This document shows, piece after piece, positions 1 through 56,349 of a DNA stretch of 56,349 nucleotides. Both the position numbers and the translations under genes were made by a program. Origin of the DNA: a virus. The notes beneath the pieces are model-generated. The model had not been told where the DNA came from. It did not search any database and worked only from the letters and a program-made list of their open reading frames with translations. Position 1 is the first letter of the stretch. Each line of letters begins with the position of its first letter. The stretch is taken from UHGV virus genome UHGV-0011358; one strand, given 5' to 3'.

Positions 1-2
1 GT

Positions 3-626
3 CACCCTAATCAGTCATATATAACCAGTAAAGAGAACATTAAAGATATACCCCCTTGTATCCCCCCAGAAGAAAAACATGTCAATCAGGATGGTGCAAA
101 CGAAGCGGCATTGCGTTGCCTGGCCTTCTACAACGACAAGGCAGGATGCAAATGTCGTGATGCGAAGCCATTCATCGAACTACTGACAGAAACAAAAACA
201 CGTAAAGCGTATACGGAGGATGAGATCACATTAGTGATTGAGTGGGCTTTAACGCAATGGCGTAGCCGTGGCGGAACACCTAAACCTATCAACATTTGCC
301 GGGTAACTAAATTTGACGGGTATCTTGCTGATGCTGAACAATGGCGCAATCTGTCAGTTACTGTAAACGCTGCCGATGTGGTAAATGAGTTTAACATCAC
401 GTTTGATGGCCTGTTGCCACCTGCTGAACTGGATCGGGATCTTGAACGTAAAATATATGCGTTCACTGACTACCTGAAAAACAAAAGCATTAACGGATTT
501 ATCGCCTACTTTGAAGCATTCAAGAGCAAGGCTTCAGACTTTTACTTCGGCGATGGCTTCACGGCGACACTTGATTTCCTGCTTAAACCAAAAACGCTAC
601 GCGATACACGCGCAGGCGCTCTTTGA
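3..626 (+). CDS. 5'-truncated ORF with no in-frame ATG; probably the C-terminal part of a replication initiator
   Basis: Frame open from position 3; track ORF starts at TTG 111 and the 171 aa contain no Met. An AT-rich stretch at 10-60 precedes it. Confidence 0.45.
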   Translation, partial: HPNQSYITSKENIKDIPPCIPPEEKHVNQDGANEAALRCLAFYNDKAGCKCRDAKPFIELLTETKTRKAYTEDEITLVIEWALTQWRSRGGTPKPINICRVTKFDGYLADAEQWRNLSVTVNAADVVNEFNITFDGLLPPAELDRDLERKIYAFTDYLKNKSINGFIAYFEAFKSKASDFYFGDGFTATLDFLLKPKTLRDTRAGAL

Positions 627-994
627 CCAACCACGATCCACAAAAACCCAAAATAACCCGCAAAACAAGCTCGCCAGCGAGATAAATCGCATGTGGTGCT
701 ACACTTGCTTACCTTTTTGCGATTAGCTCGTTATAGAGCGTTACAGAGAGGATTTCAAAAAATGGACGGTAAACACGTTTTTGCCCTGGTCTTTGCCATC
801 GCTGCGGCAATCGCTGTTAACGTCGCTTTGTTCGGCGGTTTGTTCCTTCTAGTCAATCCATAACCTACCCACCATTCTGTAAATCAAAAATTAGCCACCT
901 GAGAGCGTCTATAACGCAATAAGACACTGCAACCTATGCAAACGGGTTACGCGGTGGAATTTTGCGTTGTAGAGCGTTTTACGGAGAAAATACA

Positions 995-1735
995 ATGTCT
1001 GATTTAATGGTTTTTGATGTCGATAGCGAAGTATTAATGATTTCATCGCGTGAAATAGCAGAAGCAACAGGCAAGGATCATTCTTCTGTGGTTGTGCGTG
1101 ATATTAAAAACATGCTGATCGATTTAGGGTTTACTGAGCATGATTTTTATCCTGCAAAAATGCAGGATTATGAATTTATAGGGTTTTTGTTTAAGTACAA
1201 GCACTACAACGGTCGCAACGTCATTGATGAGGTTTTGCTAAATAAAGAGCTAACAATGTGCTTGATCACTGGCTATGACGTTAAGCAACGCATGAAGGTA
1301 ATTAAACGCGTTAAAGAGTTGGAGGAGGCGCAACACAAACTAGCTTTGCCGGATTTCACTGATCCGGTTGCGGCAGCCCGCGCATGGGCGGATGAGGTAG
1401 AGCAAAAATTATTAGTTAAGCAAGAAAATGAACGGCTTACACTGGTTAACAAACAGCTTGCGCCAAAAGCTGCTGTATGTGACGCGATAGTCAAAAACGA
1501 TATGCACCGCACGGCTTCAGAGGTAGCTAAACCGCTGGGAATGTCAGCCGTAAAATTAAACAGAAAACTTTCGGCGGTTGGTGTTTACGATCTTCGCTGT
1601 CGCCGTCGTGTATTCAGTCAGTGGTTTATTGATGAGGGCTACGGTGAAATGAGGGTAACTTACGATGGATATGAGCAGGCTGTATTCACTGCTAAAGGAC
1701 AAGTATGGATCACTGAGCTTTTAACTTGTAACTAA
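995..1735 (+). CDS. antirepressor-like protein (Rha-like N-terminus, KilA-C-like C-terminus)
   Basis: N-terminal SSREIAEATGKDHSSVVRDI resembles phage Rha regulatory proteins; ATG 995 preceded by GGAG. Confidence 0.55.
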   Translation: MSDLMVFDVDSEVLMISSREIAEATGKDHSSVVVRDIKNMLIDLGFTEHDFYPAKMQDYEFIGFLFKYKHYNGRNVIDEVLLNKELTMCLITGYDVKQRMKVIKRVKELEEAQHKLALPDFTDPVAAARAWADEVEQKLLVKQENERLTLVNKQLAPKAAVCDAIVKNDMHRTASEVAKPLGMSAVKLNRKLSAVGVYDLRCRRRVFSQWFIDEGYGEMRVTYDGYEQAVFTAKGQVWITELLTCN

Positions 1736-1769
1736 GTATACAATTTGTTATTCGTGAGGAAATGACACT

Positions 1770-2900
1770 ATGTCACAAAGAAAGATAAGCGATGAGCAAT
1801 TGATCGCTGAATATAACAACGGTTTAACGTACAAGCAGATCGCTGAAAAATATGGTATGTCAAAACGCAACGTCGAGCGGCTGGGCGCAAAGCTGGCGAA
1901 ACGCGGTTTATTATCAACGCGCCGCGCCCCTGGTTTTGGCGTCAATGGCGAGTCGTTACTGGTCGATAAGAACGGCAATGTGATCATGCGCTGGATTAAA
2001 ACAGCCCGTGACCGCGACGAAATGGAACAGCTAATGGAAGCAGCCCGCGACGCTTTCACGGATGAAATACCACGCGCGGAGGCTGTGCCAGTGCCTGAAA
2101 TTGATTTTCAAAAAAGCCTAGCCCTTTATCCGGTGTTTGATCTGCATATCGGGGCGCTTGCTCATAAAGCTGAATGCGGCGAGAGCTACGACACTGGGAT
2201 CGCTGAGCGCGTGTTAAATGACTTCTTTGACTACGCCGTGGGCGCTGCGCCGATGTCTGAAAAAGCCGTCTTACTTCTCGGTGGCGACCTGATTCACACT
2301 GACGGATTGTTACCAGTGACGCCATCAAGCAATCACGTTCTTGATTGCGATTCGCGCTATGCAAAACTTGTTTATGTAGCGATCCGGGCAGTACGGCGGG
2401 CAGTCGGGAAGATGTTGCTAAATCATAAGGATATTGAAATCCAGGTGTTATCAGGCAATCACGATCAGTCTGGTATGATTTGGCTACGTGCGGCGCTGGC
2501 GGCTTTTTACGAAGATGAACCGCGCGTGACGGTTGATGTGTCACCTGCTATCGTCCACCACACGCAGTACGGTAAAACATTTCTTGCTTACCACCACGGG
2601 CACACTATCAAAAAACCGGAAAATTTATTGGCTGCTTGCGTATCTGACTGGCGCGATGATTTCGGGAAGTCGAAATATGTTTACGTCCATGTCGGACATT
2701 TGCACCATAAATCAGTAACAGAATCATCTATAGGCATAGTTGAACACCACGGCACGTTAGCGGGCAAAGACGCTTATTCAACTAATGGAGGATGGAGATC
2801 GCAACGTTGCGCTGCGGTTATCCTTTACAGTCCTGATTATGGCGAAATTGGTCGCTTTGTATATAGGCCTGAAATGGTGGGGTGTCATGATGTGGGATGA
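1770..2900 (+). CDS. HTH domain fused to calcineurin-like metallophosphoesterase
   Basis: N-terminal HTH (LTYKQIAEKYGMSKRNVERL); phosphoesterase motifs DLHIG, GGDLIHTDG, GNHD, HHGH, GHLHH in canonical order. Confidence 0.55.
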   Translation: MSQRKISDEQLIAEYNNGLTYKQIAEKYGMSKRNVERLGAKLAKRGLLSTRRAPGFGVNGESLLVDKNGNVIMRWIKTARDRDEMEQLMEAARDAFTDEIPRAEAVPVPEIDFQKSLALYPVFDLHIGALAHKAECGESYDTGIAERVLNDFFDYAVGAAPMSEKAVLLLGGDLIHTDGLLPVTPSSNHVLDCDSRYAKLVYVAIRAVRRAVGKMLLNHKDIEIQVLSGNHDQSGMIWLRAALAAFYEDEPRVTVDVSPAIVHHTQYGKTFLAYHHGHTIKKPENLLAACVSDWRDDFGKSKYVYVHVGHLHHKSVTESSIGIVEHHGTLAGKDAYSTNGGWRSQRCAAVILYSPDYGEIGRFVYRPEMVGCHDVG

Positions 2901-3393
2901 TTTGTTTACATATAGCGACGGCGTTCTATATTGGTCTTGTAACCGTGCAAATAACAAAATAAAAGCAGGTAGCGTGGCTGGATGTAAACATTATCGCGGA
3001 TATTGGACTGTACGCGTTAATGGTATTTGTTGCACATGGCGTCACCGCATTATCTGGGAAATGTTTAACGGCCCTATTCCTGATGGAATGGAAATAGATC
3101 ACATAAATCATGTACCTGGTGACGATAGAATCGAAAACTTAAGGATGGTGACAAGGAAGGAGAATAACAGAAACAAAACAATGCCATCAAGTAATACTAG
3201 CGGATGCGTTGGCGTTACGTGGAACAAGAAAACCAATAAATGGCGTGCGCAAATAGGTATAAGGGGGTCTGATGGGAAAAAGAAAACAATATACGTTTAT
3301 TACGGTGACTCATTTGATGATGCCGTAAAAGCAAGAAAAGAAGCTGAAAGAATGTATAACTTTCATAGCAATCACGGTATTTCTTTACCCTGA
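2887..3393 (+). CDS. HNH homing endonuclease (HNH plus AP2-like domain)
   Basis: IDHINHVPGDDRIENLRMVTRKEN HNH motif and C-terminal AP2-like segment; paralog of three other ORFs in the window. Confidence 0.75.
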   Translation: MMWDDLFTYSDGVLYWSCNRANNKIKAGSVAGCKHYRGYWTVRVNGICCTWRHRIIWEMFNGPIPDGMEIDHINHVPGDDRIENLRMVTRKENNRNKTMPSSNTSGCVGVTWNKKTNKWRAQIGIRGSDGKKKTIYVYYGDSFDDAVKARKEAERMYNFHSNHGISLP

Positions 3394-3427
3394 ATTTTCC
3401 ATTTTGTAAACCGGAGGTAATAACATA

Positions 3428-4843
3428 ATGGTAACTGAACAAATAAACTCACTACGGCAGGAACGTGAAGCGTCAGTTATCGGCGGGCTGCTGTTAGGCG
3501 GCCTAACTCCTAACGCGCAAGATGTTCTCGCCACACTTGATCCTGAAGTGTTCACGATCCCGCTTTATAAACGTGCGTTTGAAGTTATCCGGGCGCAAGC
3601 CAGAAACAGAAATCTTATCGACGCCTTGCTGGTTGGTGATGAGATTGGTAATGAAAATTTCGTACCGCTAATGCAAACGGCGCGATCGTGCCCGTCTGCC
3701 GCAAACCTGAAAGGATACGCACAGCTACTACGTGAAGAGCACCAGCGGCGGCAGATGTTGGAACTCATCGACGATATGCGCTACAAGCTGGAAACGGGGA
3801 CGCTTGAAGTCGTCAAAGAGACGATGAAAGATTTTGATTCCCGGTACTCAAAATTAAAGGTAACGAAAGATAAGATCATTCCGGTTCTGTTGCGCGATGC
3901 GGTACAGGAATATACGGATGTTTTAAGCAAGCGCATGGAATGCGGTGTCAATTCTGACAACATCAAAACAGGTATAGAACCACTCGACGAAATGTTGGGC
4001 GGCATTAACGCTACTGATTTGGTACTTCTCGCCGGACGCCCTGGGTCTGGTAAATCTGCGTTGGCGCTGACAATTGCCCGCGCAGCCGCTGAACGCCCTT
4101 ACCCTGGCAGTAAAGAACAGCGGGTTGGCGTTTTGCTCTTCACGCTTGAAATGTCACTCGATCAGATGACTGAGCGGGCCATTGCTGGCGCTGGTAATTT
4201 ATCAACTGACTGCCTGCGCAATCCGGTAAAACTTGATGATGAGGGTTGGGCGCATGTAGGCCAGGGGATGAGCGCACTTGCTAATCTTGAGGTGTGGATC
4301 GTTGACGCGTCGCAGTTGACGGTTGAGGAAATACGCGCAACAACGGAACGCATGAAGCAGGAACACCCGAACCTGGGTATGGTAATGATTGACTACATCG
4401 GTCTAATGAAGCTGGCGAAGGCCGAACGTCACGATCTCGCTGTAGGGCAATTGTCATGGTCGTTGAAGATGATGGCGAAAGAATTGCGCGTACCAGTGTT
4501 GGCGCTGGCGCAGTTGTCACGCCGCGTTGAGGAACGACCGAATAAGCGTCCTAACAATTCAGATCTTCGTGATTCCGGGAACCTTGAGCAAGATGCTGAC
4601 AGGATCATCATGGTGTACCGCGATGGTTACTACGATGAGCAGTCTGTTGCCCGCGAATATATGGAAATCATTGTATCGAAAAACCGTCACGGGAAAACGG
4701 GGACTGTCTACCAGCGGTTTGACGATAACGGCAACATCATACCATGCGACCAGGGCAGGGCCGCCGCCGCGTGCATTCAATCTATGAATCACCGCACAAG
4801 CCGATTTAACCAACGAAACAACCAGGATAACGCATCTTATTAA
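3428..4843 (+). CDS. DnaB-family replicative helicase
   Basis: 471 aa; Walker A GRPGSGKSALAL and DnaB-like C-terminal motifs (QLSRRVEER, DSGNLEQDAD). Confidence 0.85.
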   Translation: MVTEQINSLRQEREASVIGGLLLGGLTPNAQDVLATLDPEVFTIPLYKRAFEVIRAQARNRNLIDALLVGDEIGNENFVPLMQTARSCPSAANLKGYAQLLREEHQRRQMLELIDDMRYKLETGTLEVVKETMKDFDSRYSKLKVTKDKIIPVLLRDAVQEYTDVLSKRMECGVNSDNIKTGIEPLDEMLGGINATDLVLLAGRPGSGKSALALTIARAAAERPYPGSKEQRVGVLLFTLEMSLDQMTERAIAGAGNLSTDCLRNPVKLDDEGWAHVGQGMSALANLEVWIVDASQLTVEEIRATTERMKQEHPNLGMVMIDYIGLMKLAKAERHDLAVGQLSWSLKMMAKELRVPVLALAQLSRRVEERPNKRPNNSDLRDSGNLEQDADRIIMVYRDGYYDEQSVAREYMEIIVSKNRHGKTGTVYQRFDDNGNIIPCDQGRAAAACIQSMNHRTSRFNQRNNQDNASY

Positions 4844-4922
4844 TCAATATGAGCGAACTGCTTACCGGAAAGTTTAGCGCTTTCTGGTGGCTGTTATCGC
4901 GTTTAAAACGAGGCTAAAAACA

Positions 4923-5480
4923 ATGAGCGCTGAACTTGAAACAAAAGTTATCAATGTCCTTGAACTTGATGGCATCGCAACAATGCACCAGTTACGCAAT
5001 AAAACGGGATTATTGGCTGGATATGACAAAGACGGATTGCTGCCTGAGACAATTAAACATTTAATAAAAAACGGTATCGTCGAGCGCGTATATACATGTT
5101 TTGGACGCCGCCGCCGTCTGCTGGGTTATCGTATTAAACAGTTATATGCTGAACGTCGTGGGCGTGTTGCGTCGTTATTTAGTGACTACAGCGTTAAAAA
5201 GCGTATGCGCGACATTAGCGCTGAAACGGGAATACCGTGGAATTATCTTTCTCGTACTATGCGTTTAATGGTGATTGATGAAACGCTTTGCGTTGATCCA
5301 AATAGACACGGCGTTAACTTTTACTCACTGTTTAAACCTGGGCGATTCGGTCACGCTAATGATTTGGCGTTTGACTTTGACAGCCGCCTGAACGAATACC
5401 GGAAAAATAACGGCCTGCTACCTGATAAACCAGTGTTTGAGATTGAAAAACTTAACGGTGAAACGGGGTTGGAATTATGA
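4923..5480 (+). CDS. hypothetical protein
   Basis: ORF in early-right operon; ATG 4923 chosen over the upstream GTG. Confidence 0.4.
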   Translation: MSAELETKVINVLELDGIATMHQLRNKTGLLAGYDKDGLLPETIKHLIKNGIVERVYTCFGRRRRLLGYRIKQLYAERRGRVASLFSDYSVKKRMRDISAETGIPWNYLSRTMRLMVIDETLCVDPNRHGVNFYSLFKPGRFGHANDLAFDFDSRLNEYRKNNGLLPDKPVFEIEKLNGETGLEL

Positions 5481-5683
5481 GACGGGTAATTTTTTATTCA
5501 GTTGAAACGTTTGTTGACGAATCTCACTTTAAATTCGCATGCGATCCTTGCGGCACAATGGTTTATACGCCGCCACTAATGCGCAAGTATAAGCACGTAA
5601 AATTTAACCGGGCTTTTGTGCCGATTCGTTACGCTTTGCAGGCGTTGCGCGGTGAATTACGAAACACAATGCGGATTGTGTAA
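5477..5683 (+). CDS. hypothetical protein
   Basis: 68 aa ORF; start overlaps the previous stop. Confidence 0.35.
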   Translation: MRRVIFYSVETFVDESHFKFACDPCGTMVYTPPLMRKYKHVKFNRAFVPIRYALQALRGELRNTMRIV

Positions 5684-5694
5684 GGGGGGGGGCT

Positions 5695-5892
5695 ATGGGC
5701 AAGGAATTGGATTTAACAGTGGAAGACTTAAGCACTATCGCGGAATACATGCGAGGCGATAATCCTGATAAGCCTGTCACGGTTGACATGAAATATTTAA
5801 AAGGCACTTTTATGACTTCTTCAAGATTGATAAGTCTTCAAATAATCATGAAAGCACGCAGCGAAAGCTATAAAGGGGTGAAGCATGAATAA
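5695..5892 (+). CDS. hypothetical protein
   Basis: 65 aa ORF with strong G-rich RBS upstream. Confidence 0.4.
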   Translation: MGKELDLTVEDLSTIAEYMRGDNPDKPVTVDMKYLKGTFMTSSRLISLQIIMKARSESYKGVKHE

Positions 5893-6445
5893 AGTGGTTA
5901 AATTCTCGTTTGATGATAAACAAGTGCAAACGGTTGTTTATGCAGATAAGCCCGCTTTTGTTGCAATGGATGTGGCGCGGGCGCTGGGGTACGCTACACC
6001 ACAAAAAGCCATCAAAGATCACTGTAAGTCATTGAAAAAAATAAAATGTTCTGAAATGGAACATTTGGGTTTTGCTCCAATCCCGCAAGGAATTACGCTA
6101 ATTCATGAACCGGATGTTTTTCGCTTAATTATGCATTCAAAACTTGAATCCGCCGAACGTTTCCAAGATTGGGTATTTGAGGAAGTGTTACCATCTATTC
6201 GTCAGAATGGCTATTACGGCGAAAAACCGAAAACACCGAATGACATGGCGGCGCACGTTAAAGGACTTATTTGTGACGGCGCAAGCGGTGAGCAAGTAAT
6301 GAATGCAGTAAGCAGTTTTGCCGCTGATAGCGAAACGGTCGGCAAGGTTGGTAGTCGCCTGTTAACGCAACGCAAGCGAGATAAAAAGCAGGTTAAGCAG
6401 TTAATAAAAGAAGTTAACGAGCGTTTTCAGTTGCAATTGTTTTGA
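5885..6445 (+). CDS. Bro-N domain protein (antirepressor-like)
   Basis: N-terminal FDDKQVQTVVYADKPAFVAMDVARALGY and later VFRLIMHSKLESAERFQDWVFEEVLPSIR fit the Bro-N pattern. Confidence 0.65.
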   Translation: MNKVVKFSFDDKQVQTVVYADKPAFVAMDVARALGYATPQKAIKDHCKSLKKIKCSEMEHLGFAPIPQGITLIHEPDVFRLIMHSKLESAERFQDWVFEEVLPSIRQNGYYGEKPKTPNDMAAHVKGLICDGASGEQVMNAVSSFAADSETVGKVGSRLLTQRKRDKKQVKQLIKEVNERFQLQLF

Positions 6446-6454
6446 GTTGATATC

Positions 6455-6886
6455 ATGCGGCAAATTAGATTTGAAATAGTAAACGACGCCGTAAAAGAAA
6501 ACGCTATCAGGCAGATAAGGGAGATCCAGCCTGATAGCAAAAGCCCGCTGATAATTACCATCCAGGAGAAAACACGATCACTGAGTCAAAACAGCCTTTT
6601 ATGGGCGCTATTAACAGACGTTAGCGATCAGGTTAATTGGTACGGTAAAAAGCTGTCACCGGAAGACTGGAAGGCGGTATTCACTGCCGGGCTTAAGAAA
6701 TATGGCGTTGTCCCTAATCTGGATAAATCAGGTTTTGTTGTGCTGGGTACGTCAACCAGCCGGATGAGTAAAGCAGAATTTAGCGAATTAATCGAACTGA
6801 TCTACTCGTTCGGCGCGGAACATGGTGTTCAGTGGTCTGGCGATACGAAGTTAAACGAGGAATTTATAAAACGCTGGGGGCGATAA
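6455..6886 (+). CDS. ninB: NinB-like recombination protein
   Basis: 143 aa with SQNSLLWALL motif and the size typical of lambda NinB. Confidence 0.7.
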   Translation: MRQIRFEIVNDAVKENAIRQIREIQPDSKSPLIITIQEKTRSLSQNSLLWALLTDVSDQVNWYGKKLSPEDWKAVFTAGLKKYGVVPNLDKSGFVVLGTSTSRMSKAEFSELIELIYSFGAEHGVQWSGDTKLNEEFIKRWGR

Positions 6887-7062
6887 TGGTGAGTTATTAC
6901 AGGGCCAAACCTACAGGCATTTTGTATAAGGTTGATGGCGAATACGTTTATTACTTTCACAATCAGGCGCGTGAGTGGCGATTGTGTCACGCGCACTTAC
7001 AGCACGAAATAGAAAATCACCCTGAATATTTTATCAAAGTTGACAATGTAACTGTGGCGTAA
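6886..7062 (+). CDS. hypothetical protein
   Basis: 58 aa ORF; ATG overlaps the ninB stop (TAATG). Confidence 0.4.
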   Translation: MVSYYRAKPTGILYKVDGEYVYYFHNQAREWRLCHAHLQHEIENHPEYFIKVDNVTVA

Positions 7063-7077
7063 TTGAGGATAAGCAAA

Positions 7078-7737
7078 ATGAGTGAATCAAGAGTAATTGG
7101 CATAATTCGTCATCGCACTAACCCTGATGTTTACCCATCGTTTGAGGTAACAACATGCCGCACGGAATACAATTTTGGATCATGCTATTTAGTTGGTGTC
7201 CGCGCTGATACTCGCGGCACTTATTCAGTTATGGCGTCAAGCTGGAAATTTGATAAATACGCTAATTTATCGAATAAGGATGATGACGGCATGAATAAAG
7301 AAAGTGAAATCATTGATGAATTAATCGAAGATGAACGCCATGATTGCGATAAACCGGAAGTTACAGAATGGAAGGCAGGAGAAAAGCCGCCGTGCGGAGT
7401 GTGGCTTGATTGCATTGGATCAAGAAGCGATATAGTGATTGATGTCGTTAAGTTTTTCTACCTGGGCGATAAGTGGTCTATTGCTCACAGTAAATTAGAA
7501 ACAGGTATTGAAACACCAATTGCATGGAAACAATACTCGTACCGCATTCACATTGACCCGAAAGAAAAAGCACTGGCGGAAATTGCGTTTGCGCTGGCTA
7601 CTAAGGTGATTGGTGAAGATGCGGCAAAAGAGATTGACTTTAACCATGACAATGATTTTTCGTGCGATTATCGCAATATGGCGCAAGCAATTATTGATGG
7701 ATGTATCGGGCACGTTGAATACACCGGGGGCAAATAA
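7078..7737 (+). CDS. hypothetical protein
   Basis: 219 aa ORF with GAGGA RBS; no recognised domain. Confidence 0.5.
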   Translation: MSESRVIGIIRHRTNPDVYPSFEVTTCRTEYNFGSCYLVGVRADTRGTYSVMASSWKFDKYANLSNKDDDGMNKESEIIDELIEDERHDCDKPEVTEWKAGEKPPCGVWLDCIGSRSDIVIDVVKFFYLGDKWSIAHSKLETGIETPIAWKQYSYRIHIDPKEKALAEIAFALATKVIGEDAAKEIDFNHDNDFSCDYRNMAQAIIDGCIGHVEYTGGK

Positions 7738-7955
7738 TGGATAAGATCGGGGCAATACTTATTAATCGTGAGCAAGTGCAAAAAATGTTAGGCGGGCTTA
7801 GCAAGTCCGCCTTTTTTAAACTGGTTAAAAAATGGAAGGATTCAGGTACTCCATTCCCTGAACCCGTTAAGGGAATGCCAGCATTAAAGCGCGGCGGTTC
7901 TCTTTACCGTTATCAGGATGTTATTTCATTTTGTAGGTCAATGGGCTTCATGTAA
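7737..7955 (+). CDS. AlpA/excisionase-like small DNA-binding protein
   Basis: 72 aa, basic, HTH-like; convergent with and overlapping the integrase 3' end. Confidence 0.4.
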   Translation: MDKIGAILINREQVQKMLGGLSKSAFFKLVKKWKDSGTPFPEPVKGMPALKRGGSLYRYQDVISFCRSMGFM

Positions 7956-9112
7956 TAATCAGCAAGCATGTTCATCGCCTCTGTCTGTTCCCTCACGTAG
8001 TCATACTGATCATATATAGCCAACATCCCCGCCAGCTTATGACCTAAAACCTTTTCTGCAACGTGAGGCGCAATGCCAATGGCAGAGAGGTTCGTTCTCA
8101 CAGTGCGGCGTAGATCGTGACACGACCACGGCTCGCCGCCCATCCTTAACATCAAATCCCTTGCCGCTGTTTTCGGTACACTTCTGTCCACCGCCTCATC
8201 CCTTCCAGAAAGCACAGGAACGAAGACAAAATTAAAGCTATGCAGATCCATAGCCTCACGCAATAAATCGACGCTAACGTCGGATAAACCGCGTTTAAAC
8301 TCGTTTCTGTTCTTACTCAATGCACCCGGCACAGTCCACACGCAGTTATCAAGATCGAAATGTTCTCGCCTTGCGTTTGTTAGCTCGCTTGTCCTGCATC
8401 CGGTGAATATAATCAGTTTCATCAATATCTGATTTAGACGCGCCATTTTTGAACTGTCTATAAGGCTGATTAGATGGCGAATCTCCTGTATTGACAAAAC
8501 CCGCTTCCCTTGCGCCGGGTTTTTACCAACGTCTTTCACGCGTAGTAAAGATATGTCGTCACGATCCACGCGGCGGCGACGCATGGCGTATTTTATTACC
8601 GCTTTCATTCTATTGAGAACTATGCCCGCCTGAACTGGTGCACCACCATTAGCCACCTTTCTAAAAACACCCTCCCACATCATAGCGTCCATATCATCGA
8701 CTATATAGCTACCGTATGACCTGATGACGTGCTTATTCAACATCGCTTCAACCTGCTTATAGTTAACCATGTTTCTTGCCTGTGGTGATTCCATGTACTC
8801 CCTGACAATATCCTCAACCGTTGCCCGTGTCGTAACGCGGGAAAAGTGCATTCTTTTTACGATTGATGGATCTCGTCCTGAGTTTAACACTTCCTTATGT
8901 TCAGCCACCGCCGCGCGGGCTTCTTTAAGTGTTATTTCTCCGTATGTGCCGATCTTCATCCGTCGAGGCTTGCCGTTGAATCGGTAGCGATACTGGAAAG
9001 ATATAACTCCGCGCGGGCTTATCCTGGCAGACAATCCGCCCGCATCCGGTACTTCTTCCGGGCCGTCGTATGGCTTGCCGTGGATGTTTCTTAGTTTGGT
9101 ATCTGTAAGCAT
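7913..9112 (-). CDS. int: tyrosine integrase (P4-like)
   Basis: MLTDTKLRNI N-terminus and C-terminal catalytic region (HDLRRT, HVAEKVLGH); ATG at 9112. Confidence 0.9.
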   Translation of the reverse strand: MLTDTKLRNIHGKPYDGPEEVPDAGGLSARISPRGVISFQYRYRFNGKPRRMKIGTYGEITLKEARAAVAEHKEVLNSGRDPSIVKRMHFSRVTTRATVEDIVREYMESPQARNMVNYKQVEAMLNKHVIRSYGSYIVDDMDAMMWEGVFRKVANGGAPVQAGIVLNRMKAVIKYAMRRRRVDRDDISLLRVKDVGKNPAQGKRVLSIQEIRHLISLIDSSKMARLNQILMKLIIFTGCRTSELTNARREHFDLDNCVWTVPGALSKNRNEFKRGLSDVSVDLLREAMDLHSFNFVFVPVLSGRDEAVDRSVPKTAARDLMLRMGGEPWSCHDLRRTVRTNLSAIGIAPHVAEKVLGHKLAGMLAIYDQYDYVREQTEAMNMLADYYMKPIDLQNEITS

Positions 9113-9370
9113 AATTTGGTCACTATTTGGTACACACATTTTACGCATGGATAGTACCACGATAGGGAACGATATGACACGATAGAATAAATATTTCTTT
9201 TTAAATCAACGCGAAACGGTGACGATGCGACACGATATGAAATTATAGAAATGGCACTATCCGTTTATCTTTTGAATGGGTAGCTTAACGAAAAATCTAT
9301 TGGTATTCAATATCTTATGATTTGTTTTTGTTTTTGATTTATCAATTTGGTCACAATTTGGTACACAAAA
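9113..9370. repeat. candidate attP region with arm-type direct repeats
   Basis: AATTTGGTCACNATTTGGTACACA at 9113-9138 and 9344-9368; three to four ACACGATA copies at 9158-9243. Confidence 0.4.
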
Positions 9371-9394
9371 AGAAACGAGGCGTAAGCCTCGTTT
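9363..9394 (-). terminator. rho-independent terminator after tail fiber gene
   Basis: Hairpin AAACGAGGC-GTAA-GCCTCGTTT followed by a T-run on the minus strand. Confidence 0.5.
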
Positions 9395-9424
9395 CGCGCG
9401 GCGATGCTCTTCGCACATCACCTC

Positions 9425-12400
9425 TTATTCTTCGCTTCCTGTGAACTGACTGACAAGCGCTTCAAGTTTTGCGATCCGCTCATCCATTGCGGCAATATTA
9501 GCTTTCAGGCTGGCGTTTTCCTCTTCCAGTTCTGTGACGCGGTTATCTGTTTCTCGTGCCACCTGGACAAGCAAACCAGTCACCGCCGCATAGTCAACAT
9601 TAAGGTAGCGTGTTTCTTCTCGTAGCTCGTTGCCGTCAACGGTCGGCCCCTGCAATTCATTACCGTAACGAGTAAACGATCCTACGGCTTCCGGTAGCGC
9701 CTCCATTACTTCCTGTGCAATAACGCCAGCATAAGGAAGGCCGTTTTCCTTGAGCGTGTAGGTGTACCCGTTCATTTTGCGGATTGATTCAGTGGCTTCA
9801 CCTATAACCTGAATGTTATCTTTAAGGTCGCGGTCAGATGATTGGTGAAGTGTCTGGCATGTGATATTACCGCTAACATCAAACATTTGACCTGATGATG
9901 TTTTTTGTGCATAAAACAGGTATCCGGCAGATGTTCCAACCTCAAAAACGTTTTGTCGATCACTTGACCCCCAGACCCTGATGCTAACTGGTAGTTCTGA
10001 ATTACCTGAATTAAGTAAAGCAAAACGACTGCCCGTCCCTGTTTGTTTTCTAATTACTAAATCGGCAGTTGAATTAACCTCATTTTTGTTAACGGTTAGC
10101 GCCTGTGCTGTAGCACCGTTGACAGTACCGCTTAGTAGTTGCACTGCGCCATCATCGCCATTTAACAGCACTTGAGCGCTGCTTCTGTGGTTTTTCAGGA
10201 ACAACATTTTGCCTGTGCTTTCCGATGTACCTACCGACCACGCCGAATTGGTTTCAGTGCTATCAACACCACGCACAGTACAATTCATCGCGCTATAATC
10301 TGACGTACTTCCAAGCACATCAATTCGCCCACCACCAGATTTTACAGGAGTATCAGTGGTTAACGACCTTACGTTTACATCCTGATTCCTTCCTGAAACA
10401 ACAACCTGACTCCATGCCGACCAATTGCCATTTTCATAATAGCGAACGTATATTTGTTTTGTGTCTGTGCCAACAAGGGTTTGCAAGTTTGTATAATCTG
10501 AATCCGTGATCTTACGAATTGACTCTACACGAAGCAAAAAGTTGCCGCCTACGCCGTCAGGCTTATTGGTAATATTTGCACCGCCTCCGGCACTTTTGCA
10601 TTGATAGTATTTAACTGATCCTTTATCTGAGGCCTTAATGGTCAGATCATTAAGATCAATAGTCAGGTCGCCAATGTCTTCAGGCTCGATTGCTCCCGAT
10701 ATACCTGCGTTAAATGTGGCAAGGTCAGAAAATGTTGTTTTACCGCCTACCGTTAACCCGCTATCGAGTTTTGCTTGTGTAATTACTTTGCTGTTTTTTG
10801 AGTGGTCAGAAGAATTACCAAAATACAAATCACCGTCACCAGCTATACCTAGGTATTTTTGATCAACATCATCAACCTTAAACCCAATGGACAAGTTTTT
10901 AATTGTGTTGTTGCTCGTTAAAACCAAAGGCGTATGCTGAGATCCTTTGATGCTTACCGTAGTGTTATCGGAACTGGTGCTTGTGTTTGCAAATTCTGCG
11001 GTGGCTGCGCTGATTTTGTAAGTTATTTTTAGATTGCGGGCCTCAACCCTCCCGTCGTGGCGAACAATAAAATCACCACTTGATTCACCTTTTGTGTTTT
11101 TCGCCCTGATGTGGATTTCGCCAAGTGATTCGTTGTTTTCAGGCGACCAAACAACGCCGCGCTCGCTTCCGTCGTTGTTCATGAACCACAGATGAGCGGT
11201 TCCTTTTGCTGATTTTAGCCTGATAGATGGCATTTCTTTCAATATATCAAGATCACCAGACATAACATCGCCGGATTTTTTCACCTGCGCATCGTTCGTT
11301 ACGTTGCCAAGTCCAACATCCGATTTCGACGGCTTGTTTTGGGTTCCGTATAGCTCATTAATGGCATAAGTGCCGCTGTTGAGTCCAGTATCGTTACCAG
11401 CGAAAATCTTGACCCTGGCCTTTTCGTATTCGATATTAATCGCTGACCACGTATCACCGCACCGAGAGAATACACTAGAACCGTGGTTATAATGGGTCGC
11501 CGTGCTTCCGGTAGGCTTATCGGCACGCCAGAAATGACCGCCTTTGTCACGCAGTGCTTTTAATAGTTCTGTATTGCTCATCTTGCCGTTTGTTGCTATC
11601 CCGCTACCGCCAAGACCGAAAGCGCCTGTAAGCATAGCATTAGAAAGGCCCAAATCTGCCTTGCTGGGTTTGTTTACCTGGTCGTAAATCCTTGCTGCTG
11701 GGCTTTCAATATATCCAGCGGGTGCGTCGGCTTGCTCAACAAATCCTTCAGGAATGTATAATTCCGTGTTGCCAGTCTGCGCCAGCACCGCTACTTTTGT
11801 GTTTTTAATATAAGATCGCTGGTAGCACCAGACCTCGATATAGCCGTCACCTTTAACCAGGCCGTAACACATTTGACCATTATTGGGAAGGTTTGGTGAA
11901 CCGAGTCGGCGAATACTTAAAAATTTAGATATATTTTCACTGGTTACTTCGCCTGTGTCGTTAAGACCTCGAGCGGAGATCTCTATAAAGTCAATATTCC
12001 CGTAACTTAAACCGTAGCCACCGCCATTTGTAACCATTAGCGTTAAGTGGCAGTCTGATGACTTTGGATCGCTAAGTTTAGCAATCTTAACGTAAGCGCC
12101 ATTACCGCTAGTTTTAACAGGCCAAGCACATTGGACCATTGGGCTGGTAAGCCTTCCCATTTGATTCAGATATTCTTGCGCCCTGTTCTCTGATGTTTTG
12201 GCGTTGGTTTCGCTTGTTTTCGCTGCCGTCTCACTTGCCTTAGCGTTGGTTTCTGATGTTTTCGCTGCCGTGGCGGATTTTGCAGCCGCTGTTTTTGACG
12301 CTTCTGCTGCGTTTTTGTCGGATCCTGTTTTTTGAGCGTTGGCGGTTGATTTGGCTGTCTCTGCGCGAATGTTGGTAAGAAGCTGATCCAACTGACCTTC

Positions 12401-12745
12401 GCCGCCAAAATCCTCCCACCACTCGACAGCGGCGGCGATCTCTGTTTCCTTGCCCTGGTAGTAACGCAGGGTTTCAGCCACATCCTGAGCAAGCCCATCA
12501 ACTGAGATCGAGTCAGATAGCAGGATGCTGAATTTTGTCCCGGCAGGGATGGCGGGGTTAGCCGCTGGCGTCACTGACAGTTCAGTGCCGCTTTTAATTT
12601 CTGTGATGGTAAAGATCTGTACCGGATTGCCAACAGCAATGAGCGTGCAGCCTACACGAATGAGAGAAAGCGGCGCGGAGAAGTTTGTGCCCGTGCCTGT
12701 AACAGTATTGCCGCTAATGGCAATTGTTCCAGTTGTGTAAATCAT
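9425..12745 (-). CDS. tail fiber / tailspike with C-terminal S74-type intramolecular chaperone domain
   Basis: 1106 aa; Ala/Lys/Thr-rich repeat region; C-terminus DLKDNIQ...GVIAQEV...YAAVTGLLVQ resembles the self-cleaving chaperone domain. Confidence 0.8.
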   Translation of the reverse strand: MIYTTGTIAISGNTVTGTGTNFSAPLSLIRVGCTLIAVGNPVQIFTITEIKSGTELSVTPAANPAIPAGTKFSILLSDSISVDGLAQDVAETLRYYQGKETEIAAAVEWWEDFGGEGQLDQLLTNIRAETAKSTANAQKTGSDKNAAEASKTAAAKSATAAKTSETNAKASETAAKTSETNAKTSENRAQEYLNQMGRLTSPMVQCAWPVKTSGNGAYVKIAKLSDPKSSDCHLTLMVTNGGGYGLSYGNIDFIEISARGLNDTGEVTSENISKFLSIRRLGSPNLPNNGQMCYGLVKGDGYIEVWCYQRSYIKNTKVAVLAQTGNTELYIPEGFVEQADAPAGYIESPAARIYDQVNKPSKADLGLSNAMLTGAFGLGGSGIATNGKMSNTELLKALRDKGGHFWRADKPTGSTATHYNHGSSVFSRCGDTWSAINIEYEKARVKIFAGNDTGLNSGTYAINELYGTQNKPSKSDVGLGNVTNDAQVKKSGDVMSGDLDILKEMPSIRLKSAKGTAHLWFMNNDGSERGVVWSPENNESLGEIHIRAKNTKGESSGDFIVRHDGRVEARNLKITYKISAATAEFANTSTSSDNTTVSIKGSQHTPLVLTSNNTIKNLSIGFKVDDVDQKYLGIAGDGDLYFGNSSDHSKNSKVITQAKLDSGLTVGGKTTFSDLATFNAGISGAIEPEDIGDLTIDLNDLTIKASDKGSVKYYQCKSAGGGANITNKPDGVGGNFLLRVESIRKITDSDYTNLQTLVGTDTKQIYVRYYENGNWSAWSQVVVSGRNQDVNVRSLTTDTPVKSGGGRIDVLGSTSDYSAMNCTVRGVDSTETNSAWSVGTSESTGKMLFLKNHRSSAQVLLNGDDGAVQLLSGTVNGATAQALTVNKNEVNSTADLVIRKQTGTGSRFALLNSGNSELPVSIRVWGSSDRQNVFEVGTSAGYLFYAQKTSSGQMFDVSGNITCQTLHQSSDRDLKDNIQVIGEATESIRKMNGYTYTLKENGLPYAGVIAQEVMEALPEAVGSFTRYGNELQGPTVDGNELREETRYLNVDYAAVTGLLVQVARETDNRVTELEEENASLKANIAAMDERIAKLEALVSQFTGSEE

Positions 12746-12922
12746 CTCGATGACTCCATTTTGTTAATTAACGGAATAATTCTACCATTTTATGATCTGT
12801 GTTGCATTTTCTGCTTACACAAAATGTATTTGTTGATTTATATCAATATACGAAGTGTTGTTTTGTCGGATATTCAAGACACCGGATGAACCGGACGAGC
12901 TAACAAGAACGAGGATTAAAAA

Positions 12923-13171
12923 ATGAAAAACATGTTCAAAGTGGTTTTATTCTCTGCGGCTGTAGCTCTTACTGGTTGCGCTGTTGACAAAGAGACCGCA
13001 TTGCATAACCTGCCGAATAGCGGAGTAATTCCACAAGATGTTGTCTATGATGGTGAAGGTCATCTTGTCTATGACACTGAAAAACTGCCTTATACTGGTC
13101 AATGGTGTCATGAACTCGATCACAACATGCGCCGCATCGGTAGCCCTTCTAACTGTGTAGCTAACTACTAA
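12923..13171 (+). CDS. small lipoprotein (moron; Cor-like candidate)
   Basis: 82 aa; signal peptide with lipobox LTGC; opposite strand to flanking tail genes; own terminator. Confidence 0.65.
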   Translation: MKNMFKVVLFSAAVALTGCAVDKETALHNLPNSGVIPQDVVYDGEGHLVYDTEKLPYTGQWCHELDHNMRRIGSPSNCVANY

Positions 13172-13178
13172 AAGAAAA

Positions 13179-13200
13179 CCCCGCGCGAAGCGGGGTTTTT
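13179..13200 (+). terminator. rho-independent terminator (bidirectional)
   Basis: CCCCGC-GCGAA-GCGGGG hairpin followed by TTTTT. Confidence 0.6.
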
Positions 13201-13202
13201 GT

Positions 13203-16200
13203 TTATCCTGAGAATGAACCAGAACCGCGCGACACTATGACTGTCGGCGAATTTATATAAGCCCCCTTGTCATTTTGAGCAGATACCTTAATTTTAACTG
13301 TAACGCCCCTGCTGGTTACTGCTGCTGAATGCATAACAAGGCGCTCCGTGCCATCCAGTGCTAAACCTTTTGATGAACCGCCAATTGTTATTGTGCAACC
13401 ACCAAAACCCTTAACGTTAGCCATAACGCAGATATGTCGGCTATACGCTGCGTCAGATGTGTCATTGTATGTTATTACTTTTTCTAACGCCCCATCCCTT
13501 AACGTGCTAACGTCAGAACCTGTGTACATGTTTGCAACATCACCGATAAAGGTTTTCGCCTCAAGTGAACCGGTAAACTTGCCGCTGTCTGCATGTATTT
13601 CACCCCTTACAACAACGTTGTTAAATTCTGATGCGCCGCTTTGTGTTATCCTCCAACCATTGGAACCGGGGACGAAGTTTGCTGATTTAATTTCATTGAC
13701 AATTTTAGCCATAGTAATGGAGGCATCTGCAATTTTAGCTGTCCCTATTGATGCATCCTTAATAAATGCCTCTTTCACATACATTGCGCCGTTAGTGACA
13801 TAGAAGGGCGATGTATATGCGCCGTTTGCCGCCGTCATTAACATAAAGCGATCAACAAGGAAAATACACTGCGACTGAAAGTTAGTGCCGTCACCAGTAA
13901 GGCCAAGCGACATACCTGTAGCGTATTTTACGCCATTGCTATCTGTGGCGAGCTTGATTGAATATGTCGCATCAACATTACCCCTAAAGTCGGTTAACGC
14001 TTTAGATGTCGTCTCTATTGCCGTCTTGTTCCCGTTAACGGTCACTGTTAGCTGATCAATTTTCGTTGACAACGCCTCGTCTGCCGTAGCCATTGTCTGC
14101 GACCATTCTGTAATACTTGAGTTTACTGATTCGAAAGACGCTGAGATCTGGCTAAATTTTTCCGCGCTTGATTCCTCATGCGTAGAGAGCGCCGTCGACA
14201 CTTCAGATACTTTTGAGTTGATCGTACTGGTAAGCGATGCGCTAAGGCCGCTTATTGCGTCCGCGCGTGCTTTTTTTTCGTCGGCGATGGCTTTGTCCAT
14301 CCTGGTGACGTTGCTTGTCACTTTATTATCAAGCGTGCTGACACTTGCGCTAACTTCGCTGATAGCTTGTCCTCTGGCGCTTGTTTCGTCAGCAATTACC
14401 TGATCAAGACGGTTTACGCTTGCTTCAGTCTTCTTATCAAGATTAGTGATCGATGCGTTTACACCGCTAATGGCTTCAGCCGTTGCTTTTTTCTCTTCAG
14501 CGATAACGTTGTCAATACGGTCAATTTTCGCGTTGGTTTCTCTGATTCCTTTCTTGTATTGGGCTGAAAGAGTAACACGCGTGTTGGTTTGAGCGATTGA
14601 GTTATTGATAAGTGCAATAGATGCGTTTTGCAGGCTTGCTTTTGCCTGATTTATTTCGTCGCTGTTTTTGCCAACATTATTTTCAACAGTGCCAAGATTT
14701 GCGCTGAGGCCTGATATTGCCTGAGCGCGGGCGCTTGATTCATCGGCAATTGCCTGATCAAGACGCTTAACGCTGGCGTTTGTGCTGTTCTCAAGCGTTG
14801 TTAAGTCTGCTTTAACCTCTGTTATTGCGTCGCTTCTTGCCTTCGTTTCGTCTGATATTGCTTTATCAAGGCGGGAAACGCTGGCATCTGTTTTCTTATC
14901 AAGGCTGTCTATTGATGCCTTCACGCCGCTAACGGCCTGTGCGCGGGCACTGGCCTCGTCAGCGATTGCCTGATCCAGGCGTTTAACGCTGGCGTCAGTT
15001 TTCTTATCAAGTGCCGAGATACTTGCGTTAACGTCACTGACCGCCTGTGTGCGGGCGTTCGTTTCATCTGCAATAGCCTGATCAAGCCTATTGACGCTGG
15101 CATCCGTTTTCTTGTCGAGATTGCTTATTGAGGCGTTCACACCGTTAATAGCTTCAGCGCGGGCACTAGCCTCGTCAGCCACTGCGCGTTCCACACTGGA
15201 GATCTGACCTTTAAGGTTGGAATCCATCGTGTTCATTTCTGCCGTGATGGTTTTCAGTGATTCAGCCGTTGCTTTTTTCTCTTCAGCGATAACGTTGTCA
15301 ATACGGTCAATTTCCGCTTTCGTTTCCGTTCTGCCTTTTTTGTACTGGGCGGTAAGGGTAACGCGCGTGTTTGTCTGTGCAAGCGAGTTGTTGATAAGCG
15401 CCAATGACGCGTTTTGCAGGCTTGCTTTTGCTTGCGCCAGTTCGCTGCCAACTTTTTCGCTGGACACTTCTAATAGGTCAATCCTGGACTCATGCTGACC
15501 AATATCATCGGCGTTTTCCTTAACTTTTTTGTAAAGATCTTCCGTTTCTTTTTTAAGTGTATCGGTGTCAGCTTTTATTGTTCCCGTTTCTGTGATCAGG
15601 TTGTCAGTGTCAGTCCTTAAATCTTCAGTTACGTTCGTAAGGTTATCAGTTGTAGTTTTGAGGTTGTCAGTAGCTGTTTTCAGTTCTTCCGCAACACCTT
15701 CGATAACATCGGTGCGGTCGCCTAGATCTTTGATGTCACCAATCATTTCCTTGAACTGTTCCGACCCCATGACATCCTTCATCACGTAGTCACTGATTTC
15801 ATCAAAATTCTCTGTCGGCTTACCTGACGCCTCTACAAAGTCAGACACGCCAAAAGCATTGCGTGTGCGCACGTAAACGTAATAAGTATGGCCCGTGTTC
15901 ATTCCGCCGAACGTCCACTGATAACCACGTCCGGTATATTGTGCATTAGTGGGGACTAATGCCGGATTAGTGATTTGTGTTTCGCCAGCAAAATAGAATT
16001 CATAGCTTGTATCGCTGGTCAGAGTTGTTTTGCTGATTGGGTATACAGTAGCCTGAAATACGCCTGGTATCCAGTTAACACCAATTGGTTTTGAAGGTGC
16101 ACCAATAACGAGATCAACGATAGATTCCGCGCCTTTCATACCGGTATCATTGCGGGCGCGAACGCCTAAAGAGTATTGACCGCAATTCAGGCCATTAAAA

Positions 16201-18215
16201 TCATACCGGAATTCGGTCGTCTCATAACTGGCGACAACTTTGCTGTCTTCGTTATAAACACGTAATTCAAAGGTCAGGCGGTGAGTTGTGGTCTGCGTCA
16301 TCCACGACGCGGAGCACTGAACGGTTTCGGAACCAACATTCATTACCTTGAGGTTTTCAATGTTAGGAACACGGAAATGATTCAGCGTGTCGTTGTTGAT
16401 TTCGAAGACTGCGCCTTCATCAACTACGGCCTGTTTGTTAGGGTCGTGCTGTGCGGCTTCGATAGTGTATACGCTGTTATTTTCTGTTTCTGCTACGCTG
16501 GTGATCCTACATAAAACGGGTTTTGCTGCTTCAGTCGATACAGCAAAAACAGTGCCATTGCGAATCCATGCCGGGGCCGCAGCAAGGGTAATATTGTTTC
16601 CATTAACTCCGGTGATCTGGTGTTTTTTAAATTTACCATCGCTATCAAGTAAGCTGATGGTGTCACCAGCCGCGATATATTCAGAATCAACCTTGTCGAC
16701 CGTTATCACTTTGCCATTGTTCGCCACGATACGACCGCCTAAGCGAGCGCCTGCGCGGTTATTGTCGAGGATCTCGATGATATCCCCTGGTGTAAAGTGA
16801 ATGGCGTCACGGGCCATTTTAAACGTGAATTTTGACGGCTCGCGTTTTGCTGTTTCGATCAGCCATTTACCAGCGCGATAAGCCTGTCCGCGAGACGTGC
16901 ACCCGAACGCCTCTAGCGTGGTTTCGTTGTAGCCGTCGCGGGCGATTAGTTCATCGTCAGAAACGTATTCTTTTGACTGTTCCCAACCGTTACCCGGATC
17001 GGTCCAGGATACAATCACGGCGTTGTAGCACTCCGCGCGGGCAAGGCTCGAACGGGTGAATGCACCATCTACGACATTTGCGTTCGTGATAGTTGCAATC
17101 GGATCTTGTGGCGCATCAATCATCACTGTAAGACGTTGCCCGTCCCATAACGCAATACCACGGAACATGCCAGCAATGTTATCCAGTAGGTCGCGGGCGC
17201 TCATTTGCTCCGTAATGTAAGCGTTAAGCGTCATGCGAGGTTCAAGGCCACCATAGCCATCATCAACCAACTGATCGCAGTATTGGGAGAGCACGTACAA
17301 AGCGCCATCATCAACATCAATGTAACCAGCATGTCGAGCAAGCCCGAAGCGCTCGTTTTTAACCAGATACCGGAAAATCCACGCAGGGTTATTGGTGTAC
17401 GCTTTTTTGAATCCACCAAGCCATAAGCCCGAATATGTGCGCGTTTCTGTGTTGTAGTTATCAGGCACGTCAACAATCAGGCCGCGAAGATGATAGGTGC
17501 GGGTAGGTGTATCAGTGTACTGGTCATGGTCAATCACAGCGCCAGCTACAGCGGTATGAGGATAAGACAGATTATCGTCTATGATTTCGCTGTAACTACT
17601 CCACCGCGTATCATTCTGCAATAGATCGCTGTTGCTGTCTGCTGTTATGCGACGAATGCGAATATCAAACGGTTTTTCATCCGGCGCTTTGATAATGTGA
17701 GCTTCCAGATATTCACCGCTTTGTTTACCGGGGCCAATGTGTATATCTTTAATCAGCGACCATGTAGAAGATGATGACGGTTTAACGTCAACCATCAACA
17801 TAACGGATGTATTGTATTGATTGCCCTTGTCGTCTGACTGAACGAGAGCGTCAACACCAAGATTCAACCTGACGCGGGTAACGTTTGGATCTGAAACAGT
17901 CCTGATTATTGGCGTGTCGTGAGTTACCTTTGCGTTGACAATAACGGTTGACTCGATGGCATTAAAACCATTAATCGGCGATTGGTCAGCCGTGCCGTTT
18001 CGCCAGGCTATACTAATCCCCGGTATTGATGTATTCCCGTTTGCGTCAGTAACAGGCGTGTCATTAAGCATCACGTTATTCAGTGGTGCTTTCTGGTTTA
18101 CCGGACCATATATCGGCCCCTCACTGAGAATATCTAAGACACGATAAAACTGTTTATGATACAGGTTATCGTTCAATAATGTTGGTGTTTTGGCTTTGCC
18201 GCCGCCGCTACTCAT
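13203..18215 (-). CDS. J: central tail fiber / host specificity protein J
   Basis: 1670 aa; N-terminal two thirds align by eye with lambda J; has an added coiled-coil repeat insertion. Confidence 0.9.
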   Translation of the reverse strand: MSSGGGKAKTPTLLNDNLYHKQFYRVLDILSEGPIYGPVNQKAPLNNVMLNDTPVTDANGNTSIPGISIAWRNGTADQSPINGFNAIESTVIVNAKVTHDTPIIRTVSDPNVTRVRLNLGVDALVQSDDKGNQYNTSVMLMVDVKPSSSSTWSLIKDIHIGPGKQSGEYLEAHIIKAPDEKPFDIRIRRITADSNSDLLQNDTRWSSYSEIIDDNLSYPHTAVAGAVIDHDQYTDTPTRTYHLRGLIVDVPDNYNTETRTYSGLWLGGFKKAYTNNPAWIFRYLVKNERFGLARHAGYIDVDDGALYVLSQYCDQLVDDGYGGLEPRMTLNAYITEQMSARDLLDNIAGMFRGIALWDGQRLTVMIDAPQDPIATITNANVVDGAFTRSSLARAECYNAVIVSWTDPGNGWEQSKEYVSDDELIARDGYNETTLEAFGCTSRGQAYRAGKWLIETAKREPSKFTFKMARDAIHFTPGDIIEILDNNRAGARLGGRIVANNGKVITVDKVDSEYIAAGDTISLLDSDGKFKKHQITGVNGNNITLAAAPAWIRNGTVFAVSTEAAKPVLCRITSVAETENNSVYTIEAAQHDPNKQAVVDEGAVFEINNDTLNHFRVPNIENLKVMNVGSETVQCSASWMTQTTTHRLTFELRVYNEDSKVVASYETTEFRYDFNGLNCGQYSLGVRARNDTGMKGAESIVDLVIGAPSKPIGVNWIPGVFQATVYPISKTTLTSDTSYEFYFAGETQITNPALVPTNAQYTGRGYQWTFGGMNTGHTYYVYVRTRNAFGVSDFVEASGKPTENFDEISDYVMKDVMGSEQFKEMIGDIKDLGDRTDVIEGVAEELKTATDNLKTTTDNLTNVTEDLRTDTDNLITETGTIKADTDTLKKETEDLYKKVKENADDIGQHESRIDLLEVSSEKVGSELAQAKASLQNASLALINNSLAQTNTRVTLTAQYKKGRTETKAEIDRIDNVIAEEKKATAESLKTITAEMNTMDSNLKGQISSVERAVADEASARAEAINGVNASISNLDKKTDASVNRLDQAIADETNARTQAVSDVNASISALDKKTDASVKRLDQAIADEASARAQAVSGVKASIDSLDKKTDASVSRLDKAISDETKARSDAITEVKADLTTLENSTNASVKRLDQAIADESSARAQAISGLSANLGTVENNVGKNSDEINQAKASLQNASIALINNSIAQTNTRVTLSAQYKKGIRETNAKIDRIDNVIAEEKKATAEAISGVNASITNLDKKTEASVNRLDQVIADETSARGQAISEVSASVSTLDNKVTSNVTRMDKAIADEKKARADAISGLSASLTSTINSKVSEVSTALSTHEESSAEKFSQISASFESVNSSITEWSQTMATADEALSTKIDQLTVTVNGNKTAIETTSKALTDFRGNVDATYSIKLATDSNGVKYATGMSLGLTGDGTNFQSQCIFLVDRFMLMTAANGAYTSPFYVTNGAMYVKEAFIKDASIGTAKIADASITMAKIVNEIKSANFVPGSNGWRITQSGASEFNNVVVRGEIHADSGKFTGSLEAKTFIGDVANMYTGSDVSTLRDGALEKVITYNDTSDAAYSRHICVMANVKGFGGCTITIGGSSKGLALDGTERLVMHSAAVTSRGVTVKIKVSAQNDKGAYINSPTVIVSRGSGSFSG

Positions 18216-18228
18216 GGCTTTTCTCCTG

Positions 18229-18765
18229 TTAACTTACAACGTCTAAGGCGTCTTTGTTGTTGCTTGTGTCTATGCCTAACGATCCGACGTTTGAACCTAT
18301 TTTCATTTCACCCAACAGGATTGGCACTGGCCTGCCCTGTCCTACCTTGTTTTCAATGCTGGTGTAGGTGTTGTTCGTTATGGTGTTATCTTGTGCGCTT
18401 TCTGCTGATGTTTTTACCTTCATGTTGCGTGACATAAAGATTGAAAACGCAACACCAACAACTGAAACGCCAATCATGATCCAGCCAAGTACACCGATTT
18501 CTAAACCGCCAAGCCCACCCTCTACCACTGGCGCAATAATGACGGTAGTCCCATCCGGGTATTTACTATTAACCGCTGCTGGCGCGGTATTTTCGTCATA
18601 ATCTTTTCCGGCAATTCGTAAGCGCAAAGGGGTGCTTAAAAACGCCTTCTTGAATTCATAATTCTGCGCAACCAATAAGCTAAGCCCCTGCGCTGGTGTT
18701 TCAACGTTTAAACACACCTTGCCGTAATATCTTCGAAGATTGCCCGTAAATCTAAATTTGAGCAT
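18229..18765 (-). CDS. I: tail assembly protein I
   Basis: C-terminal PVPILLGEMKIGSNVGS matches the lambda I motif; position between K and J. Confidence 0.7.
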   Translation of the reverse strand: MLKFRFTGNLRRYYGKVCLNVETPAQGLSLLVAQNYEFKKAFLSTPLRLRIAGKDYDENTAPAAVNSKYPDGTTVIIAPVVEGGLGGLEIGVLGWIMIGVSVVGVAFSIFMSRNMKVKTSAESAQDNTITNNTYTSIENKVGQGRPVPILLGEMKIGSNVGSLGIDTSNNKDALDVVS

Positions 18766-19445
18766 TTGTCAGATCTCCATATTGAATGCGTTTGTCGAAC
18801 ATACGCGGGCCGCATTTGCTCGCGGCGGCTTAACAGTCCGGCATTGTCATGATGCAAAACAGTGTTATCGCCCAGGTAAATCATCGCGTGACATGGGTCA
18901 GCGCCTTTAAACGGCTGACGGATAATTACGTCACCTGGCTGAATACTTTGCGCGTCAACCATGAAAAACCCGTTCAATGGCAGGTTTTTTATGTACAGGT
19001 TTTCCCCACGCAGCCACCACCCATCGTGGCGCTCAAAGTCCGGTAGATCCACGCCGCAAAGGTGATAGGAGTCACGAAAAAGCGAGTAGCAGTCTGTTTT
19101 CCCGTGCTCAAATTTACGACCTAACAGGTGCGCTACCGGGCGGAATTTTCTTACCCTGCCACCGGAACATAAAAACCACGGTAGGCCGGAAATAACCTGC
19201 TGTTGTCGATCCCGTGCTGACAATACCAATGAATCGTCAGTATGGGAGTGAAAAACGGCTGTTATAACGCCTAATTCGTCGGCCTTGATATAATCGTCAG
19301 GCGAGATTTTAAAGCTGTTGTGAGGCGTTTCAGACACGTTTAAACACGGGTAAAAATAATCGTTATCTATCACCAGCCCGCATACTTCCTCGTCAGGGTG
19401 GGCCGCTGCATAGCGAATCATTTTATCTTCAATCGCCATAATCAA
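18708..19445 (-). CDS. K: tail assembly protein K (MPN and NlpC/P60 domains)
   Basis: 245 aa; lambda K-like by eye; gene order L-K-I-J. Confidence 0.8.
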   Translation of the reverse strand: MIMAIEDKMIRYAAAHPDEEVCGLVIDNDYFYPCLNVSETPHNSFKISPDDYIKADELGVITAVFHSHTDDSLVLSARDRQQQVISGLPWFLCSGGRVRKFRPVAHLLGRKFEHGKTDCYSLFRDSYHLCGVDLPDFERHDGWWLRGENLYIKNLPLNGFFMVDAQSIQPGDVIIRQPFKGADPCHAMIYLGDNTVLHHDNAGLLSRREQMRPAYVRQTHSIWRSDKCSNLDLRAIFEDITARCV

Positions 19446-20155
19446 CCCACCTTGCTGGATCCCGGGAAACAGGAAATTGGTAACGGATTAGGACGCGGAA
19501 AACGCAAACGGCAACCGCTTAGGCGGTGGCTGCATTTATCCAGCTTTGGATCACTGGTTGGCTCGTCTTTGTCAGTAGCTACGGGGCCGCCACTGTATCT
19601 GCAACCGTCGCCGCGATATTGCCACTGGCAAACGTCAGCGAGAATTGTGCGCCCAGGGATAACCGCTTTATCTGCATCAATTGGCGTTGACAGTTCATAT
19701 TGCACCTGGTCTGCTGTTTCTTCGCTCATCGCCTCAACGACGTAAAAAGATACAGCCTCAATAGATGGATCTGCATCTGGATTGCCGTTAGGGAAGTTAA
19801 CGGCGTCCAGGTATTTTACTTCCACCTGGCGGCGCGTAACTTTCATTCCTCGCAGGTCGTTGAAATCGTTATTCATCCCCGTAATGAGTCCGCCAATGTT
19901 GGCAACAACCATTTGCGGGCGCGAGTAAACACCTTCGTTTTTCATTTCGAAGCCAGTAGCCTCGATTGGGTAGCTGTTGTAAGTCACTCCCTTCCAGATA
20001 ACCGGGCCGTAATAGCCATTCGCGCCGGAATGGAAGCGGATAACCTCGCCACCCAGGGGCGTTAGGTCTAATTCAAACAAGTCAATTACTGCGCCGACTC
20101 CGGCATCGACGGAATCAATAATCATTTCTGTAGGTATGCTGCGCATTTTTTTCAC
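19442..20155 (-). CDS. L: minor tail protein L
   Basis: Strong by-eye match to lambda L (VEVKYLDAVNFPNGN, Cys-rich C-terminus). Confidence 0.9.
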   Translation of the reverse strand: MKKMRSIPTEMIIDSVDAGVGAVIDLFELDLTPLGGEVIRFHSGANGYYGPVIWKGVTYNSYPIEATGFEMKNEGVYSRPQMVVANIGGLITGMNNDFNDLRGMKVTRRQVEVKYLDAVNFPNGNPDADPSIEAVSFYVVEAMSEETADQVQYELSTPIDADKAVIPGRTILADVCQWQYRGDGCRYSGGPVATDKDEPTSDPKLDKCSHRLSGCRLRFPRPNPLPISCFPGSSKVG

Positions 20156-20275
20156 CTTGTCATTTTGTGATCGCTGTCACGCTAAATCATACCAAAACGG
20201 TTGATAGCGCTTTTTACAATATGTATATTGTACTCAAAAGGAAGCAGGGTTAACAAAATGGCGCGGAGGTGTGAG

Positions 20276-20431
20276 ATGGCTGATAAGGTGTGGAGGTTGA
20301 CGGTATTCCTGTCAGGCGGCAGGGAAATGACTGTAGCTCTGTATAAAGACGAAGGCGAGGCACTAACTGACGCGCTTTTACTTGCTGAAGATGACCGCGT
20401 TTTGGGATACAGGATCGAACCTGCCAAATAG
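20276..20431 (+). CDS. hypothetical small protein (moron island B)
   Basis: 51 aa from ATG 20276 with GGAGGT RBS; opposite strand to tail genes. Confidence 0.35.
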   Translation: MADKVWRLTVFLSGGREMTVALYKDEGEALTDALLLAEDDRVLGYRIEPAK

Positions 20432-20497
20432 GAGGTTAACAAAAAATGAAAAAAATACAGGTTAGACGTGTGGACTGATAAATGCGAATGGGAAAGC

Positions 20498-20797
20498 ATG
20501 GGGCTATTTGACACATTCGAATCAGCGCGTGATGAAGGTTGTGAATTGCTCCGCTGTTGGTCTAGTGCTCGTGATTATTATGTTATTCCGGTACAAGTGC
20601 AGGATAAGGTGGAAGAGATGAACCCGAAAGATATTAACTTTAACGTCAGTGTTGAATTTGCTGACTCTATGGATCAGTCTTGCCCTGGTGAAATACACGC
20701 AAAAGGTTTCCCTGCTGACGATCCAGAAGCAAAACGCGAATACGAAAAAGCTGCGAAAGACTTCTGCATAGATAACCTGGGCGCATTCGATAAATAA
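20498..20797 (+). CDS. hypothetical protein (moron island B)
   Basis: About 100 aa acidic ORF; start uncertain. Confidence 0.4.
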   Translation: MGLFDTFESARDEGCELLRCWSSARDYYVIPVQVQDKVEEMNPKDINFNVSVEFADSMDQSCPGEIHAKGFPADDPEAKREYEKAAKDFCIDNLGAFDK

Positions 20798-20806
20798 GGC
20801 GGCAAC

Positions 20807-21055
20807 ATGGGGAGGCGCAATCACGGCGATTATGTGTACACGTTGAAACAGGCCGCCCGCCTCATCGGTTATCATGAGCACGAATTTATTGATTTGCTGA
20901 TTGAGCGCGGGATACTGTACCAGGTCTGTTTAACGCTGTACCCAAAAGCGAAATACCTACAGGAAAAGTTATTTATCATCATGACGGACGAAAACCAGGT
21001 TAATCATTCATTCGTCACTGATAAGGGCGTTAATTATCTGCGTGATAACTTGTAG
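20807..21055 (+). CDS. hypothetical protein (moron island B)
   Basis: 82 aa ORF. Confidence 0.4.
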   Translation: MGRRNHGDYVYTLKQAARLIGYHEHEFIDLLIERGILYQVCLTLYPKAKYLQEKLFIIMTDENQVNHSFVTDKGVNYLRDNL

Positions 21056-21065
21056 GTGACAGATT

Positions 21066-21182
21066 ATGAAAATAGAAGTTTTGGTGCTAATAATAATGGG
21101 ATTGATAGTATTTGGCGTTCATGCTGTAGAACTGGACTGGAAAACGATAGCGGAAAATATAGCATTAATGGAAATGGAATAA
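21066..21182 (+). CDS. small hydrophobic peptide (moron island B)
   Basis: 38 aa with one predicted TM segment; AGGTGA RBS; terminator follows. Confidence 0.35.
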   Translation: MKIEVLVLIIMGLIVFGVHAVELDWKTIAENIALMEME

Positions 21183-21188
21183 CAATAA

Positions 21189-21213
21189 CCCCGCTTCTCG
21201 CGGGGTTGTGTTT
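21189..21213. terminator. rho-independent terminator
   Basis: CCCCGC-TTCT-CGCGGGG hairpin then T-rich tract. Confidence 0.5.
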
Positions 21214-21409
21214 ATACGCCATCAACCAAAAATAAAACCTCCTTCCCTTCCCGGGATCTACACCCCACGTACCCATCACCAACGTCGTGAAGATACCATA
21301 TATCGCCGTTGTCAGCTTTTACAGTAAGGTCGTTGATCTCATAGTCGTCAAACAATGTAAAAGCGTAAGTTTTGTCAACTACACAAGTCCCGTACATAAC
21401 AACCCCCAT
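21212..21409 (-). CDS. hypothetical small protein downstream of M
   Basis: 65 aa ORF abutting the M stop. Confidence 0.3.
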   Translation of the reverse strand: MGVVMYGTCVVDKTYAFTLFDDYEINDLTVKADNGDIWYLHDVGDGYVGCRSREGKEVLFLVDGV

Positions 21410-21762
21410 TAGCCAACAACTTGTTCAAACGTTGCGTTTAGCGTGTACACAGGCCCGTCTTTGGTCATGCTCCAGCTACGGCAAACGAAAAGCCTTTGCA
21501 CCCCATCCATCGAAGGCGTCCAGTAGAAAGCATCGACAGCGCCGCGCGCCCTCAAAAATGCTTCAGCCTGGATCGCCACGTTTCCACCATCACCACATCC
21601 CGCGCTACTGCCTTTGAAAACCAGGGTATAACTATCAAGCAACGTGTTAATCCCTTTCGCCTGGCGCTGTTCATAACCATCACCAAGTTTAACGACAGAC
21701 ACATTTGGTTCCCTGGTCACGCTGTAGCTTCTTTGCGGCGTCCATCTGAAAACTTCTGGCAT
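21409..21762 (-). CDS. M: minor tail protein M
   Basis: 117 aa; VKLGDGYEQR and C-terminal FEQVV match lambda M by eye. Confidence 0.8.
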   Translation of the reverse strand: MPEVFRWTPQRSYSVTREPNVSVVKLGDGYEQRQAKGINTLLDSYTLVFKGSSAGCGDGGNVAIQAEAFLRARGAVDAFYWTPSMDGVQRLFVCRSWSMTKDGPVYTLNATFEQVVG

Positions 21763-21932
21763 GATTCCCCCTATAAGTTACATATTGCATACATCTTTAC
21801 GCGCTTCTACGCGAAAAATGAGAAATTCATCACAAGAATTATAACCAGTTTACAAAATGGCTTCACATAAGGCGTGACAAGATGTATATAGTAAGCAAGA
21901 AGAAAAAGCAGTACCGACAAAGGGGGGACAAC

Positions 21933-22088
21933 ATGGAACGCTATATGGTTGTGATGCTGAACAAAGCATTCGAACAGGTGGAAGTTGCGATTGTGAAGGG
22001 CTTTGATGATGCATTCAAATACGGTCAATTCATGATGAATGCAAAAGAAGATGAATACCGTGATTTCTTCCTGAAAGTGGTCAGCTAA
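21933..22088 (+). CDS. hypothetical small protein (moron island C)
   Basis: 51 aa; strong G-rich RBS. Confidence 0.4.
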   Translation: MERYMVVMLNKAFEQVEVAIVKGFDDAFKYGQFMMNAKEDEYRDFFLKVVS

Positions 22089-22106
22089 TGGATTGTGGGG
22101 TGTGTT

Positions 22107-22361
22107 ATGAAATTGGTGGCGATTGGTAAAAACCTGAAAGCACAGAAAAACGCACAGGACCGGATCATCAAAAAGGGCAAGGCTTTATTAAATGCTTTCC
22201 TGAAAAAAGAGGCCAACCCCAAAAAATTACGCGATGGCTACGGTTATAAATTTGACATCAACCCCGATTGGCGGTTATTCAGCGAAGATTTAAAGATGTG
22301 GTTAATTATTGACCACCTGGAATATAACAGGCACTGTGGGGTGAAAGGCGCTCACAAGTGA
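22107..22361 (+). CDS. hypothetical protein (moron island C)
   Basis: 84 aa basic ORF. Confidence 0.4.
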   Translation: MKLVAIGKNLKAQKNAQDRIIKKGKALLNAFLKKEANPKKLRDGYGYKFDINPDWRLFSEDLKMWLIIDHLEYNRHCGVKGAHK

Positions 22362-22392
22362 CACGGATTTGAATGTTGCGGAGGAAAACAAA

Positions 22393-22563
22393 ATGAAAAA
22401 TCCGGCAAATAAAAGCAACGTAAAACGCATAGCATGGGTGCTAAAATATATGGATAGTAAAGGGGATACATATACATGCCCATTTTTTAGGTATACTGAC
22501 GCGGTATTTGCCAGAAGTGTACACGGAGGGAAAATTGAAAGAGGATATACAAGATTTGAGTAA
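22393..22563 (+). CDS. hypothetical small protein (moron island C)
   Basis: 56 aa; GGAGGA RBS. Confidence 0.4.
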   Translation: MKNPANKSNVKRIAWVLKYMDSKGDTYTCPFFRYTDAVFARSVHGGKIERGYTRFE

Positions 22564-22601
22564 ATTTATTCACGAAATCAATAACATGATGAAGGTTTAT
22601 A

Positions 22602-22781
22602 ATGATTATTCACGAGACTGAAGAATGTAGAAGGATTGATCTTAGTGTTGAAGATGATGGAAGATTATGGATCGTTAGCGACTGCGAGATGATTGTAATA
22701 GACAAAAAGCAAGCTGACGAACTGATAAGCGCATTACAGCTTTATGCAAACGGCGAATTTAAAAATGATGAAATTGAATAA
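22602..22781 (+). CDS. hypothetical small protein (moron island C)
   Basis: 59 aa ORF not in the track; terminator follows. Confidence 0.35.
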   Translation: MIIHETEECRRIDLSVEDDGRLWIVSDCEMIVIDKKQADELISALQLYANGEFKNDEIE

Positions 22782-22787
22782 AAATAA

Positions 22788-22810
22788 CCCCGGCATTGCG
22801 CCGGGGTTTT
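22788..22810. terminator. bidirectional rho-independent terminator
   Basis: CCCCGGC-ATTGC-GCCGGGG hairpin flanked by T-runs on both strands. Confidence 0.6.
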
Positions 22811-22812
22811 GA

Positions 22813-25800
22813 TTATTTGCGGCGCGGTTGCAGCATTCCGCCCGGTCTGGATGATTCGCGGTGTATCAGGCCCATGCAGATCTTTTCCATATCCTGCTGT
22901 AGTTTTTTGGCGTCCTCATCACTCCATCCATTTTGTGGGTAAACGCTAATCGGTGCGTTTATACTAACGTTACCACCACCCGCACCACCAATGTCGCGAT
23001 TTGGTATTACCCTGCCGTTGTCACCAGGAATCATATACTGTTCACCGTTTCGAGATTGGAAGATCTCTGGCTTACCGTGTTCCCCTACGCGATACAGGCT
23101 ACCACCGTTAACCGCACCGCCGTTATAACGAGCGCCAGCCAGTCCAAGCGTTTTGGCGGCAGCGACGCCAGTAGTAAGCCCAGTAAGTCCAGTGGCCCCA
23201 GCGCCGCCCATCGTGGCAACGTTTGCCAGGTATGCAGGAGTAGCCCACGCTGATGATAACGCTGCCGCCTCTGCCAGTGCTTTGGTTGTTGCCATAGTTC
23301 TTGCTGTATCACCAATCAATTGCTGCTTGACCCACTCAGTACCCATTTGAACAATCGTACCAATCACGGAGGAAAGGATTGTATTGCCAATGTTAGCGAT
23401 CGCCTGTTGCCAATTTTGAGTACCGTTAATCAGGCCGACAAGCGCGTTAGTTGCGGATCCGCTCATTGCATCAACAGCATCGCCTAACAGTTGGTTGGTC
23501 AATGACTGCGCCTTATACCTCTCCCACTGAAGTGATAGCATTTCCCTCTCATGCGCTTTTTCTTGCTCCCTCATATATTGCTCTGTAGCGCCTAAATCTG
23601 TGAGCATCTGCTTGCGAACCGCCCATTCATTCATCGCCTGCTGAATTGGGTCTAGTTGCCCGCGTAGTTGTAGCTCTTTGTTTACCAGATTATCCCAGCT
23701 AGCCTGACGTTTGCGTTGTTCCTCGGTTCCAATTAATTCTTTCCATGCCTTATTATATTGTTCCGCGCTTATTTTGCCGCTTTTTAATGCTGCATTTAGC
23801 GCATCCTGATCCTCTTTTAATTTCCGTTGCGCGGCGGCTTCTACATTGTATTTATCTGCAACATTCTGGCCCCGTTTCTCAAGCTCTTTGCGCAGGCGTT
23901 CAGCCTCTTTTAGATGTTTTTTCTCCTCGCTTTCGCCAGTTTTTTTCCCATGACTGGCCTTTCTTTCAGCTTCGGCGCGTTTCTGCTCGGTGTCGTATGC
24001 TTTGGTCATTGTAGCCATGTATTTTTCATACGCTTCCCCGGTCAGGTTTGCTTTCTCAGCCTCACGCTTAAACCCATCAATCGCCTTTTCCCTGCTGGCT
24101 GTTTTGGAGTCGAGTTTTGCCAGCTCCAGGCGGCGGTTTGCCAGATTCATTAATTCTTGCTGATCTGCGTTAAGTGCTGCTGAAGCGTGTTGCGTTGCTG
24201 CTGCTGCGCGTTCTGCTTCTGTGGTGATTCTTCCGTATGCATCCGCTACCAACCCCAATGAAGTGGCAACGGTCTTCATTAGCGGATCTGTATCCTGCAT
24301 AAGCAGAATATATTTGCGCTGCATTTGATTAAGGCGGTCGAGAATATCCTCACGCTGCGCCTCTTCCCTGGTCAGGCGGGCTGTGATTTCCTGATTAGCT
24401 TTCGATAGGTTGGCGTAAGCGCGTGACCCCTCCTCTGCTTTCTCCAGTGCCTGTTTATTCAGTTCCAGCGCCTGCGTGTCCTGGTCAATCTGTTTGTTGA
24501 GACTGGCAACGTCTTCCTCTAACTGACCCATTGATATTTGTAGTTTATCTGCACCAGCCAGCTTAGCCGCCTTACTCATTCGTTCCAGTGATTCGGTACT
24601 AACGTCCACTGAATCGGCAAGGTTGCGGTTTGCCTCTGCCGTTTGATCTACGTGATCTACATATGCTGTCAACCCGTAAACAGCAAGCATTAACGCGCCA
24701 GGGATACCACCAATCGCACCCAGAGTAGCGCTAAACGCTGTTTTTAGTAGCCCTGCATTAGCCGCCGCCGCAGTGTGGGCCGCAGCAAGGCGCTGCTCTG
24801 CCGCAGTAAGGGCGTTTGATGCCGCTGTGTTCTGTGCTTTGGCTACAGCCAATTCTTTCAGTGTCTGAACTTCGAATTTTGTTCCGGCATTTGCCGCAGC
24901 ATAAGCCTGCGCCTCTCTCAACCTTGCCGCCGCCGCCGCTACTGATTGCCGTGCTGATACCACCTGAGCGTTAGCTAGCGCCAATTCACTCTGAGCGGCC
25001 TGCCGTGCCGCTGCCGTTTGTGCCCTGGTCGCCTGAGCGTTAGTTAATACCTCTGCTGTTGCAGCTACGAATTTATTTACCACTCTGCCACCCATCACAG
25101 TGGCAATGCCAATAAATGCAGTAGCTATTTCGTTAAGGTTTTCTGACAGGGTTACAACTGCCGAATTAAAAGCACCAATCCCGCCCATAATTGACGAATT
25201 GCTGCCGAAAAATTTAGCTGCGTTGTTGCCTGCAACAGTGAAAGCCTCCTGCATAGTTGGGGTGAGTTTAGAAAACTCAGCATCAACCTCCGCTTTCATT
25301 TCCTTAAGGGCTTTAATGATAGCTTCACGGGTGATTTTCCCTTCTGCTGCCATCTTGCGCATTTCCGCTGACGATACGCCCAGTGATTTAGCCAAACCCT
25401 CTGACAGCCTGGTGGCGTTTTCTGTAACGGAGTTAAATTCATCGCCATTCAAAACACCTTTGGCGAGGGATTGACCCAACTGACGGATCCCGCCTTCTGC
25501 TTCAGCGGCAGAAGCGCCAGAAATGCGGAATGTTTTGTTAATGGTTTCAACCATATCACCAAGTGCTTTCGTCGATAAACCAGCGTCGCGCGTCGAGCGC
25601 TCTAATTTACCGTAAAGATCTGCTGTAGCATCAAGATCGCTTCGTGAATTTTGCGCGATCTGAAATACACGCTGATTAACGTCTGCCAGTGATTCACCAG
25701 CACGAACGCTATTGATTAGCCTGTTATTCACCTCCTGCCAGGCGTTTGCATACTCAATGATTTTTTTTGCTGCCATTGCAGCACCCAGGGCACTGGCAAT

Positions 25801-25968
25801 CGAGGATAGCTTTGACAGTGACTTACTTGCCTGAGTGGCGGCACTATCCACGCGCTCCAAATCCTTTTCCATTTTGCCAGTTGCGCGATCTACCTCGCGC
25901 TGAACAGTCAGAAGCTGACCCGTTTTTGCATCAACCTCGTAATAAATTGTGCCTAAATTTGTTGACAT
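22813..25968 (-). CDS. H: tail tape measure protein
   Basis: 1051 aa, coiled-coil rich, Gly-rich C-terminus; sits upstream of M-L-K-I-J. Confidence 0.9.
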   Translation of the reverse strand: MSTNLGTIYYEVDAKTGQLLTVQREVDRATGKMEKDLERVDSAATQASKSLSKLSSIASALGAAMAAKKIIEYANAWQEVNNRLINSVRAGESLADVNQRVFQIAQNSRSDLDATADLYGKLERSTRDAGLSTKALGDMVETINKTFRISGASAAEAEGGIRQLGQSLAKGVLNGDEFNSVTENATRLSEGLAKSLGVSSAEMRKMAAEGKITREAIIKALKEMKAEVDAEFSKLTPTMQEAFTVAGNNAAKFFGSNSSIMGGIGAFNSAVVTLSENLNEIATAFIGIATVMGGRVVNKFVAATAEVLTNAQATRAQTAAARQAAQSELALANAQVVSARQSVAAAAARLREAQAYAAANAGTKFEVQTLKELAVAKAQNTAASNALTAAEQRLAAAHTAAAANAGLLKTAFSATLGAIGGIPGALMLAVYGLTAYVDHVDQTAEANRNLADSVDVSTESLERMSKAAKLAGADKLQISMGQLEEDVASLNKQIDQDTQALELNKQALEKAEEGSRAYANLSKANQEITARLTREEAQREDILDRLNQMQRKYILLMQDTDPLMKTVATSLGLVADAYGRITTEAERAAAATQHASAALNADQQELMNLANRRLELAKLDSKTASREKAIDGFKREAEKANLTGEAYEKYMATMTKAYDTEQKRAEAERKASHGKKTGESEEKKHLKEAERLRKELEKRGQNVADKYNVEAAAQRKLKEDQDALNAALKSGKISAEQYNKAWKELIGTEEQRKRQASWDNLVNKELQLRGQLDPIQQAMNEWAVRKQMLTDLGATEQYMREQEKAHEREMLSLQWERYKAQSLTNQLLGDAVDAMSGSATNALVGLINGTQNWQQAIANIGNTILSSVIGTIVQMGTEWVKQQLIGDTARTMATTKALAEAAALSSAWATPAYLANVATMGGAGATGLTGLTTGVAAAKTLGLAGARYNGGAVNGGSLYRVGEHGKPEIFQSRNGEQYMIPGDNGRVIPNRDIGGAGGGNVSINAPISVYPQNGWSDEDAKKLQQDMEKICMGLIHRESSRPGGMLQPRRK

Positions 25969-26125
25969 GATTTAACCTCATACAAAATGTGATCTATGCC
26001 TCTATTTTATACAAAATGGATTTACTTCAGTGAACACATTTTGTATAAAGAAGCCAAAGGAAAGGGATTGAGCGAATGGATTCAGAAGACCGGATGAACC
26101 GGAGGAAGCAAAAGAGGATAAGAAA

Positions 26126-26215
26126 ATGAAAAACGTAAACTACCACCCCAACGAACATGAGCGCTATGCAGACTTTATTGAAGAAATGCTGAAGGCACTT
26201 AAAAACAAAAAATAA
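26126..26215 (+). CDS. very small ORF (moron island D)
   Basis: 29 aa; preceded by a leader homologous to the one at 12868-12922. Confidence 0.3.
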   Translation: MKNVNYHPNEHERYADFIEEMLKALKNKK

Positions 26216-26346
26216 TTGGGTTGGTTAAATGGACACAATCAAAACGGTTATAGATGTATATATTACAGCATGGTTAGCATTTAATGTGATGGCTGTACTG
26301 GTGCTGGCAATGACAACCGAAGATAAACGTAACTGAGAGGTGTATC

Positions 26347-26649
26347 ATGGAACTGGTAATTTGCTTCATCGGATTTATCGCAACTATGGTTGTGGCTCAG
26401 AAAAAACATCTGAATATGCTCCTGGCATTCTTTGGTGCGCTGATTTGCTGGCCTGCTGTATTGATTTACGCACTGTGCGTTAACAAAAGGATGTTCAAAC
26501 ACTACGTTGATGCAGTGACTTTTGTAAGCATGGAGTTCCCGAACGCAACTGACGTACAGAAAGCACAGGTCGCAACTTACATTTACGATAACGTGTACGA
26601 TATTCACGACTTGGATGAGGCAAGATGCAGATTTGCAGCATACAAATAA
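26347..26649 (+). CDS. small integral membrane protein (moron island D)
   Basis: 100 aa with two hydrophobic helices; opposite strand to tail genes; own terminator. Confidence 0.55.
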   Translation: MELVICFIGFIATMVVAQKKHLNMLLAFFGALICWPAVLIYALCVNKRMFKHYVDAVTFVSMEFPNATDVQKAQVATYIYDNVYDIHDLDEARCRFAAYK

Positions 26650-26657
26650 AGATAAAG

Positions 26658-26680
26658 GCCCGGCTAATCCCGGGCTTTTT
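26658..26680 (+). terminator. rho-independent terminator
   Basis: GCCCGG-loop-CCGGGC hairpin followed by TTTTT. Confidence 0.55.
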
Positions 26681-27353
26681 CTTGCTCGCTATTTTCCATT
26701 CTTTTTAGTATCTCCATAGCCTCCCTCATTCCATCGTCATAAGCCTTTTTATCCAGTAATACATCTGGTCGTTTTTGTTTGTTTCTTGCTTCTGGCGGCG
26801 TTTTAGCACGCACAGCGGCTCTATATCCGGTCATTGTCATATTCCACGCTTCTGATTCTGATAACCCCAGGTGAGCAACGGCAGAATAAACAAACTCCAG
26901 TATGTCGAACGTTGGTTTGTATTCACCTTCCCGTCTCTCGCTTGCAACCTCTTCAGGGCCGTCACCGATTAAACCGTGGTACATGCAGTGTTGCGCCAGT
27001 GTAATAACATCATCAACAGGCATTATTCCTGATTTTAGCCTTAGTTTACCTGAGGGAGTGAACCAGCATTCGCCTAATAACGAGCCTGTTTCGTCGTCTG
27101 AGCAACATTTCAGGATGTGTATAGACGTTTGCACTATCTCACCATAACACCGCGCCATAATGCGATTGCGGAGGTCTGGATCTGTAGGTAATCGTGAAGG
27201 GTATTTGCTGCCGTGGATAAGTGCGAAATATTCGACAAGCTCACTATCGTTGCCGATTTTAGCCATCGCAGCAAAGCAAGGATTAAATTCATAGCGCTTA
27301 CCGTTCACCACAGCCGCAAATTGTCCTGTACGAACATGGATCATAGTATTCAC
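26664..27353 (-). CDS. putative tail assembly chaperone (G/GT position)
   Basis: 229 aa ORF between major tail protein and tape measure; assignment by position only. Confidence 0.45.
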   Translation of the reverse strand: MNTMIHVRTGQFAAVVNGKRYEFNPCFAAMAKIGNDSELVEYFALIHGSKYPSRLPTDPDLRNRIMARCYGEIVQTSIHILKCCSDDETGSLLGECWFTPSGKLRLKSGIMPVDDVITLAQHCMYHGLIGDGPEEVASERREGEYKPTFDILEFVYSAVAHLGLSESEAWNMTMTGYRAAVRAKTPPEARNKQKRPDVLLDKKAYDDGMREAMEILKRMENSEQEKARD

Positions 27354-27388
27354 CCTAAAAGGAAGGGGCTAGACAGCCCCTTTATTGT

Positions 27389-27865
27389 TTATGCAGCAAC
27401 CGGATCGGTTACAGTTACCTGGCCCGCGCTTTCGCACTCAATGGACCAGGTTGTCACATCATCGTGCGGCGCTTCTTCTTCGAAAGACGTGCAAAGGAAT
27501 GGACCCTCAGTCACATCGGTGGGGGTGACGATTTTTAGCCACACGTATGGCTGATTTCCGGTAGCAGTGCCCGGTGACATTACATGACGCTTTAGTTCTT
27601 TCTGGTTGTGTAGAGCATCACTACGTGATACGCCGTCGCCGGAGAAAGAAACAGATTTGTAAGTGACCAGGGATTCTTTGGTATAGTCGGCGGATTTATC
27701 AGCGGTGGCGTCTGCGGTTTCCCATTCTACGGAAAGCGTTTTGCCGCGCATCATGCCTAACGCTTTATATGCTTCTTTACTAGGTTTCGCATTAGGGCAA
27801 GCGATAGCAAAGAATACAGCAACGTCACGGCCTGTAAATGAGCCATTTTCGCAAGTCTGAGACAT
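27389..27865 (-). CDS. putative major tail protein
   Basis: 158 aa; position upstream of chaperone and tape measure. Confidence 0.55.
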   Translation of the reverse strand: MSQTCENGSFTGRDVAVFFAIACPNAKPSKEAYKALGMMRGKTLSVEWETADATADKSADYTKESLVTYKSVSFSGDGVSRSDALHNQKELKRHVMSPGTATGNQPYVWLKIVTPTDVTEGPFLCTSFEEEAPHDDVTTWSIECESAGQVTVTDPVAA

Positions 27866-27878
27866 GGTTTGTTACCTC

Positions 27879-28265
27879 TTATCTAGATATGATAGTTTGA
27901 AAAGCTACGGTAAAAATAAAGCGCCCTTCTTTTGTCTGCATTGCAGGAATAGCGCCTACTGGCTTCATGTGTGTAATTTTATCAGTTTTATACTCTGTTA
28001 TCATACTTTGCCGTATAGCGTCGGCGAGATCTTCCACTTCACTGATATTTGCGTCATTACGCGCCGAAATAACCAGGATGCGGAAATAGTCGCGGGTTAT
28101 CGCCTCTTCTCCCGCCGCTCCGCCGTTTTGCTGTATGACAATGTATCTGTCTTTATTAGAATTGGATCGCTCATTCCAGAAACGGGCCTGCAAAATATAG
28201 CCTTCATCGTACCCGTGGGATTTAATCCAATCCCTTATTTCGTCGTATACTTCGCTGCGTTTCAT
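27879..28265 (-). CDS. putative tail terminator / tail completion protein
   Basis: 128 aa; position in head-tail joining block. Confidence 0.45.
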   Translation of the reverse strand: MKRSEVYDEIRDWIKSHGYDEGYILQARFWNERSNSNKDRYIVIQQNGGAAGEEAITRDYFRILVISARNDANISEVEDLADAIRQSMITEYKTDKITHMKPVGAIPAMQTKEGRFIFTVAFQTIISR

Positions 28266-28702
28266 GTTTTGTAACCTTCTACAATCTCTTTATAAATATC
28301 GTCAGCGTTGTTTGGATCTTCGAATGCCTTGCGCAAAAATTCCGGCTCCGCGTTTGGGTCCCAATATTTACCTTTTCCAGTACCGCCGCCGAATTCAACC
28401 CCTTCGCTAGTCTTGCCGAAATGTTCGCGCGGCTGTCCTTTTAATTTACCTGGCATATTGTGCACCCATTCAGCATACCGGGCCGTATATCCCAGCCGTA
28501 ACTGCATGCCCTCCGCCGTGCTACCTATATACTGAAATTGGCTGTTAATTAAAAAACCCGTATCAACGGGGGTCATGTTCGCCGCGAAGCCACCAGCCAG
28601 CATCCCTACTCGCCATAACACCTCATGAGTTTTCTTATCTGTGATTTCCTTTAGCTCCTGCTTTAATCGCTCCCTGACACGTTTAACACCCTTGATAGGC
28701 AT
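28262..28702 (-). CDS. putative HK97 gp10-like tail component
   Basis: 146 aa; position and weak family resemblance. Confidence 0.45.
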   Translation of the reverse strand: MPIKGVKRVRERLKQELKEITDKKTHEVLWRVGMLAGGFAANMTPVDTGFLINSQFQYIGSTAEGMQLRLGYTARYAEWVHNMPGKLKGQPREHFGKTSEGVEFGGGTGKGKYWDPNAEPEFLRKAFEDPNNADDIYKEIVEGYKT

Positions 28703-28704
28703 GA

Positions 28705-39185: not shown

Positions 39186-39386
39186 TTACTTGTTCCCCAT
39201 TCGCGCGTCGTGTTCCTCTTGCGCTCGCTTGTTCTCCTGTGATTTGAAGTAATAATTAACGGCAAATGTGCCTACGGTTGATAAGATACCAACGAAAACA
39301 GCGACGTCATTGATGGTTATCGCGCCGAAAAAAGCAGTTACGGCCCCAGTCACATACGCACACGCCTCCCGTATTCTGTCGAACAT
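39186..39386 (-). CDS. class II holin (pinholin-like)
   Basis: 66 aa, two TM segments, charged C-terminus; immediately upstream of SAR endolysin. Confidence 0.7.
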   Translation of the reverse strand: MFDRIREACAYVTGAVTAFFGAITINDVAVFVGILSTVGTFAVNYYFKSQENKRAQEEHDARMGNK

Positions 39387-39400
39387 AGATTTTCCTCCAA

Positions 39401-39428
39401 CAAAGCAAAAACCCGGCGCGGGGCCGGG
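39401..39428 (-). terminator. rho-independent terminator just upstream of holin (tR'-like position)
   Basis: CCCGGC-loop-GCCGGG hairpin with T-run on minus strand, 15 nt before the holin RBS. Confidence 0.5.
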
Positions 39429-39468
39429 TAGTTACAGTTTCGCATTGTTGTAAATATGCTAATCTTTT

Positions 39469-40167
39469 TTATTTTTCATTGCAATATTGCGCAGTTTCCG
39501 TGTCAAATATGCGACACCGAAAAAATGAACATCCCAACTCCTCTTCAATACGGCGCTGACGTATAGCGTCAGATGCCTCCTGGCTTTTATGATGCCCTTC
39601 GTCAATTTCTACGGCGATATTATTTACCGGATCATAACCATCTATCCGGTATTCCAATACCTTATATTGTCTAATTAGCTTAACACCAACCAATTGTTCA
39701 TACATGCATAAAGCGCCGTGCTCAATTCTGGCAAACGCCTCATTGCCGTAAGGTCTATTATTCTCAATACCACACAACCACGCATCATAAGCAGCGGCCA
39801 CATCTTTTGTTGCGTAAGTCTTACTGCCTATAACTTTTGTGCTGTCTTTGTATATCCACCCACGACGTTGCAACCAAAGATAAGGACGACGCGACTCGGG
39901 CGCATCGTGATTCCTCCATATATCTGTAAGGCAGACAAGTGACGATACTTTAGTCAATGACCTGGCCAACCAGCCGCCATACTCATTTGCCACATATTGC
40001 GGAGCAAAATACCCGCGAGCAGCGCTCCCTTTTTTCCCTATCCGTCGCAACTCACACTTATCTTGATATTCCTCACCGCTTTTGCTATTCAACCAGCAAG
40101 CTGGGGAATAACCTTTCTCGCTTCCGAATTTATGCCATATTGATGACAATAAAACCATTTCTTCCAT
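39469..40167 (-). CDS. hypothetical protein, possible restriction-endonuclease-like C-terminal domain
   Basis: 232 aa; C-terminal NIAVEIDEGHH...RQRRIEEELGCSFFRC resembles Vsr/DUF559-type endonuclease folds. Confidence 0.45.
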   Translation of the reverse strand: MEEMVLLSSIWHKFGSEKGYSPACWLNSKSGEEYQDKCELRRIGKKGSAARGYFAPQYVANEYGGWLARSLTKVSSLVCLTDIWRNHDAPESRRPYLWLQRRGWIYKDSTKVIGSKTYATKDVAAAYDAWLCGIENNRPYGNEAFARIEHGALCMYEQLVGVKLIRQYKVLEYRIDGYDPVNNIAVEIDEGHHKSQEASDAIRQRRIEEELGCSFFRCRIFDTETAQYCNEK

Positions 40168-40395
40168 ATTGCCCCCAATAAATAAAACCCGCCGAAGCGG
40201 GTCCTGTTTGCGCTCTACAAATACGGCTTTATGCAGTTCTGTATATCAGGCCGTTATCAAGCAATGTTTGCATGTGTTCGCGATCCATGCCGCTTGATTC
40301 CCAATATTTATTGCCCGCGCTTTGTATCAACACCCTATCACCTTTAACCAAGTAAGCGAAGGTAAATAACTTGTGCAAATAGATACCGTCTTCAA

Positions 40396-40632
40396 TCATT
40401 TCTCGCGCTCCTTAATAGCTCGCTTGATCTGCACTACCGTAGCATCAAAGAAAGCGAGAAAAACCAATACAGGCCAGAAAGGGATCTCAAATCCGCAACG
40501 GTCAGCCTCGCTAACCTTAATAAAACATGACATCAGGATAGCGCCAGCGATATAAAGCAAAACAATAACAGCAATAAGGCACTCAATCATCATCATCGTC
40601 CTCGTCGTCATGTTCGGCCATGAAATCATCAA
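40396..40632 (-). CDS. small membrane protein (cargo block)
   Basis: 78 aa with two hydrophobic segments. Confidence 0.4.
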   Translation of the reverse strand: MMISWPNMTTRTMMMIECLIAVIVLLYIAGAILMSCFIKVSEADRCGFEIPFWPVLVFLAFFDATVVQIKRAIKEREK

Positions 40633-40843
40633 CGTCGCGGTAAGTTATCGGCGGGATGTATTCGAAATCATCAGAATCAAGATCAAGCGTCCTGCTGTCG
40701 CCGTCGTCGTCCATCGTATTCATCCCTAACTCACCGAAAGGGCCATACCCAATATGGCCCAGGTATTCGCATCCAGTAGTAAAGCCAGGGTATTCGCCTT
40801 TGCACCTGATCTTGTATAGCTTACTTGATGCGCTCAATTTCAA
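40583..40843 (-). CDS. hypothetical acidic protein (cargo block)
   Basis: 86 aa; poly-Asp/Glu C-terminus. Confidence 0.4.
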   Translation of the reverse strand: MKLSASSKLYKIRCKGEYPGFTTGCEYLGHIGYGPFGELGMNTMDDDGDSRTLDLDSDDFEYIPPITYRDVDDFMAEHDDEDDDDD

Positions 40844-41144
40844 TTCCCCCTTCTACCCCTTCAGTCATTTTGTATTCCGCAAACAGTTCAGCGCCAAGTA
40901 ATTCGACATCAGCATCACCAATACCAGGGAACGCCAGATAAGCAAAAATAAGGCTTTTAATTCTATTCAGGTCTTCAAGATGGTCTGCATTAAAAGGCGG
41001 TTCAGCTACATGGAAGCACTTGACGTTAGCTTCGTCGTCAGTTGCCACGCGGAAACATGCGCCAGATTGTCCGGCGAATTGTCCCAATCTTTCTTCGTTC
41101 GGAAAAGTACCACGAAAAACTTTAACACTGACAAATTTAGACAT
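40821..41144 (-). CDS. hypothetical protein (cargo block)
   Basis: 107 aa ORF. Confidence 0.4.
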   Translation of the reverse strand: MSKFVSVKVFRGTFPNEERLGQFAGQSGACFRVATDDEANVKCFHVAEPPFNADHLEDLNRIKSLIFAYLAFPGIGDADVELLGAELFAEYKMTEGVEGGIEIERIK

Positions 41145-41167
41145 TTGTTATTCTCCTTCGTAATAAA

Positions 41168-41557
41168 TTAAAATTCTGCACCAGGTAAGCTACGCGCTTT
41201 ATTTACCGCATCGTGTTTTAACGATAAACCAGCGTGATAATTCATAATCCCCATATTACCAACCGGTATTTCATTATTTTCTGCCTTTATTCTTAACAAC
41301 TGGTTTTTAGTGAAGATCCTGTCTCCATCAGTGATATATAACCAGTCGCCGCGCTTACCAACAACAACATGAGATCTGCCTAAGCTGTCTTTAAATTCAT
41401 AATTGCAGAAAACATCACCTTTAGGAACTTCAACAAAACAGCACGCAATGAACTTATTGCTTTTCATGATTTTGCCCATCCGCCTTTCTGTGCTCATATA
41501 TAACAAAACGGCGCTGCCTGAACAATGCCATTTCGTATACATTGTGATACTAGTCAC
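41168..41557 (-). CDS. hypothetical protein (cargo block)
   Basis: 129 aa ORF; start uncertain. Confidence 0.4.
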   Translation of the reverse strand: MTSITMYTKWHCSGSAVLLYMSTERRMGKIMKSNKFIACCFVEVPKGDVFCNYEFKDSLGRSHVVVGKRGDWLYITDGDRIFTKNQLLRIKAENNEIPVGNMGIMNYHAGLSLKHDAVNKARSLPGAEF

Positions 41558-41578
41558 ATTTTGCGCAATTAACTTTTA

Positions 41579-41845
41579 TCAGAAAACACCTTTATAATCG
41601 ACCGTGTATTTTGCCACTAATTTCCAGTCACAATAGTTTTCCATGTCGCGCGGTTGCCAGCCTTTCATACCAACAGCACTTCGCGCAGCGTGGCGGCGAC
41701 AGTTGTCGTTAAGATCTACAACACACCACGACTGAAGCACAAACATGTATCCAGCCTCGTTAACCAGGATCGCCATCTGCTTTCCTGTTGCCTTATCTTT
41801 TGCCCGGAAATAACTTACCCTGATTTTCATTTTTAATAACCTCAA
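41579..41845 (-). CDS. hypothetical protein (cargo block)
   Basis: 88 aa ORF. Confidence 0.4.
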   Translation of the reverse strand: MRLLKMKIRVSYFRAKDKATGKQMAILVNEAGYMFVLQSWCVVDLNDNCRRHAARSAVGMKGWQPRDMENYCDWKLVAKYTVDYKGVF

Positions 41846-42041
41846 TCAACATTTCTTCTTCCAGGTTGGCAGGACGTTTACGGAATATGCCAGCAAAAAC
41901 CAAATCGTCCAGGTGCCCCCTGGTGCAAAACAGCTTTTCTTCCCTAACCCCATCAGAATCGCACCTGTAAGTCTTATCGTTGATCAGAAAGTAAAAGCTA
42001 CAGAATGAAGGGGCCAGGTAAACATCTTCGTAAACGTCCAT
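41793..42041 (-). CDS. hypothetical protein (cargo block)
   Basis: 82 aa ORF. Confidence 0.35.
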   Translation of the reverse strand: MDVYEDVYLAPSFCSFYFLINDKTYRCDSDGVREEKLFCTRGHLDDLVFAGIFRKRPANLEEEMLIEVIKNENQGKLFPGKR

Positions 42042-42045
42042 GATG

Positions 42046-42288
42046 TTAACCCTCGACTACTTCCAGCCCGCGCCCCTTATCGCCAACGAAGTCGCCCAGG
42101 CTGAACATATACGACCATGCCGGATTTATGTAATGGTCATCAGCGCCAGCGGCGATTAAATCAGCACCGTTAATCATGCAAGTGACATCATCGCTATGAA
42201 CGACATTAACGACCTTACCAACAACCTGTTTCAATGACGGATAACCGTGATCGTGCAAGAATTTAACTTTCATTCCCCTGTCTCCCAA
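42046..42288 (-). CDS. hypothetical protein (cargo block)
   Basis: 80 aa ORF. Confidence 0.4.
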   Translation of the reverse strand: MGDRGMKVKFLHDHGYPSLKQVVGKVVNVVHSDDVTCMINGADLIAAGADDHYINPAWSYMFSLGDFVGDKGRGLEVVEG

Positions 42289-42548
42289 CGGCCCATACTG
42301 ATTAAAAAGTCCCGGATAGCGTGGCGCTCGTCGCGCGTTGGTTTGCGCTTACGGTAAATCCTGAAATCGAACCATGCTTTTTCCTGCTCAAAATCCAGGT
42401 CGTAAGCAAGCGCCTCAATGTAACCGCATTCGTGATACTGGTACGCCACGCCAGCACGAACAAAAAAGCGGGTTTTATCCCGCTTGTGCTCATAGATACG
42501 CATATTCACCCCGTTAAGCAGTTGTGTAGCTGTCCACCAGCTTTTCAT
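42270..42548 (-). CDS. hypothetical protein (cargo block)
   Basis: 92 aa ORF. Confidence 0.4.
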   Translation of the reverse strand: MKSWWTATQLLNGVNMRIYEHKRDKTRFFVRAGVAYQYHECGYIEALAYDLDFEQEKAWFDFRIYRKRKPTRDERHAIRDFLISMGRWETGE

Positions 42549-42744
42549 CTTTCATTCTGGCAAGCTGTGCGATGTTCATCGTGTAGCCGCCTTCAGAGAA
42601 AAACCACTCCGCCGTTCTGCGACGAAAAGAAATATCATCATGGTTGCGCGTCCATGTAGCGATCACCACGCGCTTTCCGTCAGTGGCAAACATAGATAAT
42701 TCATTATCAACTACGTCGATAGCCTGCCAGATTTTTAGCTCCAT
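42514..42744 (-). CDS. hypothetical protein (cargo block)
   Basis: 76 aa ORF. Confidence 0.4.
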   Translation of the reverse strand: MELKIWQAIDVVDNELSMFATDGKRVVIATWTRNHDDISFRRRTAEWFFSEGGYTMNIAQLARMKDEKLVDSYTTA

Positions 42745-43100
42745 GATTTATCTCCGTAGATCTTGAATAGTTCACACGCTTCCTGATTTTCCAATATATT
42801 CATATGCAGGTCACGCAGGCGGCGCATTGTGCGGAATCGTGGCCTGAACTCCTGGCTGCGTTTAATGTATTTGCCGCCAATTGAATAAATATGCCCGTAT
42901 GCGTACCATCTGTTACCTACCCATATATCATATTCTTTTCCTTCGTAATTAAATTTTATCGTTAGCTCGCCTACTTCAACTATTAATCCTTTATCAATGA
43001 TGTCATTTAACATTTCATCCCATTCTTTCAGGAATGGTTGTTGATACATGCCAAAAACTGTATTTGCAGCATGGCAAAGATAATCAATGATTATTTGCAT
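42735..43100 (-). CDS. hypothetical protein (cargo block)
   Basis: 121 aa ORF. Confidence 0.4.
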   Translation of the reverse strand: MQIIIDYLCHAANTVFGMYQQPFLKEWDEMLNDIIDKGLIVEVGELTIKFNYEGKEYDIWVGNRWYAYGHIYSIGGKYIKRSQEFRPRFRTMRRLRDLHMNILENQEACELFKIYGDKSWS

Positions 43101-43104
43101 GTTA

Positions 43105-43317
43105 TCACCACATCATATAATAAACGTTCTCATCAGCTAACATGTCAGCTACATCCTGCGTCATGTGCTTGGCATCAAGGAAATAGTCCTCGCTATGCCA
43201 TTCTCTTACAAGCATTCGCGCCCATTTACGGCGCTGGCGCTTATTGCGACGCAAATCATCAAAAGCCTTTAATGCTTTGTCATATGCCCTTACAAGGCGC
43301 TTACGGTTACTTTTCAT
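43105..43317 (-). CDS. hypothetical basic protein (cargo block)
   Basis: 70 aa; Arg/Lys-rich. Confidence 0.4.
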   Translation of the reverse strand: MKSNRKRLVRAYDKALKAFDDLRRNKRQRRKWARMLVREWHSEDYFLDAKHMTQDVADMLADENVYYMMW

Positions 43318-43576
43318 TGCTATGATCCTGTAAACAGTCGTTATAGCCTTCGATGTATCCGGTTAATCCAGTGTTGCTAACTGACCAATCAGCCGAACGG
43401 CGCTTGATGGCCTTGTCCATAGTCATAGCATCAACCGGATCTGTTAAGTCTATATATTTCCGCAATTCAGTAACTATTACCGCCCTTAATTGTTGTGCAT
43501 TTGAGTACGTCCTTGCTTTGTCAGTTATTCCGTTTATAAGCTCCCTAAATTCATGATCCTTTAATTTAGGCTTCAT
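43307..43576 (-). CDS. hypothetical protein (cargo block)
   Basis: About 89 aa from ATG 43576. Confidence 0.4.
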   Translation of the reverse strand: MKPKLKDHEFRELINGITDKARTYSNAQQLRAVIVTELRKYIDLTDPVDAMTMDKAIKRRSADWSVSNTGLTGYIEGYNDCLQDHSNEK

Positions 43577-43769
43577 TGTCGTTTCTCCGTCCGTAAATAT
43601 GAACAGGCTCAATTGGCACGGCTGGTAATTCACCTTCGTTTAATGCGCTTGCCATGCCCAATATTAAACGCGCTTCAGCACCGGTAACTTTCTTGCACCA
43701 TGCACCGCCCGTTTTATCTTCGAACAAGATAACAGCAAACTGATCGTTTATTTCCAGCTTATCCATCAT
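43566..43769 (-). CDS. hypothetical protein (cargo block)
   Basis: 67 aa ORF directly downstream of Q. Confidence 0.4.
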   Translation of the reverse strand: MMDKLEINDQFAVILFEDKTGGAWCKKVTGAEARLILGMASALNEGELPAVPIEPVHIYGRRNDNEA

Positions 43770-44488
43770 TCACCCCGTGTCACTCGTTTGATTTCGTTGT
43801 CAGCCCGCGCCTCTTCTTTGAACAATTCGGCAATGGCGTCTTCATAGAAAGCGCGGTACTTCTTCCACCATGTTGATCGGCTTACCGGAAAAACAAGCTG
43901 ATTAACCGCCTGCCGGACAAGATCTACAGGGAAACGCGAGTACCCGCGCCCGCCGCAGTGCTGGCACGTTTTGAATACTGGCATTTCCGCCGCTTCGCTG
44001 GCTGTTTTATCCGGTATCTCGCCACGACCCTTGCATTGTTTACAATGATTGCGAACTGTCCCATGCCCCTTGCATTTTTTGCAAAGGTGTTTTTCTCCGT
44101 ATTCGTCAAACGTAAATTTATATCCGCCGCACTCCATACAAGTTTTTTCCGTCGCGGCGCTTTGGCAATAATCCCGAAACGCGAAAACGGCAACAAGAAT
44201 AATGAGATCATTGCGTTTGGCCTCGTCCAGTTCCATAACGTATTCATAATCTTTTGCCATAGCCCTTAAACGCTCTGTAAGCAAAACTACGGCCTTATGT
44301 TTTTCGGCTTGTGATAGTTCCATCTTCCCTAAAAAAGCGCTATAACCAAGCTCTACGCGCGATTGCGCCATACCTGCGGCAGTTAGTGCATCCGTAGTAT
44401 TAAACGCATCCGGGGACGTGCCCCGACTTTCATCTGATAAACGCGGTGATTTTGGGAAGTGGAATTTGAGAATTGATTCCAAATTCAT
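43766..44488 (-). CDS. Q: late-gene antiterminator Q
   Basis: N-terminus MNLESILKFHFPKSP and Cys-rich zinc-finger region match lambda Q by eye. Confidence 0.85.
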   Translation of the reverse strand: MNLESILKFHFPKSPRLSDESRGTSPDAFNTTDALTAAGMAQSRVELGYSAFLGKMELSQAEKHKAVVLLTERLRAMAKDYEYVMELDEAKRNDLIILVAVFAFRDYCQSAATEKTCMECGGYKFTFDEYGEKHLCKKCKGHGTVRNHCKQCKGRGEIPDKTASEAAEMPVFKTCQHCGGRGYSRFPVDLVRQAVNQLVFPVSRSTWWKKYRAFYEDAIAELFKEEARADNEIKRVTRGE

Positions 44489-44670
44489 TATTTGCCCCCG
44501 TAACGCGCAACAAGTTTCTTGCGATCAGATATTGCCTGCACCAACTTTCTTTCAAGCTCTTTAAGCGCAAGCAATTCTCGCATGTGGAAAGCCTGTATTT
44601 GTCGCACAGTCTCTAAATCATGCTCATCGCGCTGAATATCTATTTGCAGATCTTTAATTTCGTTTTTCAT
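44488..44670 (-). CDS. hypothetical small coiled-coil protein
   Basis: 60 aa ORF between rusA and Q. Confidence 0.4.
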   Translation of the reverse strand: MKNEIKDLQIDIQRDEHDLETVRQIQAFHMRELLALKELERKLVQAISDRKKLVARYGGK

Positions 44671-44673
44671 TTG

Positions 44674-45075
44674 TCACCCCCACATATTAGTTTCGTATTC
44701 ACCAATATCCGGTAACAGGTCGCCGCGTTCGCGTACCTTAATAAACAATCGCCCGCCCTTTACCTTCCGGCAGCGTACAAACTTCATTACGTCAACCTGG
44801 CTGTCATCGGCCCAAAAACCGGAATAAGTTATAGCGTCAAACAATGCTTTCCCCACATTATCAATATCACGGCGGCGGGCGTCTGGCGGGGCAATATACA
44901 CGGTTATTGATAATCTGCATTGAAGACTTATATCAAGATTGAGTAGCTCTATAATATCCTTCACCTGCTCCCTGTATTCTTTACCTTCCTTGCTTATGTA
45001 GTTAACTCCCCTGGCGTGGCGGTAATATTTATTCGCCGTTGGCGGATACGGAAGTGTCATAGTGTATTCGTTCAT
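44674..45075 (-). CDS. rusA: RusA Holliday junction resolvase
   Basis: MNEYTMTLPYPP...KYYRH and DIDN motif match RusA by eye. Confidence 0.8.
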   Translation of the reverse strand: MNEYTMTLPYPPTANKYYRHARGVNYISKEGKEYREQVKDIIELLNLDISLQCRLSITVYIAPPDARRRDIDNVGKALFDAITYSGFWADDSQVDVMKFVRCRKVKGGRLFIKVRERGDLLPDIGEYETNMWG

Positions 45076-45556
45076 TTCTGTCACCATGTCCAGAGTGAAA
45101 ATTATATTTTATCTCTGCTTCCTCTCTTGCTTTAACAGCATCGCTAAAGCTATCAAAATACCCTAAATTATAAAGCACCCCTTTAACTCTTATATATGAA
45201 TGCCATTTACTTAACGGCTTATACCAACGAACACCGACCCTACCACTCTTATTTCTTGAGCTTAAACTAGCATTTTTCATGTTTTCTTCATGAGTTACTA
45301 ACCTTAAATTTTCTATTCTGTTGTTATATGGTATATGGTCCAAATGATCTATCTCGTAACCTTTAGGAATCGGGCCGTTAAACATTTCCCAAATAATACA
45401 ATGGCAAAGATGATGTTTATACTTGTACATCACCCTTACATAACCTATCCCAAATCTATTTCCGGCGATGTCACCTTTATTGACGTTCCCGCTAGGTTTT
45501 ATTTTCCAGTATAAGGTTCCGTCGTTGTATTCAAATATATCATGCCAATTAATCAT
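45029..45556 (-). CDS. HNH homing endonuclease (HNH plus AP2-like)
   Basis: EIDHLDHIPYNNRIENLRLVTHEEN; paralog of 2887-3393, 46550-47077, 51515-51979. Confidence 0.75.
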   Translation of the reverse strand: MINWHDIFEYNDGTLYWKIKPSGNVNKGDIAGNRFGIGYVRVMYKYKHHLCHCIIWEMFNGPIPKGYEIDHLDHIPYNNRIENLRLVTHEENMKNASLSSRNKSGRVGVRWYKPLSKWHSYIRVKGVLYNLGYFDSFSDAVKAREEAEIKYNFHSGHGDRNERIHYDTSVSANGE

Positions 45557-46158
45557 GCTACCTTTCTCCTTAAGGCGTCCAATTTCGCCTGATAGACTTT
45601 TATGATCTCCTTACATTCTTCTATCGTCCATTTGTGAGTTTCGTTGTTGTTCTCCAGCGCCACCACCCTGGCGAGGCCAATTTTTCGAATCAGCGCCGGG
45701 CGATACCCTCCGATGTTGCCGTCTAGTGTCTGGTTGCAGTGCCTACATTGCTTGTGGACGTTATCTTCATTGAAGCGAAGGTGTCCGGCGGCGGCTACAG
45801 TCCTATAATGGCCCGCATCGTATCCGCATTGCTCACCGTAATAAGTCCCGCAGGATATACACGGCAAACTCGCGTCACGCTCGCGGATATAGGCATTAAA
45901 TACCGCTTGCGCCTGCTTTAACCAATAGCTACGCGGATTTAACTGCTTCCGCTTTCGGTTGCGTTCATCACGCTGGCTATCACGGCGTTTCTTCCGTTCC
46001 ATAGCCTTCATAGCCTTCTCACGGTCGCGGCATAGCTGATCAAATTTCAGTTCTTCCAGACATTCATCGCTGCACCACGTTTGATTATGGTATTTAGGCT
46101 CAAAAAAAACGCCGCAGCATTTGCAACGGCGTCTTATGGGTTTTTTAGGGTTTTGCAT
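45553..46158 (-). CDS. ninG: NinG-like recombination protein
   Basis: Strong by-eye match to lambda NinG (RRCK...CSxEC, YWxKQAQxxxNAxIRERD, GHYRTxAAA, RFNExNxHKQC). Confidence 0.85.
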   Translation of the reverse strand: MQNPKKPIRRRCKCCGVFFEPKYHNQTWCSDECLEELKFDQLCRDREKAMKAMERKKRRDSQRDERNRKRKQLNPRSYWLKQAQAVFNAYIRERDASLPCISCGTYYGEQCGYDAGHYRTVAAAGHLRFNEDNVHKQCRHCNQTLDGNIGGYRPALIRKIGLARVVALENNNETHKWTIEECKEIIKVYQAKLDALRRKVA

Positions 46159-46171
46159 AAAAACCACCCCG

Positions 46172-46348
46172 ATTATTTTTGATTCTCTGTTTCGTTCAGC
46201 CTTTCGGCGTGTCCGGCCCTTAGCCAATGTTCTAAGCATTCGTTGCACTCGTTACAGCCTCCTTTCTTCGTGCTGCATACATTGCACATTGCACGCATGA
46301 CGCTCTCTCGTTCATAGTCGTCATGCCATTGGTAATTATCAAAAGTCA
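46172..46348 (-). CDS. small Cys-rich ORF (zinc-ribbon-like)
   Basis: About 58 aa with CxxC...CxxC, not in track; coordinates approximate. Confidence 0.3.
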
Positions 46349-46549
46349 TAATGCTCTCTCCTTTTCAGGTGATTTCTACGCATTTCAGCGCTGCCGGATT
46401 TTTAAAGAGCATTTTGTTTGCTTGAAGTATACAAAATGGATACACCAGAACAAGGCGAAAAGCGCCATTATGTGATCCATATCACACAATGACGCCATTT
46501 TGTAAACTTCAGTCCGGTAAAACGCTGGCGTGGTTAGCTAAAAGCTGTT

Positions 46550-47077
46550 CTATTTGCCGTGATTTTCATGATAGCCATACTCTTTTTCAGCGTCTAGCCG
46601 CGCTTTTATCGCGTCATTAATATTAGAAAAACACCCTATATAAACTCTATCACCTCTCTTGCCTCCACCTATTCTAACAACCCATTTACCATGTTTATTT
46701 TTATGGATACCAGAATATCCGCTGGTATTGTTTACCATTAAAGACATGTTGCGCATATTATCTTTATGGTCTTTTAATCCAAGATTGACGGCTCGATTAT
46801 CTGTTTTAACGTGATTTATATGATCAACCTCCTTACCTTCAGGTATTGGTCCATAGTACATCTCGTAACATATTCTATGCACCTTTAAATTATAACGCTT
46901 TCCACCCACGGTAAGCGCTGTATTAAGATACCCACCGCTTCCGCCAATATGCCCAACTTCATGACCAGCATTACACGCATTCCATTGTTTACGCCTTGAT
47001 TCTTCTATGTCATTTCTATATTTCCAGTACAACTTACCTGTGTCTGGATTGTATATAAAATAATCATCCCAATTCAT
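46550..47077 (-). CDS. HNH homing endonuclease (HNH plus AP2-like)
   Basis: EVDHINHVKTDNRAVNL motif; paralog family. Confidence 0.75.
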   Translation of the reverse strand: MNWDDYFIYNPDTGKLYWKYRNDIEESRRKQWNACNAGHEVGHIGGSGGYLNTALTVGGKRYNLKVHRICYEMYYGPIPEGKEVDHINHVKTDNRAVNLGLKDHKDNMRNMSLMVNNTSGYSGIHKNKHGKWVVRIGGGKRGDRVYIGCFSNINDAIKARLDAEKEYGYHENHGK

Positions 47078-47607
47078 TTTCTACCCTCAAACGTGAAATA
47101 GCGGCGCATGATGATAGTAATCACCGTTACCGCTGCCATTTTTGAGATGAATTGCATAGCTGATATTTCCGGCATAAACGCCATAAACGATAGCGTAGGA
47201 AAAATTAACGCATCACCAATGGCGGACGCTATATTTGCAGGCCAACGTTTAGAATCAAAGTCACCAGGTAAAACCCGGTAAACGCCGCCAGAAATAAGCG
47301 CACCGGAAACAACCGCGACGAATGACGCGATCGCCACCATCCCGGCGTCGTAATTTATCAGCACCGTGATTGCGCCAGCGGCGGCGCATGTTGTAGCCGA
47401 CCATTTCAGGCCGCCGTCGTATAAAAGAAAGTCACGGATCATCATATTTACACACACTGCGGCTACCGTAGTGATAGGAATTACCCACGGGCCGCAATGG
47501 TTAACAATAAGGTTGATGATCACGAAAACGGCGACATAAACGCAGGCCAGTAACCTGTCAATTGCCACCTTTTCCATTTGGCTATCCCTCTTCTGACTGA
47601 TACCCAA
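47074..47607 (-). CDS. multi-pass membrane protein (possible VUT/YhhQ-like)
   Basis: 177 aa, several TM helices; loose pattern similarity to queuosine-precursor transporters. Confidence 0.45.
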   Translation of the reverse strand: MGISQKRDSQMEKVAIDRLLACVYVAVFVIINLIVNHCGPWVIPITTVAAVCVNMMIRDFLLYDGGLKWSATTCAAAGAITVLINYDAGMVAIASFVAVVSGALISGGVYRVLPGDFDSKRWPANIASAIGDALIFPTLSFMAFMPEISAMQFISKMAAVTVITIIMRRYFTFEGRK

Positions 47608-48055
47608 AATTCAAATCAAGCAAATCAGTAGTGCAACGACATTGAGGGTTAATCTCTGAAGAGCCATTACGGAATGTTATAACCCCATCATTTATTATTC
47701 CATCATTAATATTGGCGGCAGTGAACTGATTTTTCTTTTGCTCATTCTCCCGATCATTTAATATTTGCTCCGCTTTTAGTGCGCTGTAGCTGATTAAGTC
47801 AACCAAAGTATCAGTAGGGTCAGAACCATTAGCCAAAATTGCCTCTAAACGCGCCTCCTTAAGACAAATCAACAGATCCCATACATCAAGTGGGGTTAAA
47901 TTTGCGCCCTTCTTAGCGTTGTAAATGGTGGCTATTTTTGGCGCTGATTTTTCTTCTTTTCTGTCGTAGCCGTTTTGTTTACCTCTTTGCTCTATTGTTT
48001 CTGCTGCAAGTCGTAATAAATCTGCTGCACTAGTCATTTTCTGCACCTCTTGCAT
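47582..48055 (-). CDS. hypothetical protein
   Basis: 157 aa ORF tightly packed between the membrane protein and methyltransferase genes. Confidence 0.45.
   Translation of the reverse strand: MQEVQKMTSAADLLRLAAETIEQRGKQNGYDRKEEKSAPKIATIYNAKKGANLTPLDVWDLLICLKEARLEAILANGSDPTDTLVDLISYSALKAEQILNDRENEQKKNQFTAANINDGIINDGVITFRNGSSEINPQCRCTTDLLDLNFGYQSEEG

Positions 48056-56349: not shown

Follow-up and report, generated by a model that had tools for sequence, protein, structure and literature searches.

A very probable attP with paired direct repeats beside the integrase gene of an mEp021-like coliphage

The 255 bp that separate the integrase gene (int) from the tail-fibre terminator in the 56,349-bp stretch of DNA analyzed here (the window) are very probably the attP of a temperate mEp021-like (mEpimmI) coliphage with a type II integrase (9113–9367). 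The site is an ordinary, well-formed attP for a lambda-type heterobivalent integrase, and it belongs to the published mEpimmI type II/abgT class.

Nucleotide comparison with a phage collection identified the window as a member of the mEp021-like (mEpimmI) group. Only mEp010, 013, 044, 554, 515, 021 and MagusPhagus matched, with ∼90% identity over 77–87% of a 20-kb query. The DNA of the int region is 90–91% identical to that of mEp044, mEp010 and mEp013, which carry type II integrases (PMC11893012), and thus the window integrase (Int) is of type II. The window and mEp021 Int proteins are only 50% identical; the latter is type Ia in the text of the published classification, but is listed as Ib in Table 2 (PMC11893012). 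The domains of Int are ordered Arm-DNA-bind_3 (PF13356, residues 2–87, E 2e-19), Phage_int_M and Phage_integrase (PF00589, catalytic, residues 205–371, E 1.1e-17) in Pfam, and its N-domain matches the solved N-domains of CP4-like integrases (PDB 3ju0 and 3jtz). The ATG of int was set at 9112 because the N-terminus MLTDTKLR is common to the window and mEp021 proteins. Read along the minus strand, the tail-fibre gene is followed by its terminator, by the 255 bp carrying the repeats, and then by int. The features are as follows.

7737–7955, plus strand: gene for a 72-aa helix-turn-helix (HTH) protein, candidate excision factor (RDF), convergent with int
7913–9112, minus strand: int, 399-aa tyrosine integrase (domains by Pfam), ATG at 9110–9112
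9113–9136, direct orientation: int-proximal 24-mer AATTTGGTCACTATTTGGTACACA, putative arm-type site pair abutting the int ATG; half-sites TTTGGTCAC (9115–9123) and TTTGGTACAC (9126–9135)
9138–9143, minus strand: TAAAAT, −10-like hexamer just upstream of the arm pair on the int strand, candidate int promoter element
9157–9185, plus strand: ACGAT block 1, three sites (9159, 9169, 9179) 10 bp apart, from a pentamer scan
9220–9238, plus strand: ACGAT block 2, two sites (9222, 9232) 10 bp apart, 43 bp from block 1
9256–9284: candidate core-type Int sites, imperfect inverted repeat ACTATCC (9256–9262)/GGGTAGC (9278–9284), centre 9270
9257–9273: core CTATCCGTTTATCTTTT, from the attP/junction/attB alignment, 15/17 match to attB CTATCCACTTATCTTTT at the abgT 3′-end
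9305–9317, plus strand: weak candidate IHF-like site ATTCAATATCTTA, one mismatch to WATCAANNNNTTR
9344–9367, direct orientation: int-distal 24-mer AATTTGGTCACAATTTGGTACACA, putative arm-type site pair from the repeat comparison; half-sites TTTGGTCAC (9346–9354) and TTTGGTACAC (9357–9366)
9372–9395, minus strand: intrinsic terminator of the tail-fibre gene (10-bp stem, 4-nt loop, T-run), outer edge of attP
9425–12745, minus strand: tail-fibre gene, 1106 aa, with a Peptidase_S74 domain (ORF list, Pfam)

The 24-bp repeats beside int

A preliminary description of this DNA had reported a 24-bp direct repeat at the int start and again 230 bp away. The repeat was confirmed: the two copies are identical at 23 of 24 positions and lie 231 bp apart, start to start. 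When up to 3 mismatches were allowed, just these two copies were found in the window, whichever strand was searched (0.00 expected, 100 shuffles). Each 24-mer is a tandem pair of half-sites spaced by 11 bp, TTTGGTCAC and then TTTGGTACAC. The half-site motif TTTGGT(A)CAC occurs four times in the 56-kb window, always inside the 24-mers (0.53 copies expected). Among 8 type II phages only 1/24 columns of the proximal and 2/24 of the distal 24-mer are variable, when compared with 18/31 columns in the 9274–9304 region of the same attPs.

We infer that the four TTTGGT(A)CAC half-sites are arm-type sites for the Int N-domain. This is the best reading of the 24-mers at the sequence level, because Int has an arm-binding N-domain and the half-site motif is conserved beside int genes that are associated with different cores; the likeness to arm-type sites noted in the preliminary description is thereby supported. 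The attP of mEp021, rebuilt from the ends of its record, carries TTTGGTCAC-N2-TTTGGTACAC beside int and TTTGGTCTC-N2-TTTGGTACAC 241 bp away, and the DNA between its arm pairs cannot be aligned with that of the window. Its core is also different: direct comparison with the 5′-end of dgcM (ydaM) gave CTGTCTGGA. Another candidate for the mEp021 core, TGAATAATCA, came from a longest common substring and was rejected as spurious. The distance from the distal pair to the core identity block is 70 bp in mEp021 and 72 bp in the window.

Viral and bacterial contigs were then scanned with an alignment of the window and mEp021 integrases. Every relative down to ∼44% Int identity has 2–3 co-oriented copies of TTTGGTACAC, 11–12 bp apart and 20–40 bp upstream of int; such pairs or triples were present in relatives from Escherichia sp., Citrobacter, Atlantibacter and Sodalis (44–47% Int identity). 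In phage-form contigs a second pair lies 230–240 bp away. The N-domains of these relatives are 58–63% identical to that of window Int, but the rest of the protein is only 39–48% identical. Integrase group II likewise departs from group I from position 84 on (PMC11893012). Where the N-domain diverges further, TATGTACAC-type motifs replace the paired motif beside int. More distant integrases have tandem repeats at this place that are distinct yet related, namely TTATGTACAC (L068 and L075, with a close variant in L076), ATATGTACAC (L064) or TATGTACA (L080), and TGTACTC-type motifs (L077, L078 and L086). As judged from these alignments, the arm motif tracks the integrase rather than the phage backbone, and shifts as the N-domain diverges. 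Conservation of the distal 24-mer between integrase types could come partly from a common genome backbone, because the adjoining terminator and the end of the tail-fibre gene are likewise conserved.

The same backbone conservation of the distal copy would suit a different function, in which the 24-mers are operators of another conserved phage regulator, controlling for example int and tail-fibre read-through, and flank the core by chance. The places are plausible for regulation, since one 24-mer abuts the int start and the other the tail-fibre terminator. The motif, however, moves with the integrase gene into unrelated contexts in other genera, changes as the Int N-domain diverges and is found nowhere else in the phage genome, and both copies lie at lambda-like distances from the mapped core. 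We consider operators of this kind very improbable. Still less credible, to a point where it can hardly be entertained, is that the repeats are functionless, having arisen by a chance duplication or been left near int as a scar when modules were exchanged. All that speaks for it is that these phages are mosaic in general, whereas 0 matches are expected by chance, the repeats are kept across genera in otherwise unalignable DNA, and the variation among close relatives avoids them. We retain the assignment of the 24-mers as putative arm-type sites.

Two metagenomic type II contigs, L020 (IMGVR_UViG_3300045988_076816) and L022 (IMGVR_UViG_3300045988_064823), have a single 24-mer between the int ATG and the tail-fibre terminator, and exactly the 231 bp with the core and all ACGAT sites are absent. 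Recombination or slippage between the two arm repeats would produce just such a deletion, and these phages should be unable to integrate. It may be an assembly artefact, although the sites sit in the middle of the contigs. In addition, type II int genes are devoid of a Shine–Dalgarno sequence because the 24-mer abuts the ATG; in mEp021-type phages 13–20 more bases with AGGTG lie between the pair and the ATG.

Core and junctions at abgT

The preliminary description left the core out, and proposed prophage junctions as a check. The core is now placed at 9257–9273: in E. coli lysogens of close relatives, phage sequence ends and abgT/ogt begins within this segment, between the 24-mers and inside the interval first reported, so that the check favors the attP reading. 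The lysogens belong to relatives that are 88–96% identical to the window in the att region, not to the window phage itself. In 13 complete E. coli genomes a match to window 9100–9273 (9100–9253 in one of them) lies beside an integrase gene, and beyond it come a 3′ fragment of abgT and then ogt. The opposite junction, in strain 2017C-4173W12, joins a C-terminally truncated abgT to DNA that resembles the window from the core up to and including the distal 24-mer. The empty site in K-12 is CTATCCACTTATCTTTT, from which the window core differs at 2/17 positions; unbroken identity between attP and attB extends over 9 bp, TTATCTTTT (9265–9273).

A four-way alignment contained attP (...GGCACTATCCGTTTATCTTTTGAATGG...), attB (...GCCCTATCCACTTATCTTTTTGGTGG...) and the two hybrids expected from recombination. 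Int-side junctions were read in three genomes and two IMG/VR prophages; in all five, bases specific to the phage persist as far as the equivalent of 9263, and abgT follows right after TTATCTTTT. At the abgT-side junction the base is bacterial at 9263 and that of the phage at 9274. Since phage bases are kept to 9263 on one side and at 9274 on the other, the alignment places the crossover in related prophages inside 9264–9273, at the 3′-end of E. coli abgT. Among the 8 type II attP variants the core differs in its left half (CTATCCGT, TTATCCGC, TTACCTAC), and TTATCTTTT is invariant. The variant of the window, CTATCCGTTTATC, is unlike the cores of MagusPhagus and of the lysogens examined.

The inverted repeat around 9270 matches at 5/7 positions in the window and at 7/7 (GTTATCC/GGATAAC) in MagusPhagus and in a further relative (L063). 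From its centre at 9270 a 7-bp overlap, ATCTTTT (9267–9273), is predicted. A second inverted repeat, 9149–9159/9252–9262, was rejected as a functional pair: its right copy becomes TTACCT in type II variants and its left copy stays GGATAGTA.

Upon integration AbgT ends in ...LPYPLIF* and its last 27 residues (LVVWLLMLLAWYLVGLPIGPGIYPRLS) are lost, as in L003 (10459–11901, NZ_CP030768.1), and int comes to lie beside ogt. AbgT is the p-aminobenzoyl-glutamate transporter; the phage provides just a stop codon, so that the gene stays without its 3′-end, whereas many phages with sites inside genes restore what their insertion removes. Insertion of phages with type II integrases (mEp010, mEp013, mEp044 and 10 prophages) at the abgT 3′-end was reported in 2025, in silico from prophage ends, and the PCR check in that work was for mEp021 at ydaM only (PMC11893012).

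Two observations concern other junctions. In the metagenomic contig L016 (IMGVR_UViG_3300045988_111075) the int-side junction retains phage sequence to ...GCTTATC and continues into GGTTAAGCCGGTAAG..., not abgT, perhaps because the phage entered a secondary site or sits at another host locus; a real junction of this kind would mean that the exchange begins no further right than the equivalent of 9270. Members of the groups with 41–47% Int identity (L046, L071–L074, L068, L075 and L076) share a putative core, CTTACACG(A/C)AAGATCAC(A/T)T, ∼170–200 nt upstream of int, and bacterial flanking DNA follows it in genome contigs.

The ACGAT array, the candidate excision factor and int expression

The preliminary description counted three to four copies of ACACGATA between the 24-mers, and likened the whole arrangement to arm-type sites. 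The second family was confirmed in a modified form, as five plus-strand ACGAT pentamers (spacings 10, 10, 43 and 10 bp), of which two are exact copies of ACACGATA; the others read CCACGATA, GAACGATA and TGACGATG. The arm-type reading remains the best one for the 24-mers, and this family more likely represents excision-factor sites. Across the whole window ACACGATA is not enriched when up to 1 mismatch is allowed (40 found vs. 41.5 expected). Five same-strand ACGAT pentamers within 80 bp, on the other hand, were found in 0/300 shuffles; the highest count, 4, came up in two shuffles.

All five pentamers lie on the int side of the core, the block of two nearer to the core and the block of three nearer to int. 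Successive sites are spaced by one helical turn and the blocks by about four. Among 8 type II phages a single position of the 25 in the pentamers is variable, and the bases between the block 1 pentamers vary. RDF sites are described as typically direct repeats, one turn apart (PMC7498355). The short motif differs by lineage, ACGAT here, GAACG/ACGGA in type I phages and GAAAC/TGAAA in the groups with 41–47% Int identity, and the positions of the blocks relative to the arm pair are constant (∼24–54 and 82–113 nt).

A candidate for the protein that binds the array is the 72-aa HTH protein, whose gene overlaps the 3′-end of int tail-to-tail by 43 bp (7913–7955). Of 83 related loci, 60 have a homologue of this ORF that converges on the 3′-end of int. 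The predicted recognition helix changes with the motif: SKSAFFKLVK is found with ACGAT, SRGTFYSWRK with GWACGGA, and SRTTFYRKR (SRTTFWRKR in L074) with GAAACRG. The last pairing recurs in two separate Int groups, between which identity of the HTH proteins is otherwise only about 51–57%. The ORF matches phrog_4745 ("DNA binding protein") in PHROGs; in Pfam, NCBIfam and PHROGs the matches to AlpA, HTH_17 and Xis_Gifsy_1 were weak and below threshold, and a PDB sequence search returned no relevant match. All homologues in a large protein database are E. coli "helix-turn-helix" proteins without Pfam domains. The AF2 model (pLDDT 83) has a strand-helix-helix...strand-helix fold, for which Foldseek ranked winged HTH domains of the MerR type and one putative excisionase highest among PDB structures, with E > 0.1 in every case. 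Profile, PDB, Foldseek and BLASTP searches revealed no significant similarity to known excisionases.

On balance we favor, by a modest degree, the ACGAT pentamers as binding sites for an RDF encoded at 7737–7955, which is the best-supported reading of the sequence. In the rival reading, still within a genuine attP, the pentamers would be a second class of Int arm sites or sites for a host factor, and the HTH protein an unrelated regulator. That lambda-type integrases can use several arm sites of degenerate sequence lends this some weight, as does the lack of a significant match of the HTH protein to known excisionases. ACGAT, however, is unrelated to the TTTGGTACAC motif, and the N-domain and TTTGGTACAC remain constant across lineages whose short-repeat motif changes. 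The short motif follows the recognition helix of the HTH protein instead, and its copies are phased by one turn and grouped 2 + 3 as in known RDF arrays. We therefore regard such other roles as unlikely, and treat the 72-aa protein below as the candidate RDF.

The tail-to-tail overlap of int and the HTH gene (about 36–60 bp) is kept in relatives from several genera, and could cause convergent-transcription interference between the two genes.

A consensus sigma-70 promoter scan of 8900–9500 called none in the int-proximal arm, where the −10-like hexamer is present without a good −35. A TAnnnT hexamer lies 7–8 nt upstream of the first arm site in 11/13 distinct lineage sequences, and the 20 bp at 9137–9156 are invariant in 8 type II phages. 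With an int start near 9131, the arm pair would span about +1 to +20 and the block of three ACGAT sites would take the place of a −35. Because int runs away from the core and the conserved −10-like hexamer abuts the proximal arm pair, we propose that Int would also repress int, with the HTH protein probably doing the same, by analogy with KplE1 and P4. Minus-strand promoter matches at 9456–9427 and 9345–9317 were discarded, as shuffles give equally many. It is only remotely possible that 9345–9317 is an int promoter that exists in the circular form alone.

The IHF-like site at 9305–9317 is the only match with up to 1 mismatch in the att region, at a rate in the window (about one per 800 bp) no higher than chance. 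In type II phages its ATTCAA and TTA parts are mostly conserved and the N4 varies. Another segment, AATCAA-N4-AAR (9204–9219, between the ACGAT blocks), has an IHF-like pattern of conservation among type II phages, with a conserved hexamer and variation at exactly the N positions (9210–9213), but departs from the consensus in its TTR part.

Elsewhere in the window, ∼22-bp tandem repeats (GGGGTAGTGTCACAGAGTCACT, at least 3 copies) occupy 56287–56349 and run off its end. They include one of the densest 5-mer clusters of the window (GTCAC, five times), and look like iterons or an operator array cut by the window boundary.

Possible modularity and comparison with known systems

In the intasome that we propose, the arm pairs would be bound by the Int N-domain, one ∼130 bp from the core on the int side and one ∼70 bp away on the other side, and the imperfect inverted repeat that surrounds the predicted overlap, ATCTTTT, would be occupied by the C-terminal domains of Int. 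Arm and core could then be bridged by one Int molecule in the folded complex, as in lambda. The five phased ACGAT sites would be bound by the 72-aa HTH protein, which is probably the excision (directionality) factor.

A tentative extension, to which we give somewhat less than even weight, is that the integration module of this clade consists of two exchangeable halves. The constant half would comprise the arm-binding N-domain, the TTTGGTACAC site pairs and a near-fixed arm-to-core geometry (distal pair at ∼70 bp in both the window and mEp021). The swappable half would hold the core together with the core-binding and catalytic domains of Int, and the small HTH protein with its phased short repeats. 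By exchange of this second half, phages that are otherwise alike would have come to target the neighboring host loci abgT, ydaM/dgcM and mppA. If this holds, (i) the clade would be a natural template for retargeting integrases via domain and site swaps; and (ii) the direct arm repeats would make attP a self-deleting cassette, as in L020 and L022.

For a recently described and common group of gut coliphages, of which earlier only the insertion locus was reported, the analysis provides a map of the attachment site at the level of single bases. New with respect to the literature consulted are the detailed anatomy (putative arm pairs, phased accessory sites, a candidate RDF gene and a predicted overlap), the sharing of one arm motif by integrases of several core specificities, and the apparent capacity of the arm repeats to delete the site. 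The map tells annotators where these prophages start and end, explains why abgT is cut by 27 codons in lysogens, and supplies sequences on which integration vectors or binding assays can be based. For P4-like integrases the comparison is a useful, if modest, aid to predicting attP anatomy, with related GTAC-containing motifs in more distant ones. The understanding of site-specific recombination is unchanged.

The closest analogue of the layout is the KplE1 (CPS-53)/HK620/Sf6 module, with IntS, TorI and attL (PMC2951348). IntS has the same order of Arm-DNA-bind_3, Phage_int_M and Phage_integrase domains as window Int. In both systems int is transcribed away from the core and an att arm lies between the core and the int ATG, which in the window carries an arm pair and the ACGAT arrays (between 9257–9273 and 9112). 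Tandem arm-type sites (putative in the window) are located just upstream of the ATG, at the −10 (a −10-like hexamer in the window), and the RDF gene (a candidate in the window) is not co-transcribed with int. KplE1 attL has five short direct-repeat TorI sites, two near the core and three near int, as in the ACGAT layout (PMC2951348). The arrangement that an int start near 9131 would give is the one demonstrated experimentally for KplE1 PintS, where IntS and TorI both repress int (PMC2951348).

The components, in contrast, are different. Window Int is only 23% identical to IntS, and BLASTP gave no alignment between the 72-aa HTH protein and TorI. The arm motif is TTTGGTACAC in the window vs. 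a TAAA-containing motif in KplE1, and the short repeat is ACGAT vs. GTTCG. The target is the 3′-end of the protein-coding abgT gene in the window and the tRNA gene argW in KplE1, and the RDF gene lies at the prophage end opposite int in KplE1, whereas the window candidate meets int tail-to-tail. Because TorI is dissimilar to the 72-aa protein, the motifs differ and the target is not a tRNA gene, the window site is not a member of the KplE1 module family, although it resembles KplE1 attL in layout.

The lambda attP is laid out with arm sites P1, P2 and P′1–3, the core, and sites for Xis and IHF. Lambda and the window both have a heterobivalent tyrosine integrase system with arm-type sites (putative in the window) on either side of the core, near −130 to −155 and +72 to +99 and with a tandem pair among them, and direct repeats for an accessory protein (a candidate in the window) between one set of arm sites and the core, in a total of ∼255 bp. 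The arm-binding domain is Arm-DNA-bind_3 in the window vs. the lambda Int N-domain family. The window attP lies upstream of int and not downstream as in lambda, so that no sib-type control is possible, and the candidate RDF gene is convergent with int, whereas that of lambda is co-transcribed with it.

Satellite phage P4 shares with the window an Arm-DNA-bind_3 integrase and an attP upstream of int, a likeness drawn from description. The P4 target is a tRNA-Leu gene and thus differs from abgT. According to Piazzolla et al. (2006), as summarized in a later paper, Int and the RDF Vis both lower int expression in P4, with Int binding near the int transcription start and Vis proposed to act on int mRNA (PMC2951348).

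For the mEpimmI phages themselves, the published account derived the insertion locus and a core "motif II" from prophage ends, and did not describe arm-type sites, direct repeats or an excisionase (PMC11893012). The mEpimmI type II phages and the window are alike in DNA (∼90% identity), in integrase type and in their common target, the 3′-end of abgT (PMC11893012).

Follow-up and report, generated by a model that had tools for sequence, protein, structure and literature searches.

We asked what is encoded by the 1106-amino-acid open reading frame that lies on the minus strand next to the tail tip gene of a virus recovered as a metagenome scaffold, and what its repetitive N-proximal stretch and its C-terminal domain might contribute to it. 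The window, meaning the whole stretch of DNA that was analysed, is 56,349 nucleotides long. An initial annotation had proposed a tail fibre with a low-complexity Ala/Lys/Thr repeat and a C-terminal self-cleaving chaperone domain. The explanation that we favour, with a probability of roughly 0.82, is that the product is a modular fibre consisting of an anchor, a coiled-coil stalk, a shaft, a tip and a self-cleaving S74 chaperone.

A side tail fibre gene and its neighbourhood

The frame, taken from the list of open reading frames, begins with ATG and is bounded by recognizable signals on both sides:

12754..12757, minus strand: GGAG ribosome-binding site, read from the sequence, 8 nt upstream of the fibre ATG
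9425..12745, minus strand: side tail fibre gene, encoding a 118.1 kDa precursor, with its stop codon at 9425-9427
9372..9395, minus strand: hairpin resembling a terminator, with a T-run after it, 30 nt past the fibre stop codon, located by a consensus scan

The gene adjoins one for a GpJ-type tip protein. Downstream of it come the hairpin, at the same relative position as an annotated terminator in phage mEp013, and then an integrase gene; no same-strand open reading frame of 60 aa or more is listed in the interval that separates this gene from the fibre stop. This gene order, in which J is followed by a small opposite-strand ORF, the fibre gene and a terminator-like hairpin, is shared with mEp013, mEp010, mEp021 and E. 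coli prophages. Two minus-strand ORFs (12166-12501 and 12240-12422) are Arg/Lys/Gln-rich readings of the repeat tract in other frames, and we judged them to be artefacts. We also considered a neighbouring lipoprotein ORF as a counterpart of the Llp protein of DT57C and BF23, and rejected it, as just 14 signal-peptide residues align (E 0.01).

Tail-fibre families of the PHROG collection match the protein with E-values down to 5e-289, which bears out the original call of a tail fibre. At the nucleotide level, the gene is 89.7% identical to an E. coli prophage gene annotated as ‘pyocin knob domain-containing S74 family peptidase’, and close E. coli prophage homologues, 87-88% identical, carry the same name, which comes from PGAP; an NCBIfam search of the fibre protein, which bears on the R-pyocin-type knob implied by that name, returned no match. 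The fibre of E. coli strain 190 is 87% identical over its full length, the prophage copies differing from ours by ordinary allelic divergence, and an identical protein is already present in public databases (P0001). The protein thus belongs to a common kind of E. coli phage side tail fibre for which annotation already exists. We take the gene to be, in all probability, the side (lateral) tail fibre gene of a temperate, mEp013/mEp021-like E. coli siphophage.

Anchor, shaft and tip

By homology, the fibre is probably a trimer, and it would be built as a modular homotrimer in which an anchor is followed by a helical region, a beta-rich shaft, a distal tip and the S74 chaperone. Three of these modules are delimited as follows:

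12449..12745, minus strand: N-terminal virion-anchor module, aa 1-99 (boundary approximate), from similarity to depolymerase N-termini and the mEp013 fibre
10280..12157, minus strand: fibre shaft of beta-rich globular domains, aa 197-822, from similarity to the Ayreon and GEC_vB_N5 fibres and to phrog_24369
9839..10279, minus strand: distal tip of the mature fibre, aa 823-969, from phrog_4563 (which covers aa 823-1089), with a conserved W925-G926...R930...E935 motif

[quoted passage not shown] The anchor (aa 1 to about 100) would dock the fibre on the tail tip. The similarity to 7VYV and 7LZJ also raises the prospect that we are dealing with a tailspike that depolymerises capsule or O-antigen rather than with a fibre. 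We consider this highly improbable: similarity to the PDB entries ends at about aa 237, spanning the anchor and the helix bundle only, no beta-helix, pectate-lyase or hydrolase Pfam family matches the fibre, and from there on the matches are to side or long tail fibres. DpK2 (7LZJ) and Depo32 (7VYV/7VZ3), which come from Klebsiella Webervirus (KP36-like) phages, have a homologous anchor and an Ala/Ser heptad helical bundle, but they continue into a right-handed beta-helix enzyme and lack an S74 domain, whereas the fibre studied here continues into a shaft. The K1 lyase of PMC8822698 is a different, 651-aa enzyme and is irrelevant to 7VYV.

As regards the shaft, phrog_24369 matches aa 129-815 of the side tail fibre. 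An AlphaFold2 (AF2) model of the full-length monomer, built from a 79-sequence alignment, has a mean pLDDT of 54.9 and a pTM of 0.27; the best-predicted shaft blocks are aa 205-350, 420-580 and 690-780. A Foldseek search of the PDB with this full-length model gave matches such as OspA at TM scores of at most 0.11, which we treated as meaningless. The distal tip is presumed, by analogy with T5 pb1, to be the receptor-binding end.

The S74 chaperone and its predicted release

The initial annotation had read the last 130 residues as an S74-type intramolecular chaperone and suggested a profile search; absence of the catalytic Ser/Lys dyad would have refuted it. The features that emerged are these:

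9428..9838, minus strand: Peptidase S74 intramolecular chaperone, aa 970-1106 (137 aa, 15.1 kDa), from Pfam, PDB profile, AF2 and Foldseek results
9836..9838, minus strand: codon of Ser970, predicted nucleophile and scissile residue, from the SDRDLK motif and the homologue alignment
9821..9823, minus strand: codon of Lys975, predicted general base (Ser+5), from conservation and the Ser1264/Lys1269 pair of T5 pb1

Pfam PF13884 (Peptidase_S74) matches aa 970-1021 with positions 1-57 of its 58-position profile, scoring 50.2 bits (E 3.1e-13) where the gathering cut-off is 22 bits. Counted from Ser970 to residue 1106, the domain is 137 aa long, close to the size first proposed, and it runs up to the fibre stop codon. 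When a profile of the domain was compared with the PDB, it matched S16 gp37 (6F45; E 2e-22), the intramolecular chaperone domain of MyRF (7DC3; 7e-16), 8JOV and GA-1 3GUD, the last of these starting at SDERHK. Neither that profile search nor a single-sequence phmmer search of the PDB found T5 pb1 or K1F endosialidase, and the latter was recovered by fold search only.

An AF2 model of aa 940-1106 (pLDDT 91, pTM 0.74) has the alpha/beta, beta-hairpin and long-helix layout expected of S74 chaperones, with strands at aa 1021-1034 and 1040-1050 forming the hairpin and the long helix at aa 1052-1102. In a Foldseek search with this model, all nine significant matches (E ≤0.001) and a tenth (3GUD) were intramolecular chaperone domains. 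Probability was 1.00 to MyRF (7DC3), K1F endosialidase (3GW6) and GA-1 (3GUD), and nothing else was significant. The solved chaperones 3GW6, 3GUD, 6F45 and 7DC3 share the fold and the S-D-x-x-x-K start with the fibre, but they are only 12-25% identical to it in sequence and differ in the length of the beta-hairpin and in the upstream domain. Fibres of the T5 pb1 type are likewise long side fibres with a C-terminal S74 chaperone, of about 135 residues, and a Ser/Lys(+5) dyad. Together, the Pfam match, the dyad and a fold like that of solved chaperone domains support the S74 assignment.

The dyad is present as Ser970/Lys975. SDRDLK at aa 970-975 aligns with SDERHK, which begins at residue 1 of 3GUD, and with SDRRIK of 6F45. 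The Ser/Lys motif is kept in 120/120 close homologues; among 138 diverse sequences (the query itself and 137 representatives taken from a library that had been clustered at 50% identity), Ser970 is kept in 136 and Lys975 in all 138. In T5 pb1, the Ser1264/Lys1269 dyad serves cleavage, and 133 residues are released after trimerisation (PMC4690869).

Transferred from T5 pb1, the mechanism would run as follows. Three copies of the chaperone would assemble through a central helix bundle and beta-hairpin ‘tentacles’, and the assembled chaperone would nucleate folding of the trimeric tip upstream. After assembly, Ser970, activated by Lys975, would cut the Ser969-Ser970 bond, releasing the 15-kDa chaperone and leaving a 103-kDa mature fibre; the products predicted from the sequence are 103.0 and 15.1 kDa. 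As the chaperone would be built in and then released, no separate tail-fibre assembly protein would be needed.

It could also be that the domain folds as a chaperone without being cleaved, and remains attached, capping the C-terminus or contributing to a receptor-binding tip. In T5, an upstream ‘folding sensor’ is formed by Arg1250/Asp1239 from the neighbouring subunit; in the fibre no counterpart of these two residues could be aligned, which leaves this reading some room. Upstream of the S74 domain, R930 is conserved in 48/58 sequences and E935 in 47/58, in a spacing and order unlike those of the T5 sensor. Retention of the domain nevertheless seems improbable to us, given that the dyad and the flanking SD..LK.NI residues are intact and almost universally conserved, and that in T5 pb1 the processed fibre alone competes with phage for infection, the chaperone covering the tip (PMC4690869).

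The heptad-repeat tract and the mosaic seam

With release of the chaperone as the preferred reading of the C-terminus, we turn to the repeats behind the anchor:

12158..12370, minus strand: heptad-repeat tract, aa 126-196, from lag-7 periodicity; Ala predominates at a and Ser at d over some 10 heptads
12197..12265, minus strand: two AKTSETNAK copies, aa 161-169 and 175-183, from a motif search

The AKTSETNAK repeat, originally placed at around 12200-12400, thus occurs twice, inside a longer tract. The composition of its 71 residues is biased (A 19, T 11, K 9, S 8, N 7, E 7), and when the tract is compared with itself, identical residues make up 44% of positions at a lag of 7, 37% at 14 and 32% at 21; most other lags give about 10%. 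The 28 matches counted at lag 7 exceed the number in every one of 100,000 shuffles that preserve the composition of the tract, which give 8.5 +/- 2.6 and at most 21. Successive a positions read ISTAAAAAAAM and d positions ENDSSSSSSY, so that the core is Ala/Ser, not the canonical Leu/Ile/Val. In the DNA of the tract, Tandem Repeats Finder reported a weak 10-nt row (12194-12224) but no period of 21 nt; the repeat is detected at the protein level only.

Two accounts of such a tract can be given. It could be a flexible linker of low complexity, intrinsically disordered, that joins the anchor to the shaft, as the ‘flexible spacer’ of the initial annotation implied, or it could be a rod-like trimeric coiled coil. 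The biased composition fits a linker, as does the AF2 monomer, in which pLDDT is about 40-50 over the tract and below 50 over aa 133-161 and 182-203. That same model, however, places helices at aa 118-137 and 144-196, and a continuous helix speaks against a disordered linker, as does a strict seven-residue repeat whose a and d positions hold small residues. The homologous region of DpK2 is described as an ‘extended triple helical bundle’ in a C1 cryo-EM map, and that of Depo32 as a ‘helical-bundle domain’ by cryo-EM. Neither bundle was modelled at high resolution and the symmetry of DpK2 breaks there, which speaks for a linker to some extent and also indicates, by analogy, that the bundle has some mobility relative to the fibre body.

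Length and function argue further against disorder. Tract length is constant in 14/14 inspected homologues carrying the fibre’s N-terminus, chosen as one per length class among 89. In DT57C LtfA, a one-residue deletion (A198) in the analogous SETNAA tract abolishes plaques on O-antigen hosts, and its repair restores adsorption, such that loss of a single residue destroys fibre function. We therefore regard the disordered linker as unlikely, and low-complexity disorder as not the best reading of the tract. The heptads, the helix prediction and the DpK2 bundle point to a rod-like trimeric coiled coil as the most likely structure; its oligomeric state is suggested by homologues, in which a three-helix bundle is known at low resolution. 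The helical region, ending in about ten Ala/Ser-core heptads, would then form a parallel three-stranded stalk, some 10 nm in length, which keeps the fibre away from the tail. ‘Spacer’ may accordingly be a fair description, while ‘flexible’ sits poorly with the heptads, the helix prediction and the bundle.

Nor is the tract unusual, as had been supposed: it is common to lambdoid fibres, T5-like fibres and Klebsiella depolymerases, and at least six further PHROG tail families match this stretch alone. The mEp013 fibre (849 aa) is 81% identical to ours over aa 1-200 and 70% over aa 907-1106, but its middle is unrelated. The lambdoid Stf of Escherichia phage Ayreon, encoded at the same position after the J gene, is 74% identical over aa 128-1105, comprising tract, shaft, tip and chaperone, but its N-terminus is of the lambda Stf type (PF08400 in related proteins), in place of our mEp-type anchor, and its Ala/Ser-rich region is longer. 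The lambdoid S74 fibres also include the E. coli prophage ‘prophage tail fiber N-terminal domain-containing protein / peptidase S74’. The long tail fibre (LTF) of the T5-like Salmonella phage GEC_vB_N5 is 63% identical over aa 128-880, heptad tract included. Before aa 128 there is no similarity to the T5-like LTF: the T5-type N-terminal attachment region (about 50-80 aa) binds the p132 collar, whereas ours is of the mEp/Webervirus type. At the other end, T5-like similarity stops at aa 880 and mEp013 similarity resumes at aa 907, the T5-like distal tip being unlike aa 880-969 of our fibre.

At the DNA level, the fibre gene resembles that of mEp013 as far as gene nt 524 and those of Ayreon and GEC_vB_N5 from gene nt 436 onwards, so that the mosaic junction (gene nt 436-524) falls inside the heptad tract. 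Lambdoid and T5-like fibres carry nearly the same tract after N-terminal anchors of different types; in DNA it is 80-88% identical across the mEp-like, lambdoid and T5-like groups, and the likeness extends to the Klebsiella Webervirus proteins at the protein level. The tract is thus probably the conserved seam at which phage groups exchange anchors and shafts. A bolder version, which we put forward tentatively and at slightly less than even odds, is that it acts as a shared ‘universal adapter’, a preferred seam for homologous recombination that joins any anchor in register to any shaft. If the coiled coil tolerates any in-register fusion, this would explain why the tract sequence in particular is conserved, and if the adapter reading is true, the breakpoints at gene nt 436-524 are a direct footprint of such an exchange.

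Self-cleaving S74 tail fibres such as T5 pb1 and K1F endosialidase are already known, being well characterised and automatically named by the NCBI pipeline, and the finding has little significance beyond correct annotation. In practical terms, the mature fibre should end at Ser969, so that studies of receptor binding and engineering projects are best done with the processed form, or with the chaperone retained while the protein is expressed. The heptad tract, for its part, would offer a natural, register-preserving splice point for anchor and shaft swaps in host-range engineering.

The fibre gene and its phage setting

We examined the side tail fibre gene, for which the initial annotation had correctly given the coordinates, together with the genes upstream of it:

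9425-12745, minus strand: fibre ORF (ORF list), ATG start, 1106 aa
12923-13171, plus strand: lipoprotein ORF, 82 aa, with signal peptide and lipobox (..ALTGC); phrog_12984 'lipoprotein', E 4e-27
13174-13200: perfect GC-rich hairpin with T-runs on both strands, bidirectional terminator-like, flanked by the 3' ends of the J-type gene and of the lipoprotein ORF, which converge on it
13203-18215, minus strand: GpJ-type tip protein, 1670 aa; J domains aa 88-811, Phage_Tail_Tip domain aa 1399-1546

A GGAG ribosome-binding site, read directly in the sequence, stands 8 nt upstream of the fibre ATG. PHROG tail fibre profiles cover the full protein (phrog_24369 at aa 129-815, E 5e-289; phrog_6578 at aa 696-1098), bearing out its earlier description as a tail fibre. 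An identical protein is already public as P0001, on a 56.5-kb ENA metagenome scaffold (ERZ28615892) with the same neighbours, to which the window corresponds, and 169 E. coli RefSeq genomes carry the gene at 80% coverage or more. The best of these copies, at 89.7% DNA identity, is annotated as "pyocin knob domain-containing S74 family peptidase", a name that automated pipelines have already given to close homologues. The fibre, its repeat and its chaperone are all of known kinds.

The fibre gene lies between the tip protein gene and, downstream, a tyrosine integrase gene. Phage replication and accessory genes occupy the plus strand at 1-7737, among them those for a DnaB-like helicase (3428-4843) and a Bro-N protein (5885-6445). 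As these and the fibre's neighbours are all phage genes, the window is a near-complete temperate phage genome rather than a prophage flanked by host DNA; we detected no tRNA gene in it. The position of the hairpin, together with the opposite-strand lipoprotein ORF between the tip protein gene and the fibre, indicates that the fibre gene is separated from the late tail operon. We found no sigma-70-like promoter for the fibre in 12746-12922.

The same arrangement of J, small opposite-strand ORF and fibre occurs in phage mEp013, and the lipoprotein ORF is kept at this place there and in E. coli prophages. It had no Pfam or NCBIfam match and no real sequence similarity to the Llp proteins of DT57C and BF23, and, judging by where it lies, it may act in receptor blocking or superinfection exclusion (Llp/Cor-like). 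Between its J and Phage_Tail_Tip domains the tip protein carries an insertion of ~550 aa in which a 36-residue unit (..DKKTDASV.RLDQAIADE..AR.QA.S.V.ASI..L) recurs in tandem, with a DNA period of 108 (especially at 14877-15113). By appearance, these repeats could extend the central fibre as a long coiled coil or fibrous element.

The C-terminal S74 chaperone and its predicted cleavage

The C-terminus had been proposed to be an S74-type chaperone, and the profile search suggested at the time gave a Pfam Peptidase_S74 match at aa 970-1021 of 50.2 bits (E 3.1e-13; cut-off 22 bits). Absence of a Ser/Lys dyad had been named as the observation that would count against this assignment; the fibre has both residues, Ser970 and Lys975. 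Two motifs are relevant here:

9821-9838, minus strand: SDRDLK, aa 970-975; Ser970 stands 137 residues from the C-terminus
9944-9972, minus strand: W925-G926-x-x-x-R930-x-x-V933-x-E935, aa 925-935, ~40 residues upstream of the predicted cleavage site

The S-D-x-x-L-K motif is kept in all 120 of the 120 closest homologues. A search with aa 823-1106 gave 5342 matches (E <= 0.001) in a protein library clustered at 50% identity. In an alignment of the query with 137 of the best 150 matches (n=138, query included), position 970 was Ser in 136, Asp971 was kept in 137 and Lys975 in all 138. A profile built from 28 aligned relatives matched four solved structures: S16 gp37 (6F45, E 1.9e-22), the MyRF ICA domain (7DC3, E 7e-16), a phage tail fibre (8JOV) and the GA-1 neck appendage chaperone (3GUD), whose crystal construct starts at SDERHK, aligned with SDRDLK of the fibre. 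The AlphaFold2 model of aa 940-1106 was confident (pLDDT 91, pTM 0.74): alongside a small alpha/beta unit, aa 1021-1050 form a long beta-hairpin and aa 1052-1102 a C-terminal helix of 50 residues. [quoted passage not shown] Foldseek against the PDB returned only intramolecular chaperone domains as significant matches: 7DC3, 3GW6 (K1F endosialidase) and 3GUD, each at probability 1.00. Profile match, dyad and fold thus uphold the earlier assignment, and by every testable feature the fibre is a member of Peptidase S74.

In T5 pb1, Lys1269 activates Ser1264; cleavage of the Thr1263-Ser1264 bond awaits a correctly folded trimer and frees 133 residues (PMC4690869). By analogy, the fibre would be cut between Ser969 and Ser970, with computed products of 103.0 kDa and 15.1 kDa, and we take its mode of working to be that of T5 pb1 and the other fibres with an S74 end. 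The ORF list has no same-strand ORF of at least 60 aa from the fibre stop to the integrase gene, and a terminator-like hairpin follows the stop (9395-9372), which fits a fibre carrying its own chaperone. The upstream Arg/Asp folding sensor of T5 (Arg1250/Asp1239) was not confirmed in the fibre alignment. The W925...E935 motif, kept in roughly 80-90% of diverse relatives (R930 in 48/58, E935 in 47/58), is a candidate equivalent judged from sequence, with different spacing and order.

The Ala/Ser heptad tract

The repeat noted initially is real, with two AKTSETNAK copies at aa 161-169 and 175-183 (nt 12197-12265) inside a longer tract:

12158-12370, minus strand: 71-residue tract, aa 126-196, almost all A, T, K, S, N and E

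Within the tract, residues spaced seven apart are identical in 44% of cases, with 37% for lag 14 and 32% for lag 21; most other lags give ~10%. The 28 matches at lag 7 were reached in none of 100,000 composition-preserving shuffles (8.5 +/- 2.6). The tract is therefore a strict heptad repeat; counted in sevens from residue 126, its a positions read I,S,T,A,A,A,A,A,A,A,M and its d positions E,N,D,S,S,S,S,S,S,Y.

The repeat had been called unusual, which is incorrect. Two Klebsiella phage depolymerases, Depo32 (7VYV/7VZ3) and DpK2 (7LZJ), have N-termini that align with fibre aa 3-237 (E 5e-37), and this alignment extends through the repeat; several further PHROG tail families match aa ~125-198 only; and a near-identical AAKTSETNAK.SE.AAK.SETNAK.SEN.A.EYL occurs in the lambdoid Ayreon Stf and in the long tail fibre of GEC_vB_N5, a T5-like Salmonella phage. 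Despite the anchor shared with the Klebsiella enzymes, we rejected a depolymerase identity for the fibre.

The tract had also been interpreted as a flexible spacer, and this is probably wrong. Helices at 118-137 and 144-196 were predicted even in a poor full-length AlphaFold2 monomer, and tract length was the same in 14 of 14 inspected homologues with this N-terminus (each length class among 89 represented once). The homologous region of DpK2 was seen by cryo-EM as an extended triple helical bundle, not modellable owing to a symmetry break, and that of Depo32 is described as a helical-bundle domain. In the T5-like phage DT57C, the spontaneous loss of a single residue, A198, prevents plaque formation on O-antigen hosts, and its repair restores adsorption. 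A198 falls within the analogous ...SELNAKISETNA-A198-G... Ala/Ser heptad tract of LtfA (ltfA aa 181-200) in our placement, a point apparently not made in the paper. Such sensitivity fits a register-dependent coiled coil rather than a floppy spacer. Taken with the heptad period, helix prediction, DpK2 homologue and constant length, it leads us to interpret the tract as a coiled-coil stalk of three strands with an Ala/Ser core and an estimated length of ~10 nm (71 residues x ~0.15 nm per residue). A hinge may lie where stalk and shaft meet.

Mosaic structure of the fibre

Only the two ends of the protein, aa 1-200 (81%) and aa 907-1106 (70%), match the mEp013 fibre; the middle does not. Ayreon Stf, with a different, lambda Stf-type N-terminus (PF08400 in the related 1252-aa E. 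coli proteins), matches aa 128-1105 (74%), and the T5-like long tail fibre, whose N-terminus is different again, matches aa 128-880 (63%). At its N-terminus the protein is not of the T5 type. At the DNA level, the resemblance to mEp013 runs out at gene nt 524 and that to Ayreon and GEC_vB_N5 sets in at nt 436, placing the anchor/shaft junction inside the heptad tract, at aa 146-175. A second junction lies at ~aa 880-907, immediately before the module of tip and chaperone. The heptad tract may be a conserved in-register recombination seam common to several phage groups, consistent with the long-held picture of tail-fibre genes as mosaic.

Follow-up and report, generated by a model that had tools for sequence, protein, structure and literature searches.

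A small lipoprotein encoded antisense to the tail genes of the virus genome UHGV-0011358 is probably a receptor-blocking protein (superinfection-exclusion or lytic-conversion) that is specific for LamB-dependent phages and alters LamB from the periplasmic side. The window, i.e. the whole stretch of 56,349 nucleotides that was analysed, is a mEpimmI-type temperate coliphage, mEpimmI being a group of Nus-dependent non-lambdoid temperate phages (PMC11893012). Its tail region shows about 85% DNA identity to the Mexican coliphages mEp554, mEp010, mEp044 and mEp013 and to phage MagusPhagus. All five relatives carry a lipoprotein gene in the same slot and orientation and with the same terminator, and its products are 92–95% identical to the window lipoprotein in mEp044, mEp010, mEp013 and mEp554, and 91.5% identical in MagusPhagus. 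Relative to Lpp010 (mEp010 gp116) the overall identity is 95%, with 62 of the 64 residues of the mature part being identical; the four substitutions are V4M and A11S in the signal peptide, and A25T and S45E in the mature part. The gene is of a type that is already known, that of the type-C Lpp exclusion lipoproteins, and can be annotated as a member of it. The first-pass annotation had described the sequence as not recognised. This holds for Pfam, NCBIfam and PADLOC; the protein does, however, fall into PHROG 12984 (E = 3.9e-27, covering positions 5–77 of 77), and its family has a name in the literature. The only other PHROG match, to phrog_1754 (E = 0.029), is to a family for which no function is annotated. 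The genomic island comprising the gene is also present in prophages of 13–18 of 5426 complete E. coli genomes, where the RefSeq label is 'hypothetical'.

Type-C Lpp was named by Negrete-Mendez et al. 2025 (PMC11893012), and in that work mEp010 gp116 was cloned in a low-copy Ptac vector and expressed in W3110, with spot assays as the readout of exclusion. Expression of Lpp010 excluded mEp010, mEp044, mEp554 and, unexpectedly, lambda, while the plating of mEp013 was not inhibited; mEp010, mEp013, mEp044, mEp554 and lambda all fail to plate on a lamB knockout (PMC11893012). This phenotype belongs to a homologue of 95% identity, and the window lipoprotein is expected to exclude LamB-dependent phages as well. 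The phages mEp021 and mEp515 are OmpA-dependent, and their type-A lipoprotein excludes only those two phages (PMC11893012). The mEp021 lipoprotein occupies the same slot, and in a profile comparison has only the signal peptide in common with the window lipoprotein. In mEp021 this slot (1762–2915 of the stretch compared) holds two genes that run antisense to J, one for the 72-aa type-A lipoprotein and one for a 311-aa 'virion structural protein'. The slot thus behaves as an exchangeable cassette.

The coordinates of the lipoprotein gene, its signals and its neighbours are collected in Table 1. The arrangement described in the first-pass annotation, an 82-aa lipoprotein gene with its own terminator lying antisense between J and the tail fibre, was confirmed: the ORF on the plus strand encodes a signal peptide and a lipobox (LTG/C), it is followed by a stable hairpin with a T-run on the plus strand, and both J and the fibre gene are on the minus strand.

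Table 1. Features of the lipoprotein island and its flanking genes (positions in the window)
Feature	Position	Strand	Description
Lateral tail fibre	9425..12745	-	1106 aa; downstream neighbour of the island; Peptidase_S74, E = 3e-13
AT-rich conserved intergenic region	12746..12922	+	89–91.5% identity to relatives (flanking genes 46–86%)
Shine-Dalgarno sequence GAGGA	12911-12915	+	7 nt 5' of the ATG; invariant across six phages
Lipoprotein precursor gene	12923..13171	+	82 aa plus stop, ATG start; type-C Lpp of mEpimmI phages
Signal peptide	12923-12976	+	codons 1-18
Lipobox LTGC	12968-12979	+	L16-T17-G18-C19; fits [LVI][ASTVI][GAS]C
Mature protein	12977-13168	+	C19-Y82, 64 residues, with conserved Cys62 and Cys78
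GC-rich hairpin terminator	13174..13200		11 pairs, -20 kcal/mol, z = -4.8; 0/200 shuffles as stable
J, central tail fibre / tip attachment protein	13203..18215	-	1670 aa; Pfam GpJ domains
J receptor-binding end	13206-13544	-	last ~113 aa

The translated product of the ORF is MKNMFKVVLFSAAVALTGCAVDKETALHNLPNSGVIPQDVVYDGEGHLVYDTEKLPYTGQWCHELDHNMRRIGSPSNCVANY. The N-terminus of the precursor, MKNMFKVVLFSAAVALTG directly before the lipobox cysteine, consists of a basic n-region (MKNMFK) and a hydrophobic core, followed by the lipobox; the signal peptide matches Pfam LPAM_1 only weakly. The residue at position +2 of the lipoprotein is Ala, and not Asp. The ORF represents a genuine gene rather than a chance reading frame: 44 phage records contain a conserved counterpart (search at E <= 1), its pN/pS amounts to 0.15–0.23 against five close relatives, and the DNA of the island (intergenic region, coding sequence and terminator) is 89–97% identical to that of the relatives, compared to 46–86% at the flanks, i.e. 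the 3' end of J and the 5' end of the fibre gene. The GC content of the island is 38–39%, versus about 45–50% in its surroundings.

The intergenic region upstream of the lipoprotein gene presumably holds the promoter and 5' UTR of this gene on the plus strand, and the ribosome-binding site of the tail-fibre gene on the minus strand. The sole sigma-70-like site on the plus strand (12768–12796, TTAACG-17-TATGAT) is weak and scores at chance level; in the scan no promoter of the lipoprotein gene itself rose above chance, and none was convincing by eye. [quoted passage not shown] A 42-codon ORF with a TTG start (12761..12889, plus strand) within this region was rejected as a gene, as a 1-nt indel in mEp013 breaks its frame. 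Similar ORFs are annotated as 'hypothetical protein' in the relatives, with starts and lengths that vary between phages, and the segment is probably conserved non-coding regulatory DNA. The terminator hairpin begins three bases past the stop codon of the lipoprotein gene. It is common to the convergent lipoprotein and J genes, and is followed on the plus strand by the T-run TTTTTGTTT, while the T-tract on the minus strand has only 4 T. The same hairpin is annotated as a Rho-independent terminator in the records of mEp010, mEp013, mEp044 and mEp554. An Rfam scan of the region gave sub-threshold matches only, most of which overlap the terminator hairpin.

The neighbouring genes were characterised as well. 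Across 866 aa, the J protein of the window shares 38% identity with that of lambda. Within J, the segment 14877..15113 and its surroundings (~14000–15700) consist of degenerate tandem repeats of 108 nt (36 aa), encoding coiled-coil units of the type DKKT.ASV.RLDQAIADE, and the length of J varies from 1478 to 1828 aa among the relatives, apparently via this repeat region. The tail fibre carries a Peptidase_S74 intramolecular chaperone at its C-terminus (aa 970–1021). Its gene is a mosaic: parts of it show 81–85% DNA identity to lambdoid side tail fibres (Ayreon, vB_EcoS-640R1), about 78% to mEp460, and 82–85% to the long tail fibres found in T5-like phages of Salmonella. Directly downstream of the fibre gene lies a gene for a tyrosine integrase (7913..9160, minus strand; Arm-DNA-bind_3 plus Phage_integrase), and the 35% GC gap between the two (9050..9350) may hold attP.

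The first-pass annotation had also likened the protein to Cor-like superinfection-exclusion lipoproteins, and this was supported, with qualifications. The functional class is right, since the homologue Lpp010 excludes phages, but the likeness to Cor is one of analogy and not of homology: in an hhalign comparison of the family profile with phi80 Cor, residues 1–26 alone align, corresponding to the signal peptide and lipobox. Likewise, residues 1–22 alone align with T5 Llp (the query sequence of which agreed at 100% with T5 records). Profile searches gave no match to a family model of Lom, Bor or Cor. A Pfam scan (E <= 10) returned only LPAM_1, with no match to Lambda_Bor or Lom/Ail; scans of NCBIfam and PADLOC gave signal-peptide noise or nothing, and a sequence profile search of the PDB gave chance matches only. 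Structure prediction was not informative either: AlphaFold2 (AF2) models had a pLDDT of 54 with a 23-sequence alignment, while for the mature protein as a single sequence the best model reached 74.6 and the other four 35–43, and were thus inconsistent. With these unreliable models as query, Foldseek found 0 matches in the PDB at E <= 0.001, and none to Llp or Rtp45. The lipoprotein would function like Cor and Llp without being a member of either family.

No remote relatives emerged when 1.84 billion representatives were scanned in an HMM search without filters: the family itself accounted for only three clusters at 50% identity, one of them a frameshifted copy, and two giant repeat proteins from the same search were judged to be spurious. 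Homologues of 47–60% identity are encoded by Seuratvirus/Nonagvirus phages (Seurat, CAjan, 9g, slur01, Skure, WildeMaa, SeppeHuegi, KurtStettler, GottfriedDienst and others), by Dhillonvirus (EP23, HH3, PNS1, Maverick, CS16), by CSP1-like phages and by an Enterobacter phage. In an alignment of 25 family members, the lipobox Cys, P31-N-S-G-V-x-P37, T52-E53, T58-G-Q-W61, R71, G73 and S76-N-C78 are invariant, and Cys62 is nearly so; the invariant family motifs are PNSGV.P, DTEKLP.TGQWC and RIGSPSNC. The lipoproteins of the Seuratvirus, Nonagvirus and Dhillonvirus phages (e.g. WildeMaa bas23_0021, and those of CAjan, Seurat, 9g, EP23 and HH3) share with the window protein the key motifs, both cysteines and the convergence with J. 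They differ in being carried by virulent phages and in being 3–5 residues shorter past the lipobox.

The gene context of these homologues is conserved as well. In WildeMaa and HH3 the lipoprotein gene is flanked by a J-like gene and the gene of the lateral tail fibre, to which it runs antisense, and on a contig from a Salmonella prophage the homologue likewise converges with J. The C-terminal ~300 residues of the window J are homologous, up to the last residue, to the J proteins of WildeMaa (29% identity, E = 2e-39), HH3 (31%, E = 7e-39) and the Salmonella prophage (34%, E = 6e-41). LamB is listed as the terminal receptor of the Seuratvirus phages Bas21–24 in the BASEL S5 table. A homologue of the lipoprotein is present in all four of these phages, and none of the remaining BASEL phages is among the 44 matches at E <= 1. 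According to the BASEL papers, the locus codes for receptor-binding proteins and for porin-directed exclusion factors, and distal GpJ domains have been reported to determine LamB targeting (preprint, bioRxiv 10.64898/2026.04.02.716166). The last 113 aa of the window J are 82–84% identical to those of mEp044, mEp013 and mEp554, all LamB-dependent, and 71% identical to those of mEp010, from which we infer that the window phage itself may use LamB. As a homologous J C-terminal domain lies next to the lipoprotein gene at every locus that was compared, the lipoprotein family and this class of J C-terminus travel together as a LamB host-recognition module. This module spans temperate and virulent siphophages, a link across lineages that is drawn explicitly in the present analysis. 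The terminal domain of MagusPhagus J (9284–9883 of the stretch compared) is 25% identical to that of the window and 49% to that of WildeMaa; one lipoprotein type (91% identity between MagusPhagus and the window) is found paired with two diverged J-end subtypes in one phage group.

Comparison with characterised systems places the window lipoprotein closest to three other small lipoproteins besides Lpp010. With Lpp010 it shares the family, the phage group, the convergent slot, the common terminator and a LamB-type J end nearby; a difference is that J in the window combines features of the excluded J type with those of the type by which mEp013 escapes. Llp of T5 is also a small outer-membrane lipoprotein (77-aa precursor) with an internal disulfide, and is encoded beside the receptor-binding gene on the opposite strand. 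It inactivates the receptor of its own phage, but this target, FhuA, is a TonB-dependent transporter with a plug, unlike LamB, and llp is divergent from oad in T5, whereas the window gene is convergent with J. Cor (phi80, N15, HK022, T1) has 77 aa and two Cys; the gene of this lipoprotein follows closely on the tail-tip and host-recognition genes of temperate siphophages, and phages that rely on the same receptor are excluded. It is, however, directed at FhuA, while the phages excluded by the 95% homologue use LamB and not FhuA, which qualifies the likeness; in addition, cor is on the same strand as J in phi80, and the mature part of Cor shows no homology to the window lipoprotein. Rtp45 of phage Rtp is a periplasmic lipoprotein of ~6 kDa whose locus, downstream of J, is of the same type. 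Its target is LptDE, and no Rtp45 match emerged from the PDB sequence profile search. Since Rtp45 binds the periplasmic rim of a plugless barrel (LptD) and perturbs the extracellular loops, it is the best mechanistic precedent for a plugless target. Both Llp acting on FhuA and Rtp45 acting on LptD are precedents for a periplasmic block of a receptor (PMC12685063).

We propose that, after export, the precursor receives its lipid at Cys19 and is processed by signal peptidase II; because residue +2 is Ala, the Lol system would then deliver the protein to the inner leaflet of the outer membrane. A Cys62–Cys78 disulfide probably stabilises the mature domain of 64 residues, as suggested by the presence of two conserved cysteines in a periplasmic protein. 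By analogy with the action of Llp on FhuA and of Rtp45 on LptD, the lipoprotein may bind the periplasmic side of LamB and change or lock it, such that the C-terminal domain of J would fail to bind productively or to trigger DNA ejection. The lipoprotein gene and the J C-terminal domain would constitute a two-part host-recognition module, convergent and with one common terminator, that is swapped between temperate and virulent siphophages. From the prophage it could exclude lambda-like and mEpimmI competitors, and in lytic growth it could prevent progeny from being wasted on LamB in debris. Removal or down-regulation of LamB was rejected as an explanation: mEp013 needs LamB and yet plates on cells expressing Lpp010, so LamB must still be present and usable there, which favours modulation of the receptor over its loss.

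LamB lacks a plug domain and has only short periplasmic turns, and for this reason the allosteric route of the Llp type is not obviously available. This leaves some room for the alternative that the lipoprotein blocks a step after adsorption, i.e. channel formation or the passage of DNA via the periplasm or inner membrane, rather than LamB itself: a plugless LamB would give a periplasmic binder no outward signalling path, and the published data are from spot assays only, with no adsorption assays (PMC11893012). We nevertheless consider a post-adsorption block unlikely, as the excluded phages share the use of LamB, whereas lambda and the mEpimmI phages are unrelated and have different tape-measure and ejection proteins. 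Moreover, the family co-varies with the J C-terminal domain and not with other tail genes, and mEp013 escapes in spite of being close kin of the excluded phages. Quite unlikely, too, is a surface-exposed lipoprotein that itself shields the outer loops of LamB, in the manner of TraT on OmpA. Such masking would make transmembrane allostery unnecessary, escape by a J variant would fit the masking of an epitope, and some small lipoproteins do reach the cell surface (LptM and Lpp are discussed in PMC12685063), but the characterised analogues at such loci, Llp and Rtp45, are periplasmic (PMC12685063), and the window lipoprotein has no similarity to TraT or to any Pfam family. Finally, although small lipoprotein morons near tail genes are classic (bor and the lom region of lambda) and the gene has a low GC content and its own terminator, a host-fitness or virulence moron (Bor- or Iss-like serum resistance) or an outer-membrane spanin subunit unrelated to exclusion is very improbable, given the lack of a Lambda_Bor, Lom, Pfam or NCBIfam family match, the exclusion phenotype of the 95% homologue (PMC11893012) and the homologues in strictly virulent Seuratvirus and Dhillonvirus phages, in which lysogenic conversion would be senseless. 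An o-spanin (Rz1-type) role in particular was rejected, as the lysis cassette, with lysozyme (38694..39185) and Rz (38236..38706; Phage_lysis), is 25 kb away from the lipoprotein gene; the phenotype, the virulent carriers and the distant lysis cassette together essentially exclude an unrelated moron function. Beside the lysis cassette, a 232-aa ORF (39469..40167, minus strand) has weak matches to DUF559 and to restriction-endonuclease-like domains.

Returning to the proposed block of LamB from the periplasm, the escape of mEp013 bears on the question of protection against the own phage. The mature Lpp of mEp013 is identical to that of Lpp010, and since mEp013 carries this protein and yet escapes Lpp010, protection against the own phage is not guaranteed. 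Over the last 250 residues of J (window 13206..13955), 40 positions set mEp013 apart from each of the three excluded phages, and at 21 of these the window J has the mEp013-specific residue. These residues are mostly found in segment 72–124 of the last 250, the terminal ~100 residues being mixed. The window J mixes excluded and mEp013 escape residues, and the phage may or may not be excluded by its own lipoprotein. A bolder reading, which we put forward tentatively and regard as rather doubtful, is that the family represents the first known exclusion factor that acts from the periplasm against a classical trimeric porin without a plug (LamB) and disables it, by a mechanism other than that of Llp on FhuA, that J end and lipoprotein form a portable LamB module, and that the mEp013-type J end, partly present in the window, is a natural escape variant. 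Such a route could for instance involve entry of the invariant C-terminal half of the lipoprotein into the periplasmic vestibule of LamB and a repositioning of the extracellular loops.

In at least four siphophage lineages the presence of this family points to a host-recognition module that targets LamB, so that it is useful for predicting LamB use and cross-resistance from genomes. For a lysogen of the window phage, resistance to lambda is expected, and probably also to Seuratvirus-type phages. What remains of interest is how a 64-residue periplasmic lipoprotein would disable a plugless porin, together with the module that appears to be shared across lineages; the published escape of mEp013 shows that the arms race at LamB can be read from the variation in the C-terminus of J.

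Follow-up and report, generated by a model that had tools for sequence, protein, structure and literature searches.

The window analysed here is the whole stretch of 56,349 nt of UHGV virus genome UHGV-0011358, given on one strand. It is the DNA of a temperate E. coli siphophage belonging to the mEp021-like (mEpimmI) group, and its tail region is 79–95% identical to that of mEp013, mEp554, mEp044, mEp010, mEp515, mEp021, and MagusPhagus. PMC11893012 describes the mEpimmI phage group and assigns to it an N-like antitermination system (Gp17) with three nut sites. Phages of this group are highly mosaic. The tail operon lies on the minus strand and is opposed by four plus-strand islands, whose positions are conserved across the mEpimmI group:

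9425-12745, minus strand, tail fibre gene
13203-18215, minus strand, J-like gene
22813-25968, minus strand, tape measure gene
12923-13171, plus strand, island A
~20277-21182, plus strand, island B
~21882-22781, plus strand, island C
26126-26649, plus strand, island D
13174-13200, bidirectional intrinsic terminator at the end of island A
22786-22808, 21187-21207, and ~26658-26688, further terminators

Strong intrinsic terminators close islands A, B, and C (bidirectional in A and C, called on the minus strand only in B), and those of island D are weaker. Three of the features by which morons are recognized, an own terminator, insertion between genes of a phage operon, and variability among relatives, were found. 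Cargo is swapped in mEp013 for island D and in mEp021 and mEp515 for island A. The islands thus resemble the morons of lambdoid/HK97-like phages, which are promoter-gene-terminator units inserted in late operons: they are self-contained, end in their own terminator between tail genes, and are variably present or replaced among relatives, and one of them carries a superinfection-exclusion lipoprotein. In contrast to morons, they number four, occupy fixed positions, and all run antisense to the tail genes. Also unlike the moron definition, two of them have a homologous leader and first codons in common. No mention of a leader common to two morons was found in the outline of PMC11893012, in one of its sections, or by term searches of its text.

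The cargo of the two islands concerned, A and D, is as follows:

12923-13171, plus strand, island A, 82-aa type-C Lpp lipoprotein with lipobox LTGC (phrog_12984, lipoprotein, E=3.9e-27)
26126-26215, plus strand, island D, 29-aa protein
26229-26336, plus strand, island D, 35-aa membrane peptide
26347-26649, plus strand, island D, 100-aa membrane protein

The island A lipoprotein is the same gene as mEp010_116. PMC11893012 identifies a type-C Lpp lipoprotein as the superinfection-exclusion gene of mEp010-type phages, and reports that the mEp010_116 protein expressed from a plasmid excludes mEp010, mEp044, mEp554, and lambda. The exclusion lipoprotein presumably acts in lysogens. None of the three island D proteins has a match in Pfam, and their sole match in PHROG is a weak one, between the 100-aa protein and phrog_15053, annotated as of unknown function (E=0.0073).

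The first-pass annotation had proposed that islands A and D have a conserved leader in common, followed in each case by a gene starting MKN. Both genes start in this way (12923-13171 and 26126-26215, with the D ATG at 26126), the leaders are homologous, and both leader types recur throughout mEpimmI phages, with mEp010, mEp554, and mEp044 each having the two of them. The leaders are composed of the following parts:

12868-12931, plus strand, A-type leader block with GGAU, core, Shine-Dalgarno (SD) sequence, and first three codons, homologous to 26076-26134
26076-26134, plus strand, D-type leader block, homologous to 12868-12931
12881-12898, plus strand, tandem 9-mers ACCGGATGA and ACCGGACGA with two GGA motifs, as read from the sequence
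12882-12894, plus strand, potential hairpin CCGG-AUGAA-CCGG, -5.5 kcal/mol when folded alone
26090-26102, plus strand, potential hairpin CCGG-AUGAA-CCGG, pair probability 0.98 in the folded leader
12911-12916, plus strand, SD sequence GAGGAT, containing GGA, 6 nt before the ATG
26114-26119, plus strand, SD sequence GAGGAT
12886-12903, plus strand, upstream ORF (uORF) encoding MNRTS
26094-26129, plus strand, uORF encoding MNRRKQKRIRK

Homology runs from GGAU (12868 and 26078) through the SD GAGGAT to the third codon (ATG-AAA-AAC), and in the full block 50 of 66 alignment columns are identical (75.8%). Similarity of the leaders had initially been put at about 80% over about 50 bp; the similarity stands, at a slightly lower identity of 41/55 (74.5%) over the interval originally proposed (12868-12922 and 26078-26125). 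When the two intergenic regions were compared by Smith-Waterman alignment, they scored 56 versus 18.3 ± 2.6 in dinucleotide shuffles (maximum 35), and 34 versus 16.7 ± 2.4 after removal of the SD and ATG (0 of 2000 shuffles reach the real score in either case). A similarity no better than that of shuffled controls had been named in advance as refuting the observation; the scores lie far above the shuffles, and the similarity is therefore real. Furthermore, the A and D leaders are mutual best matches within the window, in which the best match elsewhere of random 64-mers scores 27.1 ± 5.4. The exact 15-mer ACCGGATGAACCGGA has only two copies in the window, at 12881-12895 and 26089-26103, both on the plus strand; a lone exact 15-mer pair is not rare in 56 kb, and significance therefore rests on the extended alignment and on the equivalent position.

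To characterize the leader family, 42 distinct leaders of relatives were assembled, 18 of A-type and 24 of D-type. They come from seven sequenced phages, from IMG/VR contigs (reached via the lipoprotein, via a motif in the 29-aa gene, and via the leader pattern), and from two divergent E. coli prophages. Since these 42 homologues are close relatives of one another and not independent, counts of conservation among them overstate the evidence. The conserved content consists of CCGGAU-N3-CCGGA, the SD GAGGAU, and AUGAAAAAC (AUG-AAA-AAC). In A-type relatives CCGGAU is read by the first unit of the tandem, the second, or both, and every A-type leader has at least one. Identity is 0.89 within leader types and 0.61 between them, and A–D pairs from the same genome (0.612) are no more alike than pairs from different genomes (0.615). 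Gene conversion between A and D was rejected on this ground, and the identical 15-mer in the window is thus a coincidence of alleles; judging from these distances, the A and D leaders are old paralogues. Among D leaders, the least variable stretch of the locus runs from -39 to +10 (pi 0.02–0.08 versus 0.10–0.20 in the CDS). Among A leaders, the core shows no better conservation than the CDS of the lipoprotein (pi 0.10–0.18 versus ~0.08).

Replacement of island cargo in relatives discloses what the leader block is linked to. The relevant upstream feature is:

26004-26049, island D promoter region with the inverted repeat TTTATACAAAATGG...CATTTTGTATAAA

This shared region stays in place when another leader and cargo take over. 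The phages mEp013, for island D, and mEp021 and mEp515, for island A, keep the upstream region containing TACAAAATG and have a different leader and gene, with break points corresponding to ~26058 and ~12830 in the window. Within each leader type, core and AUG are a constant distance apart, and this spacing is unchanged in the leaders L028, L043, and L052, which have a purine/GGA-rich insertion of ~130 nt between the promoter region and the block. The leader block is linked to the cargo and the start codon, not to the promoter. The idea that the leader had been duplicated together with its cargo is thus supported in one respect, as the block stays linked to its own cargo in island swaps, but not in the other, as the A and D cargo proteins are unrelated past codons 1–3. 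Promoters themselves are poorly marked: sigma-70-like candidates are weak only (for example TTTACT-17-TATAAA at 26021-26049), and a promoter consensus scan gave none in island D and one distant site in island A.

In the RNAalifold analysis, the 4-bp CCGG hairpin is the sole consensus structure (-5.35 kcal/mol, 98.4% of cells paired). It is intact in 39 of the 42 leaders and broken in three, with zero compensatory changes. A single stem substitution preserves pairing, that of mEp021 (UCGG/CCGG), which gives a G·U wobble on the plus strand and a C·A mismatch on the minus strand. The SD of the D leader is open (unpaired probability 0.79), and the folding ensemble of the A leader is ambiguous. A larger RNA structure or riboswitch was rejected, since the 4-bp hairpin stands alone and shows no covariation, the minimum free energies of the leaders are not lower than those of shuffles (z +0.58 and +0.88), and Rfam 15 covariance models gave no match on 12868-12925 or 26078-26125 at E≤10; Rfam matches in the window are all terminators or noise. 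An alternative UUCA/UGAA pairing around the core was also dismissed, because covariation followed by eye across the alleles is not consistent.

The distribution of the leader was surveyed in three collections. A pattern scan of 185,579 species genomes, one per prokaryotic species, produced 62 matches, none of them enterobacterial or leader-like. In IMG/VR, 23 of 28 matches to the leader pattern are mEp-like, and in two GC-rich contigs an unrelated gene is preceded by a similar core. Among 5,426 complete E. coli genomes, blastn found the A leader in 10 and the D leader in 21, at one place per genome, and the inspected matches sit in prophage tail regions. No credible homologue of the leader outside the mEpimmI phage group was found in these collections (IMG/VR, species genomes, and E. 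coli genomes). Origin from the leader of a host gene was rejected, as the E. coli copies are single in each genome and those inspected are located in prophage tail regions. Boxes of host transcription factors include GGAKGA of MalT and CTGTTCATAT of TorR. Both were dropped because they fit only the minority allele of the window and not the majority alleles.

Each window leader does contain a short uORF starting MNR, as the first-pass annotation had noted (12886-12903 and 26094-26129). The census of the 42 distinct leaders does not uphold this mini-uORF as their defining common feature. An AUG is present at the core in 16 of the 18 A-type leaders versus 6 of the 24 D-type ones, and most D-type leaders read AUU, AUA, or GUU at this site, the G of the AUG being the third and most variable base of the pentaloop. 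Within the A-type, the AUG shifts between the first and second units of the 9-nt tandem ACCGGAUGA, and the stops and peptides vary. The A uORF of the window stops at 12901-12903, ending 19 nt before the ATG of the gene, a position that varies among relatives. The TGA of the D uORF overlaps the gene ATG (ATGA at 26126-26129), in what is the minority allele. No SD was found 5–10 nt upstream of either 12886 or 26094. A conserved uORF was accordingly rejected, and the uORFs are probably incidental. Two leaders, L016 and L018, retain GGAU without the AUG, which indicates that the retained feature is GGAU and not AUG. Small ORFs annotated over the leaders of relatives in PHANOTATE/Pharokka style (for example mEp013_105, mEp515_85, and MagusPhagus CDS0020) were likewise set aside as unsupported; ORFs of this type cover part of the promoter or leader, on one strand or the other.

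GGA motifs are abundant in the leaders, above all in the D copy:

26049-26118, plus strand, purine-rich GGA array of the D leader, 7 GGA, of which 4 are GGAU

The GGA of this array start at 26059, 26065, 26078, 26092, 26101, 26104, and 26116, and make it the most GGA-dense 70-nt stretch on the plus strand of the window (7, versus a mean of 0.59 and sd of 0.86). GGAT occurs in it four times, versus 0.37 expected from composition. In general, the 70-nt leaders contain 3–4 GGAU where composition predicts 0.3–0.4 (p≤0.005). For GGA alone the excess is weaker (p 0.02–0.05 per leader), and purine richness accounts for part of it. The last 70 nt before the ATG hold 4 GGA in A and 7 in D (means over relatives 3.6 and 6.8, respectively), and the long leader of L028 (172 nt) has 13 GGA and 6 GGAU versus 7.8 and 0.9 expected. 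The divergent D leaders of E. coli PAR and O157 LSU61, ~78% identical, keep 7–8 GGA.

In the core, at least one GGA is present in 42/42 leaders and at least one GGAU in 41/42; a GGA lies within the SD in 39/42. When unit 1 lacks GGA (CCGGGU or CCUGAU), unit 2 reads CCGGAU, and vice versa, so the GGA/GGAU pattern across the two 9-nt units looks redundant. In the CCGG-AUNAA-CCGG hairpin, the first GGA has both G in the stem and its A in the loop. Only the divergent D leader L164 offers a GGAU tetraloop, in the alternative hairpin GGAC-GGAU-GUCC. Because the hairpin (39/42) and GGAU (41/42) are equally conserved, a function of the hairpin and a function of the GGA site are not separable by these counts.

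The hallmark of a CsrA site is a critical GGA, in many cases within a hairpin loop; such sites occur in 5' leaders, and one of them covers the SD. The window leaders have at least two GGA in the 5' leader, one of them overlapping the SD. In this they resemble the CsrA-repressed E. coli leaders glgC, pgaA, evgL-evgA, and idlP-iraD, in which several GGA are also present, one over the SD and one 15–29 nt upstream of it, in or next to a short hairpin. In the potential hairpin of the window leaders the first GGA would straddle stem and loop, and in classical CsrA sites GGA is in the loop. CsrA represses evgA, with four GGA in its leader, and iraD via leader peptides, and the stop codon of EvgL overlaps the evgA start (PMC11210196). 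The same overlap between mini-ORF stop and gene start exists in the D allele of the window, although the mini-ORF is missing from most D-type leaders and the window genes are prophage cargo, not host genes. GGA density is comparable to or higher than that of CsrB/CsrC-type RNAs, which sequester CsrA, and of mRNA leaders serving as CsrA sponges (7 per 70 nt in the window, 13 per 172 nt in the L028-type); unlike CsrB/CsrC-type RNAs, the window leader is an mRNA leader, its GGA are not placed in a series of hairpin loops, and it has no match to CsrB/CsrC/Rsm in Rfam.

Several other functions of the block were weighed. It could act as DNA, the direct repeat ACCGGA-N3-ACCGGA being an operator that lies downstream of both promoters and is bound by a transcription factor of phage or host. 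The repeat is a perfect one of 6 bp with a 9-bp period in both islands, and the unchanging CCGG blocks, with a variable centre between them, look like half-sites. We consider an operator quite unlikely, however, since the 9-bp period sets the repeats on different helix faces, no further copy of the motif was found in the window, and the operator-like palindromes that the window does have are of another kind (TGTGATC-N2-GATCACA); moreover, distance to the promoter varies with the 130-bp insertion in L028, L043, and L052 and distance to the AUG is kept, and the block moves with cargo and not with promoter. A function on the minus strand, in the late tail transcript, would make the block a Rho loading site, an anti-SD element, or a processing signal. 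Here the pyrimidine-rich copy is a C/U-rich, G-poor untranslated stretch that precedes the tape-measure and tail-fibre genes by 110–180 nt, both blocks are similarly spaced from the minus-strand gene starts at 25968 and 12745, and the same 4-bp hairpin can form. The probability of this is very low, because the block includes the plus-strand SD and first codons, is replaced together with the plus-strand cargo when the sequence proximal to the tail gene stays, and in mEp021 has a stem that pairs on the plus strand only. Least probable of all, and hardly credible, is a boxB-like target of the N-like antiterminator Gp17. Like lambda-type nut sites, the element has a short GC stem topped by an A-rich pentaloop, and the phage group has an N-like antiterminator with three nut sites (PMC11893012). 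Unlike them, the leaders lie outside early operons and have no boxA, and the loop AUNAA is not GNRA-like, its third base being free. Exact boxA (YGCTCTTWA) matches at 46403 and 54582 do not adjoin either leader, and boxA-like sites, present only at these positions and at 55595, have different neighbouring hairpins; a nut/boxB assignment was rejected for the missing boxA and the wrong loop type. Altogether, the fixed AUG distance, the linkage to cargo, the stem change tolerated on the plus strand only, and the purine-rich, unstructured composition point to the behaviour of an mRNA ribosome-binding region.

Two further readings accept such a role on the mRNA. In one, translation of the MNR mini-ORF would be coupled to, or would gate, translation of the MKN gene. 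Both window leaders have the uORF, the D stop overlaps the gene start, an in-frame AUG is in unit 1 or 2 of most A-type leaders, and coupling through leader peptides is known from EvgL-evgA and idlP-iraD (PMC11210196). Control of this kind is nevertheless improbable, given the scarcity of the AUG among D-type leaders and its absence from L016 and L018, the lack of an SD before either uORF, and variation in peptide, length, and stop (MNRTS, MNQQE, MNRTNQQE, MSRMSKQE, and others). The other is a plain, strong, unregulated translation start, a single ancestral initiation region (a purine-rich leader free of structure, SD-like repeats, the SD GAGGAU, and AUG-AAA-AAC) that recombined before two cargoes, in which case the remaining similarity would reflect common descent and a general selection to keep the ribosome binding site open. 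This is a possibility of some weight, if not a likely one. It agrees with leaders no more structured than shuffles, with old A and D paralogues that show no concerted evolution, with constraint on the A core not visibly above that of the CDS, with the high mosaicism of the group, and with a third gene start (22381) that has a similar GAGGAAAACAAAATGAAAAA without the core. On the other hand, the CCGGAU...CCGGA core is kept in 39–41 of 42 leaders despite ~39% divergence between types, with adjacent bases varying freely; in the D set the block surpasses the rest of the locus in conservation, the CDS included; and the excess is specific to GGAU, which anti-SD pairing does not favour.

We consider it probable that the block is a module acting at the level of translation, with an incidental uORF. 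More specifically, and tentatively, it is a candidate portable leader for initiation or control of translation, most plausibly a CsrA-type GGA array. That CsrA itself is the factor, as the analogy with E. coli leaders suggests, is a possibility of some weight, if not a likely one. The sequences show the homology and its conservation pattern, the linkage to cargo, the fixed AUG distance, the enrichment of the motif, and the lack of conservation of the uORF; action as RNA, action on translation, and CsrA as the factor are inferred. The proposed module would be a plus-strand mRNA segment of ~60 nt that unites a stretch of the 5' UTR, the SD GAGGAU, and the codons AUG-AAA-AAC, with two old paralogous copies fronting two unrelated cargo operons. 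Selection would keep the GGA/GGAU array and not the uORF. Two GGA of this array are in the tandem ACCGGAUNA-ACCGGA, which can fold as the 4-bp CCGG hairpin, and one is in the SD, with further GGA upstream in the D copy and the rest of the leader unstructured and purine-rich. Such a module would most likely set or modulate ribosome loading. The host GGA-binding repressor CsrA would be the most specific candidate factor, a dimer of which could span the 15–29 nt between core and SD sites and occlude the ribosome binding site. Control of this kind would tie both cargo operons to the Csr state of the host, and co-regulation of islands A and D at the translational level is plausible. As a more far-reaching proposal, which we regard as unlikely, the block would be a portable 'expression adaptor' plugging new cargo into host Csr control, and the GGA-dense D leader would titrate CsrA as a sponge, shifting the Csr regulon in lysogens.

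If the block is merely an inherited strong ribosome binding site, it illustrates ordinary mosaic phage evolution. In practical terms, it offers a 5' UTR that is compact and independent of the promoter, and its natural alleles AUG, AUU, AUA, and GUU already form a mutational series. If it is a regulatory module, temperate phages would use the same short translational-control cassette for lysogenic-conversion genes unrelated to each other, and a superinfection-exclusion lipoprotein would be tied to host physiology, via Csr if the CsrA reading is true.

The lipoprotein gene of island A is mosaic. Phages of the Cronobacter phage CSP1 type have only its 3' half and the end of the J gene in common with the window (13070-13550), and a homologue of 63% identity on an IMG/VR contig (L025) differs in the signal peptide and carries an unrelated leader. 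The leader and N-terminus were thus attached to the lipoprotein mature domain through recombination. On two further IMG/VR contigs (L020 and L021) the lipoprotein start codon is ATA, not ATG, which reflects either inactivation of the gene or a sequencing error. The neighbouring J-like tail-tip gene of 1670 aa (minus strand) contains a 77-nt repeat unit in five copies, four of them at 108 bp spacing, at 14365-15119. A 174-nt repeat pair is located at 14475 and 15261.

Relatives also display variants of the island D leader. In three IMG/VR contigs (L028, L043, and L052), a purine-rich insertion of ~ 130 nt separates the island D promoter region from the leader block. The resulting leader of ~ 172 nt contains 13 GGA against 7.8 expected, and six GGAU against 0.9 expected; GGA density is of similar order in CsrB and CsrC, RNAs that sequester CsrA, the factor proposed to bind the leaders. 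Diverged D-type leaders (78-79.5% identity) were found at positions ~ 700-775 of E. coli PAR (L163) and E. coli O157:H7 LSU61 (L164), with cores CCGGAUGUCCCGGA and ACGGAUGUCCCGGA, respectively, followed by a gene that begins ATGAGAAAC. Both retain 7-8 GGA, and L164 can fold as GGAC-GGAU-GUCC, exposing GGAU as the tetraloop.

Two GC-rich phage contigs unrelated to the mEp group, IMGVR_UViG_3300044990_000485 (L029) and 3300046011_003581 (L036), contain CCGGATTAACCGGAGG...GAGGAT...ATG within a purine/GGA-rich leader, while the downstream gene (MKTAQITRERIV...) is unrelated; convergence or chance could account for this. Within island C, a third gene start, GAGGAAAACAAAATGAAAAA at 22381-22400, has a similar SD and AUG-AAA-AA context without the CCGG core, so that this portion of the likeness between the island A and D leaders may represent a generic strong start.

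Three boxA-like sites, TGCTCTTTA / AGCTCTTTA, each followed by small hairpins, presumably correspond to nutL, nutR1, and nutR2 of the N-like antitermination system of Gp17 reported in mEp021:
46374-46411, minus strand, boxA-like site with hairpins
54582-54590, minus strand, boxA-like site with hairpins
55595-55632, plus strand, boxA-like site with hairpins

Palindromes of the TGTGATC-N2-GATCACA type, TGTGATCCATATCACA and TGTGATTGCGATCACA, at ~ 46470-46491 and ~ 49800-49850, are likely CI/Cro operators. Lone TGTGATC half-sites lie immediately upstream of the adjoining minus-strand tail-gene starts at island D (25989-25995) and island B (20163-20169). At island A, the half-site precedes the tail-gene start in relatives, and the window has ATGATCT there (~ 12790). 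Three tandem 23-bp repeats, GGTAGTGTCAC(T/A)G(T/A)G(A/T)CAC(C/T)GGG, reach the window end (56282-56349), possibly as iterons or an array of binding sites.

A motif of 9-10 nt, TACAAAATG(K) / CATTTTGTA, occurs in 18 copies in the window against 7.1 expected (up to one mismatch). The majority are intergenic, and all four plus-strand islands have copies upstream:
25981-26049, motif, region D
12818-12827, motif
20252-20261, motif
21851-21860, motif
Further places:
3399-3408, motif
6917-6926, motif
46430-46504, motif
49823-49832, motif
54196-54205, motif
54663-54672, motif

Two of the region D copies are arranged as an inverted repeat (26007-26019 / 26036-26049) with TATAAA boxes at its outer ends, pointing in both directions. 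It is a candidate for back-to-back promoters or a common regulator site. For transcriptional co-regulation of the islands, the motif is a better candidate than the leader.

Follow-up and report, generated by a model that had tools for sequence, protein, structure and literature searches.

In phage lambda, residues 809-861 of gpJ form an alpha-helical shaft (PDB 8IYK, 8XCI), which flips and partly refolds into beta-sheet upon LamB binding (PMC11101478). Both the variable J repeats of the mEpimmI group and long J-type shafts are already published. The mEpimmI report describes J proteins of unequal size with 'repeats of different length (positions 950-1475)', as well as two phages (mEp021 and mEp515) that are both plaque-forming and OmpA-dependent (PMC11893012). 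The J homologue of the F2 pyocin (PyoF10, PDB 25VF) possesses an 'exceptionally long' shaft, a three-stranded coiled coil, whose kink is bound by three side-fibre trimers (PMC13455828). For phage T1, the C-terminus of gp33 was predicted to be an elongated alpha/beta fibre of ~37 nm (PMC11945409). A literature search on how repeat number varies in the coiled coils of J turned up no source more specific than the mEpimmI report.

Here, we explore the J gene of a 56,349-nucleotide window (the whole analyzed stretch of the virus genome UHGV-0011358; features collected in Table 1). The protein matched PHROG 31 ('central tail fiber J'), lambda J in PDB 8IYK (E 1.8e-179; aa 1-851 on lambda 1-858) and five Pfam domains: FNIII-A_GpJ (aa 88-214), Phage-tail_3 (aa 335-492), Ig_J (aa 609-707), Ig_J_second (aa 709-811) and Phage_Tail_Tip (aa 1399-1546). 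Its size of 1670 aa, given in the initial annotation against about 1130 in lambda, was confirmed (lambda J has 1132 aa). The gene sits on the minus strand, a detail absent from that first description. We stress that the protein scores 709.8 bits against the NCBIfam model lambda_TipJ, under the cut-off of 1950; by its sequence it is a homologue of lambda TipJ and not an equivalent of lambda J. The N-terminal part (aa 1-850) shares 38% identity with lambda J 1-857, and aa 1-802 are 90-93% identical to the J proteins of the mEpimmI group. Further along, aa 1396-1613 were aligned by BLASTP with lambda J 841-1050 (E 4e-8). The C-terminal region (aa 1547-1670) is 82-85% identical to those of mEp044, mEp554 and mEp013 and 69% identical to that of mEp010, with no match to mEp021 or mEp515 (receptor types of the mEp tips were taken from PMC11893012). 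Directly downstream of J lies a side fibre gene (1106 aa), and an exclusion lipoprotein with ~95% identity to Lpp010 is also encoded downstream. Among complete E. coli genomes, the best match to the J gene reached 88.6% identity over 73% of its length, and prophages of the mEpimmI type were recorded in 43 E. coli genomes.

Table 1. Position of the J gene, its segments and its neighbours in the analyzed window.
Feature	Position	Strand	Remarks
L gene, Phage_tail_L	19442-20155		Neighbour of J in the tail module
K-like gene, NlpC/P60 + JAB	18708-19445		Neighbour of J in the tail module
I-like ORF	18229-18765		Followed by J; context L-K-I-J
J-type tail tip / central fibre gene	13203-18215	minus	ORF of 1670 aa
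Hub domains + two FNIII/Ig domains, aa 1-802	15810-18215	minus	Collinear with lambda J 1-~810
Expanded alpha-helical shaft, aa 803-1398	14022-15809	minus	Replaces the lambda 53-aa shaft (residues 809-861)
Heptad zone, aa 821-919	15459-15755	minus	T-x-x-L-x-x-x units, unbroken 7-residue register
14-nt junction	15610-15623	minus	Four heptads (84 nt) fewer than NRZ96606
Module A1, aa 920-997	15225-15458	minus	Upstream duplication copy (15261-15434)
Block 1, five 36-aa units, aa 998-1177	14685-15224	minus	Periodicity 3.60
17-nt junction CAGGCAATCGCTGACGA	14956-14972	minus	Encodes QAIADE; six units (648 nt) fewer than NRZ96606
Module A2, aa 1183-1259	14439-14669	minus	Downstream duplication copy (14475-14648)
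Block 2, two 36-aa units, aa 1260-1331	14223-14438	minus	
Non-repetitive helical segment, aa 1332-1398	14022-14222	minus	Leads into the beta-prism fibre
Phage_Tail_Tip domain, aa 1399-1546	13578-14021	minus	Pfam E 1.6e-34; counterpart of the lambda central straight fibre
C-terminal receptor-binding region, aa 1547-1670	13206-13577	minus	LamB type by similarity

The extra ~560 aa are placed exactly at the lambda shaft, between FNIII-2 and the beta-prism fibre, and the flanks of the region align to lambda J 810-857 and 841-865. At the distal end, residues 914-1088 of PyoF10 align with aa 1243-1420 (E 8.7e-7; a weak match in a low-complexity region). Considering that both ends align to the lambda shaft, and the distal one also to that of PyoF10, the region is better seen as a short shaft, already present, that has been expanded than as an inserted foreign element. 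Pfam returned zero domains above threshold over aa 803-1398; the sub-threshold matches (DUF7624, DUF4806, SF-assemblin, DUF1664 and 'FAM81B' PF28217) were set aside as generic coiled-coil similarity. The coiled-coil character proposed in the initial annotation is borne out by the lack of proline (0 in 584 aa) and by a hydrophobic periodicity of 3.58 overall. For the heptad zone it is 3.50 and for the 36-mers 3.60, with the observed power reached in 0 of 200 shuffles in these two parts; the non-repetitive segment behaves alike (3.56, 0 of 200). A single-sequence AlphaFold2 monomer model of aa 790-1420, used for secondary structure only, was nearly all helix at low confidence (pLDDT 62, pTM 0.21), with predicted breaks at aa 907-951, 1174-1192 and 1345-1349.

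The added sequence had been described as repeats of the DKKTDASVxRLDQAIADE..ARAQA type, and this holds for the 36-aa units (108 nt, pattern 7+11+7+11), of which seven clear copies were found; the remainder is made of the heptad zone (containing a 21-nt tandem repeat at 15640-15680), the modules A and the non-repetitive helix. The copies share 33-77% pairwise identity in protein and 45-71% in DNA. Across 90 distinct units, positions 8, 11, 15, 26, 29 and 33 are always I, L, V or M (position 36 in 89%). E18 and A21 never vary, and conservation reaches 98% at R22 and A25. A protein self dot-plot of aa 800-1400 recovered the repeats at offsets of 262 and 36 aa (30% and 29% identity; maximum of 16% in 100 shuffles), while repeats of comparable strength were not seen in aa 1-799 and 1401-1670.

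The larger offset corresponds to two super-modules of 262 aa each, in which a module A of 78 aa precedes the 36-aa units (five and two, respectively). In DNA, 174 nt recur with 84% identity at a spacing of 786 nt (262 aa), within ~20 nt of the positions first given for a segment of ~190 bp (14480-14670, recurring at 15260-15450). The duplication has an exact core of 53 nt (15261-15313 and 14475-14527) and a second exact run of 23 nt, whereas the longest exact repeat in 30 codon-shuffled genes was 14 nt. Module A1 is 87-100% identical to the A1 modules of other phages, and five of the six A2 copies are 86-100% identical among themselves (the one of mEp013 is diverged and partial, with 57-60% identity to the others), while A1 and A2 share ~70%. 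Thus, the internal duplication is real but it is not new here: A1 groups with A1 and A2 with A2, which rules out a recent event in this genome and places the duplication in the ancestry of the phage group. As the sequence is a metagenome scaffold, and many database homologues of the shaft are partial proteins at contig ends, the duplication or the unit count might stem from mis-assembled repeats. We regard this as exceedingly improbable, given that the repeats have diverged too far to be collapsed or mis-joined, the J reading frame is intact, an identical protein occurs on 3 contigs, and both finished phage genomes and complete E. coli chromosomes show the same succession (A, units, A, units).

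The number of repeats was compared among 18 homologues, from phages of the mEpimmI group and from E. coli prophages, and the suggestion that it varies proved right. Their J proteins measure 1350-1935 aa and contain 2-13 units and one or two copies of module A; block 1 has two to eleven units, and block 2 ranges from absent to four. The heptad zone spans 91-154 aa, in length steps that are always multiples of 7 aa. None of the 17 relatives examined has an allele identical to ours (5+2 units and a heptad segment of 126 aa). Where two alleles are nearly identical, they are set apart by clean in-frame indels whose junctions show homologies of 14-35 nt: MIN12 and 2-331 differ by 108 nt (one unit), while the J genes of mEp515 and mEp021 are 100% identical except for 1002 nt (334 aa, one super-module, 35-nt junction), a length equal to the A1-to-A2 offset. 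The expanded shaft was lost in none of the 18, and none comes near the 1132 aa of lambda J. Beyond this set, a word-indexed protein search with the shaft gave at least 15 matches, many of them partial proteins, and says little on distribution. An exhaustive search of representatives gave 133 clusters at E <= 1e-3, a figure that overstates the true relatives (the lower matches include unrelated coiled-coil proteins such as kinases); the best were other long J-like proteins (1484-2411 aa).

A hypermutable, slippage-prone contingency locus was considered and rejected on account of the DNA divergence between units; their longest in-register exact run is 13 nt, and within-genome unit identity stays at or below 81% in all 18 genomes. 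Judging from the indel junctions, unit number is changed by rare short-homology events. The repeats might have no function tied to length: the shaft would be a neutral, recombination-prone linker in which they persist because a coiled coil tolerates in-register indels, and they would act mainly as crossover sites for tip swaps. Our shaft is 100% identical to that of the E. coli NRZ96606 prophage apart from indels of 84 and 648 nt, while identity outside it drops to 83-94% in the hub and 44-60% in the tip. This pattern speaks for such an explanation, as do the common array and different tips of mEp021 and mEp044. Furthermore, unit number had no link to receptor type, and the lengths of J and of the neighbouring side-fibre protein were not significantly correlated (r = 0.33, p = 0.2, n = 16). 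We nevertheless find a functionless linker decidedly unlikely, for the unit protein is conserved while its DNA has diverged, which indicates purifying selection on structure, and none of the 18 homologues falls below two units, one module A and a heptad zone (the smallest shafts, in STEC308 and M15, have exactly these). The linker reading is, in any case, compatible with a spacer.

We consider it likely that the J protein of this mEpimmI-group temperate coliphage carries a length-variable trimeric coiled-coil spacer that bears a LamB-type receptor-binding tip. The 53-residue three-helix bundle of lambda, which joins the FNIII domains closing the tail tip to the beta-prism fibre and receptor-binding domain, would here be stretched about eleven-fold, to ~600 residues, with ~100 residues of canonical heptads followed by the two super-modules. 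The 7+11+7+11 pattern would place ten of every 36 residues in the core (3.6 residues per turn), and such a bundle is expected to be almost unsupercoiled. If extended, the shaft would measure ~90 nm and hold the tip far below the tail cone; a longer central fibre is the most likely consequence of the repeats. Shaft length changes stepwise, by 7 or 14 aa, by 36 aa or by an entire super-module, and these steps probably arise through recombination or slippage at the identities of 14-35 nt within the conserved 'AIADE..AR' core of the units. Since indels of whole units leave the hydrophobic seam in register, every variant could still form a continuous bundle. One type of shaft is combined with different tips (the 7+4 shaft bears an OmpA-type or a LamB-type tip), and one tip with different shaft lengths (the LamB type occurs with 3+0, 5+2 and 7+4 units). 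The likeliest benefit of length would be reach to outer-membrane proteins through O-antigen or capsule, or a match to the reach of the side fibres. The repeats with their periodicity, their location at the lambda shaft, the differences in copy number and the junctions are direct observations; we infer the trimeric state, the extended geometry and the benefit of length alike.

The N-terminal half of module A has no significant coiled-coil periodicity, and the low-confidence helix break predicted at aa 907-951 coincides with that half of A1. For these reasons, the shaft may be interrupted, hinged or provided with small non-helical inserts. Alternatively, the long shaft might mainly carry other virion proteins, with module A as a docking site arranged in one or two tiers. 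In the F2 pyocin, to whose shaft the present one is homologous, the side fibres attach at a Gly-induced kink with formation of a six-helix bundle (PMC13455828); here, module A is the best-conserved part of the array, contains conserved glycines (G923/G961 and G1182/G1223), and by its weak periodicity and the predicted helix breaks may suit such a site, and the downstream side fibre would be a candidate for docking. This fibre, however, shows no similarity to PyoF13 (no PyoF13-like OB/stem anchor was found): over its first 237 aa it matches Klebsiella phage depolymerases in their anchor domain (7VYV, 7LZJ), and it also matches an S74 chaperone domain. Moreover, the pyocin kink aligns within a 36-mer, outside module A, and viable relatives with one or two copies of module A have the same kinds of downstream fibre genes. 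We hold docking as the main role to be rather unlikely, although it can coexist with that of a spacer.

Helix breaks predicted where each module A starts would also suit a compact arrangement, in which the segments reverse and form an antiparallel bundle of six or nine helices; this would leave the fibre far below 90 nm in length, with repeats that make it thicker or stiffer instead of extending its reach. Chain-reversal six-chain coiled coils exist in phage fibres (e.g., the distal domain of lambda Stf, PMC12617516), and the available text of the mEp phage description gives tails of ~130 nm and makes no mention of a conspicuously long tip fibre (PMC11893012). Folding back is nonetheless very improbable in our view. 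The three segments are unmatched (~100, 250 and 215 aa), the lengths of the heptad zone, of block 1 and of block 2 change independently of one another, and forms with a single module exist, in which a reversal would return the receptor-binding tip to the tail cone; besides, the ends of the region align to both ends of the parallel lambda shaft.

A bolder form of the spacer proposal would be a straight three-helix rod of ~90 nm with 18/5 periodicity, whose length is tuned in quanta (7, 36 or ~262-334 residues) by short-homology recombination, to match the thickness of the O-antigen or capsule layer or the reach of the side fibres, and in which the modules A serve as hinges; we put it forward as a tentative and unlikely extension. 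Were it true, the central fibre would attain nearly two-thirds of the tail length, and hinges or collapse points at the modules A would let the receptor signal act over ten times the distance that it travels in lambda.

We regard the discovery as modest, because the repeats (PMC11893012) and a long shaft (F2 pyocin) precede it. Its interest would lie in the fact that the signal of receptor binding has to travel from the J tip to the tail cone for the cone to open, a route which in lambda is the helical shaft of 53 residues. Viable phages whose shafts differ in length over a range of ~580 residues offer a natural test of how the signal travels and of the role of fibre length, including the pair of mEp021 and mEp515, identical bar the 334-residue deletion. 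The rules of in-register indels (multiples of 7 and 36 residues) also give practical guidance for the engineering of fibre length, or for swaps of receptor-binding tips, in lambda-like vectors.

Among the closest known systems are the mEpimmI phages (mEp021, mEp010, mEp013, mEp044, mEp515 and mEp554), with 81-86% DNA identity over most of the J gene (coverage up to 100%), a common gene order (L, K, I, J, lipoprotein, side fibre) and the same repeat architecture, a region of variable length that follows the conserved N-terminal part and is separated from the variable tip by another conserved stretch. What is given here, and is not part of the available text of their description (PMC11893012), is the placement of the repeats in the shaft, their periodicity, the unit counts and the indel junctions. 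In phage T1, gp33 (PDB 9L9P chain S) has 'IADETxAR...' repeats at 878-1025 that resemble the 36-aa units, but only ~4 of them in 1172 aa, and the repeat region has no resolved structure. The whole fibre region of PyoF10 comprises ~385 aa, in which one kink and one insertion domain dock the side fibres, and, unlike the present protein, it has no described array of 36-aa units or copy-number series. Reach altered by whole structural repeats is also known from the adenovirus fibre shaft, the stalks of trimeric autotransporters, the blocks of streptococcal M proteins and T4 fibritin, all trimeric or dimeric shafts that are analogous and not homologous to J. As in lambda gpJ, the shaft comes after FNIII-2 and before the beta-prism central straight fibre, and the rest of the protein is collinear with gpJ; the difference resides in the shaft itself, which measures 53 aa in lambda and ~600 aa here, where it is repetitive and variable in copy number.

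The J gene of the window encodes a tail tip (central fibre) protein of 1670 aa, as against 1132 aa in lambda, and wholly contains the repeat region; the excess length reported by the initial annotation was thus confirmed. By phmmer (PDB chains) and BLASTP (lambda J) alike, the protein aligned to its lambda counterpart in two blocks: aa 1-850 with lambda 1-857 (38% identity) and aa 1396-1613 with lambda 841-1050 (E = 4e-8). As the two blocks meet within the lambda shaft (the helical region between the second FNIII domain and the beta-prism fibre), the extra ~560 residues are a shaft expansion rather than a foreign insertion. The shaft has 53 residues in lambda and about 600 in the window (aa 803-1398, 14022-15809), so that the 'coiled-coil repeat insertion' initially proposed is better described as a lengthening of a short shaft already present. 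No Pfam domain scored above threshold at aa 812-1398.

A repeat finder recovered a 174-nt pair (14475-14648 and 15261-15434; 84% identity, 786 nt apart), together with 108-nt repeat families between 14230 and 15180, while Tandem Repeats Finder reported one period-108 and one period-21 array (the latter at 15640-15680). The pair corresponds to the ~190-bp duplication of the initial annotation, whose coordinates were correct to ~20 nt, and represents the two copies (A1, upstream; A2, downstream) of a ~78-aa module A. Exact repeats within the gene reach 53 nt (15261-15313/14475-14527; codon-shuffled maximum 14 nt, n = 30). In a self dot-plot of the protein over aa 800-1400, identity was highest between positions 262 aa apart (30% of residues) and 36 aa apart (29%), above the maximum of 16% over 100 shuffles, and no comparable signal was present in the remainder of the protein. 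Module A itself ends in a degenerate 36-mer, which makes up its second half.

Features of the window J (in-register layout and Pfam domains) and of its surroundings
Feature	Position	Strand	Remarks
Side tail fibre	9425-12745	minus	1106 aa; C-terminal Peptidase_S74 chaperone domain
Lipoprotein	12923-13171	plus (opposite to J)	82 aa; lipobox LTGC; between J and side fibre
J	13203..18215	minus	1670 aa
Antisense ORFs within J	13348-13803, 15217-15498, 16387-16800	plus	93-151 aa
I-like ORF	18229-18765		
K-like tail protein	18708-19445	minus	Prok-JAB + NlpC/P60
FNIII-A_GpJ	aa 88-214		Pfam
Phage-tail_3	aa 335-492		Pfam
Ig_J	aa 609-707		Pfam
Ig_J_second	aa 709-811		Pfam
Heptad zone	aa 821-919		T-x-x-L-x-x-x units, register uninterrupted
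Module A1	aa 920-997		
Block 1	aa 998-1177		five 36-aa units
Linker	between block 1 and module A2		5 aa
Module A2	aa 1183-1259		
Block 2	aa 1260-1331		two 36-aa units
Non-repetitive segment	aa 1332-1398		
Phage_Tail_Tip	aa 1399-1546		Pfam

Residues 815 to 1398 (584 residues) contain no proline and abound in A, S, T, D, E and K. Hydrophobicity spectra had their maximum at a period of 3.50 residues for the heptad zone and of 3.60 for the 36-mers (0 of 200 shuffles as strong in each case), with no comparable peak in the hub (N-terminal) and C-terminal controls, and no significant coiled-coil periodicity in the first half of module A. In a profile of 90 distinct 36-aa units (from 18 J proteins), positions 8, 11, 15, 26, 29 and 33 were always I/L/V/M (position 36 in 89%), position 4 was T/V, E18 and A21 were invariant, and R22 and A25 were 98% conserved. 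The core spacing of 3-4-3-4-4-3-4-3-4-4 (7+11+7+11 residues) places ten core positions in 36; in coiled coils, a ratio of 18/5 = 3.6 leaves the bundle essentially unsupercoiled. Single-sequence AlphaFold2 (aa 790-1420) predicted nearly all helix at low confidence (pLDDT 62), with breaks or low-confidence stretches at aa 907-951 and 1174-1192 (the starts of A1 and A2) and at 1345-1349. The periodicity supports the coiled-coil character initially suggested.

The J genes of mEp554, mEp044, mEp010, mEp013, mEp515, mEp021 and MagusPhagus share 81-86% DNA identity with that of the window, and among 5426 complete E. coli genomes 43 hold prophages that match it in part. Parsed by profiles of the 36-aa unit and module A, 18 J proteins (1350 to 1935 aa) carried one or two modules A and 2 to 13 units (block 1 + block 2: window, 5+2; mEp010, 4+4; mEp013, 3+0; mEp021, mEp044 and mEp554, 7+4; the prophage of the German clinical E. 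coli NRZ96606, 11+2; mEp515 and MagusPhagus, 4 units), and their heptad zones (91-154 aa among relatives) differed only by multiples of 7. An exhaustive search recovered further long proteins resembling J, whose helical arrays are related (e.g., 1922 and 2411 aa). Identities reached 87-100% among A1 modules of different phages and 86-100% among five of six A2 copies (the diverged, partial A2 of mEp013 having just 57-60% to the rest), as against about 70% between A1 and A2; since each clusters with its own kind, the duplication is older than the divergence of the phages.

Pairwise J-gene alignment and junction mapping uncovered recent indels. MIN12 and 2-331, identical over most of J, differ by one 108-nt unit (14-nt junction identity). 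The genes of mEp515 and mEp021 are identical in every aligned column (100%) save for one 1002-nt gap (334 aa), which equals the A1-to-A2 offset in mEp021 (one super-module period, i.e. module A plus units), with a 35-nt junction identity common to units 4 and 11. The shaft DNA of the window and NRZ96606 is 100% identical barring two in-frame gaps: 84 nt (four heptads; 14-nt junction at 15610-15623) and 648 nt (six units; 17-nt junction CAGGCAATCGCTGACGA at 14956-14972). Outside the shaft the identity falls to 83-94% (hub) and 44-60% (receptor-binding end), and a sharp mosaic boundary flanks the repeats on either side. Such whole-unit gaps between near-identical alleles indicate that unit number changes in frame and in structural register, which bears out the repeat-number variation initially envisaged; the changes arise at short stretches of homology within the units' conserved 'AIADE' core. 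A slippage-prone array was rejected, as unit DNA identity within genomes is at most 81% (45-71% in the window). An HNH endonuclease gene lies between I and J in mEp515 and mEp021 and is absent from the window, and many public shaft/tip homologues (P0004-P0010) are 'partial', starting within the repeat array, which suggests that short-read assemblies often break there.

We reason that the most economical reading of the shaft is a length-variable spacer, which would set the position of the receptor-binding tip. If extended, with 0.15 nm per residue, the window shaft would reach ~90 nm and the shafts of mEp021 and mEp515 would differ by ~50 nm; the J genes of this pair are naturally isogenic and suited to a fibre-length test. 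A shaft folded back into a bundle is unlikely, because each of its three segments varies on its own and some forms have a single module. If the shaft proves to be a ~90-nm rod, the receptor signal would have to act along its whole length, which would add interest to the system.

Plaque-forming mEp021 and mEp515 are OmpA-dependent, and mEp010, mEp013, mEp044 and mEp554 need LamB (PMC11893012). The last 124 aa of the window J are 82-85% identical to those of mEp044, mEp554 and mEp013 and unrelated to those of mEp021 and mEp515. Moreover, the adjacent lipoprotein (no Pfam match) is ~95% identical to Lpp010 of mEp010, a superinfection-exclusion lipoprotein reported to block LamB-dependent phages, lambda included (PMC11893012). 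Taken together, these similarities make LamB the likely receptor. Tip type and shaft length are independent: LamB-type tips occur on 3+0, 5+2 and 7+4 shafts, the last of which is found with either type.

The N-terminal 237 aa of the side fibre resemble the anchor of Klebsiella phage depolymerases (7VYV, 7LZJ), and the protein has its own short 'KTSETNAK' repeats (aa ~150-200). No significant link was found between J and side-fibre lengths. The K-like and I-like ORFs overlap by 58 nt, the usual lambda-like arrangement. The antisense ORFs are probably a mechanical by-product of repeat codon bias; ARNold-predicted antisense terminators are annotated within J in mEp554 and mEp044. The window, in which neither tRNA nor tmRNA genes were detected, covers nearly an entire 56,530-bp metagenome scaffold (ERZ28615892), and its size, similar to that of mEpimmI genomes (53-55 kb), indicates a probably complete or near-complete phage genome.

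The window J adds one more allele to a kind already known; new here are the placement of the J repeats inside the lambda shaft, their nested 7/36/262-residue organisation preserving register, and the evidence of recent whole-unit indels with mapped junctions. Repeats similar to the 36-aa units occur in T1 gp33 (878-1025), a region not resolved in the structure and predicted to be elongated. The distal shaft (aa 1243-1420) aligns with residues 914-1088 of the F2 pyocin protein PyoF10 (E = 8.7e-7). By analogy, a pyocin-like docking role, with module A as candidate site, is conceivable for the shaft, but the side fibre anchor is of the depolymerase rather than the PyoF13 type. For the coiled-coil character, the solved PyoF10 structure (PMC13455828) offers a parallel: its 'exceptionally long' shaft is a coiled coil of three strands that has a kink and carries an insertion domain. 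A long shaft in a J homologue is thus already documented.

Follow-up and report, generated by a model that had tools for sequence, protein, structure and literature searches.

Island B, a cluster of small genes flanked by the tail genes L and M, is an accessory operon that is fixed in mEp021-type coliphages and self-contained; it lies inside the late tail operon and is opposed to it. The window, meaning the whole stretch of 56,349 nucleotides that was analyzed, represents a coliphage or prophage of the mEp021 type (mEpimmI). In lambda, M directly adjoins L. The initial annotation had described four small plus-strand ORFs between these two genes, antisense to the tail genes, and this arrangement was confirmed by the ORF calls, by the PF05100 and PF05939 matches of the flanks, and by its recurrence in related loci. 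The four ORFs are tightly packed and do not overlap, and island B is very probably an autonomous, conserved operon. As a kind of island it is ordinary; its content is uncharacterized. The features of the region are as follows.

19442-20155, minus strand: minor tail protein L, flank (PF05100, E 3.7e-72)
20166-20181, no strand assigned: CRP-type palindrome TGTGATCGCTGTCACG, of the form TGTGA-N6-TCACG
20201-20229, plus strand: sigma-70-type promoter-like site, TTGATA-17-TATATT
20276-20431, plus strand: ORF1, 51 aa
20446-20478, plus strand: remnant of the native ORF2 start, with ATG, A7, and a 10-codon stub to TGA
20468/20498-20797, plus strand: ORF2 body, 109 or 99 aa here
20807-21055, plus strand: ORF3, 82 aa, stand-alone KilAC/ANT domain
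21066-21182, plus strand: ORF4, single-pass membrane peptide of 38 aa
21187-21207, no strand assigned: intrinsic-terminator hairpin, bidirectional, judged from folding energy and conservation
21212-21409, minus strand: 65-aa gene, tail-operon neighbor (phrog_3249, E 1.5e-22)
21409-21762, minus strand: minor tail protein M, flank (PF05939, E 1.9e-29)

The picture of four intact ORFs had to be amended in two respects, since the ORF2 copy of the window is without its native start and a minus-strand gene of 65 aa also lies between L and M. The start of this gene overlaps the stop of M, its dN/dS was 0.13, and it was found in each related locus carrying tail genes. It is an extra tail-operon gene with no lambda counterpart and lies outside the island operon. 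The GC skew turned positive over positions 20001-21000, and a scan of 19900-23000 against Rfam returned no RNA family.

Matches to island B, 83-95% identical at the nucleotide level, were found in six mEp phages, in MagusPhagus, and in 35 of the 5426 complete E. coli genomes. The related loci that could be checked, with both L and ORF3, numbered 56, and each of them carried the island. ORF3 was present in all of them, ORF1 and ORF2 in nearly all, and the ORF order was the same in every one; genes were gained or lost only in the 3' part of the island, around ORF4. The initial annotation had let its reading depend on conservation in related phages, and this was borne out by the same ORFs recurring with pooled dN/dS values of 0.11-0.27 (0.27 for ORF1, 0.24 for ORF2, 0.11 for ORF3, and, computed over 34 loci, 0.16 for ORF4); by comparison, L gave 0.05 and M 0.08. 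Judged from these ratios, ORF1 to ORF4 are all conserved protein-coding genes under purifying selection.

The phages mEp021 (genes mEp021_71 to _74), mEp554, mEp010, mEp013, mEp044, mEp515, and MagusPhagus carry the island at the same position between L and M and with the same ORF order, at 88-90% nucleotide identity to the window and 94-99% amino-acid identity in ORF3. ORF2 is intact in these phages (116-117 aa), whereas it is frameshifted in the window. An additional 75-aa gene lies between ORF2 and ORF3 in mEp021 and is not found in the window, and MagusPhagus has no ORF4. In the literature, the KilAC-like gene is counted among the mEpimmI core genes, and in a phage collection from human feces the mEp021 type was reported to be as common as lambdoid phages (PMC11893012).

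Upstream of ORF1, the hexamers TTGATA (-35) and TATATT (-10, 20224-20229) are separated by a 17-nt spacer, and with a score of 10/12 this site was the best in a 3.1-kb scan. The transcription start would lie near 20236, being placed 7 nt past the -10 element. The -10 element and the spacing were invariant across relatives, and the divergent lineage L053 has TTGATT-17-TATATT. A CRP-type palindrome with one mismatch to TGTGA-N6-TCACA precedes the promoter in the window. This palindrome was present in 56 of the 56 related loci, with both arms intact in 54 and a perfect match in five, and its six central bases took at least 12 forms. Its center was located 61.5-63.5 bp upstream of the inferred start across the loci (about 62.5 in the window), and in L053 the site is perfect (TGTGATCTGCATCACA) though the flanking bases have changed.

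In the class I CRP-dependent promoter lac P1, the CRP site is centered at -61.5, and centers such as -71.5 also occur in this class. Island B resembles the class in the TGTGA-N6-TCAC core, in its conserved arms with a variable spacer, and, provided that the start is as predicted, in the distance of about 62 bp to it; it differs in that the start was deduced from the -10 element and in that similar palindromes recur elsewhere in the phage. Throughout the phage, palindromes resembling TGTGA-N6-TCACA are more frequent than expected (9 against 1.7), so that they could be read by a factor that the phage itself encodes and not by CRP. The neighboring island C has the same layout of CRP-type site and promoter.

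The terminator that had been noted at the end of the island corresponds to the hairpin AACCCCGC-TTCTC-GCGGGGTT, with a folding energy of -23.3 kcal/mol and z = -4.35; none of 200 shuffled sequences was as stable. Its stem, CCCCGC/GCGGGG, was kept in 52 of the 56 loci, and the loops vary. The hairpin is a bidirectional terminator common to the plus-strand island transcript and the minus-strand transcript of M and the 65-aa gene, and the annotation of mEp021 likewise places a terminator on both strands.

In the mechanism that we propose, host RNA polymerase would transcribe the island from its own promoter, independently of the Q-type late regulator, a protein that mEp021 encodes, and expression would therefore be possible in a lysogen. 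Activation by cAMP-CRP from the class I position would in turn raise the expression of the island under glucose limitation. In the lytic cycle, polymerase modified by Q may pass the flanking terminators on the opposite strand, and the resulting convergent transcription would damp the island. The KilAC protein encoded by ORF3 may bind a host protein, by analogy with KilAC domains elsewhere. Expression outside the late program with CRP input appears to us an even prospect. The reading as a whole, in which a host-RNA-polymerase-driven accessory operon, possibly cAMP-CRP-gated, carries a KilAC effector, is put forward tentatively, at a little under an even chance. What is gained is a checkable regulatory model, with a CRP-type site at class I distance and Q read-through, together with a named candidate effector.

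Alternatively, the genes could be accessory genes of the lytic cycle, silent in the lysogen and activated for host takeover once the phage has infected or been induced, which we consider unlikely. Such a role would agree with the island behaving like a core component of the group and not like variable cargo (PMC11893012), and with the recurrence of ACAAAAYGG and TGTGA...TCACA motifs at several sites in the early region, which a phage-wide regulator could read. However, the promoter resembles an ordinary host sigma-70 promoter, no candidate repressor operator was recognized near island B, and the island converges on the late operon, so that late transcription should interfere with it. An 18-bp palindrome over the -10 element (TACAATAT-GT-ATATTGTA) was considered as an operator and rejected, as it was not kept in L053.

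Within the host-driven operon, the KilAC protein is the likely effector, because in other proteins this domain acts against SOS or cell division. The match of ORF3 to PF03374 was modest (29.9 bits against a cutoff of 25.3, E 7e-7), with residues 10-82 covering profile positions 23-105 of 108. Its homologues formed seven clusters, all of 82 aa, and carry a precomputed PF03374 annotation; the identity among loci was 89-100%. The protein consists of the KilAC domain only, with no N-terminal AntA/B, Bro-N, Rha, or KilA-N domain; a sequence search against solved structures gave nothing useful.

Three characterized proteins offer a comparison. The KilAC domain of AriS alone blocks SOS in Listeria, probably via RecA (PMC9043618), and the C-terminal domain of Phi11 Gp07 alone causes filamentation in E. 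coli (PMC5944126). AriS (Listeria phage phi10403S) and Gp07 (Staphylococcus phage Phi11) share the PF03374 KilAC domain with ORF3, but they are two-domain proteins of Gram-positive phages, whereas ORF3 has no N-terminal domain. CreP of Acinetobacter baylyi ADP1, a single-domain KilAC protein, is bacteriostatic and causes filamentation (bioRxiv 10.1101/2024.01.05.574328). Cell division is thus arrested by CreP as well as by the C-terminal domain of Gp07. Like ORF3, it is a stand-alone KilAC protein of about 80-100 aa, and ORF3 has the CreP-type TxKG motif (TDKG), with AARLIG where, by the description in that paper, AKxLxL stands. CreP belongs to a cas locus and is repressed by a CRISPR guide-like RNA, whereas ORF3 stands third in an operon of a phage. 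By analogy with these proteins, which are distant from ORF3 and come from other hosts, ORF3 may act on host SOS or division, a proposal that is possible but doubtful.

A classical antirepressor module like P22 immI, in which ORF3 would bind the CI-like repressor and so trigger or tune induction, and ORF1 and ORF2 would control ORF3, is unlikely. ORF3 does belong to a family named for antirepressors (PF03374), its gene is annotated as a putative antirepressor in mEp021, and its nearest outside relatives (32-38% identity) are the KilAC parts of larger genes with antirepressor, Rha-family, or DNA-binding annotations; the P22 ant module, too, sits inside the late region. Gifsy and N15 phages have LexA-controlled antirepressors, and because no LexA box was found anywhere in the window, island B is not of that kind. 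However, ORF3 lacks the N-terminal domain of characterized antirepressors, and in AriS it is the N-terminal domain, and not KilAC, to which regulation of the genes of its phage was mapped (PMC9043618). Moreover, no DNA-binding family was among the Pfam matches of ORF1 and ORF2, and their folds do not suggest one.

ORF1 is preceded by GGAGG 6 nt upstream of its start and encodes an acidic (pI 4.65), soluble protein matching phrog_29559 (E 7e-25); since it contains no transmembrane segment, its RefSeq name "transporter" is unsupported. ORF2 matched phrog_38567 (E 5e-41), and these PHROG matches are of "unknown function" only. Residues 6-51 of ORF1 align with residues 4-50 of ORF2 (hhalign against the ORF2 family, E 6e-5), and on this alignment ORF1 is a paralogue of the ORF2 N-domain. 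Natural ORF1-ORF2 fusions exist, and one of them, P0047, models as two beta-beta-alpha-beta domains; the two proteins probably pair via these paralogous domains. Gene 1 of island C was considered as a third ORF1 paralogue and rejected, as both BLASTP and hhalign were negative.

The intact ORF2 family protein has 116 aa, with a predicted beta-beta-alpha-beta N-domain and an acidic, highly conserved C-module (ADSMDQSCPGEIHAKGFPADDPEAKREYEKAAKDFCIDNLGAFDK). In the AlphaFold2 model, the pLDDT was above 90 at residues 1-50 and 45-60 at residues 55-116, and the dN/dS was 0.30 for the N-terminal half and 0.17 for the C-terminal half. The C-module, which has no confident fold in the model, is a candidate docking segment for a partner. 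The ORF2 homologues fell into 63 clusters, and the source names given were all E. coli or uncultured phage; an exhaustive family profile search returned 15 hits among 1.84 billion representative proteins. Three long repeat proteins (P0124, P0125, and P0128) were rejected as homologues because their scores were summed from short-motif matches such as HAKGxPADDxEAKR, and we take the repeats bearing this motif to resemble OmpA-like domains. A weak match of ORF2 to concatenated RecA chains among solved structures (E 0.01, no single significant stretch) was lost with the family profile and was therefore dismissed as chance. When viral models were searched with Foldseek, nothing reached E ≤ 1e-3, and only small uncharacterized phage proteins, some of them DUF7336 members, were returned; overall, the fold searches yielded only generic small alpha/beta hits.

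At the native ORF2 start, the window reads ATGAAAAAAATACAGG and the near-identical locus L007 reads ATGAAAAAATACAGG. The A-run after ATG 20446 is A7 (20449-20455) in the window and A6 in L007, which, unless the extra A is a homopolymer error, amounts to a +1 frameshift relative to the relatives. Because of the extra A, the native start is out of frame, and ORF2 in the window has 109 aa if it starts at GTG 20468 and 99 aa if it starts at ATG 20498; without its native start, this copy may be hypomorphic. An independent -1 slip occurred at the same A-run in L008 and L009.

A toxin-antitoxin-like cassette was also weighed, in which KilAC would be a bacteriostatic toxin, the ORF2 C-tail would neutralize it, and ORF1 would be a third component. 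CreP provides a precedent for a lone KilAC toxin, ORF2 with its folded N-domain and conserved low-confidence C-tail lies directly upstream of ORF3, and in the neighboring island C a gene of 51 aa precedes a ParE-like toxin. Against this, no toxin-antitoxin or defense model in PADLOC, NCBIfam, or Pfam matched ORF1 or ORF2, and their N-domains have no recognized DNA-binding fold. The frameshifted ORF2 alleles persist in the window and in L008 and L009, which would be awkward for an essential antitoxin. In another phage, the ORF2 C-module has a homologue that stands alone (P0122), and no KilAC-like gene lies next to it, so the ORF2-KilAC partnership lacks comparative support. We regard such a cassette as very unlikely.

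The most specific form of the host-driven operon would make KilAC a prophage-expressed, cAMP-CRP-gated inhibitor of the host RecA/SOS pathway, with ORF1 and ORF2 as a two-protein modulator built from an undescribed beta-beta-alpha-beta pair; we consider it decidedly improbable. Most mEpimmI phages are not UV-inducible despite the LexA-like S24 self-cleavage domain of their repressor (PMC11893012), which a KilAC inhibitor of this kind could explain, and prophage induction would then be tied to the carbon status of the host. If KilAC damps SOS or division in lysogens, the island would influence the timing of gut prophage induction; if it does not, the island is another small accessory operon.

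The 38-aa membrane peptide reported in the initial annotation is real and conserved (dN/dS 0.16). ORF4 has a Kyte-Doolittle maximum of 2.85 over 17 residues at residues 5-21, giving one transmembrane helix, and an acidic C-tail. In mEp554 and mEp021 a 45-aa form with a C-terminus different from that in the window was found. The peptide could be the effector of a membrane-level superinfection exclusion or defense system like the HK97 gp15 moron. It is a conserved single-pass membrane peptide, some relatives have further small membrane peptides near its position, and in HK97 tail-region morons encode membrane exclusion proteins. However, about one locus in three lacks ORF4 but retains ORF1 to ORF3, and ORF4 had no family match in Pfam, NCBIfam, PADLOC, or PHROGs. 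Experiments in this phage group have traced exclusion to lipoproteins of the Lpp type, whose genes lie elsewhere (PMC11893012). An exclusion role for ORF4 is thus given a very low probability.

The initial annotation had called the functions unknown and proposed remote-homology and structure searches. These identified ORF3 as a KilAC protein (PF03374), gave only a generic fold for ORF1 and ORF2, and left ORF4 unmatched, so that the statement no longer holds for ORF3. The term moron, by which the island had been named, is apt in part. The moron concept goes back to Hendrix and Juhala, with HK97 gp15 and lambda lom and bor as examples. Island B fits the structural definition because it is an extra unit with its own promoter-like site and terminator, placed at the M-L junction of lambda; lambdoid morons, too, are additional genes that bring a promoter and a terminator of their own and separate genes adjacent in a related phage. 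It differs from them in being a four-gene operon that is convergent, universal in the group, and free of compositional anomaly. Its GC content (0.46, against 0.42-0.51 in the flanks) carries no signature of recent acquisition, and only the 3' segment is patchy.

A reading of the island as variable cargo is accordingly contradicted by the near-universal ORF1 to ORF3 and by the flank-like GC content. Anti-defense cargo found no backing either, as none of the proteins of island B had a PADLOC hit at E ≤ 1. As for lysogenic conversion, ipe, the known conversion gene of mEp021, was considered as an island B gene and rejected, since it is gp29 of the early region and so sits outside the island.

Short public contigs with the island were considered as transcript-derived assemblies, and this was rejected because they run into L or the 65-aa gene and are therefore ordinary assembly fragments. 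In mEp021-type phages, three gene islands that face backward interrupt the tail operon.

The gap between the tail genes L and M was filled by four plus-strand ORFs (20276-21182), as the initial annotation had described. The features of this region, designated island B, and of the surrounding tail operon were as follows.

13203-18215, minus strand, tail gene J
18229-18765, minus strand, tail gene I
18708-19445, minus strand, tail gene K (NlpC/P60 + JAB)
19442-20155, minus strand, tail gene L (PF05100)
20166-20181, upstream of the promoter, CRP-type palindrome TGTGATCGCTGTCACG
20201-20229, plus strand, promoter-like site TTGATA-17-TATATT, scoring 10/12
20276-20431, plus strand, ORF1, 51 aa
20468 or 20498 to 20797, plus strand, ORF2
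20807-21055, plus strand, ORF3, 82 aa
21066-21182, plus strand, ORF4, 38 aa, one hydrophobic helix
21187-21207, bidirectional hairpin ending island B (-23.3 kcal/mol, z = -4.35)
21212-21409, minus strand, conserved 65-aa gene (phrog_3249) between M and the terminator
21409-21762, minus strand, tail gene M (PF05939)
22813-25968, minus strand, tape-measure protein gene

The intergenic gaps of island B measured 9-15 nt, every gene was preceded by a Shine-Dalgarno sequence, and the GC skew was positive over 20001-21000. Throughout a comparison set of 45 viral contigs together with annotated phage and E. coli loci, the ORF order was identical, with pooled Nei-Gojobori dN/dS values of 0.27 (ORF1), 0.24 (ORF2), 0.11 (ORF3), and 0.16 (ORF4), versus 0.05 for L and 0.08 for M. 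Since these values lay between 0.11 and 0.27, all four ORFs are real genes, and a decaying, non-functional remnant was ruled out by the same selection data. The four genes of island B form a conserved, autonomous unit that carries promoter-like and terminator signals and runs convergently to the tail operon. The description of island B as a moron island holds structurally, the cassette type being the same, but it is atypical in comprising four genes, being fixed in the phage group, and having an unremarkable composition. The expected terminator was found at its end; this hairpin also stops the M transcript arriving from the opposite direction, and the mEp021 annotation marks it on both strands. 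The 65-aa gene (dN/dS 0.13), whose start overlaps the M stop, is an extra tail-operon member without a lambda counterpart.

The 1.35 kb around island B shared 88-90% identity with phages mEp554, mEp013, mEp044, mEp021, mEp010, mEp515, and MagusPhagus (Escherichia). Among 5426 complete E. coli genomes, 35 carried prophages matching it at 83-95%. The matching phages constitute the Nus-dependent, non-lambdoid 'mEpimmI' group, which has a 'KilAC-like antirepressor' among its core genes; the same paper makes no statement on the function of island B (PMC11893012). Deposited records of mEp021 and related phages already contain the island B genes, most of them annotated as hypothetical proteins. Within the literature searched, the new elements are the CRP-type site with its pattern of conservation, the paralogy and natural fusion of ORF1 and ORF2, the two-module ORF2, the frameshift in the window copy, and the connection of a lone KilAC domain with published KilAC activities.

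The intergenic region between L and ORF1 was conserved above the level of the genes. Its palindrome differed at one position from the CRP core TGTGA-N6-TCACA, and across 56 loci both arms were kept, with the six central bases occurring in at least 12 forms. The most diverged lineage had altered flanking bases and an altered promoter spacer, together with a perfect palindrome (TGTGATCTGCATCACA). When the transcription start was placed 7 nt after the -10 element, the palindrome centre was 61.5-63.5 bp from it. The lac P1 promoter is a class I CRP promoter with its site at -61.5, and the spacing in island B would correspond to this class I geometry. Host RNA polymerase would transcribe island B without the need of Q, with cAMP-CRP as the candidate activator. 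A Q-type late regulator is encoded by mEp021, which would account for the passage of late transcription through the bidirectional terminators bracketing the islands, and Q-modified polymerase on the opposite strand might damp island B. The reading of island B as a purely lytic accessory operon is unlikely.

Palindromes of the TGTGA-N6-TCACA type were found nine times in the window versus 1.7 expected, a number that no shuffle reached, and three were perfect. The sites included 41543-41558, 46471-46486, and 49840-49855, as well as 9440, 19319, 36298, and 55458. The start of every perfect palindrome followed that of an ACAAAAYGG copy by exactly 40 nt. This co-occurring 9-mer had 15 copies versus 2 expected (including 20253, 21852, 26011, 46431, 46495, and 49800), and start codons are overlapped by some of them. 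In island B and in island C, the latter located between M and the tape-measure gene, this 9-mer (or, in island B, its close variant ACCAAAACGG) abutted the -35 element. Near-matches to the palindrome also occurred in the early region of mEp021, one of them within an annotated terminator. Judged by these motifs, the palindromes may be read by CRP or by a phage-encoded factor.

ORF1 aligned end to end with the N-domain of ORF2 (hhalign E 6e-5, probability 65%), and in one lineage an ORF1-like domain and ORF2 were fused into a single 172-aa protein, modeled as two beta-beta-alpha-beta domains followed by a tail. This fusion suggests that ORF1 and ORF2 may work together. The 51-aa form of ORF1 is the real one, because the frame from the upstream ATG at 20259 was not consistently kept in relatives. 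Homologues of ORF1 are labeled 'transporter' in RefSeq; the label is unsupported for this acidic 51-aa protein with no hydrophobic segment, and looks like a propagated annotation error.

In relatives, ORF2 starts with ATG and A6 (or ATG-CAAAAA) and encodes 116 aa with the N-terminus MKKYRLDVW. The window carries A7 at 20449-20455 instead, and the native start therefore yields a 10-codon stub (20446-20478), leaving only GTG 20468 or ATG 20498 as in-frame starts; by its sequence, this copy appears damaged. ORF2 was intact in the near-identical viral contig L007, and in the contigs L008 and L009 this run of A had independently undergone a -1 slip. The run could be a hot spot of mutation or of sequencing error, or a case of phase variation. 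The ORF2 family comprised 63 clusters, and an exhaustive search of its profile against 1.84 billion representative proteins returned no more than 15 hits, which restricts the family essentially to the mEpimmI group. Its N-half was variable and its C-half nearly invariant (dN/dS 0.30 vs 0.17); AlphaFold2 gave a confident beta-beta-alpha-beta domain for residues 1-50 and low confidence for the conserved C-half. A 56-aa protein homologous to the C-module alone (DSMDQxCPGExHxKGxP) was found within a run of small unknown genes of an unrelated phage (5001-5171 of L056, a metagenome contig from ENA that carries a Mu-like portal gene), which makes the C-module an independent, mobile unit. Speculatively, ORF1 and ORF2 form a pair, and the conserved tail of ORF2 docks onto a partner. 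The idea that KilAC is that partner found no support among the neighbours of the stand-alone module in the other phage, which included no KilAC-like gene.

The initial annotation had called all functions unknown, which no longer holds for ORF3. Fold searches with ORF1 and ORF2 returned no informative match, and ORF4 had no family match. ORF3 scored above the Pfam threshold for KilAC/ANT, and the whole protein is that domain alone. Its close family formed seven 90%-identity clusters, every one of 82 aa, with E. coli as the source where named, and the most divergent member (74%) also lay between L and M. Outside this family, the nearest relatives were the KilAC portions of larger genes from phages of Vibrio, Cronobacter, and Hafnia (32-38% identity), annotated as antirepressor, Rha-family, or DNA-binding. 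A classical antirepressor module, which would accord with such names, is regarded as quite unlikely. No LexA box was found in the window, and its sole good candidate repressor operator lay in the immunity region.

The KilAC domain of AriS alone blocks the SOS response, probably via RecA (PMC9043618), CreP, a protein made of a single KilAC domain, is bacteriostatic, makes cells filamentous, and co-purifies weakly with FtsZ (bioRxiv 10.1101/2024.01.05.574328), and the KilA C-domain of Phi11 Gp07 leads to filamentation in E. coli (PMC5944126). By analogy, ORF3 would be the effector, acting on a host protein. That island B encodes a carbon-gated SOS inhibitor is a long shot; if true, it would explain why mEpimmI phages are mostly not UV-inducible. 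A KilAC-based toxin-antitoxin cassette is very improbable. ORF4 is a conserved membrane-type peptide with one hydrophobic helix; it had two C-terminal variants and was missing from about one-third of the loci, and membrane-level exclusion through it is highly doubtful. Optional genes of 26, 58, 67, and 77-93 aa occurred in the 3' part of island B, which is a swap zone.

Island C also faced backward in the tail operon.

21819-22808, island C
21819-21834, CRP-like site TGAGAAATTCATCACA, followed by TTCACA-17-TATATA, a promoter region like that of island B
21933-22088, 51-aa gene
22107-22361, ParE-like toxin-domain protein (PF24732, E 7e-12)
22786-22808, bidirectional terminator

Two further small ORFs also lay in island C, which looks like a toxin-antitoxin pair within the tail operon. 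A third plus-strand island with positive GC skew (26229-26649), just upstream of the tape-measure gene, encodes hydrophobic proteins of 35 and 100 aa. A 34-nt repeat (88% identical, TGCATACATCTTTACGCGCTTCTACGCGAAAAAT) at 21786-21819 and 34762-34795, located at the starts of the minus-strand structural genes M and 33379-34770 or a short distance upstream of them, may be a late-operon signal. J contained four to five tandem 108-nt (36-aa) repeats at 14322-15179, in its coiled-coil-like C-terminal part. Iteron-like direct repeats (GGTAGTGTCACAGAGTCACTGGG) that close the window (56280-56349), within or after a replication-type gene, are probably the replication origin.

What the first reader, a model, noticed from the sequence alone, without database searches (positions are those of the whole stretch)
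21796..21825. Conserved 30 bp element upstream of both the M and portal genes
TTTACGCGCTTCTACGCGAAAAATGAGAAA (21796-21825) and TTTACGCGTTGCTACGCGAAAAATAGAAA (34772-34800) sit just 5' of two unrelated late genes. This could be a translational control element, a boundary sequence from module exchange, or an endonuclease target.
Basis: seen in the sequence. Interest (0 to 1): 0.45.

Follow-up and report, generated by a model that had tools for sequence, protein, structure and literature searches.

The report
Conserved palindrome before two late genes
A roughly 40-base palindromic sequence sits in exactly two places in this mEp021-type E. coli phage, just ahead of the portal gene and the tail-tip gene M; every known relative keeps it, so it is almost certainly an undescribed control signal for those genes, but sequence alone cannot say how it works.

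Summary
The window is an mEpimmI-type (mEp021-like) temperate siphophage with its late genes on the minus strand. The repeat is about 40 nt (21786-21825 and 34762-34800). In gene orientation it reads TTTCT(C)ATTTTTCGCGTAG-NNN-CGCGTAAA(G/C)ATGTAT(G/T)CA.

There are exactly two copies, both non-coding and both in sense orientation. One lies 13 nt before the portal Shine-Dalgarno/ATG region and the other 24 nt before the M Shine-Dalgarno. All 7 sequenced family phages, 31/31 family M loci and 50/50 family portal loci carry it. It is the local peak of conservation. It is absent from other phage groups with homologous portal or M genes, from species-representative genomes and from Rfam.

It does not mark mosaic junctions, so the "module boundary" reading is rejected. 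It can form a stem-loop in the sense RNA, CGCGU-AGNN-RCGCG plus U/A flanks, but no covariation supports this. It equally reads as a CGCGTAR direct repeat at 10-bp spacing next to a -10-like TAAANNT.

Best guess (about 0.35): a leader/intercistronic stem-loop recognised by one trans-acting factor. Rivals are a -35-less promoter/operator, a DNA roadblock operator, and an antiterminator reloading site. Moderately interesting; the kind of element is conventional.

The parts
21786..21825 (-). M-site copy of the conserved block: TTTCTCATTTTTCGCGTAGAAGCGCGTAAAGATGTATGCA
   Evidence: The core has pairwise identity 0.948 across 40 distinct family sequences, the local maximum.
21792..21820 (-). Predicted stem-loop in the sense strand at the M site. 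Inner stem 21809-21813 / 21800-21804, loop AGAA 21805-21808, U/A-rich outer stem.
   Evidence: -11.8 kcal/mol, z -2.96; RNAalifold consensus. There is no covariation.
21800..21813 (.). CGCG-N6-CGCG core. In gene orientation this is the direct repeat CGCGTAG / CGCGTAA at 10-bp spacing.
34762..34800 (-). Portal-site copy of the conserved block: TTTCTATTTTTCGCGTAGCAACGCGTAAACATGTATTCA
   Evidence: Pairwise identity from the element to the ATG is 0.986-0.998, against 0.77-0.97 in the flanks.
34768..34796 (-). Predicted stem-loop in the sense strand at the portal site. Inner stem 34785-34789 / 34776-34780, loop AGCA 34781-34784.
   Evidence: (-6.2 kcal/mol, z -1.1).
21793..21798 (-). -10-like hexamer AAAGAT. 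The portal equivalent is AAACAT at 34769-34774. All family variants keep TAAANNT. A conserved C-A follows 7 nt downstream (21786-21787 and 34762-34763).
   Evidence: alignment A1: A36-A38 and T41 invariant, columns 39 and 42 variable. The promoter reading is inferred only.
21838..21843 (-). Perfect TATAAT, 18 nt upstream of the ATTTTT start of the M-site core. It is invariant in all 31 family M loci and is a probable sigma-70 promoter whose transcript would carry the element at about +13 to +41.
   Evidence: The consensus scan missed it because the -35 is weak.
21848..21860 (-). CCATTTTGTAAAC motif between the weak -35 and the TATAAT. It belongs to a motif family that is over-represented in the window.
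   Evidence: 15 matches against 2.8 expected; CATTTTGT 23 against 5. Pairwise identity 0.926.
21819..21834 (-). TGTGATGAATTTCTCA, a degenerate member of a TGTGAT-N4-ATCACA palindrome family. It abuts the 5' flank of the element.
21409..21762 (-). Minor tail protein M gene. The Shine-Dalgarno GGGGG is at 21767-21771.
   Evidence: PF05939, E 1.9e-29.
33379..34749 (-). Portal gene. The Shine-Dalgarno AGGAG is at 34758-34762.
   Evidence: PF06381; mEp021 gp52.
34828..36312 (-). Large terminase gene. Its stop codon lies 28 nt upstream of the portal-site block.
22786..22808 (.). Bidirectional terminator-like hairpin after the tape-measure gene. Together with the plus-strand island at 21882-22563 it separates M from the upstream late genes.
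21187..21207 (-). Terminator-like hairpin that closes the short unit of M plus a 65-aa ORF.
   Evidence: I2.

Best explanation
The two copies are one family-specific cis-regulatory signal that acts in the sense orientation on the cistron immediately downstream: portal and the head genes after it, and the M unit.

I think it most likely works in the transcript. The late mRNA crossing the TerL-portal junction, and the short M mRNA made from the conserved TATAAT promoter 18 nt upstream, both fold the element into a stem-loop. The stem-loop is 5'-(A)UUUUU-CGCGU-[AGNN]-RCGCG-U-AAANAU. The invariant loop bases (U)AG and the GC stem would be recognised by a single trans-acting factor, a phage or host RNA-binding protein or nuclease. 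That factor would set the stability, processing or expression of the downstream RNA and so tie portal and M output to a common control.

What is shown: two copies only; sense orientation; non-coding position; family-wide purifying selection; ability to fold.

What is inferred: that the RNA rather than the DNA is the active form; that a factor binds it; and the direction of the effect.
For: Position and orientation. There are exactly two copies, both in the untranslated region directly 5' of a late gene and in the same orientation as that gene.

Selection. The portal copy plus its leader is the most conserved stretch in a 660-nt window, at 0.986-0.998 pairwise identity against 0.77-0.88 for the intergenic DNA just upstream and 0.78-0.97 for coding flanks. 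The M core is 0.948.

Distribution. It is present in 7/7 sequenced relatives, in 84 IMG/VR stretches, and in 31/31 M and 50/50 portal family loci.

Folding. Sense-strand folding gives -11.8 kcal/mol (z -2.96) at M. RNAalifold returns the same hairpin, and 92.9% of pair cells are standard pairs.

Variants. The rare stem changes are mostly those that keep G.U pairing only on the sense strand: C21U, C31U, A15G and A40G, against one breaking change, U20C. The closing pair alternates U.G / U-A in 42 of 47 variants. One relative tolerates a 1-nt deletion in the loop/spacer (L115/L116).

M site. The invariant TATAAT upstream places the element inside a transcribed leader.

Motif shape. The asymmetry of the motif (TAG invariant, the mirror positions variable) argues against a simple symmetric dimer operator.
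Against: No pair shows a compensatory double change, and shuffled controls do as well as the real alignment. The stem is essentially invariant, so the structure is compatible with the data but not demonstrated.

The portal hairpin is weak (-6.2 kcal/mol, z -1.1), and its antisense strand folds equally well.

The identical TA(R) after both CGCG blocks, and the 10-bp periodicity, are explained more simply by a DNA direct repeat.

The conserved GTAT(G/T)CA tail is not explained by the hairpin.

No Rfam family matches. No candidate binding protein was found among the unannotated phage ORFs.

The distance to the Shine-Dalgarno differs between sites, so classical translational repression is unlikely at M.
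Confidence: 0.35

Rival explanations
1. Internal late promoter with a built-in operator. The block is a -35-less core promoter. TAAANNT would be the -10, and transcription would start at the conserved C-A 7 nt downstream (window 21786 and 34762). The CGCGTAR-N3-CGCGTAR repeat, centred near -21, would be the binding site of an unidentified activator or repressor.
For: Similarity between the two sites runs from about -42 to +1 of the predicted start and stops there; the leaders downstream are unrelated.

All 47 variants keep A-11 and T-7 of the -10-like hexamer, while -9 varies.

M is cut off from upstream late genes by a bidirectional terminator and an opposite-strand island, so it needs its own promoter.

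A palindrome at about -22 replacing the -35 is the architecture I recall for P1 Lpa-dependent late promoters. This is from memory and was not checked.
Against: There is no recognisable -35, and the -10 matches only 3 of 6 positions (AAAGAT / AAACAT). The promoter scan does not call it.

The portal mRNA would begin at its own Shine-Dalgarno, giving a 13-nt leader.

The M site already has a perfect, invariant TATAAT 46 bp upstream of the predicted start.

Only two sites exist, whereas activator-dependent late regulons usually cover every late unit. The L and tape-measure units lack the element.

No Lpa/Mor/Ogr-like protein was detected.

The plus strand offers an equally good -10-like AAAAAT, so the -10 argument is weak.
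Confidence: 0.25
2. Double-stranded DNA operator acting as a roadblock or promoter-proximal repressor site. A phage protein would bind the CGCG-N6-CGCG site. At the M site, at +19 to +32 of the TATAAT promoter, it would block transcription into M. At the TerL-portal junction it would block read-through into the head genes. This resembles mycobacteriophage stoperators.
For: The motif is a 22-bp near-palindrome, TTTnCGCG-N6-CGCGnAAA, with half-site centres 10 bp apart.

Its position just downstream of a probable start site is typical of repressors.

The orientation is fixed relative to transcription in both copies.
Against: There is no copy in the immunity region or anywhere else, so it is not the prophage repressor's operator.

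TAG in the spacer is invariant while its mirror positions vary, which is unlike a homodimer site.

A 9-bp-spacing variant survives in one relative.

No candidate binding protein was found.
Confidence: 0.15
3. Reloading site for processive antitermination. The element would be a nut-, put- or qut-like signal that re-arms RNA polymerase, with the N-like Gp17 or the lambda-type Q, before the strong terminators of the late region. On this reading it continues the series nutR1 (54.5 kb) and nutR2 (46.4 kb) with sites at 34.8 kb and 21.8 kb.
For: The family is already unusual in using an extra nut site (PMC11893012).

The element is a short GC stem with a purine-rich loop, like the window's boxB hairpins. 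The nutR1 loop is UGGAAGU and the M-site loop is UAGAAG; variant L105 has UGGAAG.

Strong terminator-like hairpins lie downstream at 29667-29687, 22786-22808 and 21187-21207.

CGCG-N6-CGC has the 1-4 / 11-13 geometry of the 13-bp lambda Q-binding element (PMC9388147).
Against: There is no boxA. GCTCTTTAA is present at all three nut sites but absent here.

The loop starts with A, so it is not GNRA-like.

The -10-like hexamer directly abuts the repeat, leaving no room for the sigma region 4 site seen in lambda pR'.

No similar motif lies near the Q gene.
Confidence: 0.08
4. Recombination boundary or homing-endonuclease target, or a neutral remnant of a duplication.
For: The DNA upstream of the portal copy is variable and carries a 68-nt indel in some relatives. 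An HNH gene is inserted about 20 nt downstream of the M copy in L075.
Against: Homology breakpoints do not coincide with the element at either site. Conservation peaks on the element itself, which is not what a neutral remnant shows. There is no endonuclease association at the portal copy.
Confidence: 0.04

Closest known systems
Lambda-type nut boxB hairpins, including the mEp021 family nutL / nutR1 / nutR2 (Gp17 system)
   Same: Short GC-rich stem with a purine-rich loop in the sense transcript. A few copies per genome, placed ahead of long transcription units. Same phage family.
   Different: No boxA. The loop is not GNRA-like. The element lies in the late region, not after early promoters. 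It has no sequence similarity to the three nut sites.
Bacteriophage P1 Lpa-dependent late promoters (architecture recalled from memory, not verified here)
   Same: A -10-like hexamer with a short palindrome centred about 21-22 bp upstream of the putative start, in place of a -35. Located 5' of morphogenesis genes.
   Different: Only two sites instead of about a dozen. No Lpa homologue was found. The -10 is weak. No start site has been mapped.
Mycobacteriophage L5 / Cluster A stoperators
   Same: Short sites in intergenic gaps of lytic genes, in a fixed orientation relative to transcription. Proposed to block elongation.
   Different: Stoperators share their sequence with the immunity operator and occur about 20-30 times. 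This element has two copies and none in the immunity region.
Lambda pR' qut site (Q-binding element plus sigma-dependent pause element)
   Same: The phage encodes a lambda-family Q (E 6e-38 to PDB 7ubm). The motif is bipartite with blocks at positions 1-4 and 11-13, next to a -10-like hexamer.
   Different: The spacing to the -10-like element is wrong. The portal copy has no promoter. The element is not located downstream of the Q gene.
Phage translational operators (T4 gp43 / RegA, MS2 coat hairpin) and 5' stabiliser hairpins (ompA type)
   Same: A small hairpin with conserved loop bases in the 5' untranslated region of the regulated cistron.
   Different: The hairpin is 9 nt (portal) and about 21 nt (M) upstream of the Shine-Dalgarno and does not overlap the ribosome-binding site. 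It is not at the 5' end of the predicted M transcript.

Membership tests
nut site (boxA + boxB) | boxA (GCTCTTTAA-like) 5-8 nt upstream of the hairpin | tested here: not met
   Exact boxA matches lie only at 46403-46410, 54582-54589, 55596-55603 and a few coding positions, none near the element. The 5' flank of the element is UUUCUCAUUUUU.
nut site (boxA + boxB) | boxB loop that is GNRA-like or A-rich and starts with G | tested here: not met
   The loops are AGAA / AGCA (hexaloop reading UAGAAG / UAGCAA), against UGGAAGU, UGAAAU and GCGA in the window's nut sites.
Intrinsic terminator | GC hairpin followed by a U-run on the transcribed strand | tested here: not met
   The T-run precedes the hairpin and the A-run follows it on both strands. 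The terminator scan does not call it.
Sigma-70 promoter | -10 hexamer with A-11 and T-7 | tested here: inconclusive
   AAAGAT / AAACAT keep A-11 and T-7 in all 47 variants but match TATAAT at only 3 of 6 positions. The opposite strand also offers AAAAAT.
Sigma-70 promoter | -35 hexamer 16-18 bp upstream | tested here: not met
   TCATTT / CTATTT at the required distance. The scan does not call it.
Sigma-70 promoter | Mapped primary transcription start | not testable with these tools
   No transcript data are available.
Structured RNA element (Rfam or covariation-supported) | Match to a curated family | tested here: not met
   No hits at E<=10 in either 400-nt region.
Structured RNA element (Rfam or covariation-supported) | Compensatory base changes that keep the pairs | tested here: inconclusive
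   92.9% of cells are paired but there are 0 double changes and the shuffles do as well. The stem is almost invariant.
Lambda-type qut site | Located at the late promoter directly downstream of the Q gene, with a Q-binding element upstream of a sigma-dependent pause element | tested here: not met
   Q is at 43766-44488. No element-like motif lies downstream of it. The element is 9 kb and 22 kb away.
Mosaic boundary (linker) sequence | Homology breakpoints between relatives coincide with the element | tested here: not met
   Breakpoints lie at about -599 and about +503 to +700 around M. TerL-portal homology is continuous except for a 68-nt indel upstream.
Homing-endonuclease target | Cleavage by, or adjacency to, a free-standing endonuclease gene | tested here: inconclusive
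   An HNH gene is inserted between the leader and M in one relative only (L075). There is none at the portal copy. Cleavage cannot be tested.
Stoperator-type repressor site | Same sequence as the immunity-region operator, in many copies | tested here: not met
   There are only two copies, and none in the region 54.5-55.7 kb.

The most novel reading that the evidence does not exclude
The element is a new class of booster site for processive antitermination. On this reading the very long rightward transcript of mEpimmI phages is re-armed every 8-13 kb, at nutR1, nutR2, the portal site and the M site. The last two would use a boxA-less hairpin recognised by Gp17, by the lambda-type Q, or directly by RNA polymerase.
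Probability: 0.08. Interest if true: 0.7.

Novelty: new member of a known kind. Interest (0 to 1): 0.35.

Why it matters
mEpimmI phages were described as a family only in 2025. They are reported to be as common in human faeces as lambdoid phages, and their late-gene control is uncharacterised. This element is the most strongly conserved non-coding sequence next to two essential morphogenesis genes. It gives a concrete, mutable handle on how the family controls portal and tail-tip expression. It also bears on how late genes stay expressed when the tail operon is split into separate units by opposite-strand accessory genes. If it proved to be an antitermination reloading site or a new promoter class, it would extend textbook lambda-type regulation. 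If it is an ordinary leader hairpin or operator, it is still a useful annotation feature for the family.

Tried and rejected
1. Third copies or degenerate copies. Mismatch patterns, CGCG-N6-CGCG, CGCGTAAANNT and a covariance model with filters off found only the two sites.

2. Presence outside the family. The element is absent upstream of portal in Salmonella phages S107 and 29485, and upstream of M in ES18. It is absent from 52 loci of other phage groups. A degenerate pattern scan of 185,579 species genomes gave only chance-like hits with unrelated flanks. The portal protein search in genome contigs found nothing.

3. More stem variants. A metagenome scan anchored on the portal Shine-Dalgarno region returned only invariant stems.

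4. Rfam. No hits.

5. A trans-acting small RNA complementary to the element. No third or inverted copy exists.

6. A leader peptide starting at the conserved ATG. Rejected, because many M-site variants have ATA there.

7. A toxin-antitoxin operator for the divergent ParE-like pair. Unlikely: the portal site has no such genes, and two relatives (L112, L113) lack the small upstream ORF but keep the element.

8. A candidate regulator among the unannotated ORFs between Q and the lysis genes, and the 180-aa ORF before TerS. Pfam, PHROGs and NCBIfam gave nothing informative.

9. The canonical Q-dependent late promoter, sought for comparison. It could not be located. The candidate terminator-like hairpin at 42466-42485 lies inside an ORF.

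10. A CRP class II reading of the TGTGA-N6-TCTCA next to the M copy. Not pursued as an explanation, because this palindrome type recurs at other regulatory gaps in the phage and is absent at the portal site.

11. The P1 genome paper, sought for the late-promoter consensus. It is not held.

Full report
**What the window is.** Megablast of both regions finds only seven phage records, all of them the recently described Nus-dependent non-lambdoid mEpimmI group: mEp021, mEp010, mEp013, mEp044, mEp515, mEp554 and MagusPhagus, at 88-100% identity. The family paper (PMC11893012) describes a CI-like repressor, an N-like antiterminator (Gp17) with three nut sites, and a Q-like protein. It says nothing about late promoters or about this element. 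In the window the late genes run on the minus strand:
- TerS 36309-36794 (Sf6-type)
- TerL 34828-36312
- portal 33379-34749 (Pfam Phage_portal_3)
- head genes
- tape measure 22813-25968
- M 21409-21762 (Pfam Phage_min_tail)
- L, K, I and J

The Q protein (43766-44488) is a lambda-Q homologue (E 6e-38 to PDB 7ubm) with an insertion of about 33 residues in the DNA-binding arm.

**The observation.** The 24-nt core occurs twice at up to 3 mismatches, and no shuffle gave a match. Read in the direction of the genes, the shared block is about 40 nt:
- M site: TTTCTCATTTTTCGCGTAGAAGCGCGTAAAGATGTATGCA (21825 down to 21786)
- Portal site: TTTCT-ATTTTTCGCGTAGCAACGCGTAAACATGTATTCA (34800 down to 34762)

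Downstream of this block the two leaders are unrelated. The M leader continues ATATGTAACTTATAGGGGGAATCATG and the portal leader continues GGAGTAAACATTATG. A covariance model built from 47 distinct variants, run with filters off, finds no third copy. Looser patterns find none either.

**Distribution and selection.**
- An exact-pattern scan of IMG/VR gave 84 stretches. Every one is either the M context or the portal context, usually two per roughly 54-kb contig.
- Loci fetched through the M protein, independently of the element, show it in all 31 family loci (84-98% M identity). It is in none of the 49 loci from other phage groups (67-71% M identity).
- Loci fetched through the portal protein show it in all 50 usable family loci.
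- A metagenome scan anchored on the portal Shine-Dalgarno region returned 23 family loci and one unrelated sequence. All the family loci have the element.
- 34 of 5,426 complete E. coli genomes carry the portal-site region.
- Phages whose portal is 57-60% identical (S107, 29485), or whose M is 68% identical (ES18), lack it.
- A degenerate scan of species-representative genomes gave only hits with unrelated flanks.
- Within the family the element is the local conservation maximum. At the portal site, pairwise identity is 0.986-0.998 from the element to the ATG, 0.77-0.88 for the 30 nt just upstream, and 0.78-0.97 in TerL and portal coding DNA. At the M site the core is 0.948.
- The three central bases differ between the sites (AAG at M, CAA at portal). 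They are occasionally swapped: the M site has CAA in L054, and the portal site has AAG in L002 and L288. Either form is therefore tolerated at either site, or the copies exchange sequence.

**Anatomy.** The invariant or nearly invariant positions are ATTTTT-CGCG-TAG-(NNN)-CGCG-TAAA-(N)-AT-(N)-TAT-(N)-CA. Three readings fit this pattern.

(a) Stem-loop in the sense strand. This is CGCGU / RCGCG closing a 4-nt loop AGNN, extended by U-A pairs. Predicted stability is -11.8 kcal/mol (z -2.96) at M and -6.2 kcal/mol (z -1.1) at portal. RNAalifold recovers it. On 47 variants, 92.9% of pair cells are standard pairs. No pair has a compensatory double change, and the shuffled control is as good. The structure is therefore allowed but not demonstrated. 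Weak hints favour the sense RNA:
- Four one-sided changes keep G.U pairing (C21U, C31U, A15G, A40G) against one that breaks a pair (U20C).
- The closing pair is U.G or U-A in 42 of 47 variants.
- One relative has a 1-nt deletion in the loop.

(b) DNA direct repeat. CGCGTAG and CGCGTAA lie one helical turn apart, with exactly the three spacer bases free to vary.

(c) Core promoter. TAAANNT is a -10-like element in which A-11 and T-7 never vary. A conserved C-A lies 7 nt downstream, and similarity between the sites ends there. However, there is no -35, the -10 is weak, and the portal mRNA would start at its own Shine-Dalgarno. The opposite strand also carries an equally plausible AAAAAT. The motif is not a terminator on either strand, because the T-run precedes the hairpin.

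**Context at M.** M is separated from the tape-measure gene by a bidirectional terminator-like hairpin (22786-22808) and a plus-strand island (21882-22563, including a ParE-like ORF). Another terminator-like hairpin follows M (21187-21207). The region upstream of the element is dense with conserved signals:
- a perfect TATAAT (21838-21843), invariant in all 31 family loci
- a CCATTTTGTAAAC motif just upstream of it
- a TGTGAT-N4-TTCTCA half-palindrome between the TATAAT and the element

If the TATAAT is the M promoter, the element lies at about +13 to +41 of the leader. The portal site has none of these extra signals. The hexamer at the equivalent position is CACAAT in many relatives and CACAAC in others, and the DNA between the TerL stop and the element is the least conserved in the region. 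The only thing common to the two sites is therefore the 40-nt block itself, in a transcribed and untranslated position.

Breakpoints of family homology around M fall near -599 and between +503 and +700 relative to the M start, not at the element. TerL-to-portal homology is continuous (83% and 87% identity), with only a 68-nt insertion about 40 nt upstream in one lineage. The element is therefore not a module boundary. One relative (L075) has an HNH endonuclease gene inserted between the conserved leader and the M Shine-Dalgarno. This shows that the spot is permissive for insertion. It does not make the element a cleavage target, and nothing comparable occurs at the portal site.

**Comparison with known systems.**
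- Nut site: not met. The boxA found at the window's three nut sites (46374-46410, around 54540-54589, 55596-55632) is absent, and the loop is not GNRA-like.
- Lambda-type qut site: not met. Nothing similar lies downstream of Q, and the spacing to the -10-like hexamer is wrong, although CGCG-N6-CGC has the 1-4 / 11-13 geometry of the lambda Q-binding element.
- Stoperator: not met. There is no copy in the immunity region.
- Rfam: no match.
- The nearest functional analogies are small leader hairpins bound by phage regulators, and, for the DNA reading, late promoters in which a short palindrome replaces the -35 (P1 Lpa type, recalled from memory).

**Verdict.** The feature is real, strongly selected, family-specific and undescribed, and it is a cis-regulatory element. 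I rank the readings as follows:
- a sense-strand stem-loop recognised by a trans-acting factor, about 0.35
- a -35-less promoter/operator, about 0.25
- a DNA roadblock operator, about 0.15
- an antitermination reloading site, about 0.08
- boundary, endonuclease target or neutral remnant, about 0.04

The remainder is unassigned. The available sequence variation cannot separate the RNA readings from the DNA readings, because the core almost never varies. 5'-end mapping and compensatory mutagenesis would separate them.

Noticed in passing
window 3399, 20249, 21848, 26007, 46427, 46495, 54663, 55506 and others: A 13-nt motif, CCATTTTGTAAAC, is over-represented: 15 matches at up to 2 mismatches against 2.8 expected. 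Its core CATTTTGT occurs 23 times against 5 expected. It sits in regulatory gaps: the immunity region, the nutR2 region, and upstream of the tape-measure, M, L and helicase genes. It may be the site of a phage regulator that also controls internal late promoters.
   Followed up: partly
window 41543-41558, 46471-46486, 49840-49855; degenerate copies at 20166-20181, 21819-21834, 55458-55473: Three perfect TGTGAT-N4-ATCACA palindromes, identical to the core of the CRP consensus. For TGTGA-N6-TCNCA there are 7 strand-matches against 0.5 expected. They lie in intergenic gaps and often next to CATTTTGT motifs. Weaker copies lie upstream of L, upstream of M (overlapping the predicted start of the TATAAT promoter), and in the immunity region. 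They could be phage operators or host CRP sites.
   Followed up: partly
window 46374-46410 (-), about 54540-54589 (-), 55596-55632 (+): Three boxA (GCTCTTTAA[A/C]AATC) plus hairpin units that correspond to the published nutR2, nutR1 and nutL of the mEp021 family. The boxB loops are UGAAAU, UGGAAGU and GCGA.
   Followed up: partly
L075 (IMGVR_UViG_2695420423_000006), about 20 nt downstream of its M-site element: An HNH endonuclease gene (motif EVDHIDHNRLNN) is inserted exactly between the conserved M leader (..ATGTAACTTAT) and the M Shine-Dalgarno, so it is co-transcribed with M.
   Followed up: partly
window 21882-22563 (+): A plus-strand island divergent from M. It holds a 51-68 aa ORF followed by a ParE-like toxin-domain ORF (22095-22361, PF24732, E 8e-12) and a 64-aa ORF. 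The first two are conserved with the M unit as one block in most relatives. Two relatives (L112, L113) lack the segment carrying the small first ORF.
   Followed up: partly
loci L003, L008, L016 and others, just upstream of the portal-site element: One lineage has a 68-nt insertion after the usual TerL end. It contains the perfect palindrome CTTCGAAAAATTTTCGAAG.
   Followed up: no
E. coli RefSeq hits H116-H127: PGAP names the portal gene of these prophages 'anti-CBASS protein Acb1 family protein' or 'DUF1073'. Pfam calls it Phage_portal_3, and mEp021 proteomics identified it as the portal. This is probably a naming artefact.
   Followed up: no
window 43766-44488 (-): The Q antiterminator is lambda-Q-like over its whole length but carries about 33 extra residues (115-147) at the zinc-ribbon arm that contacts DNA in lambda Q. 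The canonical Q-dependent late promoter could not be located; genes follow Q without a gap.
   Followed up: partly
window 37366-37908 (-): A 180-aa ORF between the lysis genes and TerS has an HEVAH (HExxH) metalloprotease-like motif and a lysine-rich tail. Its only family match is PHROG 1365, of unknown function.
   Followed up: no
window 14322-15179: Five diverged tandem copies with 108-nt spacing, inside the 1670-aa J-like tail-fibre gene.
   Followed up: no
window 42466-42485 (-): A strong terminator-like hairpin, AAGCGGGATAAAACCCGCTT followed by TTTTTG, lies inside a small conserved ORF about 1.3 kb downstream of Q.
   Followed up: no
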